DNA of 64,000 bases, from NCBI GenBank assembly GCA_040218735.1, contig JAVJQW010000050.1:224001-288000 (forward strand), read 5' to 3'. This DNA comes from Deltaproteobacteria bacterium. Its GTDB lineage: Bacteria > Myxococcota > Kuafuiibacteriia > Kuafuiibacteriales > Kuafuiibacteriaceae. The notes beneath the pieces are model-generated. The model was given only the letters and a program-made list of their open reading frames with translations, searched no databases and was not told the origin of the DNA. The translations under genes were made by a program, and so were the position numbers. Every line of letters starts with the position of its first letter. The stretch's first letter is position 1. Of the stretch, positions 1 through 64,000 are shown piece by piece.

Positions 1-505
1 TCGCGACGTAGCTGGTGCGAATGACCTGGTGTCCACCGCCGGGTGCGTTGCCGCGACGCGAGCGTTTCGCGGAGCGCGAAGAGATCGTGTACTGGCCGTC
101 GCCGACGAGCGGCGGGTCGGCGGCTTCCATGCGATGGCAGATGTCGCAGGTGACGCCTTCGAGGTCGTCGGCGATCAGCGCGTCGAGGTCACCCTTCGAA
201 CGATCGTTGAGCCAGCCGGCGGGTGCGTGGCAGCGCAGGCAGAGCTCCGACAGCTCGGGGCGATCTTCACGCGCCGCGATGAACGCCGCGCGGAACAGCG
301 GGTCGCGTGCGGAGAGCGCCATCATCGTCGCGCGGTACGAGTGCGCCGGCCGATAGACGTCGGGGTTGTTGAAGTTGTCGTGGCAGTTACAGCTGCTCGA
401 GGGCTCGACACCCAGGATGAGCTCGTTCGGCTGCGTCCCGCCAAGTTCGGCGCCCTGACTGGCGAGCGTCGCGCCCAGGGCGACGGCCACGAAGGTCGTC
501 GTCAC
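1..505 (-). CDS. Multiheme c-type cytochrome, exported (partial, runs off the left edge; not in the ORF track)
   Basis: Manual translation from GTG at 505: MTTTFVAVALGATLASQG (signal-like), then CNCH (380-391), MMALSARDPLF, CLRCH (227-241), GVTCDICH (134-148). The frame is open to position 1. Confidence 0.85.
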   Translation of the reverse strand, partial: MTTTFVAVALGATLASQGAELGGTQPNELILGVEPSSSCNCHDNFNNPDVYRPAHSYRATMMALSARDPLFRAAFIAAREDRPELSELCLRCHAPAGWLNDRSKGDLDALIADDLEGVTCDICHRMEAADPPLVGDGQYTISSRSAKRSRRGNAPGGGHQVIRTSYVA

Positions 506-578
506 GGCCTGGGATCCTAGCGCAAAAAGCGAAAGTGCTGGGCATCGACCGGACGAAGGCCCTAGCTTCGTCGGCGGT

Positions 579-1292
579 TTGATTCAGACGTTCCACGTCA
601 CCAAGGTCTACGACCAAGGGGATCGCCCGGCGCTCCACGACGTGAGCCTCACGATCGAAAAAGGCGAGTTCGTCTTCCTCACCGGACCATCCGGCGCGGG
701 CAAGTCGACGCTGCTCAAGATGTTGTTCGTGGCCGAGAAGCCGACCCGCGGACAGATCTTGGTGAACGGCCGAAACGTCGCGACGCTCAAGCCGCGACAG
801 ATTCCTCACCTCCGTCGCGAGGTGGGTGTGGTGTTCCAGGATTTCAAACTCATTCAAACGCGCACCGTCCACGAAAACGTGGCCTATGCGCTGCACGTCG
901 TCGGGCTCCCCGAGCGCGAGATCCGTCGCCGCGTGATGCGGGTGCTCAAGGGGGTCGGTTTGTTCCACAAAGCGAACGTCCTTCCGCCCAAACTGTCCGG
1001 CGGCGAGCAGCAGCGCGTCGCGATCGCGCGCGCGCTCGTGAACGATCCGATGCTCCTCCTCGCGGACGAGCCGACCGGCAACCTCGACCGCGAGATCACC
1101 GACGAGCTCGTGAACCTCCTCGAGGACGCCAACGCACGCGGCACGACCGTGGTCGTCGCGACCCACGATCGCGACCTGATCGACCGACACCCGAAGCGGG
1201 TCATCTATCTCAAGAGCGGCGTCCTCGAGAGCACCGGGACGGGGCCGGGGGACCGCATCCCGGAGCCCACGCCGATTCGTCGCGCGCAGTGA
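579..1292 (+). CDS. ftsE: Cell division ABC ATPase FtsE
   Basis: GEFVFLTGPSGAGKST Walker A, IPHLRREVGVVFQDFKL (FtsE-typical), LSGGEQQRVAIARA signature, LLADEPTGNLD, ATHD; TTG start. Confidence 0.88.
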   Translation: MIQTFHVTKVYDQGDRPALHDVSLTIEKGEFVFLTGPSGAGKSTLLKMLFVAEKPTRGQILVNGRNVATLKPRQIPHLRREVGVVFQDFKLIQTRTVHENVAYALHVVGLPEREIRRRVMRVLKGVGLFHKANVLPPKLSGGEQQRVAIARALVNDPMLLLADEPTGNLDREITDELVNLLEDANARGTTVVVATHDRDLIDRHPKRVIYLKSGVLESTGTGPGDRIPEPTPIRRAQ

Positions 1293-1386
1293 CCGCTCCG
1301 ATCACACGTACAGAGCGCATCCGACCAACGGCCCATTTGTGCGTCAACGGGGCACCAGATCGGTCACTTCGGTCGATACTTCGCCC

Positions 1387-4300
1387 ATGCGGCGCACTAC
1401 AGGTCTCTTCAGCCTCGCTCTGATCCTCTCCGCCTGCTCCGGCGCCGAGACCCCTCCCCCCCAGAACAAGACCGCGAAAATACTCGCCTTCGTCGCCATG
1501 CCGACCACGATCGCGCTCGGCGAGGAGGTCACGTTGAGCTGGGACACCGTGGGCACGAACGGGGTCAACATCGAGCCGCGCGTCGGCCTCCAGCTCGCGA
1601 GCGGGACCGCCACCGACCGACCGTTGGTCGATACGACCTATGTCCTGACCGTTCCGGGGGGACCCGAGGATCTGCGAGCGATGGTCCAGGTTCAGGTGAC
1701 CGGGACCGTCCCCGAGGTCACGACCTTCACTGCGAACCCGCGCACGATCATGGAGAACGGATCGTCGACGCTGAGCTGGACGACGCTCATGGCGGACACC
1801 GTCGACATCGAGCCCGGTGTCGTCAGCGGCGGCATGGCCAACGGCAGCATCGAAGTCACGCCCGCGGTCACGACGACGTACCGCATCGTCGCGCGCGCCG
1901 GGGATCAAGTGTCGCCGCCGCAGGAAGTCACCGTCGTCGTCGCGAGCGGCAACCAACCCATCATCAAGACCTTCTCCGCGTCCGCCCAGACGGTGCAGGC
2001 CGGCACGCCCGTTACGCTGACTTGGGACACGAGCAACGCGGACCGCGTCGCGATCGATCAGGGCATCGGTGAACAAGCGACGATGGGCATGGTCGAGGTC
2101 ACGCCGAGCCAGACGACGACGTACACCCTCTCCGCGGTCGGCCCCGGCGGACAAGCGAACGCGTCCGTCACCGTCACGGTGATCGCCAACGGCGATCCCG
2201 AGATCACCCGCTTCGACGCCGTGCCCCCGCGCATCACGAACGGCGGCTCGAGCCAGCTGTTCTGGGACACGAACAACGCCGCGAACGTCATGATCGACAA
2301 CGGCATCGGCACGCAGCCCGCGAAGGGCGACGTGTTCGTGTCACCCGCGCAGACCACGACGTACACAATCACCGCGCTCGGTAACGGGATGCAGGTGACG
2401 CAGCAAGTGACGGTCGAAGTCGTCGCGGGCAACGAGCCGTTGATCGCGGACTTCTCGGCGAGCCCCGCCGCCGTTCTCGAGGGCGGCGCGTCCACGCTGT
2501 CGTGGACGACGATGAACGTCGCGAGCGTCGACATCGACAACGGCGTCGGCATGGGCCTGCCCGCGAACGGCACGATCGGCGTGACGCCGATGCAAACGAC
2601 GACGTACACGATCACCGCGCGCGGCATGAACGGCAGCGACGTGACCGCGCAGGTCACGGTCACCGTGACGCCGCCCCCACCCACCGTGCTCACGTTCGCG
2701 GCGCAGCCGGCGTCGGTCGTCGCGGGTGGTTCGACGACGCTGTCGTGGAACACGACGAACGCGACGAGCGTCATGATCGACAACGGCGTCGGCATGCAGT
2801 CGGCGGTCGGTCAGATCATGGTGAGCCCGGCGCAGACGACGACGTACCAGCTCACCGCGGTGGGCCCCGGTGGATCGAACACCGCGCAGGTCACCGTCAC
2901 CGTCACCGGAGCGAACGCGCCGATCATCAACACGTTCACCGGATCGCCGCAGCAGATCGCGCCGGGCGCCGCCGCGACGCTCGCGTGGGACGTGACGAAC
3001 TCGACGAGTGTGTCGATCGACAACGGCATCGGCATGCAGATGGCGACGGGCTCGGTGATGGTGTCGCCGTCGCAGACCACGACGTACACGCTCACCGCGG
3101 TCGGCGCCGGCGGCATGACGACCGCGCAGGTGACGATCACCGTCGCGTCGATCTCCGGCGACACGTGCGCGGACGCCTTCGTCATCACGCAGAGCGGGAC
3201 GTTCACGGGCAACACACAGACCGCATCGAACGACTACTCCGCTTCGAACAGCTGCACCGGCTACGCGTCGACCGGACCGGACGTCGTCTACCGCGTCACG
3301 CTGCAGGCCGGCGATCGGTTGCAGGCCTCGCTCGCGCCGTCGTCCGGCTTCTGGGACACGTCGATCTACCTCGTCACGAGCTGCTCGATGATCGCGCAGA
3401 GCTGCGTCGCGGGGCAGGACAACGGCAACCCCGAAGAGATCGACTACACGACGCTCGTGTCGGGTGACTTCTTCCTGATCGTCGACGGCTACGCGGGCGC
3501 GGGCGGCGCCTACGATCTCGACGTGACGATCGGCCCGGCGCCGATCGCAAACGACACCTGCGGCGGCGCGATCGACGTGACCGCCGGCGGCACGTTCAAC
3601 GGCAACACCACCAACGCGATGCCCGACTACAACACCGCGGGGCTCTCGGGCTGCACCGGCTTCTCGGCCGCGTCGAACGACGTCGTCTACAGCGTGGACC
3701 TCGCCGCGGGGGAGCGCCTCCAGGCCACGATGACCGCGAGCTGGGACGCGTCGCTGTACGTCGTCACCGACTGCGCGAACACCACGACCACGTGTGTCGC
3801 GGGGCAGGACGACGGCAACCCGGAGGAGGTCGACTTCACCGCGATGACGGCCGGCACGTACTTCATCATCGCCGACGGCTACAACACCGCGAGCGGCACG
3901 TTCACGCTCGACGTCACGGTGAGCCCGCCGGTCAACGGCGGCGACCAGTGCACGAACGCGGTGATGGTCGGCGTGGGTGGGGGCTCGTTCCAGTCGACGA
4001 CGGTCGGCCTCGCGAACGACTACGATCCGCCGACGTCGTGCACCGGCTACGCGCAGCCGGGCGCGGACCAGGTGTACGCGATGTCGCTGCAACCGGGTGA
4101 CGTCGTCGAAGGTGTCGTCGACTTCGAGATGGGCCTCGACGGATCGCTGTACGTCGTCACGGACTGCGCGGACCTCGGGACGTCGTGTGTGACCGGCGCG
4201 GACGACGGCGTCGACGGCGAGTCCGAAGAGGTCCGCTTCGTCGCCCAGACCGCCGGCACGTACTACGCGATCGTGGACGCCGCGTTCTCCTCGGACTCGG

Positions 4301-5130
4301 GAACACACGACCTACTGCTCGCGCAGTACGACGGCGACACCTGCGCGAACGCCGCGCCGCTGCTCACCGACGGCACCGCGGAGTGGACGACGACCGCGGG
4401 CGAGACGAACGACTACTCACCGAACTCCGGCGGGTGCACCGGCTTCACCGCGAGCGGACCGGACCGTGTCTTCTCCGTCGCGGTCACGCCCGGCGATCAG
4501 CTGCACGTGCAGTACGCGAGGAGCGCCGGCTACGACGCGTCGCTCTACGTCGTCGAGAACTGCGCCGACGTGAACGGCAGCTGCGTCGCGGGCAGCGACC
4601 GCGGCGTGAACGCAGACGAAGAAGTGGCGCCCGTCTTCGCGAGCTCCACGACGGTGTACGTGATCGCGGACGGGTTCGCGGGCGCCTCGGGCACCGCGAA
4701 CATCACCGCCGAGATCCGACGCGGCGACACCTGCGCCGACGCGTACGTGGTGCCGGAGGGCGGCGGTACATTCAATGGAACCACGTTCGGCTACGGCGCC
4801 GACCTGGGCACGAACACGAGCGCGAACAGCTGCACGAACTTCACGCAGGATGGCAACGACGCGGTCTACGCCGTCACGGTCGACGCGGGGGACACGATCA
4901 CCGCGGAGGTCACGTCGACCTGGGACGCCTCGCTCTACCTGGTCACGGACTGCGCCGCCTCGGCGACCACGTGTGTGGCCGGCCAGGACAACGGCAACCC
5001 GGAGACCATCACGTATACGAACAGCTCGGGCAGCGCGCAGACGTACTTCCTCGTCGTGGATGCGTGGCGGGCGAGCGCGGGTACCGTCGTGCGCGAGGGC
5101 AACTACACCCTCACCATCTCGACGATGTGA
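1387..5130 (+). CDS. Large surface lipoprotein: 7 Ig/PKD-like beta-sandwich repeats followed by 5 Cys-containing PPC-like domains
   Basis: Lipobox LILSAC after ATG 1387. Seven ~80-aa repeats (F.A.P..I..G....L.W...IDNG.G....P..TTTY.L.A.G) and five ~125-aa repeats (DTC..A...G.T....DY...CTG....D.VY....D.SLY.V..C....CVAG.D). Confidence 0.85.
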   Translation: MRRTTGLFSLALILSACSGAETPPPQNKTAKILAFVAMPTTIALGEEVTLSWDTVGTNGVNIEPRVGLQLASGTATDRPLVDTTYVLTVPGGPEDLRAMVQVQVTGTVPEVTTFTANPRTIMENGSSTLSWTTLMADTVDIEPGVVSGGMANGSIEVTPAVTTTYRIVARAGDQVSPPQEVTVVVASGNQPIIKTFSASAQTVQAGTPVTLTWDTSNADRVAIDQGIGEQATMGMVEVTPSQTTTYTLSAVGPGGQANASVTVTVIANGDPEITRFDAVPPRITNGGSSQLFWDTNNAANVMIDNGIGTQPAKGDVFVSPAQTTTYTITALGNGMQVTQQVTVEVVAGNEPLIADFSASPAAVLEGGASTLSWTTMNVASVDIDNGVGMGLPANGTIGVTPMQTTTYTITARGMNGSDVTAQVTVTVTPPPPTVLTFAAQPASVVAGGSTTLSWNTTNATSVMIDNGVGMQSAVGQIMVSPAQTTTYQLTAVGPGGSNTAQVTVTVTGANAPIINTFTGSPQQIAPGAAATLAWDVTNSTSVSIDNGIGMQMATGSVMVSPSQTTTYTLTAVGAGGMTTAQVTITVASISGDTCADAFVITQSGTFTGNTQTASNDYSASNSCTGYASTGPDVVYRVTLQAGDRLQASLAPSSGFWDTSIYLVTSCSMIAQSCVAGQDNGNPEEIDYTTLVSGDFFLIVDGYAGAGGAYDLDVTIGPAPIANDTCGGAIDVTAGGTFNGNTTNAMPDYNTAGLSGCTGFSAASNDVVYSVDLAAGERLQATMTASWDASLYVVTDCANTTTTCVAGQDDGNPEEVDFTAMTAGTYFIIADGYNTASGTFTLDVTVSPPVNGGDQCTNAVMVGVGGGSFQSTTVGLANDYDPPTSCTGYAQPGADQVYAMSLQPGDVVEGVVDFEMGLDGSLYVVTDCADLGTSCVTGADDGVDGESEEVRFVAQTAGTYYAIVDAAFSSDSGTHDLLLAQYDGDTCANAAPLLTDGTAEWTTTAGETNDYSPNSGGCTGFTASGPDRVFSVAVTPGDQLHVQYARSAGYDASLYVVENCADVNGSCVAGSDRGVNADEEVAPVFASSTTVYVIADGFAGASGTANITAEIRRGDTCADAYVVPEGGGTFNGTTFGYGADLGTNTSANSCTNFTQDGNDAVYAVTVDAGDTITAEVTSTWDASLYLVTDCAASATTCVAGQDNGNPETITYTNSSGSAQTYFLVVDAWRASAGTVVREGNYTLTISTM

Positions 5131-5334
5131 CGACCGAAAAACACGTCGGGATCGGCTGCGCCTCATCCGCGGTCGAAGACGGCGACGAGACTACATACGA
5201 AGGCAACGCGCCCTCGCGTTCGTGATGTCAGGGCTTTACGGGTGCCCGAAGGCGACGCGGTGACCGAGACCGCAGAGGCGGGATCGCTCGGCGTGTTCCT
5301 CCGGCGATGCCGGAGGAACCACGCGAGCCCGTTG

Positions 5335-5769
5335 TTACTCGGGGAAGATGTACTGCGGGCAGTTGCCCGAGTTCAGGTGGCCGGAGATGTTCCAGATCCC
5401 GTCCACGAAGCAGAGGTAGACACTCCCCTGCGGGTTGTCCGCGCTCGCGGCGAACTCGCACGCGTCGGCGCCCGTCGTGGACGACGCGACCACGCGAAGG
5501 TCGTAGATGCCGCAATCGAGCGAGATCGAAGCCTCCGCGTCCGGCGCGAGGCTGCTGCCGATCAGGTTCTCGTAATCCCCAGAGGCCTCCCCGAAGGTCA
5601 TTTCGCCCCCTTCGGAAGAGAACTCGCTGCCCTCTTCGCCCCGGTAGCGGACCGAAACTTCCTCGACGGTCAGACCGCTGTCGTTCACGATCGTCTCGGT
5701 CGGGCCAACATTCGAGCAGGCGGTAGCAAGGCCTAGAGCGGCCAGAAACGTCACTTGAGCCCTATTCAT
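5335..5769 (-). CDS. Small hypothetical lipoprotein
   Basis: MNRAQVTFLAALGLATAC lipobox; GGAG upstream; beta-rich with four further Cys. Confidence 0.7.
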   Translation of the reverse strand: MNRAQVTFLAALGLATACSNVGPTETIVNDSGLTVEEVSVRYRGEEGSEFSSEGGEMTFGEASGDYENLIGSSLAPDAEASISLDCGIYDLRVVASSTTGADACEFAASADNPQGSVYLCFVDGIWNISGHLNSGNCPQYIFPE

Positions 5770-6015
5770 CTCAACTCCCAGGCGCCGATGCGCGTCAGAT
5801 AATCCACCACCGATCCCCGCCCAAAACCCCTTGGGACGAATCCGGTCTCGTTGGCGTCCGGACGGAACGGTTATGTCGGTCCAGCGGGCGAGTCAAGACA
5901 CCCATTACATACCGAACAGTTCGTACCTCGCGGTAATCACTCCGAGTTCGCGTTTGGCCCGCCCTTGACCTGATCGCCGAAGCGGGCGAGAGAGCCCCTG
6001 CGCTGTGACACCACG

Positions 6016-6882
6016 ATGACACGCTCAACACATTGCGGAGATATTCCGCGGACGCAGCCAGGCTCGACGACGATCCGGAGGATCGTCGCGGGGAAGACCG
6101 CCCGCAGGATCGTCGCGGGTGCGATCGCCGTCGCGGCCCTCGGCCTGCCGATCCCCCACACGGAGGCGGGTGACCTCGATCGGGCGATCCAGCTGGTCCT
6201 CAAGATGAATACGGCTGCAGCGCAGTCGCAGAAGAAGGTCGACAAGCTCGACGACCAGAAGACGGACCTGCTGAACGAGTTCCGAGCCGTGCAGCAGCAG
6301 ATGGCTTCGATCCGGGATTACAACGCCCAGGTCCAATCGCTGGTCGACGCCCAGGAGACCCAGGCGAACGACCTGCAGCGCCAGATCGACGACGCCACGT
6401 CGGTCGGACGGGGTGTGACCCCGATGATGCTGCGGATGATCGAGTCGCTCAAAGCGTTCGTGGACCTCGACGCGCCCTTCCTCCTCGAGGAGCGGCGCTC
6501 GCGCGTCACGCAGCTCGAGAAGCTCATGGCCCGCGCGGACGTCACCGAAGCGGAGAAGTACCGGCGGATCACCGAGGCCTACCAGATCGAAAACGAGTAC
6601 GGCCGCACCATCGAGGCCTACCGCGGCACCCTGGAGGGTGAGGGGAGCGACGGTCGTACGGTCGAGTTCCTCCGCGTCGGCCGCGTCGTCCTCGTGTACC
6701 GCACGTTCGACGGCGAAGAGCTCGGCGTCTGGGACCAGACCAACCGCAAGTGGGTCCCGCTCGGCGCCGACTACAAGAAGGCGATCAAGGACGGCTTCCG
6801 GATCGCTCGCAAGCAGGCCGCGCCGAACCTCTTCCGCGTGCCGGTCGCCGCGCCGCAGAAGGCGCAGGAGGCCACGCCGTGA
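6016..6882 (+). CDS. DUF3450 / TtpB-like periplasmic coiled-coil protein of a TonB2-type system
   Basis: AAQSQKKVDKL, FVDLDAPFLLEER, EKYRRITEAYQIENEYGRTIEAY, VEFLRVGRV, ARKQAAP motifs; first gene of an exbB/exbD/tonB cluster. Exact start uncertain. Confidence 0.85.
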   Translation: MTRSTHCGDIPRTQPGSTTIRRIVAGKTARRIVAGAIAVAALGLPIPHTEAGDLDRAIQLVLKMNTAAAQSQKKVDKLDDQKTDLLNEFRAVQQQMASIRDYNAQVQSLVDAQETQANDLQRQIDDATSVGRGVTPMMLRMIESLKAFVDLDAPFLLEERRSRVTQLEKLMARADVTEAEKYRRITEAYQIENEYGRTIEAYRGTLEGEGSDGRTVEFLRVGRVVLVYRTFDGEELGVWDQTNRKWVPLGADYKKAIKDGFRIARKQAAPNLFRVPVAAPQKAQEATP

Positions 6883-8303
6883 AACATCGCATCCTCTGCA
6901 GCAGCCTCCTCGCGCTCGGCCTCGCCGCTCCGACGGCGGCGCGCGCGCAAGCGCCCTCGCTCGACGCCCTCCTCGCGAAGGTGAAGAAGGGCTACCGCGA
7001 AGACGGCAAGGAACTCGCCGCGCGCGAGGCCGAGTTCAAGCGCGACCGCGACAAACAAGCCAAGCTCCTCGCGGACGCGAAGAAGGCGCTCGCCGCCGCC
7101 GAGGCGCGCAGCACCGCGCTCGAGCGCAAGTTCCAGGACAACGAGGTTCGGCTCACGGAGCTCGAGGCCACGCTGCGCACGCGCCTCGGCACGATGGGTG
7201 AGCTGTTCGGTGTCGTGCGTCAGGTCGCGGGCGACACGGTCGTCCAGCTCGACACGTCGATGGTGAGCTCGCAGCTCCCGGGCCGCGGGGCGAAGATCGA
7301 AAAGCTCGCGCAGAGCGAAGCGCTCCCCTCGATCCAGGAGCTCGAGCACCTGTGGTTCACGCTGCAGCAGGAGATGACGGAGTCCGGCAAGGTCGTTCGG
7401 TACTCCGCGACGGTCATCGACGACGTCGGCAAGAAGACGCAGCAGGAGGTCGTCCGCGTCGGCACGTTCAACGCGATCGGCAACGGCGGCTACCTGCAGT
7501 ACCTCCCCGACGTCCAGCAGCTCGCCGTGCTCGCAAGGCAGCCTGCGGATCGTTACCTCTCCGCGGTGCGCGAGCTCGAAGGCTCCAGCTCGGGCTTCGT
7601 CCGCTTCCCGCTCGATCCTTCACGCGGCGCGATCCTCGGACTGTTGATCGAGACGCCGAGCGTCGAAGAGCGCGTGCAGCTCGGTGGTGTCATCGGCTAC
7701 GTCGTGCTCGGCCTCGGCGCGTTCGCGCTGTTGATCGGCCTGCTGCGGTTCTTCGGGCTGCTGCTCACGGACATGAAGATCCGCGCGCAGCTTCGGAGCA
7801 AGACCGCCAACGACAACAACCCGGTCGGTCGTGTGCTCAAGGCATTCGAAGCGAACCGCCACCTGAGCCTCGAAGACCTCGAGCGCAAGCTCGACGAAGT
7901 CATCGTGCGCGAAGCCGCCCGCCTCGATCGGTTCCTGTGGATCGTGAAGGTCGTCGCGGTCTCCGCACCGCTGCTCGGTCTGCTCGGCACCGTCACCGGC
8001 ATGATCCGCACGTTCCAGGCGATCACGCTGTTCGGCACCGGCGATCCGAAGCTGATGGCCGGCGGCATCTCCGAGGCGCTCGTCACCACGATGCTCGGGC
8101 TCGTCACCGCGATCCCGCTCGTCCTGATCCACGCGATGCTCCAGAACCTGAGCCGTCGGATGCAGGACATCGTCGACGAGCAGGCCGCCGGGGTCGTCGC
8201 GACGCGCGCCGAGGAAAACGCCGCGCCCAAGGCGCCGCCGCCGCCCGCTGCGCCGCCTGCGCCGCCGGCCGCGCCGGTCCCCGCCGGGGGGGTGGATGCC
8301 TAG
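6879..8303 (+). CDS. Large MotA/TolQ/ExbB-family protein with periplasmic N-terminal domain (TtpC-like)
   Basis: GTG at 6879 overlaps the upstream TGA. Signal peptide, GELFGVVRQ, VRVGTFNA, DPSRG, C-terminal APLLGLLGTVTGMI...MAGGISEALVTT. Confidence 0.88.
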   Translation: MKHRILCSSLLALGLAAPTAARAQAPSLDALLAKVKKGYREDGKELAAREAEFKRDRDKQAKLLADAKKALAAAEARSTALERKFQDNEVRLTELEATLRTRLGTMGELFGVVRQVAGDTVVQLDTSMVSSQLPGRGAKIEKLAQSEALPSIQELEHLWFTLQQEMTESGKVVRYSATVIDDVGKKTQQEVVRVGTFNAIGNGGYLQYLPDVQQLAVLARQPADRYLSAVRELEGSSSGFVRFPLDPSRGAILGLLIETPSVEERVQLGGVIGYVVLGLGAFALLIGLLRFFGLLLTDMKIRAQLRSKTANDNNPVGRVLKAFEANRHLSLEDLERKLDEVIVREAARLDRFLWIVKVVAVSAPLLGLLGTVTGMIRTFQAITLFGTGDPKLMAGGISEALVTTMLGLVTAIPLVLIHAMLQNLSRRMQDIVDEQAAGVVATRAEENAAPKAPPPPAAPPAPPAAPVPAGGVDA

Positions 8304-8820
8304 CTTCGCCGATCTCTACGAGGAGTTCCTCGCGTTCATGGACCTCGGCGGTGCCGTGGCCTGGCCGCTGCTCTTCGTGACTTTGATGATGTGGACGCTG
8401 ATCGTCGATCGCTTCTGGTACGTCTGGCTCAACCACCCGAAGGTCCGGAAGCGGATCGTCGGCGAGTGGACGGCCCGCGCCGAGCGCGACTCCTGGTACG
8501 CGAACCACATCCGGCGGCGCCTCATCTCCGAGGCGATGGTCGACTACAAGCGCGGCCTCATCGTGCTGCAGTCGCTCGTCGCGGTGTGCCCGCTCCTCGG
8601 TCTGCTCGGCACCGTGATGGGGATGCTCGAAGTGTTCGACGTCGTCGCGGTCTCCGGTAACGGCAACGTCCGCGCGATGGCGGCGGGCGTCTCCGAAGCC
8701 ACCGTCTCCACCATGATCGGCATGGTCATCGCGCTGTCCGGTCTCTACTTCCAAGAGCGACTGCGCCGCGGCGCGAACGCCGAGCGTCGTCGTCTCGAAG
8801 ACGCGCTGCCCACGACCTGA
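8296..8820 (+). CDS. exbB: ExbB (MotA/TolQ/ExbB proton channel)
   Basis: PLLGLLGTVMGMLEVF...MAAGVSEATVSTM; overlaps the upstream gene. Confidence 0.88.
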   Translation: MPSFADLYEEFLAFMDLGGAVAWPLLFVTLMMWTLIVDRFWYVWLNHPKVRKRIVGEWTARAERDSWYANHIRRRLISEAMVDYKRGLIVLQSLVAVCPLLGLLGTVMGMLEVFDVVAVSGNGNVRAMAAGVSEATVSTMIGMVIALSGLYFQERLRRGANAERRRLEDALPTT

Positions 8821-8829
8821 GGTCCATCG

Positions 8830-9237
8830 ATGAGAAGCCGCAGAGTTAGGGAAGAGGAAGACAACGGGATCGACATCACCCCGATGATCGACATCGTCTT
8901 CATCATGCTGATCTTCTTCATCGTCACCGCCTCCTTCATCAAGGAGTCCGGGGTCGAGGTGAATCGCCCGGGCGCGGTGACGGCGGAGCGCAAGGAGCGC
9001 GCGTCGATCCTCGTCGCCATCGACGAAAACGATCAGGTCTGGGTCGACAAACGGCCGGTCGACGTCCAGGCGGTGCGCGCGAACATCGAACGCCTGCGCG
9101 CCGAGAACCCCGAAGGCGGCGTGGTCATCCAGGCCGACACCAAATCCAAGAACGGCATCCTCGTGAAGGTTCTGGACGCCGCGAAGCTGGCGGGCGTCGA
9201 TGACGTCTCGCTCGCCGCGACGCCCATCGGAGAGTGA
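8830..9237 (+). CDS. exbD: ExbD biopolymer transporter
   Basis: IDITPMIDIVFIMLIFFIVT with the essential TM Asp; VVIQAD; VKVLDAAKLAG. Confidence 0.92.
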   Translation: MRSRRVREEEDNGIDITPMIDIVFIMLIFFIVTASFIKESGVEVNRPGAVTAERKERASILVAIDENDQVWVDKRPVDVQAVRANIERLRAENPEGGVVIQADTKSKNGILVKVLDAAKLAGVDDVSLAATPIGE

Positions 9238-9240
9238 GTG

Positions 9241-9846
9241 ATGGTTCGGGTGGGTGCATCAGTGCTGATCGCCGTGGGCGTGACCTATGGGTTGTTCACG
9301 TTCATGCGCCTGCTCGTCGCGATGACCGACATGGGTCTTCAGGAGTACGACAAGCGCAAGCAGATCGATCTGTTCCGCGTCCGCCAGGACAGCCGCGCCG
9401 AGACCAAGAAGCGCGAGCTACCGATGAAGGCGAAGGCCGAAAAACCTCCGGAGACACCCAAGTTCGACATGTCGAACTCAGGTGGCCCGGGCGCGCAAGC
9501 CATCGCCGTGTCCGCGCCGAAGATCGAGACGTCCGTCGCGCTCAAGGGTGGGTTGAACCTGGGGGCGGCCCCGGCGGACACCAACGCGGTGCCGGTGGTG
9601 CGCGTCGAACCCATCACGCCACGGCGTGCTCAAGTCGAGGGCATCGAGGGCTGGTGCCTCGTCAAGTTCGACATCAGCACGACCGGGGCAACCCAGAACG
9701 TGAAGGCGAGCTGCCAACCCCGAGGCATCTTCGAGCGGGCCACCGAGACCGCCGTGAAAAAATGGAAATACAAACCCAAGGTCGTGGACGGGAAGGCGCT
9801 CTTGCAGCGCGGCCTGAAAGTGAAGTTGAGCTTCAAGCTGGACTGA
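9241..9846 (+). CDS. tonB: Energy transducer TonB
   Basis: N-terminal TM anchor, K/P-rich linker, C-terminal VEPITPRRAQVEGIEGWCLVKFDI...FERA...AVKKWKYKP. Confidence 0.85.
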   Translation: MVRVGASVLIAVGVTYGLFTFMRLLVAMTDMGLQEYDKRKQIDLFRVRQDSRAETKKRELPMKAKAEKPPETPKFDMSNSGGPGAQAIAVSAPKIETSVALKGGLNLGAAPADTNAVPVVRVEPITPRRAQVEGIEGWCLVKFDISTTGATQNVKASCQPRGIFERATETAVKKWKYKPKVVDGKALLQRGLKVKLSFKLD

Positions 9847-9847
9847 G

Positions 9848-11092
9848 ATGATGCGGCTCGGACCCATTCTCTTTCTCCTCGTGGTGTCGGCGATGCCGGC
9901 ACGCGTACGTGCGGAGGAGGAGAAGGAGCAGTTCGAAAATCAGTACACGATGCGGCCCGAGGTGTACGAGCGCCTCAACAAGGCGCAAGAAGCGCTCAAA
10001 GAGAACCGCTACAAGGCGGCGATCGCGGACCTCGACAAGATCCTGCGGCGGATGCGCCCCAACCCCTACGAAAAGGCGCTCTCCCTGCAGACGCTCGGTT
10101 ACGTGTACGCGAACCAGGAGAAGCTGAAGGAGGCCGCGGAGACGCTCGCCGAGTGTCACGCGCTGAACGCCCTGCCCCCCTCCACGCAGATCAGCCTGAT
10201 GTACAACATCGGCCAGCTCCACCTCGCCGCGCAGAACTACGCGCTGGCGGTGGCGGCGTTCGACGCGTGGATCGCGGAGTCGAAGAACCCGAACGCGACC
10301 TCGCTCTACACGGTCGCGGCCGCGAACTATCAGGCGAAGAAGTTTCAGCGCGCGACCTACTACGGCGAGCGGGCGCTGAAGATGACGAAGAAGCCGAAGG
10401 ACTCGCTCCTGCAGCTGTTGCTCTCGGCGTACGTGGAGCAGAAGCGCTATCGGCCCGCGGCGAAGATCCTCACGCAGCTCATCGAGCGCCGCCCCGACAG
10501 CCGCAACAACTGGCTGCAGCTCGCGGCGATGTACGCGCAGCTCGGCGAAGAGAAGAAGGCGCTCGCGGTCATGCAGTTGGCCCACGAGGCCAAACTCTTG
10601 AATCGCGGGGATGAGATCGTGCAGCTCGCGCAGCGTTTCCTCGCGGAAGAAATTCCGCTCGCGGCGGCGAAGCTGCTCGAGGAAGCGATGAAGCAGGGCA
10701 CGGTCCCGAAGAACGCGCGCACGACGCGCATGCTCGCGACGGCCTGGTACCAGTCGCGAGACAACAAGCGGGCGGCGCCCGCGATGGAGCGAGCGGCGAA
10801 GCTCGCCAAAGACGGAGATCTCTATTTCCGCCTGGCACAGATCCACATGCAGGAAGAGCAGTGGAGTCAGGCAGCCAGCGCCTGTGAAAAGGCGTTGGCA
10901 AAAGGGGGACTGCCGAGCGCAGGACAGGTCCATCTTCTGATGGGCATTGCCTTGGTTCGGCAGAACAAGAATGCGCGCGCGAAGCGTGCGTTTACGAAGG
11001 CATCGCAGTTCTCTGCGGTGAAAGGGCCCGCTAAGGGTTGGTTGAAGTTTCTGTCGAGCGCCGCTGCCTCAGCGGCGGCGGTGCAGAACTGA
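9848..11092 (+). CDS. Exported TPR protein (TtpD-like)
   Basis: Signal peptide, repeated TPR helices, NWLQLAAMY and EEIPLAAAKLLE motifs; follows tonB at 1 bp. Confidence 0.85.
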   Translation: MMRLGPILFLLVVSAMPARVRAEEEKEQFENQYTMRPEVYERLNKAQEALKENRYKAAIADLDKILRRMRPNPYEKALSLQTLGYVYANQEKLKEAAETLAECHALNALPPSTQISLMYNIGQLHLAAQNYALAVAAFDAWIAESKNPNATSLYTVAAANYQAKKFQRATYYGERALKMTKKPKDSLLQLLLSAYVEQKRYRPAAKILTQLIERRPDSRNNWLQLAAMYAQLGEEKKALAVMQLAHEAKLLNRGDEIVQLAQRFLAEEIPLAAAKLLEEAMKQGTVPKNARTTRMLATAWYQSRDNKRAAPAMERAAKLAKDGDLYFRLAQIHMQEEQWSQAASACEKALAKGGLPSAGQVHLLMGIALVRQNKNARAKRAFTKASQFSAVKGPAKGWLKFLSSAAASAAAVQN

Positions 11093-11138
11093 AATTTAGT
11101 TGGGGTTTGGTCAGATTAAGACCGGAACGAGGGAGTCG

Positions 11139-14276
<3,138 letters not shown>

Positions 14277-14282
14277 GGAGGG

Positions 14283-15659
14283 ATGAACATGCGACAAGTC
14301 ATGAGAAAATCCGCAGTTTCCGTCGCGTTCTTACTCGCGGCGGCGGGGTGCGGCGATGCCAATCGCCCGGTCTACCCGTCGTACGACCAGACGCTCCTGG
14401 AGCTCGCCAAGGCCAACTCGAACCTGAGCACCTTCGTGGAGCTCGTGGGGACGGCCGAGCTCGAGCCGGCGCTGGACGACACGACGGGCGTCTACACGGT
14501 GTTTGCACCGACCAACGCGGCGTTCTCCGCGCTGTCGGGCGTCGACACCACGATGAAGGACGTCGTGAACCCGATCCTTCGGTACCACACGTTCGGCGGC
14601 ACGCTCCCGTTCTCGCTCATCGGGCGCGGCGGCGAGTTCAAGACGATCACGGCCACGGTCGTGTCGTTCGTGCCTTCGCCGGCGATGCTGCCGGAGGGGA
14701 CGGACGTGCGGGCGCCCGGGAACACGACGCTCGTGCTCCGGAACTCGCTCGGCACCGCGAACTACGTCGAGGGTGACGTGTACGCTTCCAACGGCATCCT
14801 GCACATCATCGACGCGGTCATGATTCCGCCGACGGAGCCGGACGAGCCGGACCCGCCGGGGCTCTTGCTCGCGGAGGCCGAAGAGGCCGGCTTCTCGGCC
14901 GTGGTCAGCGCGATCATGGGTGTGGGTCTGCAGGCCGCGCTCGACGGCGCCGGTCCGTTCACGCTGTTCGCCCCGTCGGACGCTGCGCTCGGCGCGGTGG
15001 ACCTGTCGATGGCGGACGACGCGATCGTGCAGAACATCCTGCTCGGCCACGTGGTCGCGGACGACGTGGACTCGGACGCGGTGCTCGCAGCGACGTCGCT
15101 CGACACGCTCAACAACCTGTCGGCCGCGGTCGACGGCGCGATGATGACGGTCGGGGGCGCGGCGCTCGACGCCGACGCGCTCGACATCGAAGCGAGCAAC
15201 GGTCGGGTGCACGGCCTCGACGATGTGATCGTGCCTCCGACGGCGGCCGAGCTCATCGCGTCGGACGCGTCCCTGAGCTCGCTCGACACCGCGCTCACCC
15301 GCGCGGCGATCGCGGCGGCGGACCCGGACACGCTCGGCGGTGACACGCCGATCACGCTGTTCGCGCCCACCGACGCGGCGTTCACGGCGGCGGGGATCGA
15401 CACCTCGATGGTGGACACGGCCACGCTGACGGCGGTGCTCGGTCACCACCTCGTGACGTCGGGTCAGGCGCTCGCGGGTGACCTCACCGACGGCCAGACG
15501 ATCACGACGGCGAACGGCGACCTCACGGTCAACGTCGACGGCGAAGGCAACGTCTCGCTGACGGACGGCGCGGGCGGCACGGCGAACGTGCTGCGGAGCG
15601 ACCTCCGGACGCTCAGCGGCGTCGTGCACACCATCGACGCGGTCCTCCTGCCGCAATAG
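14283..15659 (+). CDS. Lipoprotein with three fasciclin (FAS1) domains
   Basis: Lipobox AAAGC; three T[VL]FAP[TS][ND]AA motifs with L.YH/L.GH/LGHH, and the closing motifs ASNGILHIIDAV, ASNGRVHGLDDV, SGVVHTIDAVL; AAGGAGG RBS. Confidence 0.92.
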   Translation: MNMRQVMRKSAVSVAFLLAAAGCGDANRPVYPSYDQTLLELAKANSNLSTFVELVGTAELEPALDDTTGVYTVFAPTNAAFSALSGVDTTMKDVVNPILRYHTFGGTLPFSLIGRGGEFKTITATVVSFVPSPAMLPEGTDVRAPGNTTLVLRNSLGTANYVEGDVYASNGILHIIDAVMIPPTEPDEPDPPGLLLAEAEEAGFSAVVSAIMGVGLQAALDGAGPFTLFAPSDAALGAVDLSMADDAIVQNILLGHVVADDVDSDAVLAATSLDTLNNLSAAVDGAMMTVGGAALDADALDIEASNGRVHGLDDVIVPPTAAELIASDASLSSLDTALTRAAIAAADPDTLGGDTPITLFAPTDAAFTAAGIDTSMVDTATLTAVLGHHLVTSGQALAGDLTDGQTITTANGDLTVNVDGEGNVSLTDGAGGTANVLRSDLRTLSGVVHTIDAVLLPQ

Positions 15660-15674
15660 TCCTGCGGGACCTTC

Positions 15675-15702
15675 GGCGCGCGGGGTTGCGATCCCGCGCG
15701 CC
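15675..15702 (+). terminator. GC-rich hairpin downstream of the fasciclin gene
   Basis: ggcgcgcggg / cccgcgcgcc perfect 10-bp stem, followed by pyrimidine-rich tctccttc (no real U tract). Confidence 0.45.
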
Positions 15703-15722
15703 TCTCCTTCACTGTCAAAGGC

Positions 15723-15980
15723 GTGAAACGTCGCGCCGCCTTCCTGCTAACCTCGATGATGGCCCTGGCGCTCGGCGCCTGCGCCTCGTTCCAGCCCGGC
15801 TCGACACCGAACCTCAACTACGAGGGTCCGGTCGCGACCGGGTCGAAGCTCTACAAACATCAGAGCGGGCGCACGACGAACGCGACGCCCTCGAAGGTTC
15901 GGGTGCTCACGGCGTGGGAGCTCGGCACCGCGGGGAGCCCAACCGTCGGCCGCGCGCTCTCGCGCCCCGGCATCCAATAG
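15723..15980 (+). CDS. Small hypothetical lipoprotein
   Basis: MKRRAAFLLTSMMALALGAC lipobox. Confidence 0.6.
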   Translation: MKRRAAFLLTSMMALALGACASFQPGSTPNLNYEGPVATGSKLYKHQSGRTTNATPSKVRVLTAWELGTAGSPTVGRALSRPGIQ

Positions 15981-16068
15981 TGCCTTCCGCTAGGCTGAGG
16001 CCGGTCGCGAATGCGGCCGGTCCGAAGACTGTGCCAAGGCGGTCCGCGAAGCGGAGCGGCGTTATGGC

Positions 16069-16401
16069 TTAAGAGGCGCTGTCGTCGGCCTGCGTGGCGG
16101 TCTGCGCGATCGTCTGCGCCGGTCGACCCGGGAGATCGAGCGCGGGCATCTCGATGCACGTCGGGACGTCGATCCGCGCGACGGGGTGCGGTGTCCGGAT
16201 GTCGACCTTGCCGGTCGACTGGCGCCACAGCTCGTGCTCGAGCTCCGCGCGGGCGAGCGCGGCGTCGCGCGAGCGTGAAAGCTCCGCCGCGATCTGACAG
16301 CGCGCCGAGTAACAGGCCGCCTCGGGGGGGACGAGCGCGGGAGGCGTCAGTCCGAGCGCCCAGACCAGGGGGTGAGCCGCGAGCATCGCACCGAAGAACA
16401 T
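16069..16401 (-). CDS. Small hypothetical exported protein
   Basis: Hydrophobic N-terminus from ATG 16401 (MFFGAMLAAHPLVWALGL), CYSARC; divergent from the sensor kinase. Confidence 0.5.
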   Translation of the reverse strand: MFFGAMLAAHPLVWALGLTPPALVPPEAACYSARCQIAAELSRSRDAALARAELEHELWRQSTGKVDIRTPHPVARIDVPTCIEMPALDLPGRPAQTIAQTATQADDSAS

Positions 16402-16519
16402 GGTGTCAGCGTACGGATCGCCTCTCATCGCCGAATCACGCGCCGGTCACGGTTCGGTCATGCCGGACGATTTTCGGGCCGTGATACTTCCGTGACATGG
16501 ACCGCGATATCATCGGTCC

Positions 16520-18547
16520 GTGAAGCTCGACTCCCAGGGGCGGAGGGCCCGCCAGGTCGTGCTTTTAGTGATCGCCATGATCGCCCTGCCCTCCGTCGCG
16601 CTCACCGCGCTGGCGATCGCGGCGATCGAAAACGAGGAGGCCGCCGCGCGGAAGCGGCTCGAGGTCGCGTACCTACCGGTCCTCTCCGCGATGGCGAAGC
16701 GCTTCAACGATCGCCTCGACGGGATCGTCCAGGACACACCGCCCGCGCTGCACGCGCTGCTCGAATGGTCGGAGTACGCCGCCGACGTCTCCGACCTCGC
16801 ACCGCTGGACACGTTCCGAGAGGAGACACCGTTCGCGACGAACTACTTCGTCATCGACGACGACGGGAACGTGCTCTTCCCTCGAAACCACGGCGCGAGC
16901 TGCGAAGCCCCGTGGTCACGCGTCGCGAACCGACACATCGAGGCCTGTCAGGGCAGCGCCTGTGACTGCACGGCGATCGCCGACCTCGCTGCGCACCCCG
17001 ATCTGTACGGCCGAAACCACTGCGCCGCACGCTACGCCGCCGCGCTCTGCCGCGCGGAGCAGGACGGCGCGCTCGCACCGGTGCCGAGCTGCCTGAAGGA
17101 CTCGAAGCTCGCCGAGGCCTCGATCGCGCTGTCGTCGCGTTGGCTCAAACACCCGGACGATCAGATGCGCGCCAGCGCGGCGCTGCAGCTCGCGAAGAAG
17201 ATGTCCGCGCCGCAGGCCGAAGCCGAGGACGTCATCGGCCAGGTGAACATGTGGTGGTTCGTGCCGCGGCTGCGGCAGCTCGACCGCCCCGACAGCGACT
17301 CCGCGCTCGGCCTCCTGCAGGCGATGGGCACACGCGCGCCCTTCCTCGACGCGATGGCGACGCTCTCGAAGAACCGCGACGGTCCGCCGATGGTGTGGTC
17401 GTGGTCGGTCGACGGGCTGCGGCGCGTCGTCGTGCTGCAGAGCGTCGAGGGGTACCTCACCGGGTACGAGCTCACGCCGGAGGGCTTTCAGGACTACGTC
17501 GCGCAGGGCCTCGCGGAGCTGGAGCTCGAGACGCGTACGCGTGTACACCTGCTGCCGATCGAAGCGCCGCGGAACGCCTACCGGGCGTACATGGAGCGCT
17601 ACAAGGACCAGGTGGCTTCGTGGTCCCTGCTCGCGAAGACGCAGCTGGCGTGGGAGCTCGTGATCCTCCTCGACGACGAGGGGGTGTTCTTCGACCTCGT
17701 GCACCAGCGCGCGACGCTCTACATGTGGGGCCTCGGTCTCGTCGTCCTCGCGCTGCTCGGCGGCATCGGCTACACCGTCAAGGCGGTGCTGGCGGAGGCA
17801 CGAGAGTCGCGGCTGAAGACGGACTTCGTGTCCAGCGTGTCGCACGACCTGAGGACGCCGCTGACCTCGATCCGCATGTTCACGGAGAGCCTGTTGATGG
17901 GGCGCGTGGACGGGGAAGAGGACATCCGCGAGAGCCTGACGGTGATCGCGTCCGAGACCGAGCGGCTGTCGCGGCTCACCGAGCGCATCCTCGACTTCTC
18001 GCGGATGGAGGCCGGGCGGAAGGCGTACGTGTTCGAGCCGACGTCGGTGGCCGCGGTGGTCACCCACGCGATGAACGCGTGTGCGCCGATGATCGCGTCG
18101 TCCGACTTCGAGGTCGCGGTCGAGGTCGAACCGGGGCTACCGGACGTCCTCGGCGACAAGGACGCGCTCATCGAGGCGCTCATCAACCTGATCACCAACG
18201 CCGTGAAGTACAGCGTGGACGACCGCTCGATCACGGTCGAAGCCAAACACGAAGATGGTGAGGTCGTGCTCGCCGTGTCGGATCGTGGGATGGGGATCTC
18301 ACGCGCCGACCAGCGTCGCATCTTCGAAAAGTTCTATCGTGTGGACTGCCGTCGAACCTCAGAGGTGGGGGGCTGCGGGCTCGGGTTGAGCCTCGTCCGT
18401 CACATCGTCGAGGCACACGACGGGATGCTCTCGGTCGTCAGCACGCTCGGGGAAGGCAGTACGTTCACGATCCGGCTGGCCAAGTTCGAGCGCCGGCCGC
18501 TCGTGGAGCTCGTGGGGGAGAAGTCGTGGAATCAATCCTCGTCGTAG
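16520..18547 (+). CDS. Membrane sensor histidine kinase with Cys-rich periplasmic domain
   Basis: Two TM segments; DFVSSVSHDLRTPLTSI H-box, NLITNAVKYS N-box, DRGMGI, IFEKFYRV, GCGLGL. Confidence 0.93.
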   Translation: MKLDSQGRRARQVVLLVIAMIALPSVALTALAIAAIENEEAAARKRLEVAYLPVLSAMAKRFNDRLDGIVQDTPPALHALLEWSEYAADVSDLAPLDTFREETPFATNYFVIDDDGNVLFPRNHGASCEAPWSRVANRHIEACQGSACDCTAIADLAAHPDLYGRNHCAARYAAALCRAEQDGALAPVPSCLKDSKLAEASIALSSRWLKHPDDQMRASAALQLAKKMSAPQAEAEDVIGQVNMWWFVPRLRQLDRPDSDSALGLLQAMGTRAPFLDAMATLSKNRDGPPMVWSWSVDGLRRVVVLQSVEGYLTGYELTPEGFQDYVAQGLAELELETRTRVHLLPIEAPRNAYRAYMERYKDQVASWSLLAKTQLAWELVILLDDEGVFFDLVHQRATLYMWGLGLVVLALLGGIGYTVKAVLAEARESRLKTDFVSSVSHDLRTPLTSIRMFTESLLMGRVDGEEDIRESLTVIASETERLSRLTERILDFSRMEAGRKAYVFEPTSVAAVVTHAMNACAPMIASSDFEVAVEVEPGLPDVLGDKDALIEALINLITNAVKYSVDDRSITVEAKHEDGEVVLAVSDRGMGISRADQRRIFEKFYRVDCRRTSEVGGCGLGLSLVRHIVEAHDGMLSVVSTLGEGSTFTIRLAKFERRPLVELVGEKSWNQSSS

Positions 18548-19212
18548 AGGACGAGCCTTCGATCGCGAAGGGCCTCGTTCACAATCTGAGATTCGAGGGG
18601 TACTCGGTCCGCCACGCCGCGGACGGGGAGACCGGGCTCGACTGGACCATCTCGCGCCCGCCGGACCTCATGCTCCTCGACGTGATGCTCCCTCGCCTCA
18701 ACGGGTTCGAGGTGCTGCGCGAGGTGCGTCGGTTGGATCTCGACGTCGCGGTCATCATGCTGACCGCGAAGGGTGAGGAGCACGAGAAGGTCCGTGGCCT
18801 GGATCTCGGCGCGGACGACTACATCACGAAGCCCTTCGGGCTCGCCGAGCTGCTCGCGCGGGTGCGGGCCGTCCTCCGCCGGCGCAAGGCCGGGCCGGAC
18901 GAGGAGGACCGCGTGCGGTTCGGCGAAGTGGAGATCGATTTCAAGTCGTTGTCGGTACGGGTACGCGGTGAGCCCATCGACGTCACGGCGCGCGAGCTGG
19001 AGCTGTTGAAGCTGTTCGTGACGCGGGCGGGCGAGGCGATGTCGCGGGAGGAGATCGTGTGTCGGGTATGGGGGTACGACTACGAAGGAACGGATCGGAC
19101 ACTCGACAACTTCGTGAGCCGGCTCAGGAAGAAGCTGGAGCCGGACGCCGCGAAGCCTCGTCACTTCTTGACCGTGCGCGGGATTGGCTACCGCTTCGTC
19201 GCGGAGCCCTGA
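18526..19212 (+). CDS. OmpR/PhoB-family response regulator
   Basis: ILVVEDE, LLDVMLP, GADDYITKPF, winged helix RTLDNFVSRLRKKLE...TVRGIGYRF; overlaps the kinase. Confidence 0.95.
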   Translation: MESILVVEDEPSIAKGLVHNLRFEGYSVRHAADGETGLDWTISRPPDLMLLDVMLPRLNGFEVLREVRRLDLDVAVIMLTAKGEEHEKVRGLDLGADDYITKPFGLAELLARVRAVLRRRKAGPDEEDRVRFGEVEIDFKSLSVRVRGEPIDVTARELELLKLFVTRAGEAMSREEIVCRVWGYDYEGTDRTLDNFVSRLRKKLEPDAAKPRHFLTVRGIGYRFVAEP

Positions 19213-19337
19213 GGCGGTCGCCCGCCGGATGCAGCGAAGGGCCTGCGGCAGTGTCCGAGCGAACGGACAGTCGGGGCACGAAGCGGCGCCGGTTCCGAGG
19301 CCGTCGTGTTGGCACGCCACGCGCAGTGGTGGCCGGC

Positions 19338-19547
19338 ATGTCGCTGACCCGCTTTGTCCCTCACACGTTGATCGTCGCCTCGATCGTCGCGGCCTCGCTC
19401 GTGATCGTCGCCCCGACGACGTGCGCCCCGCGCGCGGGCGAGCCGATGGCCTCGGCGCCGAAGCCGCAGAAGAAGAAGCTCCCGCGTGAGTGGGTGTGGA
19501 AGGTGAAGGCCCGCAGCTACGACCAGATGTTCCGGTCTGCCATGTAG
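19338..19547 (+). CDS. Small membrane-anchored or exported peptide (69 aa)
   Basis: ATG 19338: hydrophobic LIVASIVAASLVIVAP followed by basic/aromatic LPREWVWKVKARSYDQMFR. Confidence 0.5.
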   Translation: MSLTRFVPHTLIVASIVAASLVIVAPTTCAPRAGEPMASAPKPQKKKLPREWVWKVKARSYDQMFRSAM

Positions 19548-19646
19548 CTGTCAGCGTCCAGCTCCCAGCAGGCAGCCAGAGCCCTCGGCGTGAACACAAT
19601 CGCGGCGCTCTGACTGAAGGCTGTCAGCTGCCAGCTGCCAGCTACC

Positions 19647-20723
19647 TCAGTTGACGTACAAGGCGCGCTCGAAGTCGGCCGGGTTGGTCGCGGCGCCCTT
19701 CGCGGTCTCGAGGCTGATGATGCCCGCCTGGTACAGGTCGATCAGGTGCTGGTCGAAGCTCTGCGTGCCGTACATCTCTCGGCCACGCTCGATGTAGTCC
19801 TTGATCTCCGGCGTTCGGTTCGAGTCCTTGATGAGCTCCAGGACCGTCAGCGTCACCACCATGATCTCCATGGCCACCACCCGGCCGCTGCCGTCGGCGC
19901 GGCGGAGGAGGCGCTGGGAGATCGTCCCCTTGAGGTTTTCGGCGAGGCGCAGGCGCACGGCGTTCTGCGCGTCGTGCGGGAACACGTCGATGATGCGGCC
20001 GATCGTCTTGGCGGCGTCGTTCGTGTGGACCGTCGAGAAGACGAGGTGGCCGGTCTCGGCGGCCTTGAGGCCGGTGTCGATCGTCACCGCGTCGCGCATC
20101 TCGCCAACGAGGATGACGTCCGGGTCCTGACGCAGCGCCGCGCGCAACGCCATCGCGAACGACTCGGTGTCCGCGCCGACCTCGCGCTGCGTGACGCGCG
20201 ACAGTTTGTCTTCGTGGAGGAACTCGATCGGGTCCTCGATGGTGACGATGTGTTTGCGGTACTCGCCGTTGATCTCGTTGATCATCGCGGCGAGCGTCGT
20301 CGACTTACCCGAGCCGGTGACGCCGGTGACGAGCACCAACCCACGCTCCTCGCGCGCCAGCTTCTTGAGGACCGGCGGAAGCCCCAGCTCGTCGAGCGTG
20401 GGGATCTTGCGCGGGATGACCCGGAGCACCGCGCCGTACTCGCCCTTTTGCTTGAGGACGTTCACGCGGAAGCGTCCGACGTTCTCGACGAAGTACGAGG
20501 TGTCGTACTCCTTGAGGCGGTCCAGGTCGTACTGGAGGTTGTTGCGGTCCATGATGTGCCCGACGAGCTGGCGCATCCCGTCCTTGGTGAGGGGGTCGAG
20601 CTTGACCTCCTTGAGGACGCCGTGGACCCGCAGCGTCGGCTGGGCCTCCGCTTTGATGTGGATGTCGGACGCGCCCGCCTTGACCGCGGCCGCCAGGAAC
20701 TTGTCGAACATCCGCGGTTCCAT
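19647..20723 (-). CDS. pilT: PilT/PilU-family type IV pilus retraction ATPase (paralogue)
   Basis: GASDIHIK, GRFRVN, GVTGSGKSTT, TIEDPIE, ALRQDPDVILVGEMRD, ETGHLVFSTVHT. The AIRNLIRE motif is diverged (TVLELIKD). Start set at ATG 20723. Confidence 0.88.
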   Translation of the reverse strand: MEPRMFDKFLAAAVKAGASDIHIKAEAQPTLRVHGVLKEVKLDPLTKDGMRQLVGHIMDRNNLQYDLDRLKEYDTSYFVENVGRFRVNVLKQKGEYGAVLRVIPRKIPTLDELGLPPVLKKLAREERGLVLVTGVTGSGKSTTLAAMINEINGEYRKHIVTIEDPIEFLHEDKLSRVTQREVGADTESFAMALRAALRQDPDVILVGEMRDAVTIDTGLKAAETGHLVFSTVHTNDAAKTIGRIIDVFPHDAQNAVRLRLAENLKGTISQRLLRRADGSGRVVAMEIMVVTLTVLELIKDSNRTPEIKDYIERGREMYGTQSFDQHLIDLYQAGIISLETAKGAATNPADFERALYVN

Positions 20724-20823
20724 CGCCCTTGCGATTTCACCCGGGCTGGCGATCCAGTCAAGGGCCACCCCCGGGCGGACCCCGCTCGCCCGATTGATCT
20801 GAACGGGCGAGAGCAGGTACCTC

Positions 20824-22740
20824 ATGTGGATCGTGCGACAAACCGCGCTTTCGTCCGTTTGGGTGCTCCTCCCCCTCCTCTTCGCCTGCGACGGTGACAA
20901 TCTCGTCGGCGTCGAAGATCGTGACGGTGGCCCCGGCCCCTGCATGACCGACGAGGACTGCCCGGACCGCTTCGCCTGTAACGCCCCCCTGCGGCTCTGC
21001 TACGCGCTCGACGAGTGCGGCCCCGACATGCCCTGCCCCGAGCCCGAGGTCTGCGTCGAGGCCGACAACGGGTACCGTCGATGCCGCTTCGAGCGCTGCG
21101 AAGACGCGAGCGACTGCACCGAGCTGAGCTGCGGCTCGGACCTCATCCCGACTTGCACCGCGGGCAGCTGCATCTGCGGCGAGCCCTGCAACGGCGGCTG
21201 CCCGCCGGGCCGCGGCTGCTGCATCCCGACCGAGATGTGCCTGGACCTGCCTCCGGAATGTATGGGGCTCGAGTGCCCGCCGGGCCAGTTCGTCTCGGTG
21301 ACGTCGAGCGGGGCCTGGAGCCGCCGCGAGTGTGAAGTGACCGGCGAGACGTGCGCGTGTGAAGTGCTGCCGCCGCTGCCGATCGGCGACATCGGCCTGT
21401 ACAGCGCGCTCGCGGCCGACGCGACCGGCGCGGTGATGAGCGCCTACAACCTGGACTACGGCGACCTGATGTTCGGGTTCGTGCAGCCGGACGGCTCGGT
21501 CGATTGGTCGTTCGTCGACGGCGTGCCGACCACCACCACTTCGATCACCGGCGACGTCGAGGGCCCGCGCGGTGGCAACAGCGATCCGGGGCTCGACGTC
21601 GGGCTGTACACGGACATCGCGACGGACAACGTCGGTCAGCCGCATATCGTCTACCAGGAGCGTGAGCGCGGCGCGCTGCGCTACGCGCGGCGTTCGAACG
21701 CGGGGTGGACGATCCACACCGTGGACGGCGACGGGATCGGCTCCACGGGTCTGTACTCCAGCATCGCGTTCGACATGGGCGGCGTGCCCCACGTCGCGTA
21801 CCTCGCGGCGCGCGAAGAGCGCGCGAACCAGCGCAGCTCGTCGCTGCGCATCGCGTGGGCGAACGGAGCGGAGCCGTCGGCGCGCGGGGACTGGAGCTTC
21901 CGCGACGTCGACACCTACGACCTGTCCGGCGAGAGCTGCACCCACCGGTGCAACATCGACGAGGTGTGCCTGGCGTCGACGGACACGTGCGTCGTGCCGG
22001 ATCCGCGCAACGCCTGTAGCCCGACGTGTGGCTCCGGCGAGGCGTGTGTCTCGGGGGCGTGCGCGGCGATCCGCTCGGGGCCCGCGTTCTACGATCTGCC
22101 GCTCGCGCGCGGCCTGTGGCCGTCGTTGGCGGTGCTCGGGGACGGCACGGTCCTCATCGCGTACCACGACCGTGTGGAGCAGAACCTGAAGATCGCGCGG
22201 ATCACGGGCGACCTGAGGAACGCGCCGATCGAGATCGTCACGCTCGACGGCGCGGGCGCTCCGAACGGGTCGACCGACGAGACCGGGCTGTTCCCGTCGC
22301 TGTACGCGACGCCCGGCGGCGAGCTGCACCTGACCTATCTCAACGCGACTCGGCAGGCGCTCGGCTATCTGCTCCTCGACGCGAACCTCGACGCCGTGGT
22401 GCGCGAGGAGGTGGAGTCAGGGCTCGGCATGGGCGGAGGCCCGGACGGCGCGCTTATCGGCGCGGACTCGGCGCTGGTCGTCGACGCGTCGGGGGTCGCG
22501 CGCGTGGCGTACCAGGACGCGACACTCGGCGACCTCAAGTACGCGCGGCGTCAGGGCCCGAACAACTGGGTCGTGATCACCCTGGCCGGCGACGAGGACC
22601 CGTACCGCGGTAGCTTCGGCTTCTACACGGATCAGGTCCTGGATTCTGGGCGCTTGAACCCGCAGGTTTCGACGTACCGGTACTTCCTGAGCGCGCCCGG
22701 CGGCCCGATGAACGGCGTCGATCTCTTCTCGCCGCCCTGA
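20824..22740 (+). CDS. Cys-rich lipoprotein with a probable 7-bladed beta-propeller
   Basis: Lipobox LLFAC; N-terminal Cys repeats; seven G[LAF]-x-x-[SD]-type blade starts (GLYSAL, GLYTDI, GLYSSI, GLWPSL, GLFPSL, GADSAL, GFYTD) with PH[IV]xY; second Cys-rich insert. Confidence 0.8.
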   Translation: MWIVRQTALSSVWVLLPLLFACDGDNLVGVEDRDGGPGPCMTDEDCPDRFACNAPLRLCYALDECGPDMPCPEPEVCVEADNGYRRCRFERCEDASDCTELSCGSDLIPTCTAGSCICGEPCNGGCPPGRGCCIPTEMCLDLPPECMGLECPPGQFVSVTSSGAWSRRECEVTGETCACEVLPPLPIGDIGLYSALAADATGAVMSAYNLDYGDLMFGFVQPDGSVDWSFVDGVPTTTTSITGDVEGPRGGNSDPGLDVGLYTDIATDNVGQPHIVYQERERGALRYARRSNAGWTIHTVDGDGIGSTGLYSSIAFDMGGVPHVAYLAAREERANQRSSSLRIAWANGAEPSARGDWSFRDVDTYDLSGESCTHRCNIDEVCLASTDTCVVPDPRNACSPTCGSGEACVSGACAAIRSGPAFYDLPLARGLWPSLAVLGDGTVLIAYHDRVEQNLKIARITGDLRNAPIEIVTLDGAGAPNGSTDETGLFPSLYATPGGELHLTYLNATRQALGYLLLDANLDAVVREEVESGLGMGGGPDGALIGADSALVVDASGVARVAYQDATLGDLKYARRQGPNNWVVITLAGDEDPYRGSFGFYTDQVLDSGRLNPQVSTYRYFLSAPGGPMNGVDLFSPP

Positions 22741-22769
22741 GGTTTTGTGATGTCCACCACCTGACGGAT

Positions 22770-23282
22770 GTGGACATCGCCGACCAATCCTGTATTGAAC
22801 GCAATCGAATGGTCCTCTCTTGCTTGGTCGAGCCGCTGGTGGCGCCCCTCGTGGGCGCGCAGCGTAGTCGCATCAAGCGGAGCCGCCTCGCTGCCACGGC
22901 CCTCGCCTGCAGCGCGCTGATGGCGGCGGTGTGCCCGAGCCAGGCGAGCGAGCTCGCCAACGGGAGCAACGGCGGCACCGAGAAGACCGTCGTCCGCAAC
23001 GCCCACGCGAAGCCGGCGCCGATCCCGTTGCGGGTCGTGGTCGAGCAGTACGCGGTGCGACGAGACGAGCACCTCGAAATCGCTGCGCCCGGTGAGGCGG
23101 CGTCGTTCGAGCAGGAGGCGGTGTTCGGCCATCGGCTGAGACACCAACGCTTACTCGATCCCAACGCCGGACCACCGATGTCGCGCGCGCGTTCTCAGCA
23201 CCGACGTACGAGGTCGGTGGCTGCTTCCTTCCGTCTGTTCGGCTCCGGCCAATTACGCGCCGGTGCACCCGCACTGATCTGA
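22770..23282 (+). CDS. Hypothetical protein, start uncertain
   Basis: Only ORF filling the gap in the operon direction; contains a signal-like RSRLAATALACSALMAAV segment. Confidence 0.4.
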   Translation: MDIADQSCIERNRMVLSCLVEPLVAPLVGAQRSRIKRSRLAATALACSALMAAVCPSQASELANGSNGGTEKTVVRNAHAKPAPIPLRVVVEQYAVRRDEHLEIAAPGEAASFEQEAVFGHRLRHQRLLDPNAGPPMSRARSQHRRTRSVAASFRLFGSGQLRAGAPALI

Positions 23283-23390
23283 TCTTCCGCGGAACTTTTT
23301 CGCGGAACCTCTCGACACCCTCGGCTGTCTGCTAGGCACCCGAGGTTTCGATTCAAGCCCTCGTGGGGGCGACCTCAAAGGAGTCAAAGA

Positions 23391-24056
23391 ATGTTCGAAG
23401 AAATCGCACACCGGTACCAAGAGGGCGGCTGGGGTATGTACCCGATTACGCTCTGCTCGATCTTCATCTTCGCGATCGCGATCGAGCGCATCCAGTACCT
23501 GTACTTCAAGGCTTCCATCTCGAAGGACGCCTTCGTGCAGGCCATGCGTAAGTACATCCTCGCGGGCAACGTCGGTAAGGCGCTCGCCCTCTGCAGCCAG
23601 ACGCCGACGCCGCTGTCGAACATCATCAAGAGCGGCCTGGTGAAGGTGAACAAGTCGGACGCCGAGGTTCAGGCGGCCATGGACGAGGCCTCGCTCCGCG
23701 AGACGCCCCGCCTCGAGAAGCGCACGGCGTACCTCGCGATGCTCGCGAACGTCGCGATGCTCGCCGGTCTCCTCGGGACCATCGCGGGTCTCATCAAGTG
23801 CTTCGGCGCGGTCGCGACCGCCGACCCGTCCGAGAAGGCGACCCTGCTCGCCGCCGGTATCGCAGAGGCGATGAACTGCACCGCGTTCGGTCTGCTGACC
23901 GCCATCCCGGGGCTGCTCTTCTTCTCGATCCTCCAGGGCAAGACGCAGCAGCTGATGGACGACATCAACGAGGCGTCGGTGTCCGTGCTGAACCTGATCG
24001 TCACCAACCGCGACAAGCTCGACCTCTCGACGCTCGGCGCGGCGCGCGACGACTAA
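23391..24056 (+). CDS. aglR: TolQ/ExbB-like gliding motor subunit AglR
   Basis: GGWGMYPI, LANVAMLAGLLGTIAGLI, LAAGIAEAMNCTAFGL; first of a TolQ+TolR+TolR triplet; AAGGAG RBS. Confidence 0.8.
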   Translation: MFEEIAHRYQEGGWGMYPITLCSIFIFAIAIERIQYLYFKASISKDAFVQAMRKYILAGNVGKALALCSQTPTPLSNIIKSGLVKVNKSDAEVQAAMDEASLRETPRLEKRTAYLAMLANVAMLAGLLGTIAGLIKCFGAVATADPSEKATLLAAGIAEAMNCTAFGLLTAIPGLLFFSILQGKTQQLMDDINEASVSVLNLIVTNRDKLDLSTLGAARDD

Positions 24057-24116
24057 TTCTTAGACCCGAGATGCCTTCGCGGGCGTTAGGCCGCGCGAAG
24101 GGGAAAGGAGACGAAA

Positions 24117-24596
24117 ATGGCTGGTGGTGGAGCCCCACAACCATCTGACTCAGGTGGAAAAAAGTCGGTCGACTTTCAGCTCAACCTCGTGCCGTTCATC
24201 GACCTTCTCTCGGTGTTGATCTCGTTTCTGTTGATGACCGCGGTCTGGACTCAGATCGCGAAGATCGACGTGAAGCAGACGCCGAACCTGCCGTCGGACG
24301 AGCCGACCCCTCCCCCCGAGGAGGAGAAGCTCTCCCTGACGGTGCTGATCAAGTCCTCCGGGTACACGGTCAGCAAGAAGGGTGCGGTCGTCAAAGAGAT
24401 CGAGAAGAAGGGTGACGAGTACGATCAGACCACGCTCGCGGAGGTGCTCAAGCAAGTCGTTGCCGAGCATCCCGAGAACCACGACGTGACGGTGACGAGT
24501 GAGGACCGCGTGCCTTACCAGGAGCTGATCACGGTGATGGACACGTGTCTGATGCACAAACTGGACGGCATCTCTGTCGCCGGTGTGGACACCTAG
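24117..24596 (+). CDS. aglQ: TolR/ExbD-like gliding motor subunit AglQ
   Basis: MAGG...GGKKS, NLVPFIDLLSVLISFLLMTAVWTQI, VPYQELITVMD. Confidence 0.8.
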   Translation: MAGGGAPQPSDSGGKKSVDFQLNLVPFIDLLSVLISFLLMTAVWTQIAKIDVKQTPNLPSDEPTPPPEEEKLSLTVLIKSSGYTVSKKGAVVKEIEKKGDEYDQTTLAEVLKQVVAEHPENHDVTVTSEDRVPYQELITVMDTCLMHKLDGISVAGVDT

Positions 24597-24605
24597 GAGG
24601 GCCCG

Positions 24606-25178
24606 ATGCCGATCAAGAAACCAGGCAAGAAGCCCTTCGCGCCGTGGCTGAAGAAGCACCGTGCGCTCACGGGTGGCAAAGGCAAGAAGCAGGGGGTGGC
24701 AGATCTCCTGCTCACGCCGCTCATCGACATGTTCGTGATTCTGGTCGTGTTCCTGATCATGAACTTCTCGGCGAGTGGTGAGCTGATCACCATCTCGAAG
24801 GACATCCAGCTGCCGAAGGCGACTTCGACGGCGGAGCTCGACCGGGCGCCGATCATCCAGATCTCCGCGAACACGATCGCGATCGAGGGGATCAAGGTGG
24901 GCGACTCGGAAGAGATCCTCAAGGATCCGGACCTGCGCATTCCGTCGCTGACGGACAAGCTCCAGGAGATGCGCAAGGTCGACGAGATGATGCACCCCGG
25001 TCAGCCCTTCAAGGGGCAGATCATCGTCAACTGCGACAAGGACATCGACTTCAAGCTCGTGCGGAAGGTGATGTTCGCCGCGGCGGACGCCGGGTACTCC
25101 AACTTCAACTACGCCGTGCTCGTCATCGGGGCCGGCGGGGAAGAAGGCGGAGAAGGCGGGGGCGCCAGCGAAGGCTGA
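24606..25178 (+). CDS. aglS: TolR/ExbD-like gliding motor subunit AglS
   Basis: MPIKKPGK, ADLLLTPLIDMFVILVVFLIMNFSASGE...KDIQLP, DIDFKLVRKVMF...AGYSNFNYAV. Confidence 0.8.
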   Translation: MPIKKPGKKPFAPWLKKHRALTGGKGKKQGVADLLLTPLIDMFVILVVFLIMNFSASGELITISKDIQLPKATSTAELDRAPIIQISANTIAIEGIKVGDSEEILKDPDLRIPSLTDKLQEMRKVDEMMHPGQPFKGQIIVNCDKDIDFKLVRKVMFAAADAGYSNFNYAVLVIGAGGEEGGEGGGASEG

Positions 25179-25209
25179 CGTCTCGAGCCTCACCGGCTGA
25201 GCTACTTCG

Positions 25210-25260
25210 AGCGGCCGCCTCGTCCCGAGTCGAATCGGGACGGCGCGGCCGCTTTGTTCT
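25210..25260 (+). terminator. Probable intrinsic terminator after aglS
   Basis: agcggccgc..cgtcccga / tcgggacg..gcggccgct long stem followed by ttgttct. Confidence 0.65.
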
Positions 25261-25279
25261 ACACTGACCCCGAGCGCCC

Positions 25280-27157
25280 ATGGCTGGCCCAACCCCGACC
25301 CTCGAGCCCGGCGAACGGCTCGGGCGTTATCAGCTGCTGCAACCCCTCGGTGAAGGGGGCATGGCCAAGGTCTTCATCGCGCTCAAGGACAACGCCCACG
25401 AGGTCTGCGTCCTCAAGCAGCTCCACCTCCAGCTCGAGGGTCAAAACGAAGCCGTCGTGCGCTTCACGCGCGAGGCGCACATCGCTTCGCTCCTGAGGCA
25501 CCCCAACATCGCGACCATCTCGGACGCCGGTATCGAGGGCGAGAAATTCTGCATCGCGATGGAGTACATCGCGGGCGAGACCGTCGAGGCGATGGTCCGC
25601 GCCGCGCGCAAACAGGGCGGCGTGCTCCCGTTCGAAGTCACCGTACCGATCATCCTCGCGGCGCTCGACGGCCTGCACTACGCCCACGAGCTCGCCAGCC
25701 CCGACGGCAAGGCGCTCAAGCTCGTCCACCGCGACCTGTCGCCGCGAAACGTCATGCTCAGCTACGCCGGGGAGACCAAGCTGATCGACTTCGGCATCGC
25801 GAAGGGCGAGGTCGACGAGTACAAGACCGCGATCGGCAGCCTCATGGGGACGCCGTATTACATGTCGCCCGAGCAGGCGCGCGCGGTGGCGGTCGATCGA
25901 CGGAGCGACGTCTACACGCTCGGCGCCGTGCTGTTCGAGATGCTGTCGGGGCGGCGCCTCGTCCAGGCCAAGGGCCGCGCGAAGATCTTGATGACGGTCG
26001 CGCGCGAAAAGGCGCCACCGGTCACCAAGCTGAACCCAGCGGTGCCGCCCGAGCTCGAGGCGGTGCTGTTCAAGGCGCTGGAGAAGAACCCGGACGACCG
26101 CTACCCGACCGCCAGGGCGTTCGCGGACGCGTTGAAGGAGGCGGTCGGTCACCTGACGCAGACCCCCGAGGCGCAGCTCGGCATGTTCATTCAGGAGCTG
26201 TTCCCGCAGGGGAAGGCGAAGGCGCAGGAGATCGTCGCGCTCGGGCACCGCGCGAACGTCGGGCCGCCGGTCGAGGCGACGCGTGTCGCGACCACCGACG
26301 AAGACGGCGAGCTGGTCATGCCTTCGGCGCTCTCGCCGGGCGGCACGAGTGAACGCACCCGCACCGGGTTCGTGGATGCGACGGCGATGACGCCGCAGGA
26401 CGTCGGGCTCCCCACGCGCACCGGCTACGTGGCCGCGCCCCAGAGCACGCCGGACGCAATGCCGATGCCCCTCGCGGAGCCGACGGCTGCGCCCGTCTTC
26501 GATCCGGCCTCGACGCACCCGTCCGCCCACTACCCGTCCCAGACTTACGCGGACAGCCACGACGCGCTGGTTTCGCGGTCGTCGATGACCCACGCGACGC
26601 GCACGAGCCCGGTGCAGAAGATCGGCGTGGGCTTCACGCTGCTGCTGTTGTGCATCGTGGGGTACGTCGCCTACGGGCACCTCACCGCGCCGGTGGGGAT
26701 CAGCGCCGCGCCGCCCACGTCGACGCCGCCGCCCGTCGGCGTCGCGACGGCGAAGCCCACGCCTACGGCCGCACCCAACCCGGTGCTGGTCGAGTCCGAA
26801 CCGCCGCCGCCCGTGCGTCGCGCGCCGCCGCCGCCCCCACCGCCGCGACGGACGAAGGCGCCGCCACCCGCAAAGCGGGTGAAGACCGCCCCGACGAAGA
26901 CGGCGCCTCCACCTCCCCCGCCGCCGCGCGCCAAGGAGCCGAGCGGCCTCGAAGGCGCGCTCGCATCCCTGAAGCGCTCACGCGCGAAGAGCGACGCGGT
27001 CGCGCTGAACCGCCGCGTCCAGCGCGCGGTGGATCGGCTCCCCGAGGGGCGCGAGAAGGACGCGGCGCAACGCGAGCTGGACCGCTTCGCGATGACCAAC
27101 GAAATCAACGCGATGATCGACGCGCTCTCCGGCGCAATCTCGGTACTTCGCCGTTAG
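25280..27157 (+). CDS. Hanks-type Ser/Thr protein kinase with TM segment and Pro-rich C-terminus
   Basis: GEGGMAKV, VLK, HRDLSPRN, DFG, GTPYYMSPEQ, SDVYTLG; TM IGVGFTLLLLCIVGYV. Confidence 0.95.
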   Translation: MAGPTPTLEPGERLGRYQLLQPLGEGGMAKVFIALKDNAHEVCVLKQLHLQLEGQNEAVVRFTREAHIASLLRHPNIATISDAGIEGEKFCIAMEYIAGETVEAMVRAARKQGGVLPFEVTVPIILAALDGLHYAHELASPDGKALKLVHRDLSPRNVMLSYAGETKLIDFGIAKGEVDEYKTAIGSLMGTPYYMSPEQARAVAVDRRSDVYTLGAVLFEMLSGRRLVQAKGRAKILMTVAREKAPPVTKLNPAVPPELEAVLFKALEKNPDDRYPTARAFADALKEAVGHLTQTPEAQLGMFIQELFPQGKAKAQEIVALGHRANVGPPVEATRVATTDEDGELVMPSALSPGGTSERTRTGFVDATAMTPQDVGLPTRTGYVAAPQSTPDAMPMPLAEPTAAPVFDPASTHPSAHYPSQTYADSHDALVSRSSMTHATRTSPVQKIGVGFTLLLLCIVGYVAYGHLTAPVGISAAPPTSTPPPVGVATAKPTPTAAPNPVLVESEPPPPVRRAPPPPPPPRRTKAPPPAKRVKTAPTKTAPPPPPPPRAKEPSGLEGALASLKRSRAKSDAVALNRRVQRAVDRLPEGREKDAAQRELDRFAMTNEINAMIDALSGAISVLRR

Positions 27158-27288
27158 CGGCCGGCAAGCCGGACCTGCGGCGACTACGCGCGCCGGGGCG
27201 CGCTGCGCGCTACGGGCTGACGCCCTTCGCTTGCCCCACTACGCCGTTAATGGCCGGCAAGCCCCACTGCGCCGTTGACGGCCCAGAC
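27145..27288. repeat. Imperfect 26-28-bp direct repeats around a REP-like palindromic element
   Basis: acttcgccgttagcggccggcaagcc (27145-27170) matches actacgccgttaatggccggcaagcc (27238-27263); gccccact[ag]cgccgtt repeats at 27233 and 27261. Confidence 0.65.
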
Positions 27289-27292
27289 GAGG

Positions 27293-27499
27293 TCAGCCGG
27301 AGGCGGGGGCCGTGCGCTCCTCGGCCCAGGCGCTCTTGTGGTTGGCCATCGCGAGGTGAGCGTCCCAGCAGTCGACCGTGCAGAAGACCAACGCGGTGCG
27401 CTTGCGGTTGCACGTGGAGACGCTGCAGACGTAGTGCGCTCCGCCGTGCTGAATCTCTTTCTTGCAGATGGCGCACTTCTTCCAGGTCGATGCCGTCAC
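27293..27499 (-). CDS. Small Cys/His-rich zinc-binding protein (ZZ-finger-like), 68 aa
   Basis: GTG 27499: WKKCAICKKEI...YVCSVSTCNRKRTALVFCTVDCWDAHLAMANH. Confidence 0.8.
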   Translation of the reverse strand: MTASTWKKCAICKKEIQHGGAHYVCSVSTCNRKRTALVFCTVDCWDAHLAMANHKSAWAEERTAPASG

Positions 27500-27539
27500 G
27501 GACGCGACGGTACGAGGGCCGTGCGGAACGTTCAAGATG

Positions 27540-28388
27540 CTACGGGAGCGAAAGCGGCTCGTTGCAGCTGCCGTGGACCACGATCCGCCCCTCCGACGCC
27601 GGAGTGATGGGCGAGTTGGCCTCGATGTCCGCGCGGATCGACGCAACCCAGTCCATCTCGGCGTGGCCGATGAAGTAACGATCCGTGACCTCGCCGAGGG
27701 CGAGGAAGCCGTCACGGCCGTCCGCGAGGAAGCTGTTCAGGCCCACGGCGATCGACACGTCGGCGAGTAGGTCGATGTCGTTCTCGCGGTCGAAGATGAC
27801 CTCGCCGTGCAGCTCGATACGGCGGATGCGCGTGCCCGGCGTCTCGATGGCGTCACCTGTCGCGTTGATCACCTGGCGCTGCCCCGCGCAGTCGATCTCG
27901 TAGTGAAGCCCCGCCGAAGGGTGGAGGAGCCAGCCGCCGCCGAGGTTCGCGAGGTCGGCCGGGAGCGCCGAGGCGCTCCGCTCGAGGACCTCGAGGAGGA
28001 CGACGCCGTCGATCTGCATGACGACCTGGTCGTTCGAGAAGGGGAGCCACCCCGCGACATCGATGTCGGTCAGGTCACCCGCCGGATACACCTGCCCGCG
28101 CGCCGCGCCCGGCGTGAGGAACGTGAACGTCGTCTCGTCGACCGGACCGCCGCGAATGGCGCCGGCGTTCACGAGCGACACGTCGACCGGGTGACCGTGC
28201 GCCGCGAAGTCGGAGCCGAGGACGTCCGCGATGTAGTTACCGATCGCGGCCTCGCCGGCGTGGGTCGTCTCGACGCGTGTGTCGATGTCGACGCTCGTCT
28301 GACCGATGACCGTCCCTTCGACGACCGGCGCTTCGCCGCCGCTGCACGCGCCGAGCAAGAGAACCGAGATGGGTATGTATTTCTTCAT
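27540..28388 (-). CDS. Lipoprotein consisting only of a 5'-nucleotidase C-terminal (substrate-binding) domain
   Basis: Lipobox LLGAC; GEAAIGNYIAD, VNAGAIRG, LPFSN, NSFLADGRDGF, EGRI; no metallophosphoesterase motifs. Confidence 0.85.
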   Translation of the reverse strand: MKKYIPISVLLLGACSGGEAPVVEGTVIGQTSVDIDTRVETTHAGEAAIGNYIADVLGSDFAAHGHPVDVSLVNAGAIRGGPVDETTFTFLTPGAARGQVYPAGDLTDIDVAGWLPFSNDQVVMQIDGVVLLEVLERSASALPADLANLGGGWLLHPSAGLHYEIDCAGQRQVINATGDAIETPGTRIRRIELHGEVIFDRENDIDLLADVSIAVGLNSFLADGRDGFLALGEVTDRYFIGHAEMDWVASIRADIEANSPITPASEGRIVVHGSCNEPLSLP

Positions 28389-28412
28389 GGCTTGATCTCC
28401 TCTTTCTTCGCG

Positions 28413-30611
28413 TCACTTGAAGCGTACGGTCGCTCCCAGGTACGCCCACCACGAGCTCGCCGGAATCTGGCGCTCACCGTACGCGCGCCAGACGGGCAGT
28501 TTTTTGTCGATCGGCACCGCGACAGTCGCCGCGAGCGCGATCTTGTCGTCCAGCAACCGGTACGTGGCGTTGCCGCGCAGCTCGTGGTGCGCGGGGCGGA
28601 CGTACTGGAAGACGAAGGACTCGAATTGGAAGCGTGAGTTGTTGCGACTCTCGCTCATGTACGCGTGCGACAGCCCCACGGTGAGCGGCGTCCACGGCCG
28701 CATCACCAAAGAGGTGTTCACGCGCAGCTCCGGCAGATCGGTGAGGTGTCGGTTCGTGAACTTCAGATCGTTGAACTGCTCGTACCCGTCGAGGCCCTCC
28801 CCCGTCTGGCGACGGTAGGCGTAGCTCACGTTGGTCTCGAGGTAGTTGTCCGCGTCGAGCAGCAGACGAATCTCACCCTCCGCACCGAAGATTTCCTGAC
28901 CCGGGAAGTTCTCGACGTCTCGGAAGTTCAGGTTCGACGTGGGGTCCGGCGCGATGACGTCGTTGGTCACCGTGTAGAACGACGCGACGCGCAGCTGCAC
29001 ACGATCGTGCGGCCGCCAGTCGACACCGAGCTCGACCGCGTTCGTGACCTCGGGCCTCAGATCTTCGTCACCGCGAACGCGGTACCCCGTCGGAGTCAGC
29101 GACGTGTAGTCGTACAGCTCCGCGAACGTCGGCGCGCGGAACGCTCGGCCGTAGAGCGCCTTGAGCGTGAACCGCTCGTGCGGCGCCCAGATCAGCGCGA
29201 TGCGCGGGTTCAGTGAGCTGCCGAAGTCGCTGTATGCGTCGAACCGAAGGCCCGCCGTCAGCCACAACGCATCGAGGAGCGCGACCTCGGCCTGCACGAG
29301 CGGCGCCACCAACGTACGCGTCGCTCCGCGCTGCTCCAACGGGAGCCCGTCGTGGTTGGCGAAGGTGTCGCGACTTCCGTCGGTCGCGAAGTTCTGTCCG
29401 TACGTGAAGCTCGGCAACCAGTCGTGCTCGACCTGGAAGCCGGCGAGCAGCCGCAGGCGATTCACGACGCTCCCCTGGTACTCGCGCGTGAACACCAGGT
29501 GGGAACGCGCCGCCAACCGCATGGCTTCGTACTCGCGACGCCGAATCTTGCCGTCCGCGTAGCGTTCGATCGCCGACACCTCGCCGTCGCCGTTGGCGTC
29601 GAAGAAGTACCCGTCGGGCTGATCTTGGATCCGCTCGTCGACGAGCTGCACGTCGTAGCTCAGGCGTGTTCGGAGCTCGACGTCGTCCGCGATGTCGATG
29701 TCGTGCGCGACGTAGCTCGATGAGATCATCCGCTGCACGTTCGACTCCGGCGTGAGCGTCGCCGACGCGCCGAAGTACGGGCCGTGCCGATCGAGCACGA
29801 ACACCGAACCCAGCTGCACCGTGTCCGCGTCCGCGAACACGCCCGTGCGACTGGCCACGATCTGCGCGAGCCCCGTGGCGAGCGGGAGCGAAGTCATACC
29901 GGGCGTCGCGCCGTACGGTCGGCCCGACGCCGCGTCCTCTTCGACCTTCACCTTCGGACCCGTCGACTCCCGGTACTGACCGAACGTCGAGAGCCGCCAC
30001 TGTCCGCGCCGCGCGCGATATTCGAGGCCGATTCGACCGCCGTACCCGAGCTCGTCGTCGACGTTGGCGTCACCCGCGGCGGTGAGCACACCGACGCTCC
30101 CCTCGTCCGGCGCGCCGCGCGTGACGATGGAGATGACCGCGGAGAAGGCGTTGGTTCCGTAGAGCGCCGAGCCCGGGCCACGGATGACCTCGATGCGCTC
30201 GACATTGGCGAGCAACAGCCGCGGGACGAAGTGTCCGTCGTAGAAGTCGTTGAGGGGCTGACCGTCGAGGGTGACGAGGATGTTGGCTTTGTTCTGAACG
30301 CCGCGGACGGCGACGATCAGATCGCCGAACTGGTCGTCGAGCACGGTCATGCCCGGAACGAGGCGGAGCGCATCGGCGAGGGTGAGGAGACCGAGCTGCT
30401 CGATCTGCTGGGCCGTAATCACGGACATCGTGGACGGCGCACGATCGATCGAGCGCTCGCCGAGGGTCGCCGAGGTGACGCGCACCGAGGTGAGCTCCTC
30501 CAACGACAGGTCCATGAGGTCGTTCACCTCGTCATCCAGGGATTGCGGATCGCCGGCGCCCGCCAGCGCCCATGCGATGGCGAGCAACGGCATGGCTTGC
30601 ACCGTCCTCAT
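28413..30611 (-). CDS. TonB-dependent receptor (YfiR-associated type)
   Basis: LMDLSLEELTSVRVTSA, APSTMSVITA, VERIEVIRGPGSALYGTNAF, GRAFRAPTFAELY, C-terminal YLGATVRFK. Confidence 0.92.
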   Translation of the reverse strand: MRTVQAMPLLAIAWALAGAGDPQSLDDEVNDLMDLSLEELTSVRVTSATLGERSIDRAPSTMSVITAQQIEQLGLLTLADALRLVPGMTVLDDQFGDLIVAVRGVQNKANILVTLDGQPLNDFYDGHFVPRLLLANVERIEVIRGPGSALYGTNAFSAVISIVTRGAPDEGSVGVLTAAGDANVDDELGYGGRIGLEYRARRGQWRLSTFGQYRESTGPKVKVEEDAASGRPYGATPGMTSLPLATGLAQIVASRTGVFADADTVQLGSVFVLDRHGPYFGASATLTPESNVQRMISSSYVAHDIDIADDVELRTRLSYDVQLVDERIQDQPDGYFFDANGDGEVSAIERYADGKIRRREYEAMRLAARSHLVFTREYQGSVVNRLRLLAGFQVEHDWLPSFTYGQNFATDGSRDTFANHDGLPLEQRGATRTLVAPLVQAEVALLDALWLTAGLRFDAYSDFGSSLNPRIALIWAPHERFTLKALYGRAFRAPTFAELYDYTSLTPTGYRVRGDEDLRPEVTNAVELGVDWRPHDRVQLRVASFYTVTNDVIAPDPTSNLNFRDVENFPGQEIFGAEGEIRLLLDADNYLETNVSYAYRRQTGEGLDGYEQFNDLKFTNRHLTDLPELRVNTSLVMRPWTPLTVGLSHAYMSESRNNSRFQFESFVFQYVRPAHHELRGNATYRLLDDKIALAATVAVPIDKKLPVWRAYGERQIPASSWWAYLGATVRFK

Positions 30612-32890
30612 GACGCTGCCCTCCTCGTTGCCTCGTGTGCCGCCTCCGCGATGCGCGTGAGCGTCTCCAGGAGCGCTGCGCGGTCGATCGGCTTCGAGAG
30701 GTAGTCATCCATGCCCGCGTCGATGCAGCGGCCACGATCTTCAGGCAGCGCTTCGGCGGTTAGCGCGACGATCGGGATCGAGGCCCGGTCGTCTTCGAGC
30801 GCGCGGATGGCCGCGGTCGCTTCGTACCCGTCCATCTGCGGCATCTGGCAGTCCATCAACACCAGGTCGTACGCGCCGACCTGCACCGCCTCGACGGCGA
30901 GCCGCCCGTTGTCGACGACGACACACACACAGTCGATCGCCTCCAACATCCGCAGAGCGACCTGCTGGTTGACCTTGTTGTCCTCCGCGACGAGCACCGA
31001 GACCTGACGCCCGCCGTCGATCCGCGGGACCGTCGCCACGCGCGGCCCCGCGGCGATCTCGCCGGTGGGCTCCGCGACAAGAGCATCCGCCACATCACGG
31101 CGACGCGGCGGCGCGACTACGGTGCTCTGCGCCCACGGCCGCTTCGCGACGCTCTCTCCGAGGCGCACCAACGGCACCCACCGCACCGCTTCGAGGTCGG
31201 GGTCCGACGCGATTCGCGCGTCGAGCGCGGCGAATCCGCCGACGGCCGTCGGCGCCACGAACACCGCGCGCGGCGTCGCTACGCCTTCGTCGAGCCACGA
31301 ACGCAGCGCATCCAGGTCACCGAAGCCGACGGCTTCGCAGCCGAGCGAGATGAGATCGTCGAGCAGCGCCTTGCGTGCGACGGCGTTGTCGTCGAGCACC
31401 GCTGCCCACCCGGACCGCAGCGCGCGCATCCCCGTGCTCGACTCGAGAGAGCCCTCCGCCATCGGGAGCTCGACGATGAAGCGGGACCCCTCACCGACGT
31501 TCGACTCGACATCGATGCTCCCGCCGAGGCCCTCGGTGAGCTTCTTGGTGATGGCGAGCCCCAGCCCCGTGCCGCCGAAGCGGCGCGTGTTGGACACGTC
31601 GACCTGCGTGAACGCCGAGAACAGCGCTTCGATCCGGTCCTCGGGGATGCCGATTCCGGTGTCTTCGACGATGAATCGCATCGAACGGCCGTCCGACGCG
31701 CGCTCGACCGCGAGGAGGACGTGGCCTTCATGCGTGAACTTGATCGCGTTGCCGACGAGGTTGATCAGGATTTGACGCAGACGCGTTGGGTCCCCGACCA
31801 GCCCCTCCGGCACCGACGGATCGATCGAGACGATCAGTCGAATGTCTGCTTCCTGAGCACGCGTGATCACCACGTCGCGCACCGCTTCGATCGAAGCGCG
31901 CACGTCGAACGCGATGCTCTCGAAGACCATGCGCCCGGCGTCGATCTTCGAGAAGTCGAGCACGTCGTTGACGACCGTGAGGAGGAGCTCGGCCGACTGC
32001 AGCGCGGTGGTGGCGAGGTCCCGCTGGTCCCGATTGAGGTGGGAGTCGAGGAGCAACGTCGTCATGCCCATGAAGCCGTTGATCGGCGTCCGGATCTCGT
32101 GGCTCATGTTGGCGAGGAACTGAGCCTTCGCGCGCGCCGCCGCCTCCGCATCGTCGCGCATTCGAACGAGCTCGACGTCACGCGCCTGGAGCTGGTCGAG
32201 CATCTCGTTGAACGACCGCGTGAGCGCGCCGATGCCGAGCTCGTCCTCGCCGGTGTAGACCGCGCGGATCTGGTAGTCGCGCTGTTCGGAGATCTTCTTC
32301 GCGGTCTCGACGAGCTTCGCGACGGGCTTCGAGAGGATCGTCCGCAGCCGAGCGGAGAGGAAGTAGACGATGATCGTGAGGATCAGGACGGTGAGCGCCG
32401 CGATGAGGCCGTACCGCTGGATGCGTCCGTGCAGCCGGTCCGAGAAGTCACAGCGCAGGTAGAGCGTGCCGACCTCCTCGTCTTGCGAGTGAATCGTTGC
32501 GCCGTACTCCGCACGCGCGCTTTCGATGGACCAGCCGAGGGCCGGCGGGTTCGGCGGGCACGCGCTGCGTTGGCTGTGCGGGTACGCGCCCACGAGCGCA
32601 CCGTCCCGATTGTAGAGGCACCCGTACTCGATCATGTTGCCGCGCGAGAGCGACTGCATGCCGTCCTCCGCCGCGAGGGCGTCGTCGAACGCGAGGGCCG
32701 CGCTGAGGTGCTCGCCCATGATGTTCGAGACGAGCTCGAGCTCGTCCATCACCGCGCGGCGTGCGACGAACCACTCGTACGCGAGGAACCCACCCGACGC
32801 GAACAACAGCGCGCCCATGGACACTGCGACGATCGCCACCGTGAGGCGTCGGCGAACCGAGGAGCTGTCATGTGTATCGACTCGATGCAC
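30608..32890 (-). CDS. Hybrid sensor histidine kinase (periplasmic sensor, HAMP, HisKA, HATPase, degenerate REC, REC)
   Basis: AALAFDD periplasmic motif, HAMP LTRSFNEML, FLANMSHEIRTP, NLVGNAIKFT, GGTGLGL, DLVLMDCQMP, GMDDYLSKP. Confidence 0.93.
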   Translation of the reverse strand: MHRVDTHDSSSVRRRLTVAIVAVSMGALLFASGGFLAYEWFVARRAVMDELELVSNIMGEHLSAALAFDDALAAEDGMQSLSRGNMIEYGCLYNRDGALVGAYPHSQRSACPPNPPALGWSIESARAEYGATIHSQDEEVGTLYLRCDFSDRLHGRIQRYGLIAALTVLILTIIVYFLSARLRTILSKPVAKLVETAKKISEQRDYQIRAVYTGEDELGIGALTRSFNEMLDQLQARDVELVRMRDDAEAAARAKAQFLANMSHEIRTPINGFMGMTTLLLDSHLNRDQRDLATTALQSAELLLTVVNDVLDFSKIDAGRMVFESIAFDVRASIEAVRDVVITRAQEADIRLIVSIDPSVPEGLVGDPTRLRQILINLVGNAIKFTHEGHVLLAVERASDGRSMRFIVEDTGIGIPEDRIEALFSAFTQVDVSNTRRFGGTGLGLAITKKLTEGLGGSIDVESNVGEGSRFIVELPMAEGSLESSTGMRALRSGWAAVLDDNAVARKALLDDLISLGCEAVGFGDLDALRSWLDEGVATPRAVFVAPTAVGGFAALDARIASDPDLEAVRWVPLVRLGESVAKRPWAQSTVVAPPRRRDVADALVAEPTGEIAAGPRVATVPRIDGGRQVSVLVAEDNKVNQQVALRMLEAIDCVCVVVDNGRLAVEAVQVGAYDLVLMDCQMPQMDGYEATAAIRALEDDRASIPIVALTAEALPEDRGRCIDAGMDDYLSKPIDRAALLETLTRIAEAAHEATRRAAS

Positions 32891-32892
32891 GA

Positions 32893-33423
32893 CTACTTCC
32901 TCAGGTTGGCCGCGAGCGCCAAGAGTTTGGGGTTGAGGGACAGGCCCGCCGCGCGAACGCGATCGAGGTCGACGTTGAAGCGAACCTGGTCACCGCTCTG
33001 GAAGAGCTGGACCATGCTCGGACAGTCGCGGCGGTCCGTGACGATCAGCGCGTCACTGCGTTCGAGCCCGCACACCTTGGGGAGCGGGACGCCGGAGCCG
33101 ACGAACAAGACGTCGCAGCCGGACGTCGGTGCGTCCGACGCCAACTGAGCGACCGCGATGTCGCGGGAGCCGACGCTCCGCTTCTTCAGGACTTCGAACG
33201 CTCGGAACTGGTCGGTGCGACCAATGACGCAGATGCGGAGCGCGCCCGACGCGTGTGCCTTGGACCACCGGGCGTAGCGCGCAAAGTTGAACGTGTACGC
33301 GACCTTGATCGCCTCGCTGCCGTACCCCGAGCGCTCCGCCGCATCGACGTCGAGAGGTCGCGCCACGAGCGAGCAGACAAGCGCTGAACAGCACAGCGCT
33401 ACGAGGTGGGAAGGGCGCGACAA
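32893..33423 (-). CDS. yfiR: YfiR/HmsC-family periplasmic regulator
   Basis: IKVAYTFNFARYARW, CDVLFV, RFNVDLDRVRAAGLSLNPKLLALA. The TTG 33423 start is inferred; the longer ORF-track N-terminus overlaps the next gene. Confidence 0.85.
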   Translation of the reverse strand: MSRPSHLVALCCSALVCSLVARPLDVDAAERSGYGSEAIKVAYTFNFARYARWSKAHASGALRICVIGRTDQFRAFEVLKKRSVGSRDIAVAQLASDAPTSGCDVLFVGSGVPLPKVCGLERSDALIVTDRRDCPSMVQLFQSGDQVRFNVDLDRVRAAGLSLNPKLLALAANLRK

Positions 33424-33497
33424 TTCACACAGATCGTCGGAACCCCTGACGCAGAAGAGAGCCCGGGAGCACCGAGTGTCACACCCTGAGGCGTGTT

Positions 33498-35222
33498 TCA
33501 GCGGGCGCGGGCCTGGATCAGCGCGCCGTCGGAGGCGAGCAACACCCACACCCTCCCGGTGCGGTCCACGGCGACGTCGGCGACCGGCCCGTGGCCGATG
33601 TCGACGACGCGCGGGAGGAAGCGCGCGCGCTGGACGTCGTAGATCGTGAGCCCCACTTCGAACGGCGGTGTGGGGCGCGCCACGGCGACGACGGCGGTCG
33701 ACGCGGACAGCGGCGCGAGGCGGACGGGCACCCGCTCGTCGAGATAGAACCGCGCCGCGGCGAGGTTCAGATCGACGTCGATCTGGTGCACGCCCCCGCG
33801 CTCGTTGAGGCTCGCGGAGACGACGGTCTGTCCGCTGGCGAAGTACACGAGGGCGTCGACGTCGTTGCTGACGCCCTCCCCCGTTCCGAGCGCGAGATCC
33901 TGGACGTACGCCTCCGTCGACACGTCCCACAGCTCCACGCGTCCGCCCTGCCCGACCACGGCGAAGCCACCGCCTTCCTCGACGACACGGCCACGACGAT
34001 CCGGCAACATCGTGTGGCGGCTGATCGCGAACGGCTGCATCGTCACGAACACGATCATCGCCGGGAAGCGCTCGGCCTGCGCGACGAGGACCACCTTGCC
34101 GTCGTCTTCGAACGCCGCGAGGTCGAGCGGTTCGTGCGGCGGCGGTCCGACGAGGATGTCGAGCGCGATGCGTCCGATCTCTTGCGCGTTTGCGTCATAC
34201 CGAACGAGGGCGCGCACGCTGCGCGCGTAGTCGACAGCGACGAACCCCGCCCCGACCGGATCCCGCTCGAGCACGAAGAGGCATCCGTCGACCCGACGCA
34301 CGACGGTCCGCGCTCCGGTTTCGGTCGAATAGAACGTGAGGTCCGTCGCGCGCGGCCCCTGCGCACATTCCTCGCGGGTGCTCGCGCCAGCGTAGGTGGC
34401 GACGATCGCGACGTCGCCGTCGACGAGCAACGCCGGCGCAGCCGTCTTCCTCAGATCGATGAGTTTGTCGACCGTGGTCTGGACCGCGACGGTCGTGGTC
34501 TCCACGTCGAACGGCACGAGCTCGTCTTCGGGGATGGAGTAGAGGTCGGTGCGGCAGCTCCCGCAGTCGAACGCAAACGCGCCGAACGGCGGCGGATCAC
34601 CGAGCCGACACGTCTCGCCCTCCGCCTCCAACGTGCGCACATCGCCCGTCTCGGTCAGCTCGACCTCGTAGCCGCCGATGCCGCACTCCGAGACGTCGAC
34701 CGAGAGACGACATCCGCTCTGCACCGGTCCCCGCAGGCAGGGGCGCGGGATGCATCGTACATCGGCGAAGTGCCGCTCGCCGGGCTTCAGCACGAGCGGA
34801 CACGCGTCGAGCCAGTCGACGGTGAGCGGCGCTGGCGCCACGCTGCGGCGTTCGAGCGCCGTGGTCCGGTCCGCGGCGGCACCCTCACCAATCCAGCCGG
34901 GTTCGGGGAGGAGCGGCTCGCGGCCCGACGCGTTGCGGACGATCGACTGCGCGCGCGCTTCGGGCGTCGGTGTGTTCACGACGCCGAGGTCCGCGTCGGT
35001 CCAGCCGTGCACGAACAGCGTCGAAGCGCTGCGACCGACGTCGGCCTCGAGGCTCACCCCCGGCGCGTACGGAACCATCGGCGTGCCCCCGAGGTAGGTG
35101 CCCGCGTCGTCTTCCCAGGTCGCCGCGACGAACGTGATGTCGTCCGGGAGCGCGCCGATCGCGTCGACGTCGGATGCGCCGCACGCGCTGGCGAGCAGCG
35201 CGACGACGGCGACCCGCTTCAC
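33498..35222 (-). CDS. Hypothetical lipoprotein with Cys-rich middle and propeller-like C-terminus
   Basis: GTG 35222 overlaps the MutS-like stop (GTGA); MKRVAVVALLASAC lipobox. Confidence 0.75.
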   Translation of the reverse strand: MKRVAVVALLASACGASDVDAIGALPDDITFVAATWEDDAGTYLGGTPMVPYAPGVSLEADVGRSASTLFVHGWTDADLGVVNTPTPEARAQSIVRNASGREPLLPEPGWIGEGAAADRTTALERRSVAPAPLTVDWLDACPLVLKPGERHFADVRCIPRPCLRGPVQSGCRLSVDVSECGIGGYEVELTETGDVRTLEAEGETCRLGDPPPFGAFAFDCGSCRTDLYSIPEDELVPFDVETTTVAVQTTVDKLIDLRKTAAPALLVDGDVAIVATYAGASTREECAQGPRATDLTFYSTETGARTVVRRVDGCLFVLERDPVGAGFVAVDYARSVRALVRYDANAQEIGRIALDILVGPPPHEPLDLAAFEDDGKVVLVAQAERFPAMIVFVTMQPFAISRHTMLPDRRGRVVEEGGGFAVVGQGGRVELWDVSTEAYVQDLALGTGEGVSNDVDALVYFASGQTVVSASLNERGGVHQIDVDLNLAAARFYLDERVPVRLAPLSASTAVVAVARPTPPFEVGLTIYDVQRARFLPRVVDIGHGPVADVAVDRTGRVWVLLASDGALIQARAR

Positions 35223-37048
35223 GTCGCCGCGTCCTCCGTGAGCTCGACGTCGATGCCCACCGCCTTCATGAGGCGCAGCGCGTTCGTCGAGACCACCGGC
35301 CCCGTTCGGAGCTGATAGTCGAACTGGATCTGGCGCTGGTTCACGTCGTCGGAGAAGTGCGCGTTCGTCGCGAGCCCCGGCGGGAGGTCCTCCGCGACCT
35401 TCGCGAGGGAGAGGTCGTGGGTGGTGACGATGCCCGTCGCACCGCTCTTCGAGAGCCAGCGAATCACCGAGGTCGCGCCGATGAAACGCTCGCGGCTGTT
35501 CGTCCCGTGGAGCATCTCGTCCAGGAGGTACAGGCAGTCCTCCTGGTGCGCGGCCGCCTCGTCGACGACGTACTTGAGACGTTTGAGCTCCGCGTAGAAG
35601 TGCGACGTCCCGGACGCCAGCGAGTCGACGATGCGCACCGACGTCGCCAGCGAGAACATCGACACACGCAGCGACTTCGCCGCGACGGGCGCACCCGCGC
35701 GCGCCAGCACGAGGTTGATGCCCACCGAACGCAGCAGCGTGCTCTTCCCGCTCATGTTCGACCCGGACAGCAGCAACACGGACCCCGCGCCCTTCAGCGT
35801 GAGGTCGTTCGCCACCACCGCGCGTCGGTCGAGGAGCGGATGCGCGATCTGCTCGGCCTCGAACGTCGACGCCGTCTCGACGAGCTCGGGCATCGTGTAG
35901 TCGGGGCGCTCGTAGAGCAGCGCGGCGAACGACGCGAGCGCCTCCGCCTCGCCGATCGCCTCGAACCACCCGCGCAGCCGCGGCCCCGCGGAAGCGCGCC
36001 ACTGGTCGGCGCGCAACACGAAGTTGAGATCCCACAGCAGCGCCGGCCCGAACGTCAGCGCGAAGAAGACGTTGAGGCGCGCGTCGAGGCGGTTGACGAT
36101 CTTCTCGAGCGCGACGATCTGCTGCGACGCCGCGACACCGTCCGCCGACAGCCGCGACTTCAACGCGGACATACGCGGGCTTTGGTACTGCCCGGACTCG
36201 ATCGCCTCGATCAGCCGCGCAAACCGCGACAGGAACCGCTCCGGCCCGGAGATGACGTGCGCGCGCTGCTCCACCGCCTTGCGCGTGAGCACCAGCGTCG
36301 CCGCCTGCGTGATGATCGCCACCGCGAGGGGCCAGCCGTTCGCGGTGAAGTAGTAGAACAAGTAGGTCGCGAACAGCGCGATGGGCTGCACGATACCGAG
36401 CACCCGGAGGACCTTGGCGTTGGCGAGCGGTGCACCCTTCTCGGCCCACTCCAGGAGCTCGGAGTCTTCGATGCGCCCCAGCTCTTCCCCCGCCGCCGCC
36501 GCGACGTAGCGCTCACGGAGATCGAGATCGGCGGCGAGCTCGGTGACGGCGGCCTGACGCGACAGCGCCTCTTCGCGATCCGCCATCTCCCCGAGGTAAC
36601 GCCCCAGCGTGCGCCGGCCCTCGGCGGTGCTCACGCGGCTGATCAGCTGGAAGAGCGACGCGGGTCCGTACAAGTCGAGGTCGCCGGCGTAGTGCGTCTC
36701 GGCGTCGTAGGGCGCAGCGAGGTCGGCCCCGTCGTCGGCGAGCTCACGCCACTTCTCCTCGAGGCGCATGAGCCCCTCTTCGTAGAAGCGCACCGCAGCG
36801 GCGGCCTGTCGGCGCCGCGCAAACGCCTTGTCCTGCAGCACGCCGAGCAGGACGAACGCACCGGCGATCGGGACGAGGCCCCACCACGGCCCGCCGTGCC
36901 GGATGAACAACGGCAACAACAGGAGCACGACGGTGACGAGCGCGAGCACGAGCCGCACGTTGCCGAGCCGGTCGGCGCGCGCCGTCGCCTCGGCGAGGGC
37001 TTCGCGACGAGCGGTGAGCCGCTCGTGGTAGGTCGTCTCGGCGGACAC
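35219..37048 (-). CDS. Membrane-anchored MutS-family ATPase (MutS domain V, no mismatch-binding domain)
   Basis: N-terminal TMs, HYAGDLDLYGPASLFQ, HPLL, SGSNMSGKSTLLR, SHFYAELKR, LLDEMLHGTNS, TTHD. Confidence 0.9.
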   Translation of the reverse strand: MSAETTYHERLTARREALAEATARADRLGNVRLVLALVTVVLLLLPLFIRHGGPWWGLVPIAGAFVLLGVLQDKAFARRRQAAAAVRFYEEGLMRLEEKWRELADDGADLAAPYDAETHYAGDLDLYGPASLFQLISRVSTAEGRRTLGRYLGEMADREEALSRQAAVTELAADLDLRERYVAAAAGEELGRIEDSELLEWAEKGAPLANAKVLRVLGIVQPIALFATYLFYYFTANGWPLAVAIITQAATLVLTRKAVEQRAHVISGPERFLSRFARLIEAIESGQYQSPRMSALKSRLSADGVAASQQIVALEKIVNRLDARLNVFFALTFGPALLWDLNFVLRADQWRASAGPRLRGWFEAIGEAEALASFAALLYERPDYTMPELVETASTFEAEQIAHPLLDRRAVVANDLTLKGAGSVLLLSGSNMSGKSTLLRSVGINLVLARAGAPVAAKSLRVSMFSLATSVRIVDSLASGTSHFYAELKRLKYVVDEAAAHQEDCLYLLDEMLHGTNSRERFIGATSVIRWLSKSGATGIVTTHDLSLAKVAEDLPPGLATNAHFSDDVNQRQIQFDYQLRTGPVVSTNALRLMKAVGIDVELTEDAAT

Positions 37049-37062
37049 GTCGGCCCCCGCGA

Positions 37063-37782
37063 CTATTCGTTATCGGAACGGCCGCTCTCGTCGGCGGGCG
37101 GCGGGACGTCCGGCGTCTCGGGGACGATGTCCGGCGTCTCCGGCACGGTCGCCGGTTGGGTCTCGGTCTTCGGGCGCGCCCCGACGCCGATCTCCACGTC
37201 GTAGCGGACGTCGAGGCGGTCACTCGTGTCGAGCGAGATGTCGGAGCGTTCGTACGCGACGATGTTCAGGCGCGTCTCCTTGCCTTCGGGGACGTTGAGC
37301 GAGTACCGCGAGTCGACCTTGAACTTGTAGCCGTCGAGGTACGTGAACACACCGACGGACTTGCCGCGGTAGACGAGGCTGACTTCGATGATGTGCTGCC
37401 CGGGGGTGATCGGGCCGTTGTACAGCTCGAACGACTTCGCCTCGTCGAGCGAGCCGTCGGTGTTCTCCTTGGAGAAGATGACGCCACCGTCGAGCGTGTA
37501 GACCGCGCGCTCGAGCTCGAAGTTGGAGCTCATCGCGTTGTCGTGCTCGATGATGGCCCGCGTGCGCGCGATGATCCCGCCGAGCGCGCTGTCCTTCAGC
37601 GAGGCGAGCAACCCCTCGGTCTCGGCGATCCGGCGATCGAGATCGTCGATGCGCTCGTGGAACGTCGTCAGCAGCGACTGGTGACCTTCGAGCGACTCCC
37701 CCGCGACCGAGGACGTCGAGGCCTGCGCCCAAGCGTTGGTGCTGAACAGGAGAACAGCCAGAGTCAGGAGCCACCGCATCAT
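37063..37782 (-). CDS. Exported protein with coiled coil and beta-sandwich (family seen in Myxococcota)
   Basis: Signal MMRWLLTLAVLLFSTNAWA; coiled coil; YNGPITPGQH..V.LVYRG..GVFTYLDGYKFKV. Confidence 0.75.
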   Translation of the reverse strand: MMRWLLTLAVLLFSTNAWAQASTSSVAGESLEGHQSLLTTFHERIDDLDRRIAETEGLLASLKDSALGGIIARTRAIIEHDNAMSSNFELERAVYTLDGGVIFSKENTDGSLDEAKSFELYNGPITPGQHIIEVSLVYRGKSVGVFTYLDGYKFKVDSRYSLNVPEGKETRLNIVAYERSDISLDTSDRLDVRYDVEIGVGARPKTETQPATVPETPDIVPETPDVPPPADESGRSDNE

Positions 37783-37929
37783 CGGAGTTGGATTAGCACC
37801 CTTTGCGCTCGAGTGCACAGGGTGAGTATCGACCCGAAAGCGCGCATCTTGAGGCCGAAAGTGCGGCTTCGAAACCGCACCGCGCCGCGCGGTTGACGGG
37901 TCCCACGGCCTGTTCGTAGGTCTCGAAAC

Positions 37930-39909
37930 ATGAGCGGCGCGCCGGACGAGCCCCACGTGCCCGCAAGCGCGAACCTCCCGGAGATCACGCTGAAGGCGGT
38001 GATCCTCGGGCTCGTCCTCTCCGCGCTGCTGTCCGCCGCCAACGCGTACCTCGGGCTGTTTGCGGGGCTCACCGTGTCGGCGTCGATCCCCGCCGCGGTG
38101 ATCTCGATGGCCGTTTTGAAGGTCCTCGGCGGAAACATCCTCGAGAACAACATCGTCCAGACCGCGGCGTCCGCCGGCGAGAGCATGGCGGCCGGCGTCA
38201 TCTTCACGATCCCCGCCCTCGTCATCCTCGGGACCTGGGCCGAGTTCGACTACTGGGAGACGACGATGATCGCGGGCTTCGGCGGCCTGCTCGGCGTGCT
38301 CTTCACCATCCCGCTGCGCCGCGCGCTCATCGTCGAGACGCCGCTCGAGTTCCCGGAGGGCGTGGCGACCGCGGAGGTGCTGAAGGTCGGCGAGTCCGGC
38401 GGCGGCGGCGGCATCAAACACATCTTCACCTCCGGCGCGATCGGCGCGCTCTTCAAGCTCGGCGAATCCGGGCTGCGCCTGTGGCACGGCACCATCGAAG
38501 AGGCGCGCTACGCCGGTTCCACGATCCTGTACTTCGGTTCGAACCTCTCCCCCGCGCTCGTCGCCGTCGGCTACATCGTGGGCCTGGAGATCGCGGTGCT
38601 GGTCTTCATCGGCGGCGCCCTGAACTGGCTCGTCGCCATCCCGATCCTCGCGGTCGTCGAAGGCGTGCCGGAGGGCGTCGGCGCCGTGGAGGCGGCGGGG
38701 GAGCTGTGGTCGACGCAGACCCGCTACCTCGGCGTCGGATCGATGGTGGTCGGCGGTCTGTGGGCGCTCGTCAGCCTGCGCAAGTCGCTCGTCGCGGGGG
38801 TGCGCTCCAGCTTCGAAGCCTACCGCCGCATGCGCGACGGCGGCGACGGCGCGACGCTCCGCACCGAGCGCGACATGCCGATGCAGTGGGTCGGCGCTGC
38901 GCTCGTCTTCTCGCTGATCCCGCTCGGGCTGATCTTCTTCCACGTGACCGGCGTGTGGTGGGTCGCCGCGATCATGTCGGTGGTGATGCTCATCGCGGGG
39001 TTTCTGTTCTCCGCGGTCGCGGGGTACATGGCGGGGCTCGTCGGCTCTTCGAACAACCCGATCTCCGGGGTGACGATCGCGACGATCCTGACCTCGTCGC
39101 TGATGCTCCTCGCGCTCCTCGGGCGCGAGAGCAAGGTCGGGCCGGCGGCGGCGATCCTGATCGGCAGCGTGGTGTGCTGCGCGGCGGCGATCGCGGGCGA
39201 CAACATGCAGGACCTCAAGGCGGGCCGCATCGTCGGGGCGACGCCGTTCAAACAACAGATCATGCAGGTGGTCGGCGTGCTGGGGGCGGCGGTCGTCGCG
39301 GCGCCGATCCTCACGCTGCTCCTCGAAGCCTACGGCATCGGCGTCCCGACCGAGGCGCACCCGGATCCGCTGCGCGCCCCGCAGGCGACGCTGATGGCGA
39401 GCGTCGCCGAGGGTGTCTTCGCGGGGGGCCTACCGTGGACGATGGTCGCGATCGGGATGGTCGTCGCCGTCGCGGTGATCGCGCTGGACCAGTGGCTCGC
39501 GCGCCGCGGCAGCACGTTCCGCACGCCGGTCCTCGCGGTGGCGGTGGGCATCTACCTGCCGTTCGAGCTGTCGGTACCGATCCTCGTGGGCGGCCTCGTC
39601 GCGCACCTCGCGAAGCGCGCGTTTGCGAAGCGGCTGGCGGCGGCGAAGGGCGATCAACGCGAGGCGATCGAAGAGGCGCAAACGGAGGGTTCGCGGAACG
39701 GGTTGTTGTTCGGGGCGGGGTTGATCACGGGGGAGGCGTTGGTGGGGATCGCGATGGCGGTGCCGATCGTGTTGACGGGGGACAAGAACGTGTTGGCGGT
39801 GTTCGGGGCGAGTGATGCGGCGTGGCCGGGCGCCGTCCTCCTCGGCCTGGTCGTCCTCCTCACCTACCGCGTCGCCGCCAAGGCCCCGAGGGAAGCAGAA
39901 CGTCCCTGA
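37930..39909 (+). CDS. OPT-family oligopeptide transporter
   Basis: NAYLGLFAGLTVSASIPAAVIS, ENNIVQTAASAGE, FPEGVATAEVL, GSSNNPISG, DNMQDLKAG, APQATLM. Confidence 0.95.
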   Translation: MSGAPDEPHVPASANLPEITLKAVILGLVLSALLSAANAYLGLFAGLTVSASIPAAVISMAVLKVLGGNILENNIVQTAASAGESMAAGVIFTIPALVILGTWAEFDYWETTMIAGFGGLLGVLFTIPLRRALIVETPLEFPEGVATAEVLKVGESGGGGGIKHIFTSGAIGALFKLGESGLRLWHGTIEEARYAGSTILYFGSNLSPALVAVGYIVGLEIAVLVFIGGALNWLVAIPILAVVEGVPEGVGAVEAAGELWSTQTRYLGVGSMVVGGLWALVSLRKSLVAGVRSSFEAYRRMRDGGDGATLRTERDMPMQWVGAALVFSLIPLGLIFFHVTGVWWVAAIMSVVMLIAGFLFSAVAGYMAGLVGSSNNPISGVTIATILTSSLMLLALLGRESKVGPAAAILIGSVVCCAAAIAGDNMQDLKAGRIVGATPFKQQIMQVVGVLGAAVVAAPILTLLLEAYGIGVPTEAHPDPLRAPQATLMASVAEGVFAGGLPWTMVAIGMVVAVAVIALDQWLARRGSTFRTPVLAVAVGIYLPFELSVPILVGGLVAHLAKRAFAKRLAAAKGDQREAIEEAQTEGSRNGLLFGAGLITGEALVGIAMAVPIVLTGDKNVLAVFGASDAAWPGAVLLGLVVLLTYRVAAKAPREAERP

Positions 39910-39953
39910 AATTCGAATTCACCGTTGGCGGCCTTCGCCGATCTCCGCCTCTT

Positions 39954-40745
39954 CTACTCCGACAGGTGCGCAAGCGCCGGCGCATCCGAGCGCACCGGCC
40001 ACGGCACCTCCACCGCCTCGTGCACGTTCACGCCGCGCGGCGTGCCCATGACGTCGAGCATCACCTTCAGGTCCGCGAACTCCCACGCGTAGCGCGACTG
40101 CGTGTACAGCGGGAACGCATCGGCGCTCGGCGCGTCGGGGAGCGGTCGCTTCACCATCTTCGGTTCGCCGTAAGTCTTGGTCAGCGCGTCGAGCGTCGCC
40201 TTCGCGTCGTGCCATGCGGCCTGCGACGTCTTGTGGTTGCGGCGGTACGAGGCGTGGCGCACCGGGTGCTCCGGCGAGTCGAGCACGAAGAGCACACGTC
40301 CCACGCCGTCGCGTTCGCGATCCGCGAGCTGGGCGGCCTTCGTGTCCTCGCAGGAGTAACGAACCTGTGGGTTCTTCTCCATCGGGCTCTTCTTCTTCGC
40401 CGACGCGCTGCTCGTCGCGTCGACCTCGATGCCCTGCGCCATCTTCTCCTCGCGCTCCTTCTTCTTCATCGCGCGCATCTGCTTCATCAGCGCGCGCGCC
40501 GACGTGTCCTTGCAGTCGAGGCCACGCGCCGAGGCGAGGCCCTTCACGTCGTCGAAGGTGCTCTTCCCGACTTCGACCCCGAGCAGCGCCGTGGTCGGCG
40601 CGCGCGGGCCGGGCCCGAGCTCGGCAAAGTCAGGGAGGACGACCTCATCGGCCGCACGACGCATCATGATGCCGCGCCAGCTGTAGTACGCGCCGGCGGC
40701 GACGATCGCGATGACGGGGACGAGGAAGAGGAGCTTCTTCTTCAT
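39954..40745 (-). CDS. Hypothetical protein with N-terminal membrane anchor
   Basis: MKKKLLFLVPVIAIVAAGAYY; typical codon use; lies downstream of the globin gene. Confidence 0.7.
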   Translation of the reverse strand: MKKKLLFLVPVIAIVAAGAYYSWRGIMMRRAADEVVLPDFAELGPGPRAPTTALLGVEVGKSTFDDVKGLASARGLDCKDTSARALMKQMRAMKKKEREEKMAQGIEVDATSSASAKKKSPMEKNPQVRYSCEDTKAAQLADRERDGVGRVLFVLDSPEHPVRHASYRRNHKTSQAAWHDAKATLDALTKTYGEPKMVKRPLPDAPSADAFPLYTQSRYAWEFADLKVMLDVMGTPRGVNVHEAVEVPWPVRSDAPALAHLSE

Positions 40746-40800
40746 GGCGATCTCTTTCGTTTCGTTCGGGGTTCGTTCGGATTGTCGGGACAGGTTGGCC

Positions 40801-40845
40801 CGGAGTCGGTGCCCGGCGAAAGGGGTGCACCGAACACCGACTCCG
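40801..40845 (-). terminator. Stem-loop just downstream of the multi-globin gene
   Basis: cggagtcggtg (40801-40811) and caccgactccg (40835-40845) form an 11-bp perfect stem; no U tract. Confidence 0.45.
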
Positions 40846-40858
40846 AGACCGAACAGGC

Positions 40859-43147
40859 CTAGTTACACGACGCGCTGTCCGCGACGATGTCGGGGCACAG
40901 CGGCGCCAGCGCGTTCACGATCGCCGTGCGATCCGCCATCGTGACCCCCGCCTGCGTCATCGCGTCCACGAGGTGGCCGACGAGCTGGTTGAAGTCCGCG
41001 ATGGTGATCGCCGCGCCCGCGCCGCCCGGCGGGTTCGTGGCGTTCATGTGCGACGACAGCATGTCGCGACACTCGACGACCTGGCCGTTGATCATCAGCT
41101 CCGGCTCCACGCCCGCGCCGTACACACACGGCCCGTCGATCGAGCAGACCTGACGCACGAGGCAGGTGCTGAGTCGGTCCGCGTCCGCGAGGCCGAAGAA
41201 GCCGACGAGCGTCGGGTCCATGACGATGCGCTGGACGAGGTCCGCGACCACCAGGTCGATCGCCGGCTTGCGGCCGACGCGCTGGTAGACCGTCGCGTTG
41301 CTGTCCGGGTCCTCGACGACCGTCGCCACGAAGGGTGCGTCGGTGAGGGCCGCGACGATCGCGTCGATGTCCGCCTGCAGGACGCCCGCGTCGGTGAGCG
41401 CACCGACGAGGTGCCCGGCGAGGTCGTTGTAGTCGTTCTGCGAGATGCCGAGGCCCATGTGCACGGACGTCATGTCGGCGCACGGCTCGATCGTCCCGTC
41501 CATGCCGCGGTCGAGCTCGGTCTCCACGCCCTCGCCGTAGATGCAGGGGCCGCCGGTGAGGCCGCAGACCTGACGCACGAGGCACGTGGTCAGCCGCGCC
41601 GCGTCGACGCTGTTGTTGAGGAAGTAGCCGTTGATGCGCGGGTCCGCGACGACGCGACCGACGAAGTCGTTCACCACCGTGGCGACCGCGGGCTTGCGGC
41701 CGGCGCGCTGGTAGATCGTCGCGTTGCTGTTCGCGTCCTCGACGATCGTCGAGACAAACGTCGGCTCGGTGAGCGCGGAGACGATCGCGTCGATGTCCGT
41801 CTGCGCGACACCGGCGTCGGTGAGCGCGCCGACGAGGTCCGCCGCGAGGTCGTTGTAGTCGTTCATCGAGATGCCGAGGTTCTCGTGCACCGCCAACATC
41901 GACGCACACGGGTCCGCCGTGCCGTCGCCGTCGCGGTCGAGCTCGGGCTCCACGCCCTCGCCGTACACACACGGGCCGCCCGTCAGGCCGCAGACCTGGC
42001 GAACGAGGCAGGTCGTGAGGCGCGCGCCGTCGACCGAGCTGTTGAGGAAGTAACCGTTGATCGCGGCGTTCGAAACGACACGGCCGACGAAGTCACCGAT
42101 CACCAACTGCACGGCGGGCTTGCGGCCGGCGCGCTGGTAGATCGTGTTGTCGCTGTTCGGGTCCTCGACGATCGTGTTCACGAAGGCGGGGTCGGTCAGC
42201 GCGGCGACGATCGTGTCGATGTCCGCCTGCGCGACGCCCGCGTCGGTGAGCTGCGTGACGAGGTGACCCGCGAGGTCCATGTAGTCGTTCGACGAGATGC
42301 CGAGGCCCTGGTGAACCGACGTCATGTCGACGCACGGCTCGGCGGTGCCGTCGCCATCGCGATCGAGCTCCGGCTCGACGCCCGCGCCGTACGCGCAGGG
42401 CCCACCGGTCAGACCGCAGACCTGGCGTACGAGGCACGTCGACAGGCGCGCCGCGTCGACGCGGCTGTTCAGGAAGTAGCCGTTGATGCGCGCGTCCGCG
42501 ACGACGTCGCCGATGAACCCGGCGATGACCGTCTGGATGGCCGGCTTGCGACCGACGCGCTGGTAGATCGTCGCGTTGTCGTCCGCGTCCTCGATGATGA
42601 TGTCACCGAGGGGGGAGATCGCCGTGACGACCGCGTCCACGTCGGAGGCTGCGACACCCGCGTCGTTGAGCGCGTCGACCAGGTGCGTCGCGAGGTCCGT
42701 GAAGTCCTGCGTCGAGATGCCGAGCCCCGCGTGGGAGTCCGTCATGTTCCGGCAGCCGTCCGCGTCCGGGCCCTCGCCTTCGGCGGGGTAGGTCTGCGGC
42801 CCGCCGCTGACGGCGCCGACCTGCTTCACGAGGCAGAGCGCGAGGCGGGTGCCGTTCACGCCGTCGTTGAGGAAGTAGCCGTTGATCGCGGGATCGGCGA
42901 CGACGCGCCCCACGAAGTCCTGGATGACGGTCGTGATGCCCGCCTCGCCGCCGAGGCGGTCGTAGAGCGTGCCGACGACCTCGCCGCCGTCGCGTTCGGT
43001 CCCGCCGTCGCGCTGCGCGGCCGGTCCTCCGTCACGGGGCTCGCCGTCGTCCCCGTCGTCGTCGTCGCCGGAGCAGCCCACGGCGAGCGCGAGCGCGCTG
43101 GCCGTCAGGGCGTTGAATAGAAGTGATCTGGAGCGTTTGCGAAACAT
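40859..43147 (-). CDS. Lipoprotein with five tandem group I (2/2, trHbN-like) truncated hemoglobin domains, 762 aa
   Basis: GGAGG RBS, ATG 43147, lipobox LAVGC. Five repeats: T[LIV]Y.R.G...[IV]..[VI]..F...V..D..IN.YF ... GGP..Y ... M...H..LGIS..D[FY]..L...L...L..AGV, each with the proximal His. Confidence 0.92.
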   Translation of the reverse strand: MFRKRSRSLLFNALTASALALAVGCSGDDDDGDDGEPRDGGPAAQRDGGTERDGGEVVGTLYDRLGGEAGITTVIQDFVGRVVADPAINGYFLNDGVNGTRLALCLVKQVGAVSGGPQTYPAEGEGPDADGCRNMTDSHAGLGISTQDFTDLATHLVDALNDAGVAASDVDAVVTAISPLGDIIIEDADDNATIYQRVGRKPAIQTVIAGFIGDVVADARINGYFLNSRVDAARLSTCLVRQVCGLTGGPCAYGAGVEPELDRDGDGTAEPCVDMTSVHQGLGISSNDYMDLAGHLVTQLTDAGVAQADIDTIVAALTDPAFVNTIVEDPNSDNTIYQRAGRKPAVQLVIGDFVGRVVSNAAINGYFLNSSVDGARLTTCLVRQVCGLTGGPCVYGEGVEPELDRDGDGTADPCASMLAVHENLGISMNDYNDLAADLVGALTDAGVAQTDIDAIVSALTEPTFVSTIVEDANSNATIYQRAGRKPAVATVVNDFVGRVVADPRINGYFLNNSVDAARLTTCLVRQVCGLTGGPCIYGEGVETELDRGMDGTIEPCADMTSVHMGLGISQNDYNDLAGHLVGALTDAGVLQADIDAIVAALTDAPFVATVVEDPDSNATVYQRVGRKPAIDLVVADLVQRIVMDPTLVGFFGLADADRLSTCLVRQVCSIDGPCVYGAGVEPELMINGQVVECRDMLSSHMNATNPPGGAGAAITIADFNQLVGHLVDAMTQAGVTMADRTAIVNALAPLCPDIVADSASCN
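41293..42571 (-). repeat. Exact 426-bp (142-aa) periodicity of globin domains 2-5
   Basis: T[IV]YQR starts at 42571, 42145, 41719 and 41293; domain 1 starts at 42970. Confidence 0.9.
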
Positions 43148-43305
43148 CGTACCTCCTGAGCGTTCGCGTGGGATCGGAGCGGATACGCCGGCCGCTTCGG
43201 ATCGGATCACTTTCGAAAGGACGTTTCGGGTGTGTGCGTACCATTGCCCACCGCGCGTCTTTGGCGCTATGCCCTCCCCGCCGTGTTAGATTCGGGACCG
43301 ACACC

Positions 43306-44655
43306 ATGACCGAAGCCGATCCGGCGTCTGGGCTAGGGCTGAAGCTGGCCCTGACCGCCATCTTCGTCGCCCTCAATGGTTTCTTCGTCGCCGCCGAGTT
43401 TGCGCTCGTCAAAGTGCGGCCGACGCGCATCGAGGCGCTCGCCCGGACGGGCGACAGCAAGGCGATCGTCGTCCAGTCGATCCTGAAGAACCTGAACGCC
43501 TACCTCTCCGGGTGCCAGCTGGGCATCACCATCGCGAGCCTCGTGCTCGGTTGGCTGGCCGAACCCGCGATCGCCAAGCTGCTGGTCGTCGGCCTGCAGG
43601 CGGCGGGCGTCCAGGTCGGGGACACCGGCGTCCTCCACATCGTCGCCCTCGCCATCGCCCTGACCATCGTGACGATCCTCCACATGACGATCGGCGAGCA
43701 GGCGCCGAAGATCTGGGCGATTCAGGAGCCGGAGAAGCTCGCGCTGTGGTGCGCGTACCCGCTCAAGCTGTTCTTCTCGCTGTTCCGCCCGTTCATCTGG
43801 CTGGTCGACCGCATCTCCAGCCTCCTCCTGAGGATGGTCGGGCTGCAGGTCGCCGACGAACACGGCGGCGTCGAGGACGTCGAGGAATTGCGCGCCATAC
43901 TGAGGGCGGCGTCCGAGGCCGGACACATCTCCGGCCGACAGCGCACCCTCGGCGAGAACATCCTCGGGCTGATGCGCCTGGAGGTCCGGCACATCATGCT
44001 GCCGCGCGTCGACGTGGTGTACCTGTCGACGTCGAAGACCGACGACGAAAACCTCGAGATCATCAAGTCGGCCGGGCACTCGCGGTACCCGTTCTGTAAC
44101 CCCGACCTCGACACGGTGACCGGCCTCGTCCACACGCGCGATGTCGTGCGGAGGCTCATCCAGGAGGACACCGTCGACCTCGAGCAGCTCGTGCGCCCCT
44201 TCCCGTCGGTGCCCGACACCCAGCCGATCGCCCGCCTGATCCTCGACATGCAGCGCGGGCAGGCGCACTCCGCGCTCGTCGTCGACGAACACGGAACGAG
44301 CGTCGGCATGGTGTTCCTGGAGGACGCGCTCGAAGAGATCGTCGGCCCAATCCACGACGAATTCGACAACCGCGCGCCGTGGATCGAAGCCAAGGGTGAC
44401 AGCTTCGAGATGGCCGGCAGCGTGCCCCTCCCGGACGCCGCCGAGACCCTCGGGCTCGACCTCGGGACCGAGGAGGACACGATCGGCGGCTTCATCGTCT
44501 CGCGCCTCAAGCGGCTCCCGGTCGAAGGCGACGAGGTCGAGGTGCTCCCGTTCCGCGCGAAGGTCATTTCCATGTCGCGGCGCCGCGTGACGCGCGTGCG
44601 CTTCGAGCGCCTCCCGGAGGAGTCGCCAGGCGCCGAGCCGGTGGCTTCGGCCTGA
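43306..44655 (+). CDS. CNNM/HlyC/CorC-family (DUF21-CBS-CorC) divalent cation transporter
   Basis: LNGFFVAAEFALV, QLGITIASLVLGW..EP, GEQAPK, GHSRYP, VVDEHG, LEDALEEIVG.I.DEFD. Confidence 0.93.
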   Translation: MTEADPASGLGLKLALTAIFVALNGFFVAAEFALVKVRPTRIEALARTGDSKAIVVQSILKNLNAYLSGCQLGITIASLVLGWLAEPAIAKLLVVGLQAAGVQVGDTGVLHIVALAIALTIVTILHMTIGEQAPKIWAIQEPEKLALWCAYPLKLFFSLFRPFIWLVDRISSLLLRMVGLQVADEHGGVEDVEELRAILRAASEAGHISGRQRTLGENILGLMRLEVRHIMLPRVDVVYLSTSKTDDENLEIIKSAGHSRYPFCNPDLDTVTGLVHTRDVVRRLIQEDTVDLEQLVRPFPSVPDTQPIARLILDMQRGQAHSALVVDEHGTSVGMVFLEDALEEIVGPIHDEFDNRAPWIEAKGDSFEMAGSVPLPDAAETLGLDLGTEEDTIGGFIVSRLKRLPVEGDEVEVLPFRAKVISMSRRRVTRVRFERLPEESPGAEPVASA

Positions 44656-44667
44656 GGGACCCGCCCC

Positions 44668-45810
44668 TTGCGGACGGCGAAGCGCACCGCCGCGGTGCTG
44701 GTCGCCGCGTTCGCGGTGTTCCTCTTCGGCTTCGCGGCCTCCCTCGCGGACCGTCTGCTGAACCCCACCTTCGACGCACCGATCGCGACGTCCACGACGG
44801 CCGCTGCGCTTCACGCCTCGTTGCGCGTCGTCGACCTCCACGCCGACTCGCTGGTGTGGGAGCGCTCGCTCGCCGAGCGCGGGACGACCGGGCACGTCGA
44901 CGTCCCGCGTTTGATCGAAGGGCACGTCGCGCTGCAGGTGTTGGCGCTGCCGACGAAGTCGCCGCTCGGTCAGAACTTCGAGCGCACCGAAGACGGGTGG
45001 ATCGATCAGATCACCGTGCTCGGCGTGGCGCAGCTGTGGCCGCTCGACGCGTGGACGAGCCTCGAAGCGCGCGCGCACCTGCACGCCGCGGAGCTCGCGG
45101 CGCTCGACGCCGAGCGGGACGACCTGTTCGTGGTGCGCAACGTTCAAGATCTCGATCGTGTCGGCGAAGGCGGCGTCGCGGCGCTCCTCGCCATCGAAGG
45201 CGCGCACTGCCTGGAAGGTGACGTCGAGGCCGTCGACCGTCTGTTCGCCGCCGGCTTCCGGATGTTCGGGCTGACGCACTTCTTCGACAACGAGCTCGGC
45301 GGCTCGGCGCACGGCGTCGACAAGGGCGGCCTCACGGACTTTGGCCGCGCGGTGGTCGAGCGCATGGAGGCGCTGTCCATCGTCGTCGACCTCGCCCACG
45401 CGTCCCCTGCGGTGATCGACGACGTCCTCGACGTCGTGAAGCGCCCGGTCGTCGTCAGCCACACCGGCGTCCGCGGCGTCTGCGACAACGACAGGAACCT
45501 CACCGACGCCCAGCTCTTCCGCATCCGCGACAACGGCGGCGTCATCGGTATCGGCTTCTGGCCGGCCGCGGTGTGCGGCGACGATGCGGCCGCGATCGCG
45601 AAGTCCATCGCCTACGTCGCCGATCGCATCGGCGCCGACCACGTCGCGCTGGGCTCCGACTACGACGGCGCCGTCGGCGTACCCTTCGACGCCTCGGGCA
45701 TGGAGGCGCTCACCCACGCGCTCCTGGAGCGCGGCATGGACGACGAGACCATCGCGAAGATCATGGGTGAGAACACCCTCCGCGTCCTGCGCGCGTCGCT
45801 GCCTAATTGA
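44668..45810 (+). CDS. Membrane dipeptidase (peptidase M19)
   Basis: DLHAD, GHVDVPRL, IEGAH, THFFDN, DLAHAS, VSHTG, LGSDYDG, KIMGEN. Confidence 0.92.
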   Translation: MRTAKRTAAVLVAAFAVFLFGFAASLADRLLNPTFDAPIATSTTAAALHASLRVVDLHADSLVWERSLAERGTTGHVDVPRLIEGHVALQVLALPTKSPLGQNFERTEDGWIDQITVLGVAQLWPLDAWTSLEARAHLHAAELAALDAERDDLFVVRNVQDLDRVGEGGVAALLAIEGAHCLEGDVEAVDRLFAAGFRMFGLTHFFDNELGGSAHGVDKGGLTDFGRAVVERMEALSIVVDLAHASPAVIDDVLDVVKRPVVVSHTGVRGVCDNDRNLTDAQLFRIRDNGGVIGIGFWPAAVCGDDAAAIAKSIAYVADRIGADHVALGSDYDGAVGVPFDASGMEALTHALLERGMDDETIAKIMGENTLRVLRASLPN

Positions 45811-46984
45811 AGTTCAGGCTGTACGGGATCGACACCGACGACAGCTCCTTCGAGCGCACGCGCGGATACCTGAAGCTCCCGACCACGTCCTCGAGGCAGG
45901 TCTTCAGCTCTTCGGCGTAACGCGACGGGCGCACCGCGACCTCGTCCGGGCGGCCCTTGGCGCCGACGACCCACGAGATGGTGAGGTCGGTGCCCGCGAA
46001 GCGGTCCATGTCCTGACGCGCGACGTTCAACACACAGGACTCCAGCCACGGGAGCGCCTCGTGGTGCGTGCGGTCGAGCTCGTCGGAGGACAGCGGTCCG
46101 CGGCGCTGCGAGTGCCGCGAGTAGTCGGTGAGGAACACTCGCTTCGCCACCGCGAGCTGACGACGTGCACAGGTGCCCGCCTCGTTCTCGGCCTCCAGCT
46201 TTCGACACGCGCGCTGAAGCTCGCGCGTGCGCACGTAGAGCCGGCGCGCCTCGTCGTGGGAAGACGCTTCGAGTCCATTGAAACGAATCGCCGCGTCGAG
46301 CGCAGCTTCGTGATCGTCCTTGTCGGCGTACGCGTAGTAGAGCGCCTGCTGCGCCACGGCGCGCGCGCGCCACGACTTCGCCGAGGTGGCTTCCTTCGCC
46401 GCCTCGATCGCGGCGTCCGGCTCCCCCGACCGCGCGAGCACGAGCGCCTTCACCGCGCGCGCGAGCTCGACCCGCGCCCCGTCGCGATCGGCGCGGTACA
46501 CCCGCTCCGCCACGGCCAAGTCCTTGAGGGCCGCCTTGCGCTTCGCCTCCGACCGGCGCGGGTAGCGCTCGAACAAACGGAGCCGCTGGTCGTGTTTCAG
46601 GAGCTCGGTGACGCGGTTCGCTTCGTTCTTCCGCTTCGCCGCGAACAGCGCGCGACGACGCCTCGACAGCGCCCGCGCGCGACCCCGTCGATCGTCCAGC
46701 GCGGCGTGCGCCGCGTCGCGGTAACGACGCGCCGCCTCGACGTCCTTGTCCTGCACCTCGGCGATCCGCGCCCGCAGCATTTCGGCCGCGTGCCGCTCGG
46801 GGCCCCCGACCTTCGGCTCCTCGCTGGCCCCGAGGGCCTTCTTCGCCGCCGCCGCCGCCTCGTCGTACGCGCGGGCGCGAAGGTGTTTCTTCGCATCCGC
46901 CATCGCGGCGGCGTAGTCCGGGGCCTCACCGGGCGCCTGGACGAGGGCGAGCAGAGCCGGCACCAAGAGCCGCACGGGCCGCAT
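45803..46984 (-). CDS. Exported TPR-like protein with C-terminal AgmX/PglI (TonB-C-like) domain
   Basis: Signal MRPVRLLVPALLALVQA; helical repeats; C-terminal LESCV..GTDLTISWVVGAKG...LKTCLEDVVGSFRYP...SVSIPY. Confidence 0.7.
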   Translation of the reverse strand: MRPVRLLVPALLALVQAPGEAPDYAAAMADAKKHLRARAYDEAAAAAKKALGASEEPKVGGPERHAAEMLRARIAEVQDKDVEAARRYRDAAHAALDDRRGRARALSRRRRALFAAKRKNEANRVTELLKHDQRLRLFERYPRRSEAKRKAALKDLAVAERVYRADRDGARVELARAVKALVLARSGEPDAAIEAAKEATSAKSWRARAVAQQALYYAYADKDDHEAALDAAIRFNGLEASSHDEARRLYVRTRELQRACRKLEAENEAGTCARRQLAVAKRVFLTDYSRHSQRRGPLSSDELDRTHHEALPWLESCVLNVARQDMDRFAGTDLTISWVVGAKGRPDEVAVRPSRYAEELKTCLEDVVGSFRYPRVRSKELSSVSIPYSLNFN

Positions 46985-47088
46985 GGTCGCCCCGACCGGC
47001 CACCGCATCAACCCGACCCCGAGGATTGCCCCCCACGGCCCGCTAACGCCCATGACACGGGGCCATCGGTAGGCTACAACGCGCGGCG

Positions 47089-48606
47089 ATGATCCGCCGA
47101 GTGCTGGTCGCCAATCGGTCCGAGATCGCGGTCCGCGTCATGCGGACCTGCCGCGAGCTGGGTATCGAGACCGTCGCCGTCTACTCCGAGGCCGACCGCA
47201 CGGCGCTGCACACCGTGTACGCCGACGAGGCCTACCCGATCGGCCCCGCGCCTTCGACTGAGAGCTACCTGGTCGTCGACCGCATCATCGACGTCGCCAA
47301 ACGCGCCAAGGCCGACGCCATCCACCCGGGGTACGGGTTCCTCTCCGAGCGCGCCGAGTTCGCCGAGGCGTGCAAGGAAGCCGGCATCATCTTCATCGGT
47401 CCGTCGGCCCACGCGATCCGGACGATGGGGAGCAAGACCGTCGCGCGGCAGACGATGATCGCCGCGGGCGTCCCCGTCGTACCCGGCACCGCCGACCCGA
47501 TCGCCGACGTCGAAGAAGCCAAGAAGGTCGCCGTCGACATCGGCTTCCCCGTGATGCTCAAAGCCGCCGCGGGCGGCGGCGGCCGCGGGATGCGCCTGGT
47601 GCGCGACCCCGCCAAGCTCGGCGCCGCGTTCACCGCCGCGCAGCGCGAGGCCCTCGCCTCCTTCGGCGACGACGCCGTCTATCTCGAGCGTTTCATCGAA
47701 CGCCCGCGCCACATCGAGGTGCAGGTCTTCGGCGACAGCCACGGCAACGTCGTCCACCTCAACGAACGTGAGTGCTCCATTCAGCGCCGCAACCAGAAGG
47801 TCATCGAAGAGGCGCCGTCCGCGGTCGTCGACCCCGACCTTCGCGCGCGCATGGGTGAGGTCGCGGTGCGCGCGGCGAAGGCCGTCGACTACGTCGGCGC
47901 CGGCACCGTCGAGTTCCTCCTCGACGAGGACAAGAACTTCTACTTCCTCGAGATGAACACCCGCCTGCAGGTCGAGCACCCCGTCACCGAGCTGACGACC
48001 GGCTACGACCTCGTGAAGGAGCAGATCCGCGTCGCCGAGGGCGAAAAGCTCACCGTGCAGCCCCACGCCCCGACTGGGCACGCGATCGAGGCGCGCATCT
48101 ACGCGGAGAGCCCGGAGAACGGGTACCGCCCTTCGCCCGGGAAGATCCGATTCATCCGCGTCCCGGGCGGCTACGGCGTGCGGCTCGATACCGGCGTCTA
48201 TCCCGGCTACGAGGTGACGCCGTTCTACGACTCGCTGATCACGAAGCTCGTCGTGCACGCGGCCGATCGCGAGACCGCGATTCAGCGCCTCGACCGCGCG
48301 CTCGCGGAGTACGTCGTCAACGGCATCGACACCAACATCCAGTTCCTGCGCCGCATCGCGCAGCACCCCGGCTACAAGGCGGCCGAAACCACGACCGGCT
48401 TCATCGACGAACACGGCCTCGACCAACCGCCGAAGCCGTCCGACGCCAACGTGGAGGTCGCGATGATCGCCGCGGCGATTCGTCAGTACGAGTACGCGCA
48501 CGAGCTCGCGAACCAGTTCGTCGGTGACGACGACGACGGCGAGCAGACCACTTCGCGCTGGCGTCAGCTCGGTCGCATGGACGCCTTCAATCGGTACGAG
48601 TTCTAG
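47089..48606 (+). CDS. Biotin carboxylase subunit of an acyl-CoA carboxylase
   Basis: VLVANRSEIA, IHPGYGFLSE, GGGGRGMR, RECSIQRRNQK, FLEMNTRLQVEHPVTE, YDSLITKL. Confidence 0.95.
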   Translation: MIRRVLVANRSEIAVRVMRTCRELGIETVAVYSEADRTALHTVYADEAYPIGPAPSTESYLVVDRIIDVAKRAKADAIHPGYGFLSERAEFAEACKEAGIIFIGPSAHAIRTMGSKTVARQTMIAAGVPVVPGTADPIADVEEAKKVAVDIGFPVMLKAAAGGGGRGMRLVRDPAKLGAAFTAAQREALASFGDDAVYLERFIERPRHIEVQVFGDSHGNVVHLNERECSIQRRNQKVIEEAPSAVVDPDLRARMGEVAVRAAKAVDYVGAGTVEFLLDEDKNFYFLEMNTRLQVEHPVTELTTGYDLVKEQIRVAEGEKLTVQPHAPTGHAIEARIYAESPENGYRPSPGKIRFIRVPGGYGVRLDTGVYPGYEVTPFYDSLITKLVVHAADRETAIQRLDRALAEYVVNGIDTNIQFLRRIAQHPGYKAAETTTGFIDEHGLDQPPKPSDANVEVAMIAAAIRQYEYAHELANQFVGDDDDGEQTTSRWRQLGRMDAFNRYEF

Positions 48607-48608
48607 AC

Positions 48609-49136
48609 ATGAGCACGCATCAATTCATCGCGCGTCACGACGGCGACGAAAAGAAGATCTCCGTCGAGCGCACCGCGCCCGGGCACTACCGCGTCGTCGT
48701 CGACGGCGTCGCGCGCGACGTCGACGCCCGCGCGTTCGCCGCCGGCACCCTGAGCCTGTTGATCGACGACCGAAGCTACGACGTGGAGCTCGAGGTCGCC
48801 GGCGACAGCGAGGCGAAGGGCTCGTACAACACCCTCGTCCACGGCGAGGTCGTCCGCCTCGACGTCCTCGACGAACGCAAGGTGCGCATGGGCCTCACCA
48901 GCGCCGCGTTCGCCGTCGAGGGCCCCCAGACCGTCACCGCCCCGATGCCCGGCAAGGTCGTCGAGCTCGTCGTGAAGGTCGGCGACGAGGTCGAAGAGGG
49001 TGCGCCTTTGGTCATCATGGAAGCCATGAAGATGGAAAACGAGCTGAAGAGCCCCAAATCGGGCAAGATCTCGGCCGTCTTCGTCGAAAAGGGCGCGGCC
49101 GTGGAGGCCGGCGCCAAACTCATCTCCGTCGAGTGA
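48609..49136 (+). CDS. Biotin carboxyl carrier protein (BT-like domain + biotinyl domain)
   Basis: APMPGKV, MEAMKMENE biotinylation motif. Confidence 0.93.
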   Translation: MSTHQFIARHDGDEKKISVERTAPGHYRVVVDGVARDVDARAFAAGTLSLLIDDRSYDVELEVAGDSEAKGSYNTLVHGEVVRLDVLDERKVRMGLTSAAFAVEGPQTVTAPMPGKVVELVVKVGDEVEEGAPLVIMEAMKMENELKSPKSGKISAVFVEKGAAVEAGAKLISVE

Positions 49137-49167
49137 ATAAAACTCCGTTCCGAAAGGTCTCAGCGTC

Positions 49168-49539
49168 ATGAAGTTTCGCCTGCTGCTCACTGCCTCCGCC
49201 TTCGCTCTCGCGCTCGCCGCCACGTCGACCCCCGCGTCGGCCGCCAAGAAGTTCGAGAACCTGAAGGTCCTCAAGGACAACGGGAAAGACCTCGAGAAGG
49301 GCATGAAGAACATGTCCAAGGGCCTCGGCGTGAAGTGCACCGCGTGCCACGTCAAAGGTGACTTCGCCTCCGACGAAGTGAAGGCCAAGGACGCCACCCG
49401 GAAGTTCTTCACCGCCACCGTCGGCAAGAAGGACGGCCGCGACGCCGCGCTCAAGGAGCTGCTCGGCGTCCTGAAGGTCGACAAGCTCAAGAAGGCCGAC
49501 AAGTTCTGGGCCGGCGTCGACAAACTCGCCAAGAAATAG
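49168..49539 (+). CDS. Small basic exported monoheme c-type cytochrome
   Basis: Signal peptide; ENLKVL...M..MSKGLGVKCTACHV..DFASDE; single CxxCH. Confidence 0.85.
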   Translation: MKFRLLLTASAFALALAATSTPASAAKKFENLKVLKDNGKDLEKGMKNMSKGLGVKCTACHVKGDFASDEVKAKDATRKFFTATVGKKDGRDAALKELLGVLKVDKLKKADKFWAGVDKLAKK

Positions 49540-49541
49540 GG

Positions 49542-49811
49542 CTACCCACTGTCCGCCGCGGTCTCGATACACGCGGCGCACACCCCCTGGTCGCCGTGCA
49601 GCACCAGGGCCTCGACCTCGCTCCCCGATCGACCACACGTGATGCAGACGCGTCGGCTCCACAGCCGTCGCGTCACGTCGTTCGCTTGTCGTGCGCGCGG
49701 CAGCGTCGCTTCGAGCAACGCGACGCACGCCCCGCAAGCCAGCTTGCGACCGATCCGCTTCGGCGCTTCGGGGGGCTCGCCGCAGACCGCGCACTGTTCC
49801 TTCGTCATCAT
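49542..49811 (-). CDS. Small double C4 zinc-finger protein (second finger ClpX-ZBD-like)
   Basis: CAVC...CGAC...CITCGRSGSEVEALV...VCAAC; ATG overlaps the upstream stop (TGATG). Confidence 0.7.
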   Translation of the reverse strand: MMTKEQCAVCGEPPEAPKRIGRKLACGACVALLEATLPRARQANDVTRRLWSRRVCITCGRSGSEVEALVLHGDQGVCAACIETAADSG

Positions 49812-52800
49812 CAGCCTCCGAACGGTTCGTAGAAGCTCGGGAAGTCTCGGACGAATGCGTCCATCCCGTCAGCCCCCGCAAAGATCGCCTCCCAGAACGG
49901 CTCCGTGTTCGTGCGCAACGGCGGGAAGGTGACGCCGAAGCGCTCGCGGAGGACCGCGTCGTTCAGCGACGACACCACCGCGGGCGTCCCGCGGACGTTC
50001 GGGGTGTAGTGGTAGAGGAGGAACGACGCTTCCGCGATCCGTTCGAGGCCCTCGTCGAGCGTGAGGGTCGGGTCGTTGAGGACCTCCGCGTACAGGTCGA
50101 AGGCGTGCTCCTGCACGTGGGCCGGGTCCGTGACCGCGACGTTCACGTCGAAATCCGGGTCGCCCTCCACCCACGCGAACGGCGGGTGGTGAATCTCGAT
50201 GTTTCCGTCCGCGTCCCGCGTGACGACCGACAGCGGGACCTCGCGGCCGTCGACGGTGATCGTGTTTTCCGCCTGGCCGCGGAACGGACGGCTCCACAGC
50301 GGGGAGTCCTCCGGGAGCGCATTCGCGCGATCGAAGTAATAGCGGTGCCGGTTGCCGGGGTTGATGAAGTCGACCGGCGGGAGCCCGGCGCCGGCGTCGG
50401 TGATGAACAGCTCGGCGTCCGGCGTGTTCGAAGCCTCCGCGAGATCGAAGCGCGTCTGCGTGATGTCGTCAAAGGCCGCGCGCACGTCACCGCCGTCCAC
50501 CGGACCGACGTGCTCGCCGAACGTCCGGACGCTGCGCTGAATCGCCGCGCTCATGCCGTCGAGGAACGCCTGCTGGCTCGGGCCGACCTGCACTTCGTTG
50601 TAACCCGGGATGTTCGGAGGGAGGTGCTGTGCCGTGGGGTCGCCGTCCGCCAGCGGGAAGCGGTGGCTCGGCGCGTCGGCCGCGGTGACGTGGGTGTCGA
50701 AGTCGAACGGACGTGTCGCGCGCCCCACCCCGAGCGTGCCGGCGCCCCAGAACCCGATCTGCCCGAGCAACGCGAGCCGCTGTCCGCCCGACAGTTCGTC
50801 GAAGTTCGCGCCCAACGTGTACGCCGCGTCGCTCGCGGCCGCGGTGTCGGCGAGCGTCGCGGTGATGCCGAGGTAACGCTGCGCCGCGGCGACGGGGACG
50901 TGCAGGTGACTCGTCCCGGGGAGGCTCGCGGCGAGCGGCGTCTGGAGCGCGCGGTTCACACCCACCGCGCCGATCGCCAACGTCGACGCGGCGCCCGCGC
51001 CCACGTTCAGCCACGCCGAACGAACGCTCGGGTCCGAGAGGTCGGTCCAGTTCTGTCCGTGCTCCGCACGATCGATGAGCACCTGAGCGCCCTGCCCGGC
51101 CTGCCACGCACCGGACGCCGCGACGACGCCGAGCGCGACGCCGCCGGCCACACCACCGGTACCGGCGACGAGCAGAAAACCGCCGGCGACCGTTCCGCCG
51201 ACCAACGCCGCGGTGTTCACGACTTGCTGCGCACGCTCGGCCGGCGTGTCGGCGGTACGCGGGGTGTTCGCGCGGACGAGGCGACCGTCGAGCGCGCCGC
51301 CCTCGGGCCACACCATGCTCCCGGGTTCGAGCGCGTTGGTGTGTCGCCAGTCGTCGAAGTCGTCGTAGGTGCGGCCCTGGTGATCGACGAAGCGGACCTG
51401 GCTCGGGTCGTCGGCGTCCTCCACGCGGAACAACGGGTACGTGACGGTGCCGATGCTCTCGTGGCTGTACTGAATCGGGAGCACGGTGATCGCCGCGGTG
51501 TCGATGCCGTTCTCCGGATCGTCTTCCACCGCGCGGATCGCGTCGGCGACGTCCGTGACACGATCTTCGGAGGCCTGCGACGCTTCACGCTGCGCTTCGT
51601 ACGCCTCGATCGCGCTCGCGCTCATGGTCGCCCGCTGCTCGGGGGACAGCGGTGGGAGCGCTTCGTAGAGGAGCCCCTCCCCCGCCGCGATCGCGGCCTC
51701 GCGCTCCGCGAGCTCTTCCTCGGTCGCCAGCGGGCTCACCGACACCGCCTCGTTCATCGCGCTCCCGATCGTGTTGTCGAGGTCGGTCCCCTCGAGCACC
51801 ACCGGGCCGTCGGTCCGCGCCGCGTAGTCGTCGAGCACCGGGCGCGCGGCGTCGAAGAGGAGACGCGGGTTGTCGTAGACACTCGCGGTCGCGGTGAAGA
51901 GCTCCGCGTCCCATTCGTCGTGGTCGTGCAGGCGGCGGAGGTTGTCGAGGCGTTCGACCGGCGACACGTTTTGGTTGAAGAGGAAGTCGCGGCCCTGCTC
52001 GGTGGCGAGGACCTCCTCCAAGCGCGGCGCGACCTCGGCGGCGGCGGCGGAGTCCTCGGGGTACCAGTGGCTCGCGAGCGCCGCGGCGAAGTCATCCTCC
52101 GACCCCCGCACAGCGTCCGGCGTCATGGTGAGGAACGCGGTGTTGAGCACGGCGGCGGAGACGTCGCTCGGCGCGCCCATCGCGACCGCCTCGACGATAC
52201 GCCGCTGCATCACGGCGCGGTCGTCCGGATTGGTGGCGTCTTCGTACGCGAGCGACGTCGTGATCGAGACGGCGTCATCGACACCGATCGCCTCCAACGC
52301 GCCGCGCAGCTCCTCGGCGTCCGAGGTCATCGCGACGAACCCGGCCGACAGGTTGGCCGCGTCGCGGTGGCGCCCCTCTTCGGTCGCGAGGACGGAGGTG
52401 CGCGCGAACGCGTCGAGCAGCTCCGCGGACAGCTCGGGTTCGTCCGCGAGCGACGCCGCGAGCGCGTCGAGATCGGCCTGACGGTCCGGGCGATCGGAGG
52501 TCGCCCAGTCCGCCGCCGCTTGGTCGAAGAGGTAGGCGCGCTCGTCGTCGTCGAGCTCGCCGAGCGGCGAGTCGCCGCGCGCGATGTCGACCGCGTCGAA
52601 CAGATCCGTCGCGCCCGCACCGCCGCTCGGCTGCGGGTTGGGCGTGTCACTCGGCCGGTCCGCGTCGCCCGCCTCGAGCAGCGCGTCGATCTCGGCGGCG
52701 CGCTCCGGGAGCGCAAACGGATACCCCGCCGCCTGGACGAGCTCGGGGTCGAAGGTCCAGGCCTGCTCCGGGTCCGGCTCCGGCGCGCGCGTGCGCTCCT

Positions 52801-53101
52801 CGTCGACCGCACCCTGGAGCATCCACGCCGTGTACGTCCCCGCGAACGCCAGCTCGGCGCGCGGCGCGACGGACGCACCCGGGCTCGCCCGCCGCGGCGC
52901 CCCGCTCGCGGGCGCGCTGCCCGACGTCCCGGACGACGACGACGCACCGGACGAGGAAGACGCCCCGGACGACGACGACGCCCCGGACGACGATGATGTC
53001 GTGGACGGCGCCGCCGGCTTCGCGGGAGCCGAGCCGCCCTTCAGCGCCCGTAGCTGCGAGGGGGACAGATCCGACGTACGCCGAATGGATTTCGTACCCA
53101 T
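49811..53101 (-). CDS. Large DUF4781-like protein with hydrophobic helices and Fido-like C-terminal domain; candidate polymorphic toxin
   Basis: PLFRV...FVDHQGRTYDDFDDWRHTNALEPGSMVWPEGG (DUF4781-like), Gly/Ala-rich hydrophobic helices, C-terminal LLYHYTPNVRGTPAV. Confidence 0.8.
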   Translation of the reverse strand: MGTKSIRRTSDLSPSQLRALKGGSAPAKPAAPSTTSSSSGASSSSGASSSSGASSSSGTSGSAPASGAPRRASPGASVAPRAELAFAGTYTAWMLQGAVDEERTRAPEPDPEQAWTFDPELVQAAGYPFALPERAAEIDALLEAGDADRPSDTPNPQPSGGAGATDLFDAVDIARGDSPLGELDDDERAYLFDQAAADWATSDRPDRQADLDALAASLADEPELSAELLDAFARTSVLATEEGRHRDAANLSAGFVAMTSDAEELRGALEAIGVDDAVSITTSLAYEDATNPDDRAVMQRRIVEAVAMGAPSDVSAAVLNTAFLTMTPDAVRGSEDDFAAALASHWYPEDSAAAAEVAPRLEEVLATEQGRDFLFNQNVSPVERLDNLRRLHDHDEWDAELFTATASVYDNPRLLFDAARPVLDDYAARTDGPVVLEGTDLDNTIGSAMNEAVSVSPLATEEELAEREAAIAAGEGLLYEALPPLSPEQRATMSASAIEAYEAQREASQASEDRVTDVADAIRAVEDDPENGIDTAAITVLPIQYSHESIGTVTYPLFRVEDADDPSQVRFVDHQGRTYDDFDDWRHTNALEPGSMVWPEGGALDGRLVRANTPRTADTPAERAQQVVNTAALVGGTVAGGFLLVAGTGGVAGGVALGVVAASGAWQAGQGAQVLIDRAEHGQNWTDLSDPSVRSAWLNVGAGAASTLAIGAVGVNRALQTPLAASLPGTSHLHVPVAAAQRYLGITATLADTAAASDAAYTLGANFDELSGGQRLALLGQIGFWGAGTLGVGRATRPFDFDTHVTAADAPSHRFPLADGDPTAQHLPPNIPGYNEVQVGPSQQAFLDGMSAAIQRSVRTFGEHVGPVDGGDVRAAFDDITQTRFDLAEASNTPDAELFITDAGAGLPPVDFINPGNRHRYYFDRANALPEDSPLWSRPFRGQAENTITVDGREVPLSVVTRDADGNIEIHHPPFAWVEGDPDFDVNVAVTDPAHVQEHAFDLYAEVLNDPTLTLDEGLERIAEASFLLYHYTPNVRGTPAVVSSLNDAVLRERFGVTFPPLRTNTEPFWEAIFAGADGMDAFVRDFPSFYEPFGG
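52929..53000 (-). repeat. 18-bp tandem repeat x4 encoding the SSSSG[AT] tract
   Basis: ccggacgacgacgacgc[ac]-type units at 52929, 52947, 52965 and 52983. Confidence 0.85.
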
Positions 53102-53187
53102 CCAGCGACCACGGTCGCAGCCTGGCCCGCGGGGCGCAGTTACCTAGGAATTACAGACACTTAGTGACTCAGCGCACGTGCGCCAGG

Positions 53188-54309
53188 TCACCCTTCGAGC
53201 TCGGCGAGGTAGAGGGTCTTCATGCGCTCCAGCGACTTGGTGGTCTGGTCGACCCACTCGTTCTTCTCGCCGACCCGCTGCGCCATCTGCAGCGACTGCT
53301 CGTAGACCTTGATCGCCTTCACCACGAGCACACTCACACGTTTGCGCAGCTCCTCCAGGTAGACGTTCTTCGCCTCCTCGTCGAGGTCGGGCGGCACCGG
53401 GACGTCGAGGAGATCGTCGTAGAGCTTTTCGTACAGGTTGCCGATCCGGAACCCCGCCGCCGTCGCCCAGCCGGTGTGGCCGACGCGAATCGTGCGGATG
53501 AAGTTGTTCTGCGCGCGCAGCAGGAGCTTGCACTTCGCCTCCAGCTCCTTGCCCATCATCTCGACCCACTTGTCCTGGTCAGCCTTGGGCGGCGACAGCT
53601 TCGTCTTCTCGAACTCCCGCGCGTAGATCTCCCCGAGGTAGAAGCGCGACTGCCCGACCCAGTAGTCCGCCGGCAGGTACTCGAGCTTGCTCTGCGATTG
53701 GTAGAACGTAATCGCGCTCATGAACTCCGTCTCGGCCGTGACGTAGTCGCCCTGCATGAACATGCCGACGCCCTGCCCCACGCGCGCCTCCAGCTCGTCC
53801 ATCGGCGTGAGGTCGTCGAGGTGCCGGATCGCCCAGAACGTGTCCGCAACCTCGACCCAGCGCGACAGCTTCCCGAGCACGAAACACTTCCGGAAGTAGG
53901 CGTCCTTGAAGCTCTTCGACCCGCGGTGATCCGCGATGATCTTCTCGTAGCGCTCGAGCGACTTGTCGTATTCGACGAGCGCCTCGAACGCGAGGCCCGC
54001 GTTGTACTGCGCCGCGGGCACGTGCTTCGACTCCGGGAACTCGGCGACGAGTTTGTCGTAGATCTCGATCGCCTTGTCGTGATCACCGTTGGCGTACAGC
54101 CGGTTGCCGACCTCGAGGAGCGCCTCGGCGTCGTACCCGTCGAGCCCCGTCAGCGGGTCCTTGTCCGCCTTCACGAGGATCGGCTCCATCGCCACCTTCT
54201 CGGGCTGCGGAGCGGTCGCGGTCTTGGTCGTCGCGCAGGCGCCGAGCAGCAGCGCCACGGGGAGCAGATCGAGCCTCTTCAAACCACCGGTCCTTTCGCG
54301 CGCGCGCAT
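53188..54309 (-). CDS. TPR lipoprotein (BamD/YfiO-like repeats)
   Basis: Lipobox LLLGAC; AIEIYDKLVAEFPES..VPAAQYNAGL; QSRFYLGE; WATAAGFRIG. Start is 54309 or TTG 54282. Confidence 0.82.
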   Translation of the reverse strand: MRARERTGGLKRLDLLPVALLLGACATTKTATAPQPEKVAMEPILVKADKDPLTGLDGYDAEALLEVGNRLYANGDHDKAIEIYDKLVAEFPESKHVPAAQYNAGLAFEALVEYDKSLERYEKIIADHRGSKSFKDAYFRKCFVLGKLSRWVEVADTFWAIRHLDDLTPMDELEARVGQGVGMFMQGDYVTAETEFMSAITFYQSQSKLEYLPADYWVGQSRFYLGEIYAREFEKTKLSPPKADQDKWVEMMGKELEAKCKLLLRAQNNFIRTIRVGHTGWATAAGFRIGNLYEKLYDDLLDVPVPPDLDEEAKNVYLEELRKRVSVLVVKAIKVYEQSLQMAQRVGEKNEWVDQTTKSLERMKTLYLAELEG

Positions 54310-54470
54310 CGACACCATTATGATGTTCGGACGCCCGCCTCGAAAAGTGGACAACGGAGGGAGGCAAACTGTTTCGGAATCCGCACGGTCCGACCGCTTT
54401 TTTCGCGTTCGGTCAGCTCGGTCGCGCCGGTCAGCGGGCGCTGCGGGGTTCCCTCCTCCGGTCGGCGTGC

Positions 54471-55625
54471 TCAGTCCGTCGAGCTCTCGCCGAAGAGGTG
54501 ACGCCGGAGCTGCTCGAGGCCGAGGAGGTCGTGGACGTCGCGGGGGAGCTGCGGGATCAGCACGACGGGGACGTCGAGCCGGTTGTCGAGTGACGTCCGC
54601 GCCTCGACGTGGGCCACGGCGCGATCCCGCGTCAGCTCCGCCTCGCGGTGCAGGCGGGCCGCGAGATCGGCGGTGCCCCCCTCGGCCACCACCGCCGCCT
54701 CCAAGGCGTCGAGGGCCGGGCACGGCTCGCCGCCGAAGGGGTCGGGCGTCGCGCGGTTGAGCACCGCCGCGCCGACGTGGATCCCGTGGGACGTCAACCG
54801 CTCGTGGAACTGTCCGGCGGCGTCGACGCCGGACGTGTTCGGCGTGGAGATCACGAAGAACGTGGTGTCGTCCGCCTCGAGGATCTTGCGCACCGCCTTC
54901 GCGCGCTCGCGGAAGCCGTCGAACATCCCCGAGAAACCCGCGAGCAGCTCGGCGAGCTCCTGCAGCAGCTCCGCCCCCGTGAAGCGCGAAATCGTCCGTA
55001 GGAAGAAAGACGACCCCGCGTCGAAGAGCTTCCTCGACGTGCGCTTCTTGTTGAGCGCGGGTTCGAGGAGCCAGCGCGTCGCGTCGTTGTCGAGCGCGTT
55101 GAGCATCCGCGACGGCGCCTCGAGAAAGTCCATCGCGTGGTTCGACGGCGGCGTGTCGAGGACGATCAGATCCAGCGGGTCCTCGTCGCGGCAGGACAGC
55201 TCATAGAGCTTCTCCATCGCCATGTACTCCTGCGAGCCGGCGAGCGCCGTCGACATCGTCACGTACATCCGGCTCTCGAGGAGCTTCTTCTTCTTCGCCG
55301 GGTCGGGGTGATACCGCGTGACGACGTCGTCCCAGGTCTGCTTGATGTCGAGCATCATCGCGGTCATCCGCCCCTTGGGCGGCGGCAGGCCCACGGCTTC
55401 GAACGCCGCGGCATCCACGTCCCGCTCGACGTTGCCGATCTGCGGCATCCCCAACGCGTTCGCCAGGCGGCGCGCCGGGTCGATCGTCAACACACAGGTC
55501 CGACGCCCCGCGGCCGCGCCCTGCATCGCGATCGCGGCGGACGTCGACGTCTTGCCGACCCCGCCGGGGCCGACGCAGACGACACACCGCGCGCGCGACA
55601 ACGGCGACGCGAGCGTGTCAGCCAC
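54471..55625 (-). CDS. ArsA/GET3-family ATPase, second of tandem pair
   Basis: VGPGGVGKTS, LTIDPARRLANALG, GSQEYMAMEKL, LDTPPS.HAMDFLEAP; GTG 55625 overlaps the upstream gene. Confidence 0.9.
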   Translation of the reverse strand: MADTLASPLSRARCVVCVGPGGVGKTSTSAAIAMQGAAAGRRTCVLTIDPARRLANALGMPQIGNVERDVDAAAFEAVGLPPPKGRMTAMMLDIKQTWDDVVTRYHPDPAKKKKLLESRMYVTMSTALAGSQEYMAMEKLYELSCRDEDPLDLIVLDTPPSNHAMDFLEAPSRMLNALDNDATRWLLEPALNKKRTSRKLFDAGSSFFLRTISRFTGAELLQELAELLAGFSGMFDGFRERAKAVRKILEADDTTFFVISTPNTSGVDAAGQFHERLTSHGIHVGAAVLNRATPDPFGGEPCPALDALEAAVVAEGGTADLAARLHREAELTRDRAVAHVEARTSLDNRLDVPVVLIPQLPRDVHDLLGLEQLRRHLFGESSTD

Positions 55626-56604
55626 CCTGGGCCTCCTTCGCGGACGACTCCCCCGCGGCCTCGTCGAGGATCGACACCACCGTATCGAGATCGAAGCGGC
55701 CGTCGGGCGTGGTCTCGGCGACGTCCGGGACGACGAGGGTCGGCAACGCACTGTCCTCCGCGAAGCGCTCGGCGTGCTCGGACTGCCAGCGCTCGCGATC
55801 GCTCCGGAGCTGGGCCACGCTCGCGAACGGCGCCATCGCCTCCGGCAGGCGACCGATCACTTCGAGCGCCTCCGCGTCGAAGCGCTCTTCGAGGACGCGG
55901 TTCACGAACCCGAGGCCCGGTCGCATGCGGACCCGCTCGACACCCATCTTCAGCACGTCGAGGCCTTCGTTCACCGGCATCTCCTCCGGCAGGCAGACCA
56001 CGTGCAGGCAGGCGTCGTCTTGCGACTCGAGGAGCGCGGCCATCTTCTCCGCGAAGTCGCGCATGACCCCCTTGGGCGCGACGTTCGCGACCGTGCGCGC
56101 CACCGACAGGAAGGTGATCGCGTGCCCCGTCGCTGGCGCGTCGATCACGATGCGCTCGTACTTGAGCGCGCCGTCCTCGCGCCGCTCCTCGGAGTGGTAC
56201 CAAGCCTTGCCCGACATCGTGAATTCACCGAGCGACGGGATGGACCGCAGCAGGTACTTCACCAGCCGGTTCTCGAACACGAGGTTGTAGAGCGCCTTGA
56301 ACTTGAGGACGAGGAGCGCGTACTCCTTCATCGATCCGGTCGGCGTCATCCGGCACAGCCACAGGTTGTTGAACGCCTCCCGCGGCGAATCGACCGCCGG
56401 CTGCACACCCATCGCGCGCGCGGCGTCGTCCGGGGCGTCGACCTCGAGCAGGAGCGTCCGGTAGCCGGCCCGCGCGAGTTTGTGCGCGAGGCCCGCCGCG
56501 ATCGTGGTGCGCCCCACGCCGCCCTTCCCGGCCACCACGTGCACACGCCGGGCGAGGTGCGCGCGGACGACGGCCGGATCCGGCGTGGGGATGGACGGCC
56601 CCAT
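55618..56604 (-). CDS. ArsA/GET3-family ATPase, first of tandem pair
   Basis: AGKGGVGRTT, IPSLGE...GK, IDAPATGH, LPEEMPVNE, NR. Confidence 0.9.
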   Translation of the reverse strand: MGPSIPTPDPAVVRAHLARRVHVVAGKGGVGRTTIAAGLAHKLARAGYRTLLLEVDAPDDAARAMGVQPAVDSPREAFNNLWLCRMTPTGSMKEYALLVLKFKALYNLVFENRLVKYLLRSIPSLGEFTMSGKAWYHSEERREDGALKYERIVIDAPATGHAITFLSVARTVANVAPKGVMRDFAEKMAALLESQDDACLHVVCLPEEMPVNEGLDVLKMGVERVRMRPGLGFVNRVLEERFDAEALEVIGRLPEAMAPFASVAQLRSDRERWQSEHAERFAEDSALPTLVVPDVAETTPDGRFDLDTVVSILDEAAGESSAKEAQGG

Positions 56605-56669
56605 GCGAGCGGTCATTGCATGTTTGATTCGGTTGGTCGATCGCCAAAAGTGCTGCATAGTCCGCCGCC

Positions 56670-57146
56670 ATGGCGCTGGATCCCGCCTTCGTCGCGGACT
56701 GTCCCTACGGTCCGGGCGGCCTGCTGATCGACGACATCATCGAAATCGACGAAGCCAACAGCCGCGTCGTCGCGCAGTTCCCGACCCGCGATTCACTCCC
56801 GCTGACCCGCGAGCAGCGAAACCACCCCGTGCGACACCCCGCCCACGTCTCGGGCGGGCTGATGGTCCACATGACCGGGATGGTGGGGTTCGTCCACGCC
56901 TACTACGTGCTCGGCCTGCGTCACGCCGACGGCTGGATCGGCTACGGCGTGCGCATCCACGACGCCCGCTTCGCCGCGCTCGCCAGCCCCGGAGCACCCA
57001 TGCTGCTGGAAGCCCACGCGACGCGGGTGCGCCACATCCGCGATCAGTACTTCGCGCGCTACCGGTTCCACTTCACGCAGGACGGGACCACGATCTACGA
57101 GGGCGACCAGACCGCGATCTGGCAGCGGGTCACCGAAGAACCCTGA
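56670..57146 (+). CDS. Hotdog-fold (FabA/FabZ-like) protein
   Basis: CPYGP..LLIDDI, HPAHVSGGLM, GVRIHDARF.ALASPG pattern resembles the FabZ layout. Confidence 0.7.
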   Translation: MALDPAFVADCPYGPGGLLIDDIIEIDEANSRVVAQFPTRDSLPLTREQRNHPVRHPAHVSGGLMVHMTGMVGFVHAYYVLGLRHADGWIGYGVRIHDARFAALASPGAPMLLEAHATRVRHIRDQYFARYRFHFTQDGTTIYEGDQTAIWQRVTEEP

Positions 57147-57215
57147 CCGTCTCATTCTTCAACGGTCCACCGTGCATCCTTTACCCTTGGGATCAGGTGG
57201 CCGAACGACCCTAGC

Positions 57216-58667
57216 GTGGTTCTCAAGAAGGCTAGGACGCTCCGGGGTGCGATCTTCGCGGCGGTGGCCCCGTCCGTGGCGCTCGCCTTTACCGTCGCGT
57301 GTGGCCTGCCACTCGCGCACTACGTGTTCCGGGCGCGGCTCGCGCAGGCGTCGCACGAGCTCTCGGCCGCGCAGCTCGCGCGCGTCGAGCGGCTCGCCAG
57401 CGTGGCCGAGGTGCCCGTCACCGTCATCAGTGTCCTCGCGGTGATCGTGGCCGTGGTGTGTGTCCTCCTCGCGCACCGCGCCGGAAAACACATCGAGCGT
57501 CGCGTCACCGGCGTCGCCGAGCTCGCCGAGTCGGTGCTGACCGGAGGGATGCTCCCGCTCGACAACGACGAAAGCGACGACTCCCTACGCCACCTCTCCG
57601 ACGAGCTGTGCCGCATCGCGGGGGCGCTCGCGGAGCGTGACGCCTCCGTGCGCGAAGACGCGTTTCGACAGGAGCTCGACGCGCGCGTCCAGAACGCCAT
57701 GATGATGGCCGAGTCCGAGCCCGACGTTTACGAGATCACCCGCCGCGCCGTGGACACACTCATCCCCGGTCGCCCCGCCGAGCTGTTGATGGCCGACGCG
57801 AGCAACGCACACCTTCGCAGCGTCGCGACGTGCGGACCACACGCGCCCGCGTGTGGTGTCGCGTCCCCGCGTCTCTGCCACGCGGTTCGCCGCGGGCAGA
57901 CGATCCACTCGACCGACACCCGAGCCATCGACGCCTGCCCACGTCTCACGGACCGCGACAGACCGGTGCAGGCCGCCGTGTGTGTGCCTGTCAACGTCAT
58001 GGGGAAGACCGTCGGCGTGCTGCACGCGACGACCGAACACAGCAACCCGCTCTCCGCACCCGCCATCCGCGAGCTCGAGCAGGTCGTTCGCCACCTCGGC
58101 GCGCACACCGGCATGATCCGCGCGCTGGAGACCTCGCAGCTGCAAGCGCAGACGGATCCGCTCACGGGCCTGCTCAACCGCCGATCGCTCGAGACACGGT
58201 CGAGCACGATGCTCGTCGACGACCAGATCGGCGCGGTGCTCGTCGCCGACCTCGACCACTTCAAACGCCTCAACGACACGCACGGGCACGACGCGGGCGA
58301 CCGCGCGCTGCGACTCTATTCGCAGGTCCTCCGCCAGACGCTGCGCCCGACGGACCTCGTCGCGCGCTTCGGCGGTGAAGAGTTCGTGTGTGTGCTGCCG
58401 GGCGTCGACGCGCAGACCGCAGCGAACGTCGCCGACCGCGTCCGCGAAGCGCTCGCCCAAGCGGTCGACCGTAGCGGCGGCCCGGCGTTCACGTCGTCCT
58501 TCGGCGTCGCCGGCTTCCCGCACCACGGCGCCACGCTCGAAGAGCTCGTCCAGGTCGGCGACCAAGCGCTCTACGAAGCGAAGAAGAACGGGCGCGACCG
58601 TGTCGAGGTCGCCGGCAGCGCACCACGGCCCGTGCCGGACACCTCCGCGAACGACGAGGCGGCCTGA
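57216..58667 (+). CDS. Membrane diguanylate cyclase (2 TM, GAF, GGDEF)
   Basis: TDPLTGLLNRR, DLDHFKRLNDTHGHDAGD, RPTD I-site, GGEEF, DQALYEAKKNGRD. Confidence 0.95.
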   Translation: MVLKKARTLRGAIFAAVAPSVALAFTVACGLPLAHYVFRARLAQASHELSAAQLARVERLASVAEVPVTVISVLAVIVAVVCVLLAHRAGKHIERRVTGVAELAESVLTGGMLPLDNDESDDSLRHLSDELCRIAGALAERDASVREDAFRQELDARVQNAMMMAESEPDVYEITRRAVDTLIPGRPAELLMADASNAHLRSVATCGPHAPACGVASPRLCHAVRRGQTIHSTDTRAIDACPRLTDRDRPVQAAVCVPVNVMGKTVGVLHATTEHSNPLSAPAIRELEQVVRHLGAHTGMIRALETSQLQAQTDPLTGLLNRRSLETRSSTMLVDDQIGAVLVADLDHFKRLNDTHGHDAGDRALRLYSQVLRQTLRPTDLVARFGGEEFVCVLPGVDAQTAANVADRVREALAQAVDRSGGPAFTSSFGVAGFPHHGATLEELVQVGDQALYEAKKNGRDRVEVAGSAPRPVPDTSANDEAA

Positions 58668-58669
58668 GC

Positions 58670-59395
58670 TCAGCCCCAGCCGATGTCCCGGCCGCGACCC
58701 TGACCGAACATCCCTCCGAAGGGCATCCGGCTCGGCATCTGTGACAGGTGCGGCGCGCGTTGCGCGACGCGACGCGGCCGAGGTGCCGTCTCCTCCTTCG
58801 GGGCACGTTCGATGACGACACCCCCGAACCCACCTTCGGGGTGGAGATCCACGAGCAGCGCCCGCACCGGGTACTCCGTCTCGATGCGCGAAAGCACCCG
58901 CGCCCAGTCGGCCCGCACCGCGTCGGGGCCGCGCCGCAGGTGCACGCCGCCGGTGAGGACCACGCGTGCGTCGTCGCGACTCCAGTCCACGACGCGCATG
59001 ACCTCCTTCGCGAGGTGCTCGATGCCGCGCCGGTCGTCGGGGAGGCCGCCGCAGGTTTGCGCGGAGCCGGAGCAGTTGCAGATGCCCTTGCCGAGGTAGA
59101 CGCCGCTCATGCTCCCGTCCGCGAACGGGAACGGCGCGTTGTTGTCCATGACCACGTCCTGCTGGTCGCGGAAGAACAGATCGGCGCGCAGGGCGTTCCG
59201 CGGATACTTCCGCCGCCCCAAGAAGTCCTGGCTGGGCTCGGGCCCCGCGCTGAGGACGAGGAGCTGGCCCTCCTGCGAGAAGTGCTTGAAATTCCCGTGG
59301 ATCGCCTCCCAAGGGCCGCGGGCCGGGTGGACCTGAACCGGGAAGCGAGGAGCGGTCGGCCCTCCATATTGTGGGCCTACGCCTACAGTGCGCAC
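58670..59395 (-). CDS. Hypothetical protein, possible methyltransferase-like fold; start uncertain
   Basis: PFPFADGSMSGVY resembles a class I SAM-MTase segment; GICNC...TCGG Cys cluster. Confidence 0.5.
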   Translation of the reverse strand: MRTVGVGPQYGGPTAPRFPVQVHPARGPWEAIHGNFKHFSQEGQLLVLSAGPEPSQDFLGRRKYPRNALRADLFFRDQQDVVMDNNAPFPFADGSMSGVYLGKGICNCSGSAQTCGGLPDDRRGIEHLAKEVMRVVDWSRDDARVVLTGGVHLRRGPDAVRADWARVLSRIETEYPVRALLVDLHPEGGFGGVVIERAPKEETAPRPRRVAQRAPHLSQMPSRMPFGGMFGQGRGRDIGWG

Positions 59396-59483
59396 ACCTC
59401 TTTATCGCGGCGCGCGGACCTGGGTTGTGCGATTCGAACGTCCAGGTTCGGCCCCGGGGGAGGCCGAATGACCCAACCGCCGG

Positions 59484-60785
59484 TCAGATCATGACGCTGG
59501 CGTCGTCGATCGAGATCTCGCCGGTCAGCTGACCGCGTTTCTTGAGGCGGTCGTCGCTCATCGCGTCGAGCGCTTCGCGGACCTCGGGGTGCGACGCGAG
59601 CATCTGCTGGAAGTCCTCCTTCGGGAGGAACAGCACCTCGCCCACGGATGTCGCGGTAACCGTCGCGTTGGTCGGCTGCGCACGCAACAGCGAGATCTCA
59701 CCGAACACGTCGCCGCCGCGCAGCCGCGCGAGCTCGGTGACCCCGGCGCCTTCCTTCGTCGTGACGCGGTGCTCACCGCGGAGGATCAGGTACAGGCCGC
59801 GCCCGGCTTCGCCCTCTTCGATGAGGATGTCGTCCGGGAACACCTTCTGCGGCTTGAACTTGGACATCAGCGCGCGCCGGTCCGGCTTCGACAGCGGACG
59901 GAACAACGCGCTGGTCGCCGCGAGGTTCGCGAGGAAGCGTCCGCGCGTGAACTTCTTCAGCGCGAGCTTCACGCTCTCGAGCTCTCCCGCGTGCTCCTCG
60001 AGATCACGACGCGACAGCTCCAGCAGATCCACGTCGCCCTGCGCGACCACCGTCGCGGCGCGCGGCGCGTTCGACACCAACGCCATCTCGCCGAACACCG
60101 CGCCCTGGTGCAGGTGCGCGAGGACGGTGTCCTGCCCCTTCACCTTCTTCGAGACGATCACCACGCCGTCGGCGAGCATGAAGAACGAGTCGCCCGCCTC
60201 CCCTTCCGTGATGATGTGCTCGCCGTTGGTGTGGCGCTTCAGGCGCAGGCTCCCGAGCACACGGATGAACGCGTCCTCGGCGAGGTGCGAGAAGAGCGGG
60301 ATCAGCGGGAAGCGCGCGGGCACCTCCGTGATCGCGTCGGTGTCGGCCGCGATCTTCGCCGCGGTCTCGAGCAGCGAGGGCGCTTCGATCGGCGGGATGT
60401 GCGGCGCCGGCGCGCCGTCCGGGAGCGGCAGCGGCTCCGGAAGGTCGATGTCCCCGACGCGGTCCGACTCCGACGAGTACAGCTCCGCGAGGATGTAGAG
60501 CAGGTCGTCGTAGGACGGGTCGAGCGCGAGCACCATCTTGCAGACCACCAACCCGAGGAGCGGATAGCCGGCCTTGATGTAGTGCCAGGCGAGGCCCTTG
60601 TAGACCTCCTTCGCCCGCTCCTTGTCGCCGAGGTTCAGCAGCGTATCCGCGACGCGGTACCGCGCACGCGTGAACTTCGGCGCGACCTGGATGACCGCGA
60701 GGTACTCACGCAGCGCGTCCTCGTAGCGTCCGGCCGAGAACATGGACTCGGCGCTTGCGTACAGCTCCGGGAGGGTCGTCGCCAT
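59484..60785 (-). CDS. TPR + two cyclic nucleotide-binding domains
   Basis: N-terminal TPR; IPLFSHL, EGEAGDSFF, FGEMALVSNAPRAATV; second domain FGEISLLRAQPTNATV. Confidence 0.92.
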   Translation of the reverse strand: MATTLPELYASAESMFSAGRYEDALREYLAVIQVAPKFTRARYRVADTLLNLGDKERAKEVYKGLAWHYIKAGYPLLGLVVCKMVLALDPSYDDLLYILAELYSSESDRVGDIDLPEPLPLPDGAPAPHIPPIEAPSLLETAAKIAADTDAITEVPARFPLIPLFSHLAEDAFIRVLGSLRLKRHTNGEHIITEGEAGDSFFMLADGVVIVSKKVKGQDTVLAHLHQGAVFGEMALVSNAPRAATVVAQGDVDLLELSRRDLEEHAGELESVKLALKKFTRGRFLANLAATSALFRPLSKPDRRALMSKFKPQKVFPDDILIEEGEAGRGLYLILRGEHRVTTKEGAGVTELARLRGGDVFGEISLLRAQPTNATVTATSVGEVLFLPKEDFQQMLASHPEVREALDAMSDDRLKKRGQLTGEISIDDASVMI

Positions 60786-60802
60786 CGCGACGGACTATAG
60801 AT

Positions 60803-61441
60803 CTAGCTCGTAGCGCCGTACACCCGCGTCAGAAGCTCTTCGATCACCTCGTCTTCGACCAGGTGCGGCTGCACCGGGCGTCGCACGGACGTCATCAGGA
60901 GGATCAGCTTCGGCACGGTCACGCGACTCGTCGCGATGAATGCGGTCTCGTCCGACACGAACACCACCACCGCGCGCTCCCGACGCGCGAGGTGTTCGTC
61001 GAGGGTCTTCGCGTCCTCGACGCACAGGTTCAGCGTCGCGAACTCCCGCGCGACCGCGCGTTTGTACGGGGTCGACGGCAGCTCCGACGTCTCGAGCGGG
61101 TCCTTGCCGAGCGACTCGATCTCGTCCTCGACGCGGCGCAGCTCCATCAAGAGGCGCGGCACGTCCTCCCGCCCCGGCGACGGCTTGAACGCGTCTTCGC
61201 GCACGAACGCGTGCGCGCGCCCGCGGCGCCCGCCGCCCAACGCGAGCTCGCCGATGCGCGCTTCGCTCCCCGCCTCCAGGCTCACCGTGTCGCCGACGGA
61301 CACCGTCGTCCCCACCGCGAGCGGCACCGCCGCCTTCTGCGACTGCGGGACGAGGTGCCCGCGGCCGACGAGATCCACGACCACCACCGGCTCCGCGATC
61401 CGGTGCAGGTCGACGATCGACGTGTCCGGTCGTCCGGTCAT
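60803..61441 (-). CDS. Hypothetical protein
   Basis: ATG 61441 overlaps the HEAT gene stop (ATGA); in-operon spacing. Confidence 0.65.
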   Translation of the reverse strand: MTGRPDTSIVDLHRIAEPVVVVDLVGRGHLVPQSQKAAVPLAVGTTVSVGDTVSLEAGSEARIGELALGGGRRGRAHAFVREDAFKPSPGREDVPRLLMELRRVEDEIESLGKDPLETSELPSTPYKRAVAREFATLNLCVEDAKTLDEHLARRERAVVVFVSDETAFIATSRVTVPKLILLMTSVRRPVQPHLVEDEVIEELLTRVYGATS

Positions 61442-63081
61442 TCGAGCCACCCCATCGTCACCAGCTTGTTCTTCGCCATGCGGCGCAGCTTGGTGTCCTT
61501 CTCCCCTTCGGCGATCGCCATGAGGATGTCGCCGCCGAGCCCCTGCCCGGCGGAGTCGCCCTCCGCGAGCGAGAAGCCGAGGTAATACAGCTCCTCCTCG
61601 CCGAGGATCGGCTCCTGCTGCAGACGCTCGAGCAGCGGGAAGTCACGCACCTCGAGCAGACGCGCGAACGTCGTCAGGCAGGGGTCCGACTTCTTGCCGC
61701 GCGAGATCACGCGCCGCGACGACTTGAGCTCACAGACACCGAGCTGGAACCGCGCCTCCGCGTCGTCCTTCGACCGGACGATGCGCTTGAACAGCTCCGT
61801 CGCGTCGCCGTACTGGCCGCGCTTCTTCAGCTTCGACGCGCGGTCGAACAGCGTCTCGTTCACCCGCCCCGCGCTCTCGCCACCCACCTGCTTCAGCAGA
61901 TCGATGATCACCGGGGACACGTTCTCGTCCGCGTCGATCACCGCCTCTTCCAAGAACGCGAGCGTCGGCGGCATCAGCTCCGTCGCGCGGGTCTTGAGCC
62001 CGTTTGCAACCTGCCTTGCCTTGTCGCCGTCCGTCATCGCCGCGAGGGTCTTCGTCAACGCGGTGCGCCCGTTCGGCGTGGTGAGCGCGGCCTCCAACGC
62101 GAGCTCGCGGTCCGTCGGGTCGCCGTTCGCCACGACCTCGCCGAGCACCTTCGCGGCCGGCGCCATGTCCACGCCGCCGAGCGCCCGAATCGCGAACCGC
62201 CGCACTGGTGTCCGCTCGCTGGAAGTCAGCTTGCGCACGCGCGGCTCCAGCGCGATCGGGAGCCCCATGTGCACGAGGGTGTCCGCCGCGGGCCCGAGGA
62301 TCGCGGTGGGGGTGTCGTCCGACTCGATCACGCCGAGCAGCGTCTCGTACGCCCGCTCCGAGGTCTTGCGACCCTGCACGATGCCGCGCAGCAGCTCGAG
62401 CGCACGGATGCGCGCGTCGTCCGAGAGCGGCGCCGCCGCGATCCGCACCAGCGGCGCTGCGCTCGCCTCGTGTTTCACCACCCCGATCAGCTCCGCGAGC
62501 GTGATCGCGAGGTCCTCGTTGTCGGCGAGCTCCGTCTCCGCGACACGGCCGAGTCGATCCACCGCCGACTGCGCGTCACTCGCGTCGAGCGCCTCGAGGA
62601 TCGGCGTGAGCGCGCGGCGCGCGGCGTCGAGGATCGCGCCGGTGCCCGTGGGCAGCTCGCCGATGATCTTCTCCTGCGCGGCCCGCGTGCCCATCGCACC
62701 GAGCACCGCGATGGCGCCGATCTTCTGCTTCTCGTCGCGGGCGAGCATCGTCGCGACGTCGTCTTCCGTGACGCCCCGCCCGGACGCGAGGACCTGCTTC
62801 GCCTTCTCGCGGACGTTTTTGTTCGGGTCCTCGAGGAGCGGGCGCAGGTCGTCGACGATCGAGCGCGGTGCGATCTCCCCGATCGCCTCCGCGGCCGCCG
62901 CGCGGAGCTTGGCGTCCTCTTTGTTGCGCGTCGCGCGACGTAACCCGTCGAGCACGCGAGTCTCGTCGATCGCGAGCACGCCGAGCACGATCGCCGCCGC
63001 GGTGCGACGGTCACTGGCGCTGTCGTCGAGCAGCGCGAGGATCTTGTCGACGTGGTCCTTCGATTTCTTGCCGCTGGCCAT
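61438..63081 (-). CDS. HEAT-repeat protein with C-terminal TPR
   Basis: LRAAAAEAIGEI, VREKAKQVL, VRRFAIRALG repeats; EARFQLGVC. Confidence 0.85.
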   Translation of the reverse strand: MASGKKSKDHVDKILALLDDSASDRRTAAAIVLGVLAIDETRVLDGLRRATRNKEDAKLRAAAAEAIGEIAPRSIVDDLRPLLEDPNKNVREKAKQVLASGRGVTEDDVATMLARDEKQKIGAIAVLGAMGTRAAQEKIIGELPTGTGAILDAARRALTPILEALDASDAQSAVDRLGRVAETELADNEDLAITLAELIGVVKHEASAAPLVRIAAAPLSDDARIRALELLRGIVQGRKTSERAYETLLGVIESDDTPTAILGPAADTLVHMGLPIALEPRVRKLTSSERTPVRRFAIRALGGVDMAPAAKVLGEVVANGDPTDRELALEAALTTPNGRTALTKTLAAMTDGDKARQVANGLKTRATELMPPTLAFLEEAVIDADENVSPVIIDLLKQVGGESAGRVNETLFDRASKLKKRGQYGDATELFKRIVRSKDDAEARFQLGVCELKSSRRVISRGKKSDPCLTTFARLLEVRDFPLLERLQQEPILGEEELYYLGFSLAEGDSAGQGLGGDILMAIAEGEKDTKLRRMAKNKLVTMGWLE

Positions 63082-63090
63082 GGTTCGTCC

Positions 63091-63393
63091 TCACGCGATG
63101 AGCGGTTCGCCGATCTCTTCGAGATAGGTCCAGGTGTAGATGCCGGTGTCGTGTCCGTCCGAGAACGCGAAGCGCAACGCGTACGTCCCGGACTCGGCGA
63201 TGTTCGTGACCACCACCCCCGACACGTTGGGCGGCTCCACCTCCCCCGGCGCGTGCCCACGGCACCCCGCGCACGGGCAGGCGTTCCTAAGATCGTCGTA
63301 CACGTAGGCGCGACCGGAGTCGTCGTCCCACTTGATCGTCACGCGTCCGTTGTCGCGATCGTTCTTCACCTCGACGGGTGTCTTGCTGCTCAT
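63091..63393 (-). CDS. DUF971 / GBBH-like N-terminal domain protein
   Basis: IKWDD, LRNACPCAGC, GTYALRFAFSDGHDTGIYTW; ATG 63393 overlaps the upstream stop. Confidence 0.9.
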   Translation of the reverse strand: MSSKTPVEVKNDRDNGRVTIKWDDDSGRAYVYDDLRNACPCAGCRGHAPGEVEPPNVSGVVVTNIAESGTYALRFAFSDGHDTGIYTWTYLEEIGEPLIA

Positions 63394-64000
63394 CGCTCGT
63401 TGGCCTCGATCTTCTCGAGGATCCGCTGCTGCGCCTCGAGCTTGTCCTGCATTTGCTTCGCCGCCTTCTTGGCGTCGTCGATCATCGCGGTGGGGCTCGA
63501 CAGCTTCGTGTCGCCCAGACCCGCCACGCGCCGGATCCACGCGAAGTACGATCCGGCGACGAACGCGACGATCAGGAGCACGAGCCCGATCTTCGCGAGC
63601 ACACGCCCCGTTCGGCGCATCACGGAGAGCACGAAGACGAAGACCAGCGTGAGCCCGACCCCGAACATCATCGATGGGATGTCGAGGTCCTTCACGAAGG
63701 GGACGACGTCGCCGACTTCGCGCTGCGCTTGTTTCGCCTTCGCGAGCCCGCCCTTCTTCGCCGCGACCGCCTTCTTCTTGAGCTCGGCCACGACCTTCGC
63801 GGCGTCCTTTTCGTCGATCTTCTTCGCGACCTTCCGAAACTTCGCCGGGATCGCTTCGAGGGAGTCGGCGATCAGCGTGTGGCCGTCGCCGTCTTCGAAG
63901 GAGAACAGGTCGAGCCGCGAGCCCTTCGCTTCGACCTTCTCCGCCTCGGATCGATACGCCTTCGGCACCGCTTCGAGACGGTCGACGATGTGGACGTGCC
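63390..64000 (-). CDS. Membrane protein with DUF4124-like N-terminal motifs (partial, runs off the right edge)
   Basis: Frame open to the edge; duplicated motif HVHIVDRLEAVPKAYR / GHTLIADSLEAIPAKFR; two TM helices; C-terminal coiled coil. Confidence 0.7.
   Translation of the reverse strand, partial: HVHIVDRLEAVPKAYRSEAEKVEAKGSRLDLFSFEDGDGHTLIADSLEAIPAKFRKVAKKIDEKDAAKVVAELKKKAVAAKKGGLAKAKQAQREVGDVVPFVKDLDIPSMMFGVGLTLVFVFVLSVMRRTGRVLAKIGLVLLIVAFVAGSYFAWIRRVAGLGDTKLSSPTAMIDDAKKAAKQMQDKLEAQQRILEKIEANER

Follow-up and report, generated by a model that had tools for sequence, protein, structure and literature searches.

Truncated hemoglobins (trHbs) have been studied almost wholly as small cytoplasmic single-domain proteins. 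What might a bacterial cell do with five of them joined in one chain and apparently fixed to its envelope? The question is raised by a gene on the minus strand of a 64,000-nucleotide stretch (the window) of a Myxococcota contig. An original prediction, made from the DNA letters, described the product as an exported lipoprotein of five tandem globins and suggested that it might serve as a gas store, a sink for NO or sulfide, or an electron wire.

Gene and export signal

Counted from an upstream GTG, the open reading frame occupies positions 40859..43210 of the minus strand. We prefer the ATG at 43147 as the start because a Shine-Dalgarno sequence, AGGAGG, ends 4 nt ahead of it (Table 1). The gene extent proposed originally (40859..43147, with this ATG) is upheld by the same spacing. 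The coding sequence is 40862-43147 (-), followed by a stop codon at 40859-40861, and the product is 762 aa long. GC3 reaches 0.93 in the lipoprotein frame, a 715-aa antisense ORF failed the coding-frame filter, and a promoter/terminator scan of 39800-43500 detected no element.

A lipoprotein signal is composed of a basic n-region, a hydrophobic core and a lipobox with a terminal Cys. All three features are present in the 762-aa protein, the N-terminus of which reads MFRKRSRSLLFNALTASALALAVGC. The lipobox LAVGC, already pointed out in the original prediction, closes the segment ...LALAVGC, and its Cys25 is the predicted lipidated residue 1 of the mature protein; against this, position -3 is Ala instead of Leu. 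The acidic linker is there as well, with 11 Asp/Glu versus 3 Lys/Arg in residues 26-55 and RDGG at 38, 46 and 52, and over residues 1-57 the pLDDT of the full-length model stays under 50. By our own heuristic, a lipobox-like N-terminus, with the Cys likewise following a hydrophobic stretch, is carried by 158 of the 196 proteins in the family described below. We infer from these sequence features that the protein is exported and lipid-anchored, lipidation itself being a prediction.

Table 1. Positions of the predicted features in the window
Feature	Residues	Window positions	Strand	Remarks
Shine-Dalgarno sequence AGGAGG		43152..43157	(-)	4 nt upstream of ATG at 43147; direct sequence reading
Lipoprotein signal peptide	1-25	43073..43147	(-)	basic n-region RKRSR, hydrophobic core, lipobox L-A-V-G-C; translation
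Acidic Gly/Asp-rich tether	26-55	42983..43072	(-)	three RDGG repeats; composition
Globin domain 1, 'first-type'	56-188	42584..42982	(-)	classical GG; C105 (E10)/C132 (pre-F); His F8 = H139; PF01152 45.3 bits
Globin domain 2, 'middle-type'	189-330	42158..42583	(-)	GRKPA; C238/C272 and C244/C251; DRDGDG 262-267; His F8 = H279; PF01152 26.1 bits
Globin domain 3, middle-type	331-472	41732..42157	(-)	DRDGDG 404-409; His F8 = H421; PF01152 22.2 bits
Globin domain 4, middle-type	473-614	41306..41731	(-)	His F8 = H563; PF01152 34.6 bits
Globin domain 5, 'last-type'	615-762	40862..41305	(-)	9-residue insertion after His F8 (H700); extra C-terminal pair C751, C761; PF01152 25.5 bits

Five tandem group-I globin domains

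The repeat starts given originally (42970, 42571, 42145, 41719 and 41293) correspond to residues 60, 193, 335, 477 and 619, and each falls at an opening T-[LI/V]-Y. The proximal His claimed for every repeat is found in 5/5 domains (within DSH, SVH, AVH, SVH and SSH, in domain order), and G-R-K-P-A indeed stands for G-G-E-A-G in domains 2-5. Domain 3 is 73% identical to domain 2, and domain 4 shares 75-77% identity with both of them. At the DNA level, Tandem Repeats Finder reports a period of 426 bp with 3.2 copies and 78% matches. The five-repeat pattern is far beyond chance. In the tree, domain 5 groups with the last domains of homologues, and according to the domain alignment the inter-domain linkers are very short. 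Domains 2 and 3 also carry a bare DRDGDG motif. A full Excalibur domain (PF05901, the DxDxDG calcium-binding loop) was rejected here: the match covers 12 of the 36 profile positions (residues 258-269) at 23 bits versus a cutoff of 22, and falls to 14.6 and 13.6 bits when the domains are taken singly.

The whole protein matches PF01152 (Bac_globin) with 124.1 bits (E 4.5e-36). When the domains are scanned singly, all five lie above the cutoff of 21 bits, domain 5 in its C-terminal part only; an NCBIfam search gave no family over cutoff. M. tuberculosis HbN is matched by domain 1 (E 1.3e-13) and domain 2 (E 3.9e-9). The AlphaFold2 model of domain 2 has a pLDDT of 84.6, and its best PDB matches in Foldseek are 1dlw and 1idr, both of group I (TM 0.73-0.88, rmsd 1.5-1.9 Å); on M. 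tuberculosis HbN it superposes with an rmsd of 1.5 Å. Group-I trHbs make up the first 25 Foldseek matches, with TMq 0.68-0.76, whereas the group-II HbO aligns with TM 0.51-0.56. As modelled, domain 2 has the group-I (N-type) 2/2 globin fold and is nearer to group I than to groups II/III. A cofactor-free model of the full-length protein also contains five globin domains, at a pLDDT of 72.9 and a pTM of 0.50, values at which the inter-domain geometry is unreliable. Gly-Gly hinge motifs at AB and EF are a feature of trHbs. In the window protein the AB pair is kept in domain 1 only, and the EF motif is G-G-P in domains 1-4 and D-G-P in domain 5.

Putative heme pocket and cysteine pairs

All five domains have F/L at B9, V/I at B10, F at CD1, L at E7, C at E10, L at E11, Q at E14, Y at the pre-F position, M at F4, H at F8 and L at G8. 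The site register was set by alignment to HbN mutant entries: the B10 Phe/Tyr difference of 2gl3 versus 2gkn aligns with a Val of domain 1, and the E11 Val/Ala difference of 2gl3 versus 2gln aligns with a Leu of domain 1. Since E11 is Leu by this alignment, the conserved Cys must be E10. The distal pocket is wholly apolar (Val/Ile B10, Leu E7, Leu E11, Leu G8). The same pattern extends beyond the window. His F8 is present in 285, Phe CD1 in 288 and Met F4 in 281 of the 288 domains of 120 homologues, where the pre-F Tyr is likewise conserved; in the 196-protein Cys-type family, 418/426 domains have His F8 and 1/426 has Tyr B10. The domains keep the ligating and packing residues of a heme site, and most likely each of them binds one heme b via His F8.

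Tyr B10 and Gln E7/E11, the polar distal residues typical of enzymatic trHbs with high O2 affinity, are absent from 5/5 domains; such a network marks a functional subtype and not a fold family. In truncated hemoglobins, the hydrogen-bond network of Tyr B10 and Gln E11 serves tight O2 binding and NO dioxygenation. Because both residues are replaced in the window protein, the classical trHbN chemistry of NO and O2 (NO dioxygenation), which the original prediction had brought in from single-domain relatives, is unlikely here. Consistently, trHbs with hydrophobic B10, E7 and E11 are described as tending to low O2 affinity and as fit for transport or storage, the Tyr/Gln network being fit for enzymatic activity (PMC11904497).

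The Cys at E10 and a second Cys seven residues before His F8 occur together in 396 of 578 domains, are both missing in 168 and stand singly in 14. This co-occurrence indicates an extracytoplasmic disulfide. Another pair, flanking the GGP turn in domains 2-5, is complete in 162 of the 578, missing in 411 and represented by one Cys alone in 5. The conserved, co-varying pairs, which the original prediction had overlooked, are probably disulfides. Relative to HbN, the window domains also have a pre-F insertion of 10-18 residues. We take this insertion and the E10/pre-F disulfide to be placed at the heme-propionate edge of trHb structures; they could change or obstruct heme entry.

Family of relatives and gene neighbourhood

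No characterised protein of this architecture was known to the original prediction, and that statement stands: the literature searched on truncated hemoglobins, including myxobacterial genera, contains no characterised family member. The architecture is not a one-off, however. The protein is part of a family of at least 196 proteins, nearly all lipoproteins, with 1-8 such domains each; two is the usual number, and the five-domain form is found in seven of the 196. All of the 13 organism-named homologues are from Myxococcota. Many relatives carry fusion partners, including DUF4394, P_proprotein (P-domain), Fasciclin, Collagen, DUF4399, DUF7282 and Dicty_CTDC, all of them extracellular modules, which fits export; no redox module is among the fusion partners of the family. 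According to the tree, the arrays seem to have expanded by differing routes. With domain 2 as query, a word-index search at single-domain lengths retained 4 of 54 candidate proteins, of which two or more look like fragments. Because some relatives come from cultured species of Nannocystis, the family is open to experiment; Nannocystis punicea, for instance, has a homologue with two globin domains and a P-domain.

The genes adjoining the globin gene encode an OPT transporter, a 263-aa membrane protein, a CNNM/CorC transporter and an M19 dipeptidase, none of them related to heme or redox functions. An Atlas search with the downstream neighbour returned hypothetical-protein clusters only. A genome-contig search with the whole protein gave 0 confirmed relatives among 600 pattern matches, and one with the five-domain alignment gave a single related locus (L001), in a Polyangiaceae genome. 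The comparison of gene context covers these two loci, the window and L001, which share no neighbour genes. No heme-handling, reductase or cytochrome gene adjoins the globin gene at either.

Discussion

Taken together, these data lead us to a tentative reading, with a probability of roughly 0.4: the protein would be a chain of five heme-b sites, tethered to the envelope, that binds small ligands stoichiometrically rather than working as an NO dioxygenase or an electron wire. The lipoprotein would be exported by Sec and then processed by signal peptidase II, leaving a tether of ~30 acidic residues followed by five tightly joined group-I globin domains. Each domain would hold one heme b via His F8, packed by Phe B9, Phe CD1, Met F4, FG Ile, Phe/Tyr G5 and Leu G8/G12, and would be stapled by disulfides formable only outside the cytoplasm, one between Cys E10 and the pre-F Cys and, in domains 2-5, a second near the GGP turn. 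It is the apolar pocket, devoid of the Tyr B10/Gln E11 network, that makes us read the chain as a stoichiometric multi-site ligand binder. It may buffer or take up O2, NO, sulfide or similar ligands, with a capacity set by the number of domains. Disulfides, heme binding and stoichiometry are predicted here from sequence, and both the physiological ligand and the location, on the periplasmic face or at the cell surface, are speculative.

The range of domain numbers within the family fits such a scaling of capacity, and cell-envelope truncated hemoglobins have precedents (PMC11976967, PMC9536834). There are also arguments against a buffer or sink. A membrane-tethered stoichiometric O2 store is tiny relative to respiration. 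Extracytoplasmic heme may be ferric, and ferric heme does not bind O2. The fused adhesion and matrix modules would be just as compatible with a structural function or with protection of the matrix, and the genes adjoining the globin gene in the window and at L001 include none for heme handling, a reductase or a cytochrome.

A proximal His and an apolar pocket would also suffice to capture heme. By analogy with the tandem heme-binding domains on Gram-positive cell surfaces, the array might be a surface reservoir or scavenger that takes up heme, such as that set free when prey is lysed, to supply the cell with iron or heme. Many Myxococcota are predators, the phylum to which every organism-named homologue belongs, and an exported, tethered protein with a variable count of heme-type sites would suit this purpose. 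Yet neither a TonB-dependent receptor nor a heme ABC transporter nor a heme oxygenase adjoins the gene in the window or at the related locus; the closest gene for a TonB-dependent receptor (28413-30704) lies 10 kb off, with unrelated genes between. Moreover, Leu E7, Leu E11 and Gln E14 are conserved more tightly than capture alone seems to require, and we know of no hemophore with a globin fold. We consider heme scavenging unlikely, though worth keeping in mind. The matrix and adhesion modules of the relatives (fasciclin, collagen) bring up another analogy, an antioxidant of the envelope or matrix whose peroxidase-like heme domains would clear peroxides or protein hydroperoxides from surface or matrix proteins, as Bacillus subtilis YjbI is reported to do at the cell surface or in the biofilm matrix (PMC9536834). 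YjbI is a group II protein, however, whereas the window protein belongs to group I and to a family in which Tyr B10 is virtually missing; an electron donor is not evident among the neighbouring genes, and catalysis does not obviously need 2-8 domain copies. This role appears quite unlikely.

The loss of polar distal residues, the gain of disulfides and a pre-F insertion, and the joining of tandem arrays to structural modules could all be accommodated if the domains bound no heme at all and were disulfide-stapled rigid spacers, or binders of another hydrophobic ligand, in extracellular proteins. Globin families that bind no heme are known, among them RsbR, phycobiliproteins and photoglobin (PMC8717448). 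But His F8, Phe CD1, Met F4 and the pre-F Tyr are kept almost throughout the homologues, a heme-site pattern that is hard to account for otherwise, and we regard a non-heme module as improbable. Finally, the five hemes might form a redox chain, either as a globin-based wire or for periplasmic O2 reduction with electrons from cytochromes, by analogy with cable bacteria, whose periplasmic trHb domains are proposed to reduce O2 (PMC11976967). The domains may pack as a rod, given their very short linkers. Nevertheless, CXXCH and CXXXCH motifs are absent from the protein, there is no cytochrome domain or neighbour, the family's fusion partners include no redox module, and the inter-domain geometry is predicted at low confidence. 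With every heme enclosed in a separate domain of ~140 residues, the spacing to be expected from globin dimensions would exceed the fast-tunnelling limit of ~14 Å. A redox chain is thus very improbable, and the idea of an electron wire finds no support.

The preferred reading of a stoichiometric ligand binder can be widened to the whole family, as a possible but doubtful proposal. The relatives might constitute a new class of bacterial extracellular hemoglobins, namely Myxococcota poly-globins that are exported by Sec, anchored by lipid, stapled by disulfides and equipped with 2-8 heme-b sites each. At the surface or in the periplasm they would take up or pass on O2, NO, sulfide, cyanide or heme as a high-capacity sink or relay, and the two-domain 'first + last' pair would be the ancestral functional unit. 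If true, this class would be a bacterial counterpart to the multi-domain extracellular hemoglobins of invertebrates. If the family binds heme, globin chemistry extends to the bacterial envelope or cell surface, which raises the questions of how heme b is loaded outside the cytoplasm, which ligand is bound, and why capacity would scale with the number of domains.

Comparison with known systems

Multi-unit trHbs and envelope trHbs have already been described; for the myxobacterial lipoprotein family itself, the literature searched gave no characterised member. In sequence, domains 1 and 2 are closest to M. tuberculosis HbN (1IDR), which together with the P. caudatum trHb is also the best structural match (rmsd 1.5 Å). 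HbN and the window protein have in common His F8, Phe B9, Phe CD1, Leu E7, Met F4, the pre-F Tyr and the GGP turn. In contrast to the window protein, HbN is single-domain and has no signal peptide, no disulfides and no 10-18-residue pre-F insertion; it has Tyr B10, Gln E11 and Lys E10, where the window protein has Val/Ile, Leu and Cys. The TrHbN-2 protein of Shewanella benthica (HbN, 8UGZ) resembles the window domains in its hydrophobic B10, E7, E11 and G8, but it is single-domain and matches domain 1 weakly (E 1.2e-3 to 8e-3); its two cysteines, at E16 and F10, are reported to be too far apart for a disulfide (PMC11904497).

Outside the cytoplasm, the closest parallels are of two kinds. YjbI of B. 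subtilis is also a truncated hemoglobin active at the cell surface or biofilm matrix, but it is of group II, single-domain and without a signal sequence, and it relies on Tyr/Trp residues absent from the window protein (PMC9536834). Like the window protein, lPHCtX of cable bacteria has a signal peptide and trHb domains outside the cytoplasm, and its function, too, is a proposal (PMC11976967, citing Kjeldsen et al. 2019). There, however, one or two trHb domains are fused to a c-type multiheme (pentaheme) cytochrome, whereas the window protein combines five trHb domains with a lipid anchor and lacks a cytochrome.

Multi-unit and multidomain truncated hemoglobins were catalogued in silico by Hade et al. 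2017 (IUBMB Life 69:479), as cited in PMC7475203; those forms resemble the window protein in their tandem 2/2 globin units and in their fusions to other domains. In the scheme of PMC7475203, bacterial multi-unit forms belong to T2/T3 and T1 multi-unit forms to eukaryotes, whereas the window protein is a bacterial lipoprotein of the T1 type.

Results

The globin gene lies in a minus-strand ORF (Table) whose frame has a GC3 of 0.93, as is usual for genes of this window of 64-71% GC. The original prediction had the protein begin at the ATG at 43147, and this start is borne out by an AGGAGG motif 4 nt upstream, so the coding sequence is taken from there. An antisense ORF spanning nearly the whole globin gene was rejected by the coding-frame filter (GC3 above 0.80 together with GC2 below 0.60). 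High-GC DNA usually leaves antisense frames poor in stops, and this ORF is one of these and no gene.

Features of the globin gene, its product and its surroundings (window coordinates, or residues of the window protein where so marked)
Feature	Position	Strand	Remarks
TonB-dependent receptor	28413-30704	-	adjoins the histidine kinase
Hybrid histidine kinase	30608-32989	-	CHASE8, HAMP, HisKA, HATPase, receiver
OPT oligopeptide transporter	37930-39909	+	
263-aa protein	39954-40745	-	N-terminal membrane helix, no Pfam match; 113 bp downstream of globin gene, same strand
Globin ORF	40859..43210	-	
Globin coding sequence	40862-43147	-	762 aa
Antisense ORF	40973..43120	+	715 aa
DRDGDG loop, domain 3	41921-41938	-	
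DRDGDG loop, domain 2	42347-42364	-	
AGGAGG	43157-43152	-	
CNNM/CBS/CorC transporter	43303-44655	+	divergent from globin gene
M19 dipeptidase	44668-45810	+	
132-aa ORF	49141-49539	+	directly after biotin carboxylase and biotin-carrier genes
N-terminus	Cys at residue 25		basic n-region, hydrophobic core, lipobox L-A-V-G-C (sequence reading)
Globin domain 1	residues 56-188		PF01152, 45.3 bits
Globin domain 2	residues 189-330		PF01152, 26.1 bits
Globin domain 3	residues 331-472		PF01152, 22.2 bits
Globin domain 4	residues 473-614		PF01152, 34.6 bits
Globin domain 5	residues 615-762		PF01152, 25.5 bits, C-terminal part only

The five-globin lipoprotein is a real and unusually clear feature, and its predicted anatomy was confirmed throughout. 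The full protein matches Pfam Bac_globin (PF01152) with E 4.5e-36, all five repeats exceed the cutoff of 21 bits when each is scored alone, and Tandem Repeats Finder reports a 426-bp period with 3.2 copies and 78% matches. Domains 2-4 are 73-77% identical among themselves and 49-52% identical to domain 1. The lipobox is followed by the expected acidic linker (11 D/E vs 3 K/R and three copies of RDGG in residues 26-55), and the alignment places a proximal His in each domain and the GRKPA substitution in domains 2-5. An identical protein (P0002), annotated as hypothetical, is present in the database under a MAG named 'Deltaproteobacteria bacterium'.

By sequence, modelled fold and heme-site residues, the window domains are assigned to the group-I truncated hemoglobins (trHbs). 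M. tuberculosis HbN is matched by domain 1 (E 1.3e-13) and domain 2 (E 3.9e-9). Among PDB entries, the group-I trHbs 1dlw (P. caudatum) and 1idr (M. tuberculosis) match an AlphaFold2 model of domain 2 (pLDDT 84.6, alignment of 14 sequences) best, at a TM of 0.73-0.88 and an rmsd of 1.5-1.9 A; for group-II HbO the TM is no higher than 0.51-0.56. The site register was set by the aligned HbN mutant entries 2gl3 (TyrB10Phe/GlnE11Val), 2gkn (GlnE11Val) and 2gln (GlnE11Ala). These entries differ in the B10 and E11 columns, where domain 1 has Val and Leu, and this makes the conserved Cys E10, one residue ahead of E11. All five domains carry Phe/Leu at B9, Val/Ile at B10, Phe at CD1, Leu at E7, Cys at E10, Leu at E11, Gln at E14, Val at E15, a pre-F Tyr, Cys seven residues before F8 (the pre-F Cys), Met at F4, His at F8, Ile at FG, Phe/Tyr at G5, and Leu at both G8 and G12. 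Therefore, the heme-ligating and heme-packing positions are retained, and an apolar pocket stands where classical trHbN has its polar Tyr B10/Gln E11 network. The polar pocket of the enzymatic trHb subtype is thus missing from the window domains, and in four of them the AB Gly-Gly motif is missing as well.

An insertion of 10-18 residues precedes the F helix in alignments of the window domains with each other and with HbN. In domains 2 and 3 it contains a DRDGDG loop of the DxDxDG type, degenerate in domain 4 and missing from domains 1 and 5, which matches the Excalibur calcium-binding model over a short stretch only, 12 of its 36 positions. This loop may be a calcium site beside the heme-propionate edge; column counts in the alignment of 288 family domains place such loops in a minority of domains only.

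A word-indexed search with the full protein returned 144 proteins at E <= 1e-3. Among the 120 of these matches listed, all 13 with an organism name belong to Myxococcota or are filed under its older name Deltaproteobacteria (Polyangia, Nannocystis, Nannocystaceae, Myxococcales). When 1.84 billion cluster representatives were searched exhaustively with HMMER, 1550 matched at E <= 1e-3; of these, 268 reached <= 1e-10 and 78 reached <= 1e-30. A family HMM, built from the five window domains and rebuilt from 288 family domains, was run over all retrieved proteins. Counting only near-complete domains, those that cover 110 or more of the 142 model positions, and excluding P0002, we obtained 578 domains in 244 proteins. 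In 196 of these proteins, the Cys-type family, at least one domain has both E10 Cys and pre-F Cys. A lipobox-like N-terminus, by our own heuristic, is found in 158 of the 196; many of the other 38 begin inside a globin domain or linker (for example, P0032, P0059 and P0123) and look like fragments. The family domains retain His F8 in 418 of 426 cases and have Tyr B10 in one. Domain numbers are 1 (10 proteins), 2 (154), 3 (17), 4 (6), 5 (7, window protein included), 6 (1) and 8 (1). A homologue search of the kind that the original prediction proposed as a check thus did find multi-globin lipoproteins, and the architecture is not unique. Only one genome locus was recovered (L001, Polyangiaceae), and its product is a lipoprotein of two globin domains. 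Many relatives carry extra extracellular modules: DUF4394, proprotein-convertase P-domain, fasciclin with DUF4215, collagen repeats with DUF7151, DUF4399, DUF7282 and Dicty_CTDC repeats. No redox or transport modules were found among these fusion partners.

The remaining 48 of the 244 proteins differ, many lacking a signal peptide and having the canonical Tyr B10 with Lys/His at E10; their unit number reaches 11 (P0141, P0185, P0203). These three together with P0241, P0250 and P0214 are multi-unit trHbs of 5-11 units without signal peptide, in which B10 is the canonical Tyr and E10 is Lys/Arg. P0214 has Ile in the F8 column of all five units, which may reflect misalignment to the family model or a true loss of the proximal His.

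A midpoint-rooted FastTree phylogeny, built on 71 domains taken from 17 proteins and read by its topology without support values, separates first-type, middle-type and last-type domains. First plus last is the most frequent architecture, and the window protein consists of first, three middle and last. In the clade of P0007, P0008, P0009 and P0011 the middle domains cluster by position. Because their counterparts in the window protein and P0003 fall elsewhere in the tree, the five-domain forms may have more than one origin, the tree being indicative only. In an eight-domain lipoprotein of 1336 aa (P0122), first-like and last-like domains alternate in the tree; its array gives the impression of four copies of one two-domain unit, a route unlike that of the window protein. 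With domain 2 alone as query at single-domain lengths, a word-limited search gave 4 proteins among 54 candidates, which suggests that the GRKPA-type domain is rarely solitary.

The cysteines co-vary. E10 Cys and pre-F Cys are both present in 396 of the 578 domains, both absent from 168 and single in 14; for a second pair (E16 and the residue following G-G-P) the counts are 162, 411 and 5. Last-type domains have an additional C-terminal pair (C751 and C761 in the window protein). Occurring in pairs, the cysteines are even in number in every window domain. Such co-variation, in proteins with an export signal, is the pattern expected of disulfide pairs.

In the window, the globin gene has no heme, cytochrome or reductase gene next to it, and the neighbours in L001 are unrelated to those of the window gene; gene context is therefore uninformative on function. 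L001 has no counterpart of the 263-aa ORF downstream of its globin gene, and a scan found no promoter-like or terminator-like site near the window gene. Look-alikes of the 263-aa protein in the Atlas are hypothetical-protein clusters, mainly from Myxococcota. Farther away, the 132-aa ORF is weakly similar to the model of the photosynthetic reaction-centre cytochrome c subunit, its 21.4 bits falling below the cutoff of 22.4, and the TonB receptor/histidine kinase pair lies about 10 kb from the globin gene with unrelated genes between.

Discussion

As read from its sequence, the window protein is a tandem group-I trHb with an apolar pocket, predicted to be exported, lipid-anchored and stapled by disulfides. 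Export is very probable: the chain would leave unfolded via Sec, be lipidated at Cys25 and fold outside the cytoplasm, where the disulfides would form. Heme binding is predicted and likely, presumably as one heme b per domain on His F8.

With so apolar a pocket, NO dioxygenase-type chemistry is unlikely. According to PMC11904497, hydrophobic B10/E7/E11 in a trHb tends to go with a low O2 affinity, for transport or storage, and Tyr/Gln networks suit enzymatic activity. The copy number varies and redox partners are absent, as would suit stoichiometric binding with a capacity that follows the number of domains. The preferred reading on these grounds is an envelope-tethered protein acting as a buffer or sink of small heme ligands, a tentative reading to which, as a whole, we assign a probability of about 0.4.

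A reservoir or scavenger of heme itself is unlikely, as uptake genes are absent nearby. An envelope antioxidant resembling YjbI has a precedent in PMC9536834, but YjbI belongs to a different trHb group and the window protein lacks Tyr B10, which leaves this role rather improbable. The conserved His F8 and Phe CD1 contradict a non-heme structural module, to which we give still less credence, and a redox chain or wire is highly improbable given that the protein has no CXXCH motif and redox partners are absent; the placement of the domains relative to one another was modelled with low confidence.

The window protein belongs to a sizeable uncharacterised myxobacterial lipoprotein family with variable domain number, and its architecture is neither unique nor categorically new. 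As originally supposed, no characterised protein of five-globin lipoprotein architecture was found in the literature searched, which lay largely outside subscription journals; within the same scope no description of a lipoprotein trHb or a myxobacterial tandem trHb was found. Multidomain and multi-unit trHbs were reportedly catalogued in silico by Hade et al. in 2017. In a review (PMC7475203), the multi-unit trHbs of bacteria are summarised as T2/T3 and those of eukaryotes as T1. In cable bacteria, periplasmic trHb domains are fused to pentaheme cytochromes, with a function that is only proposed (PMC11976967). YjbI and HbN are found at the cell surface, both without a signal peptide according to PMC9536834, whereas the window protein carries a lipoprotein signal.
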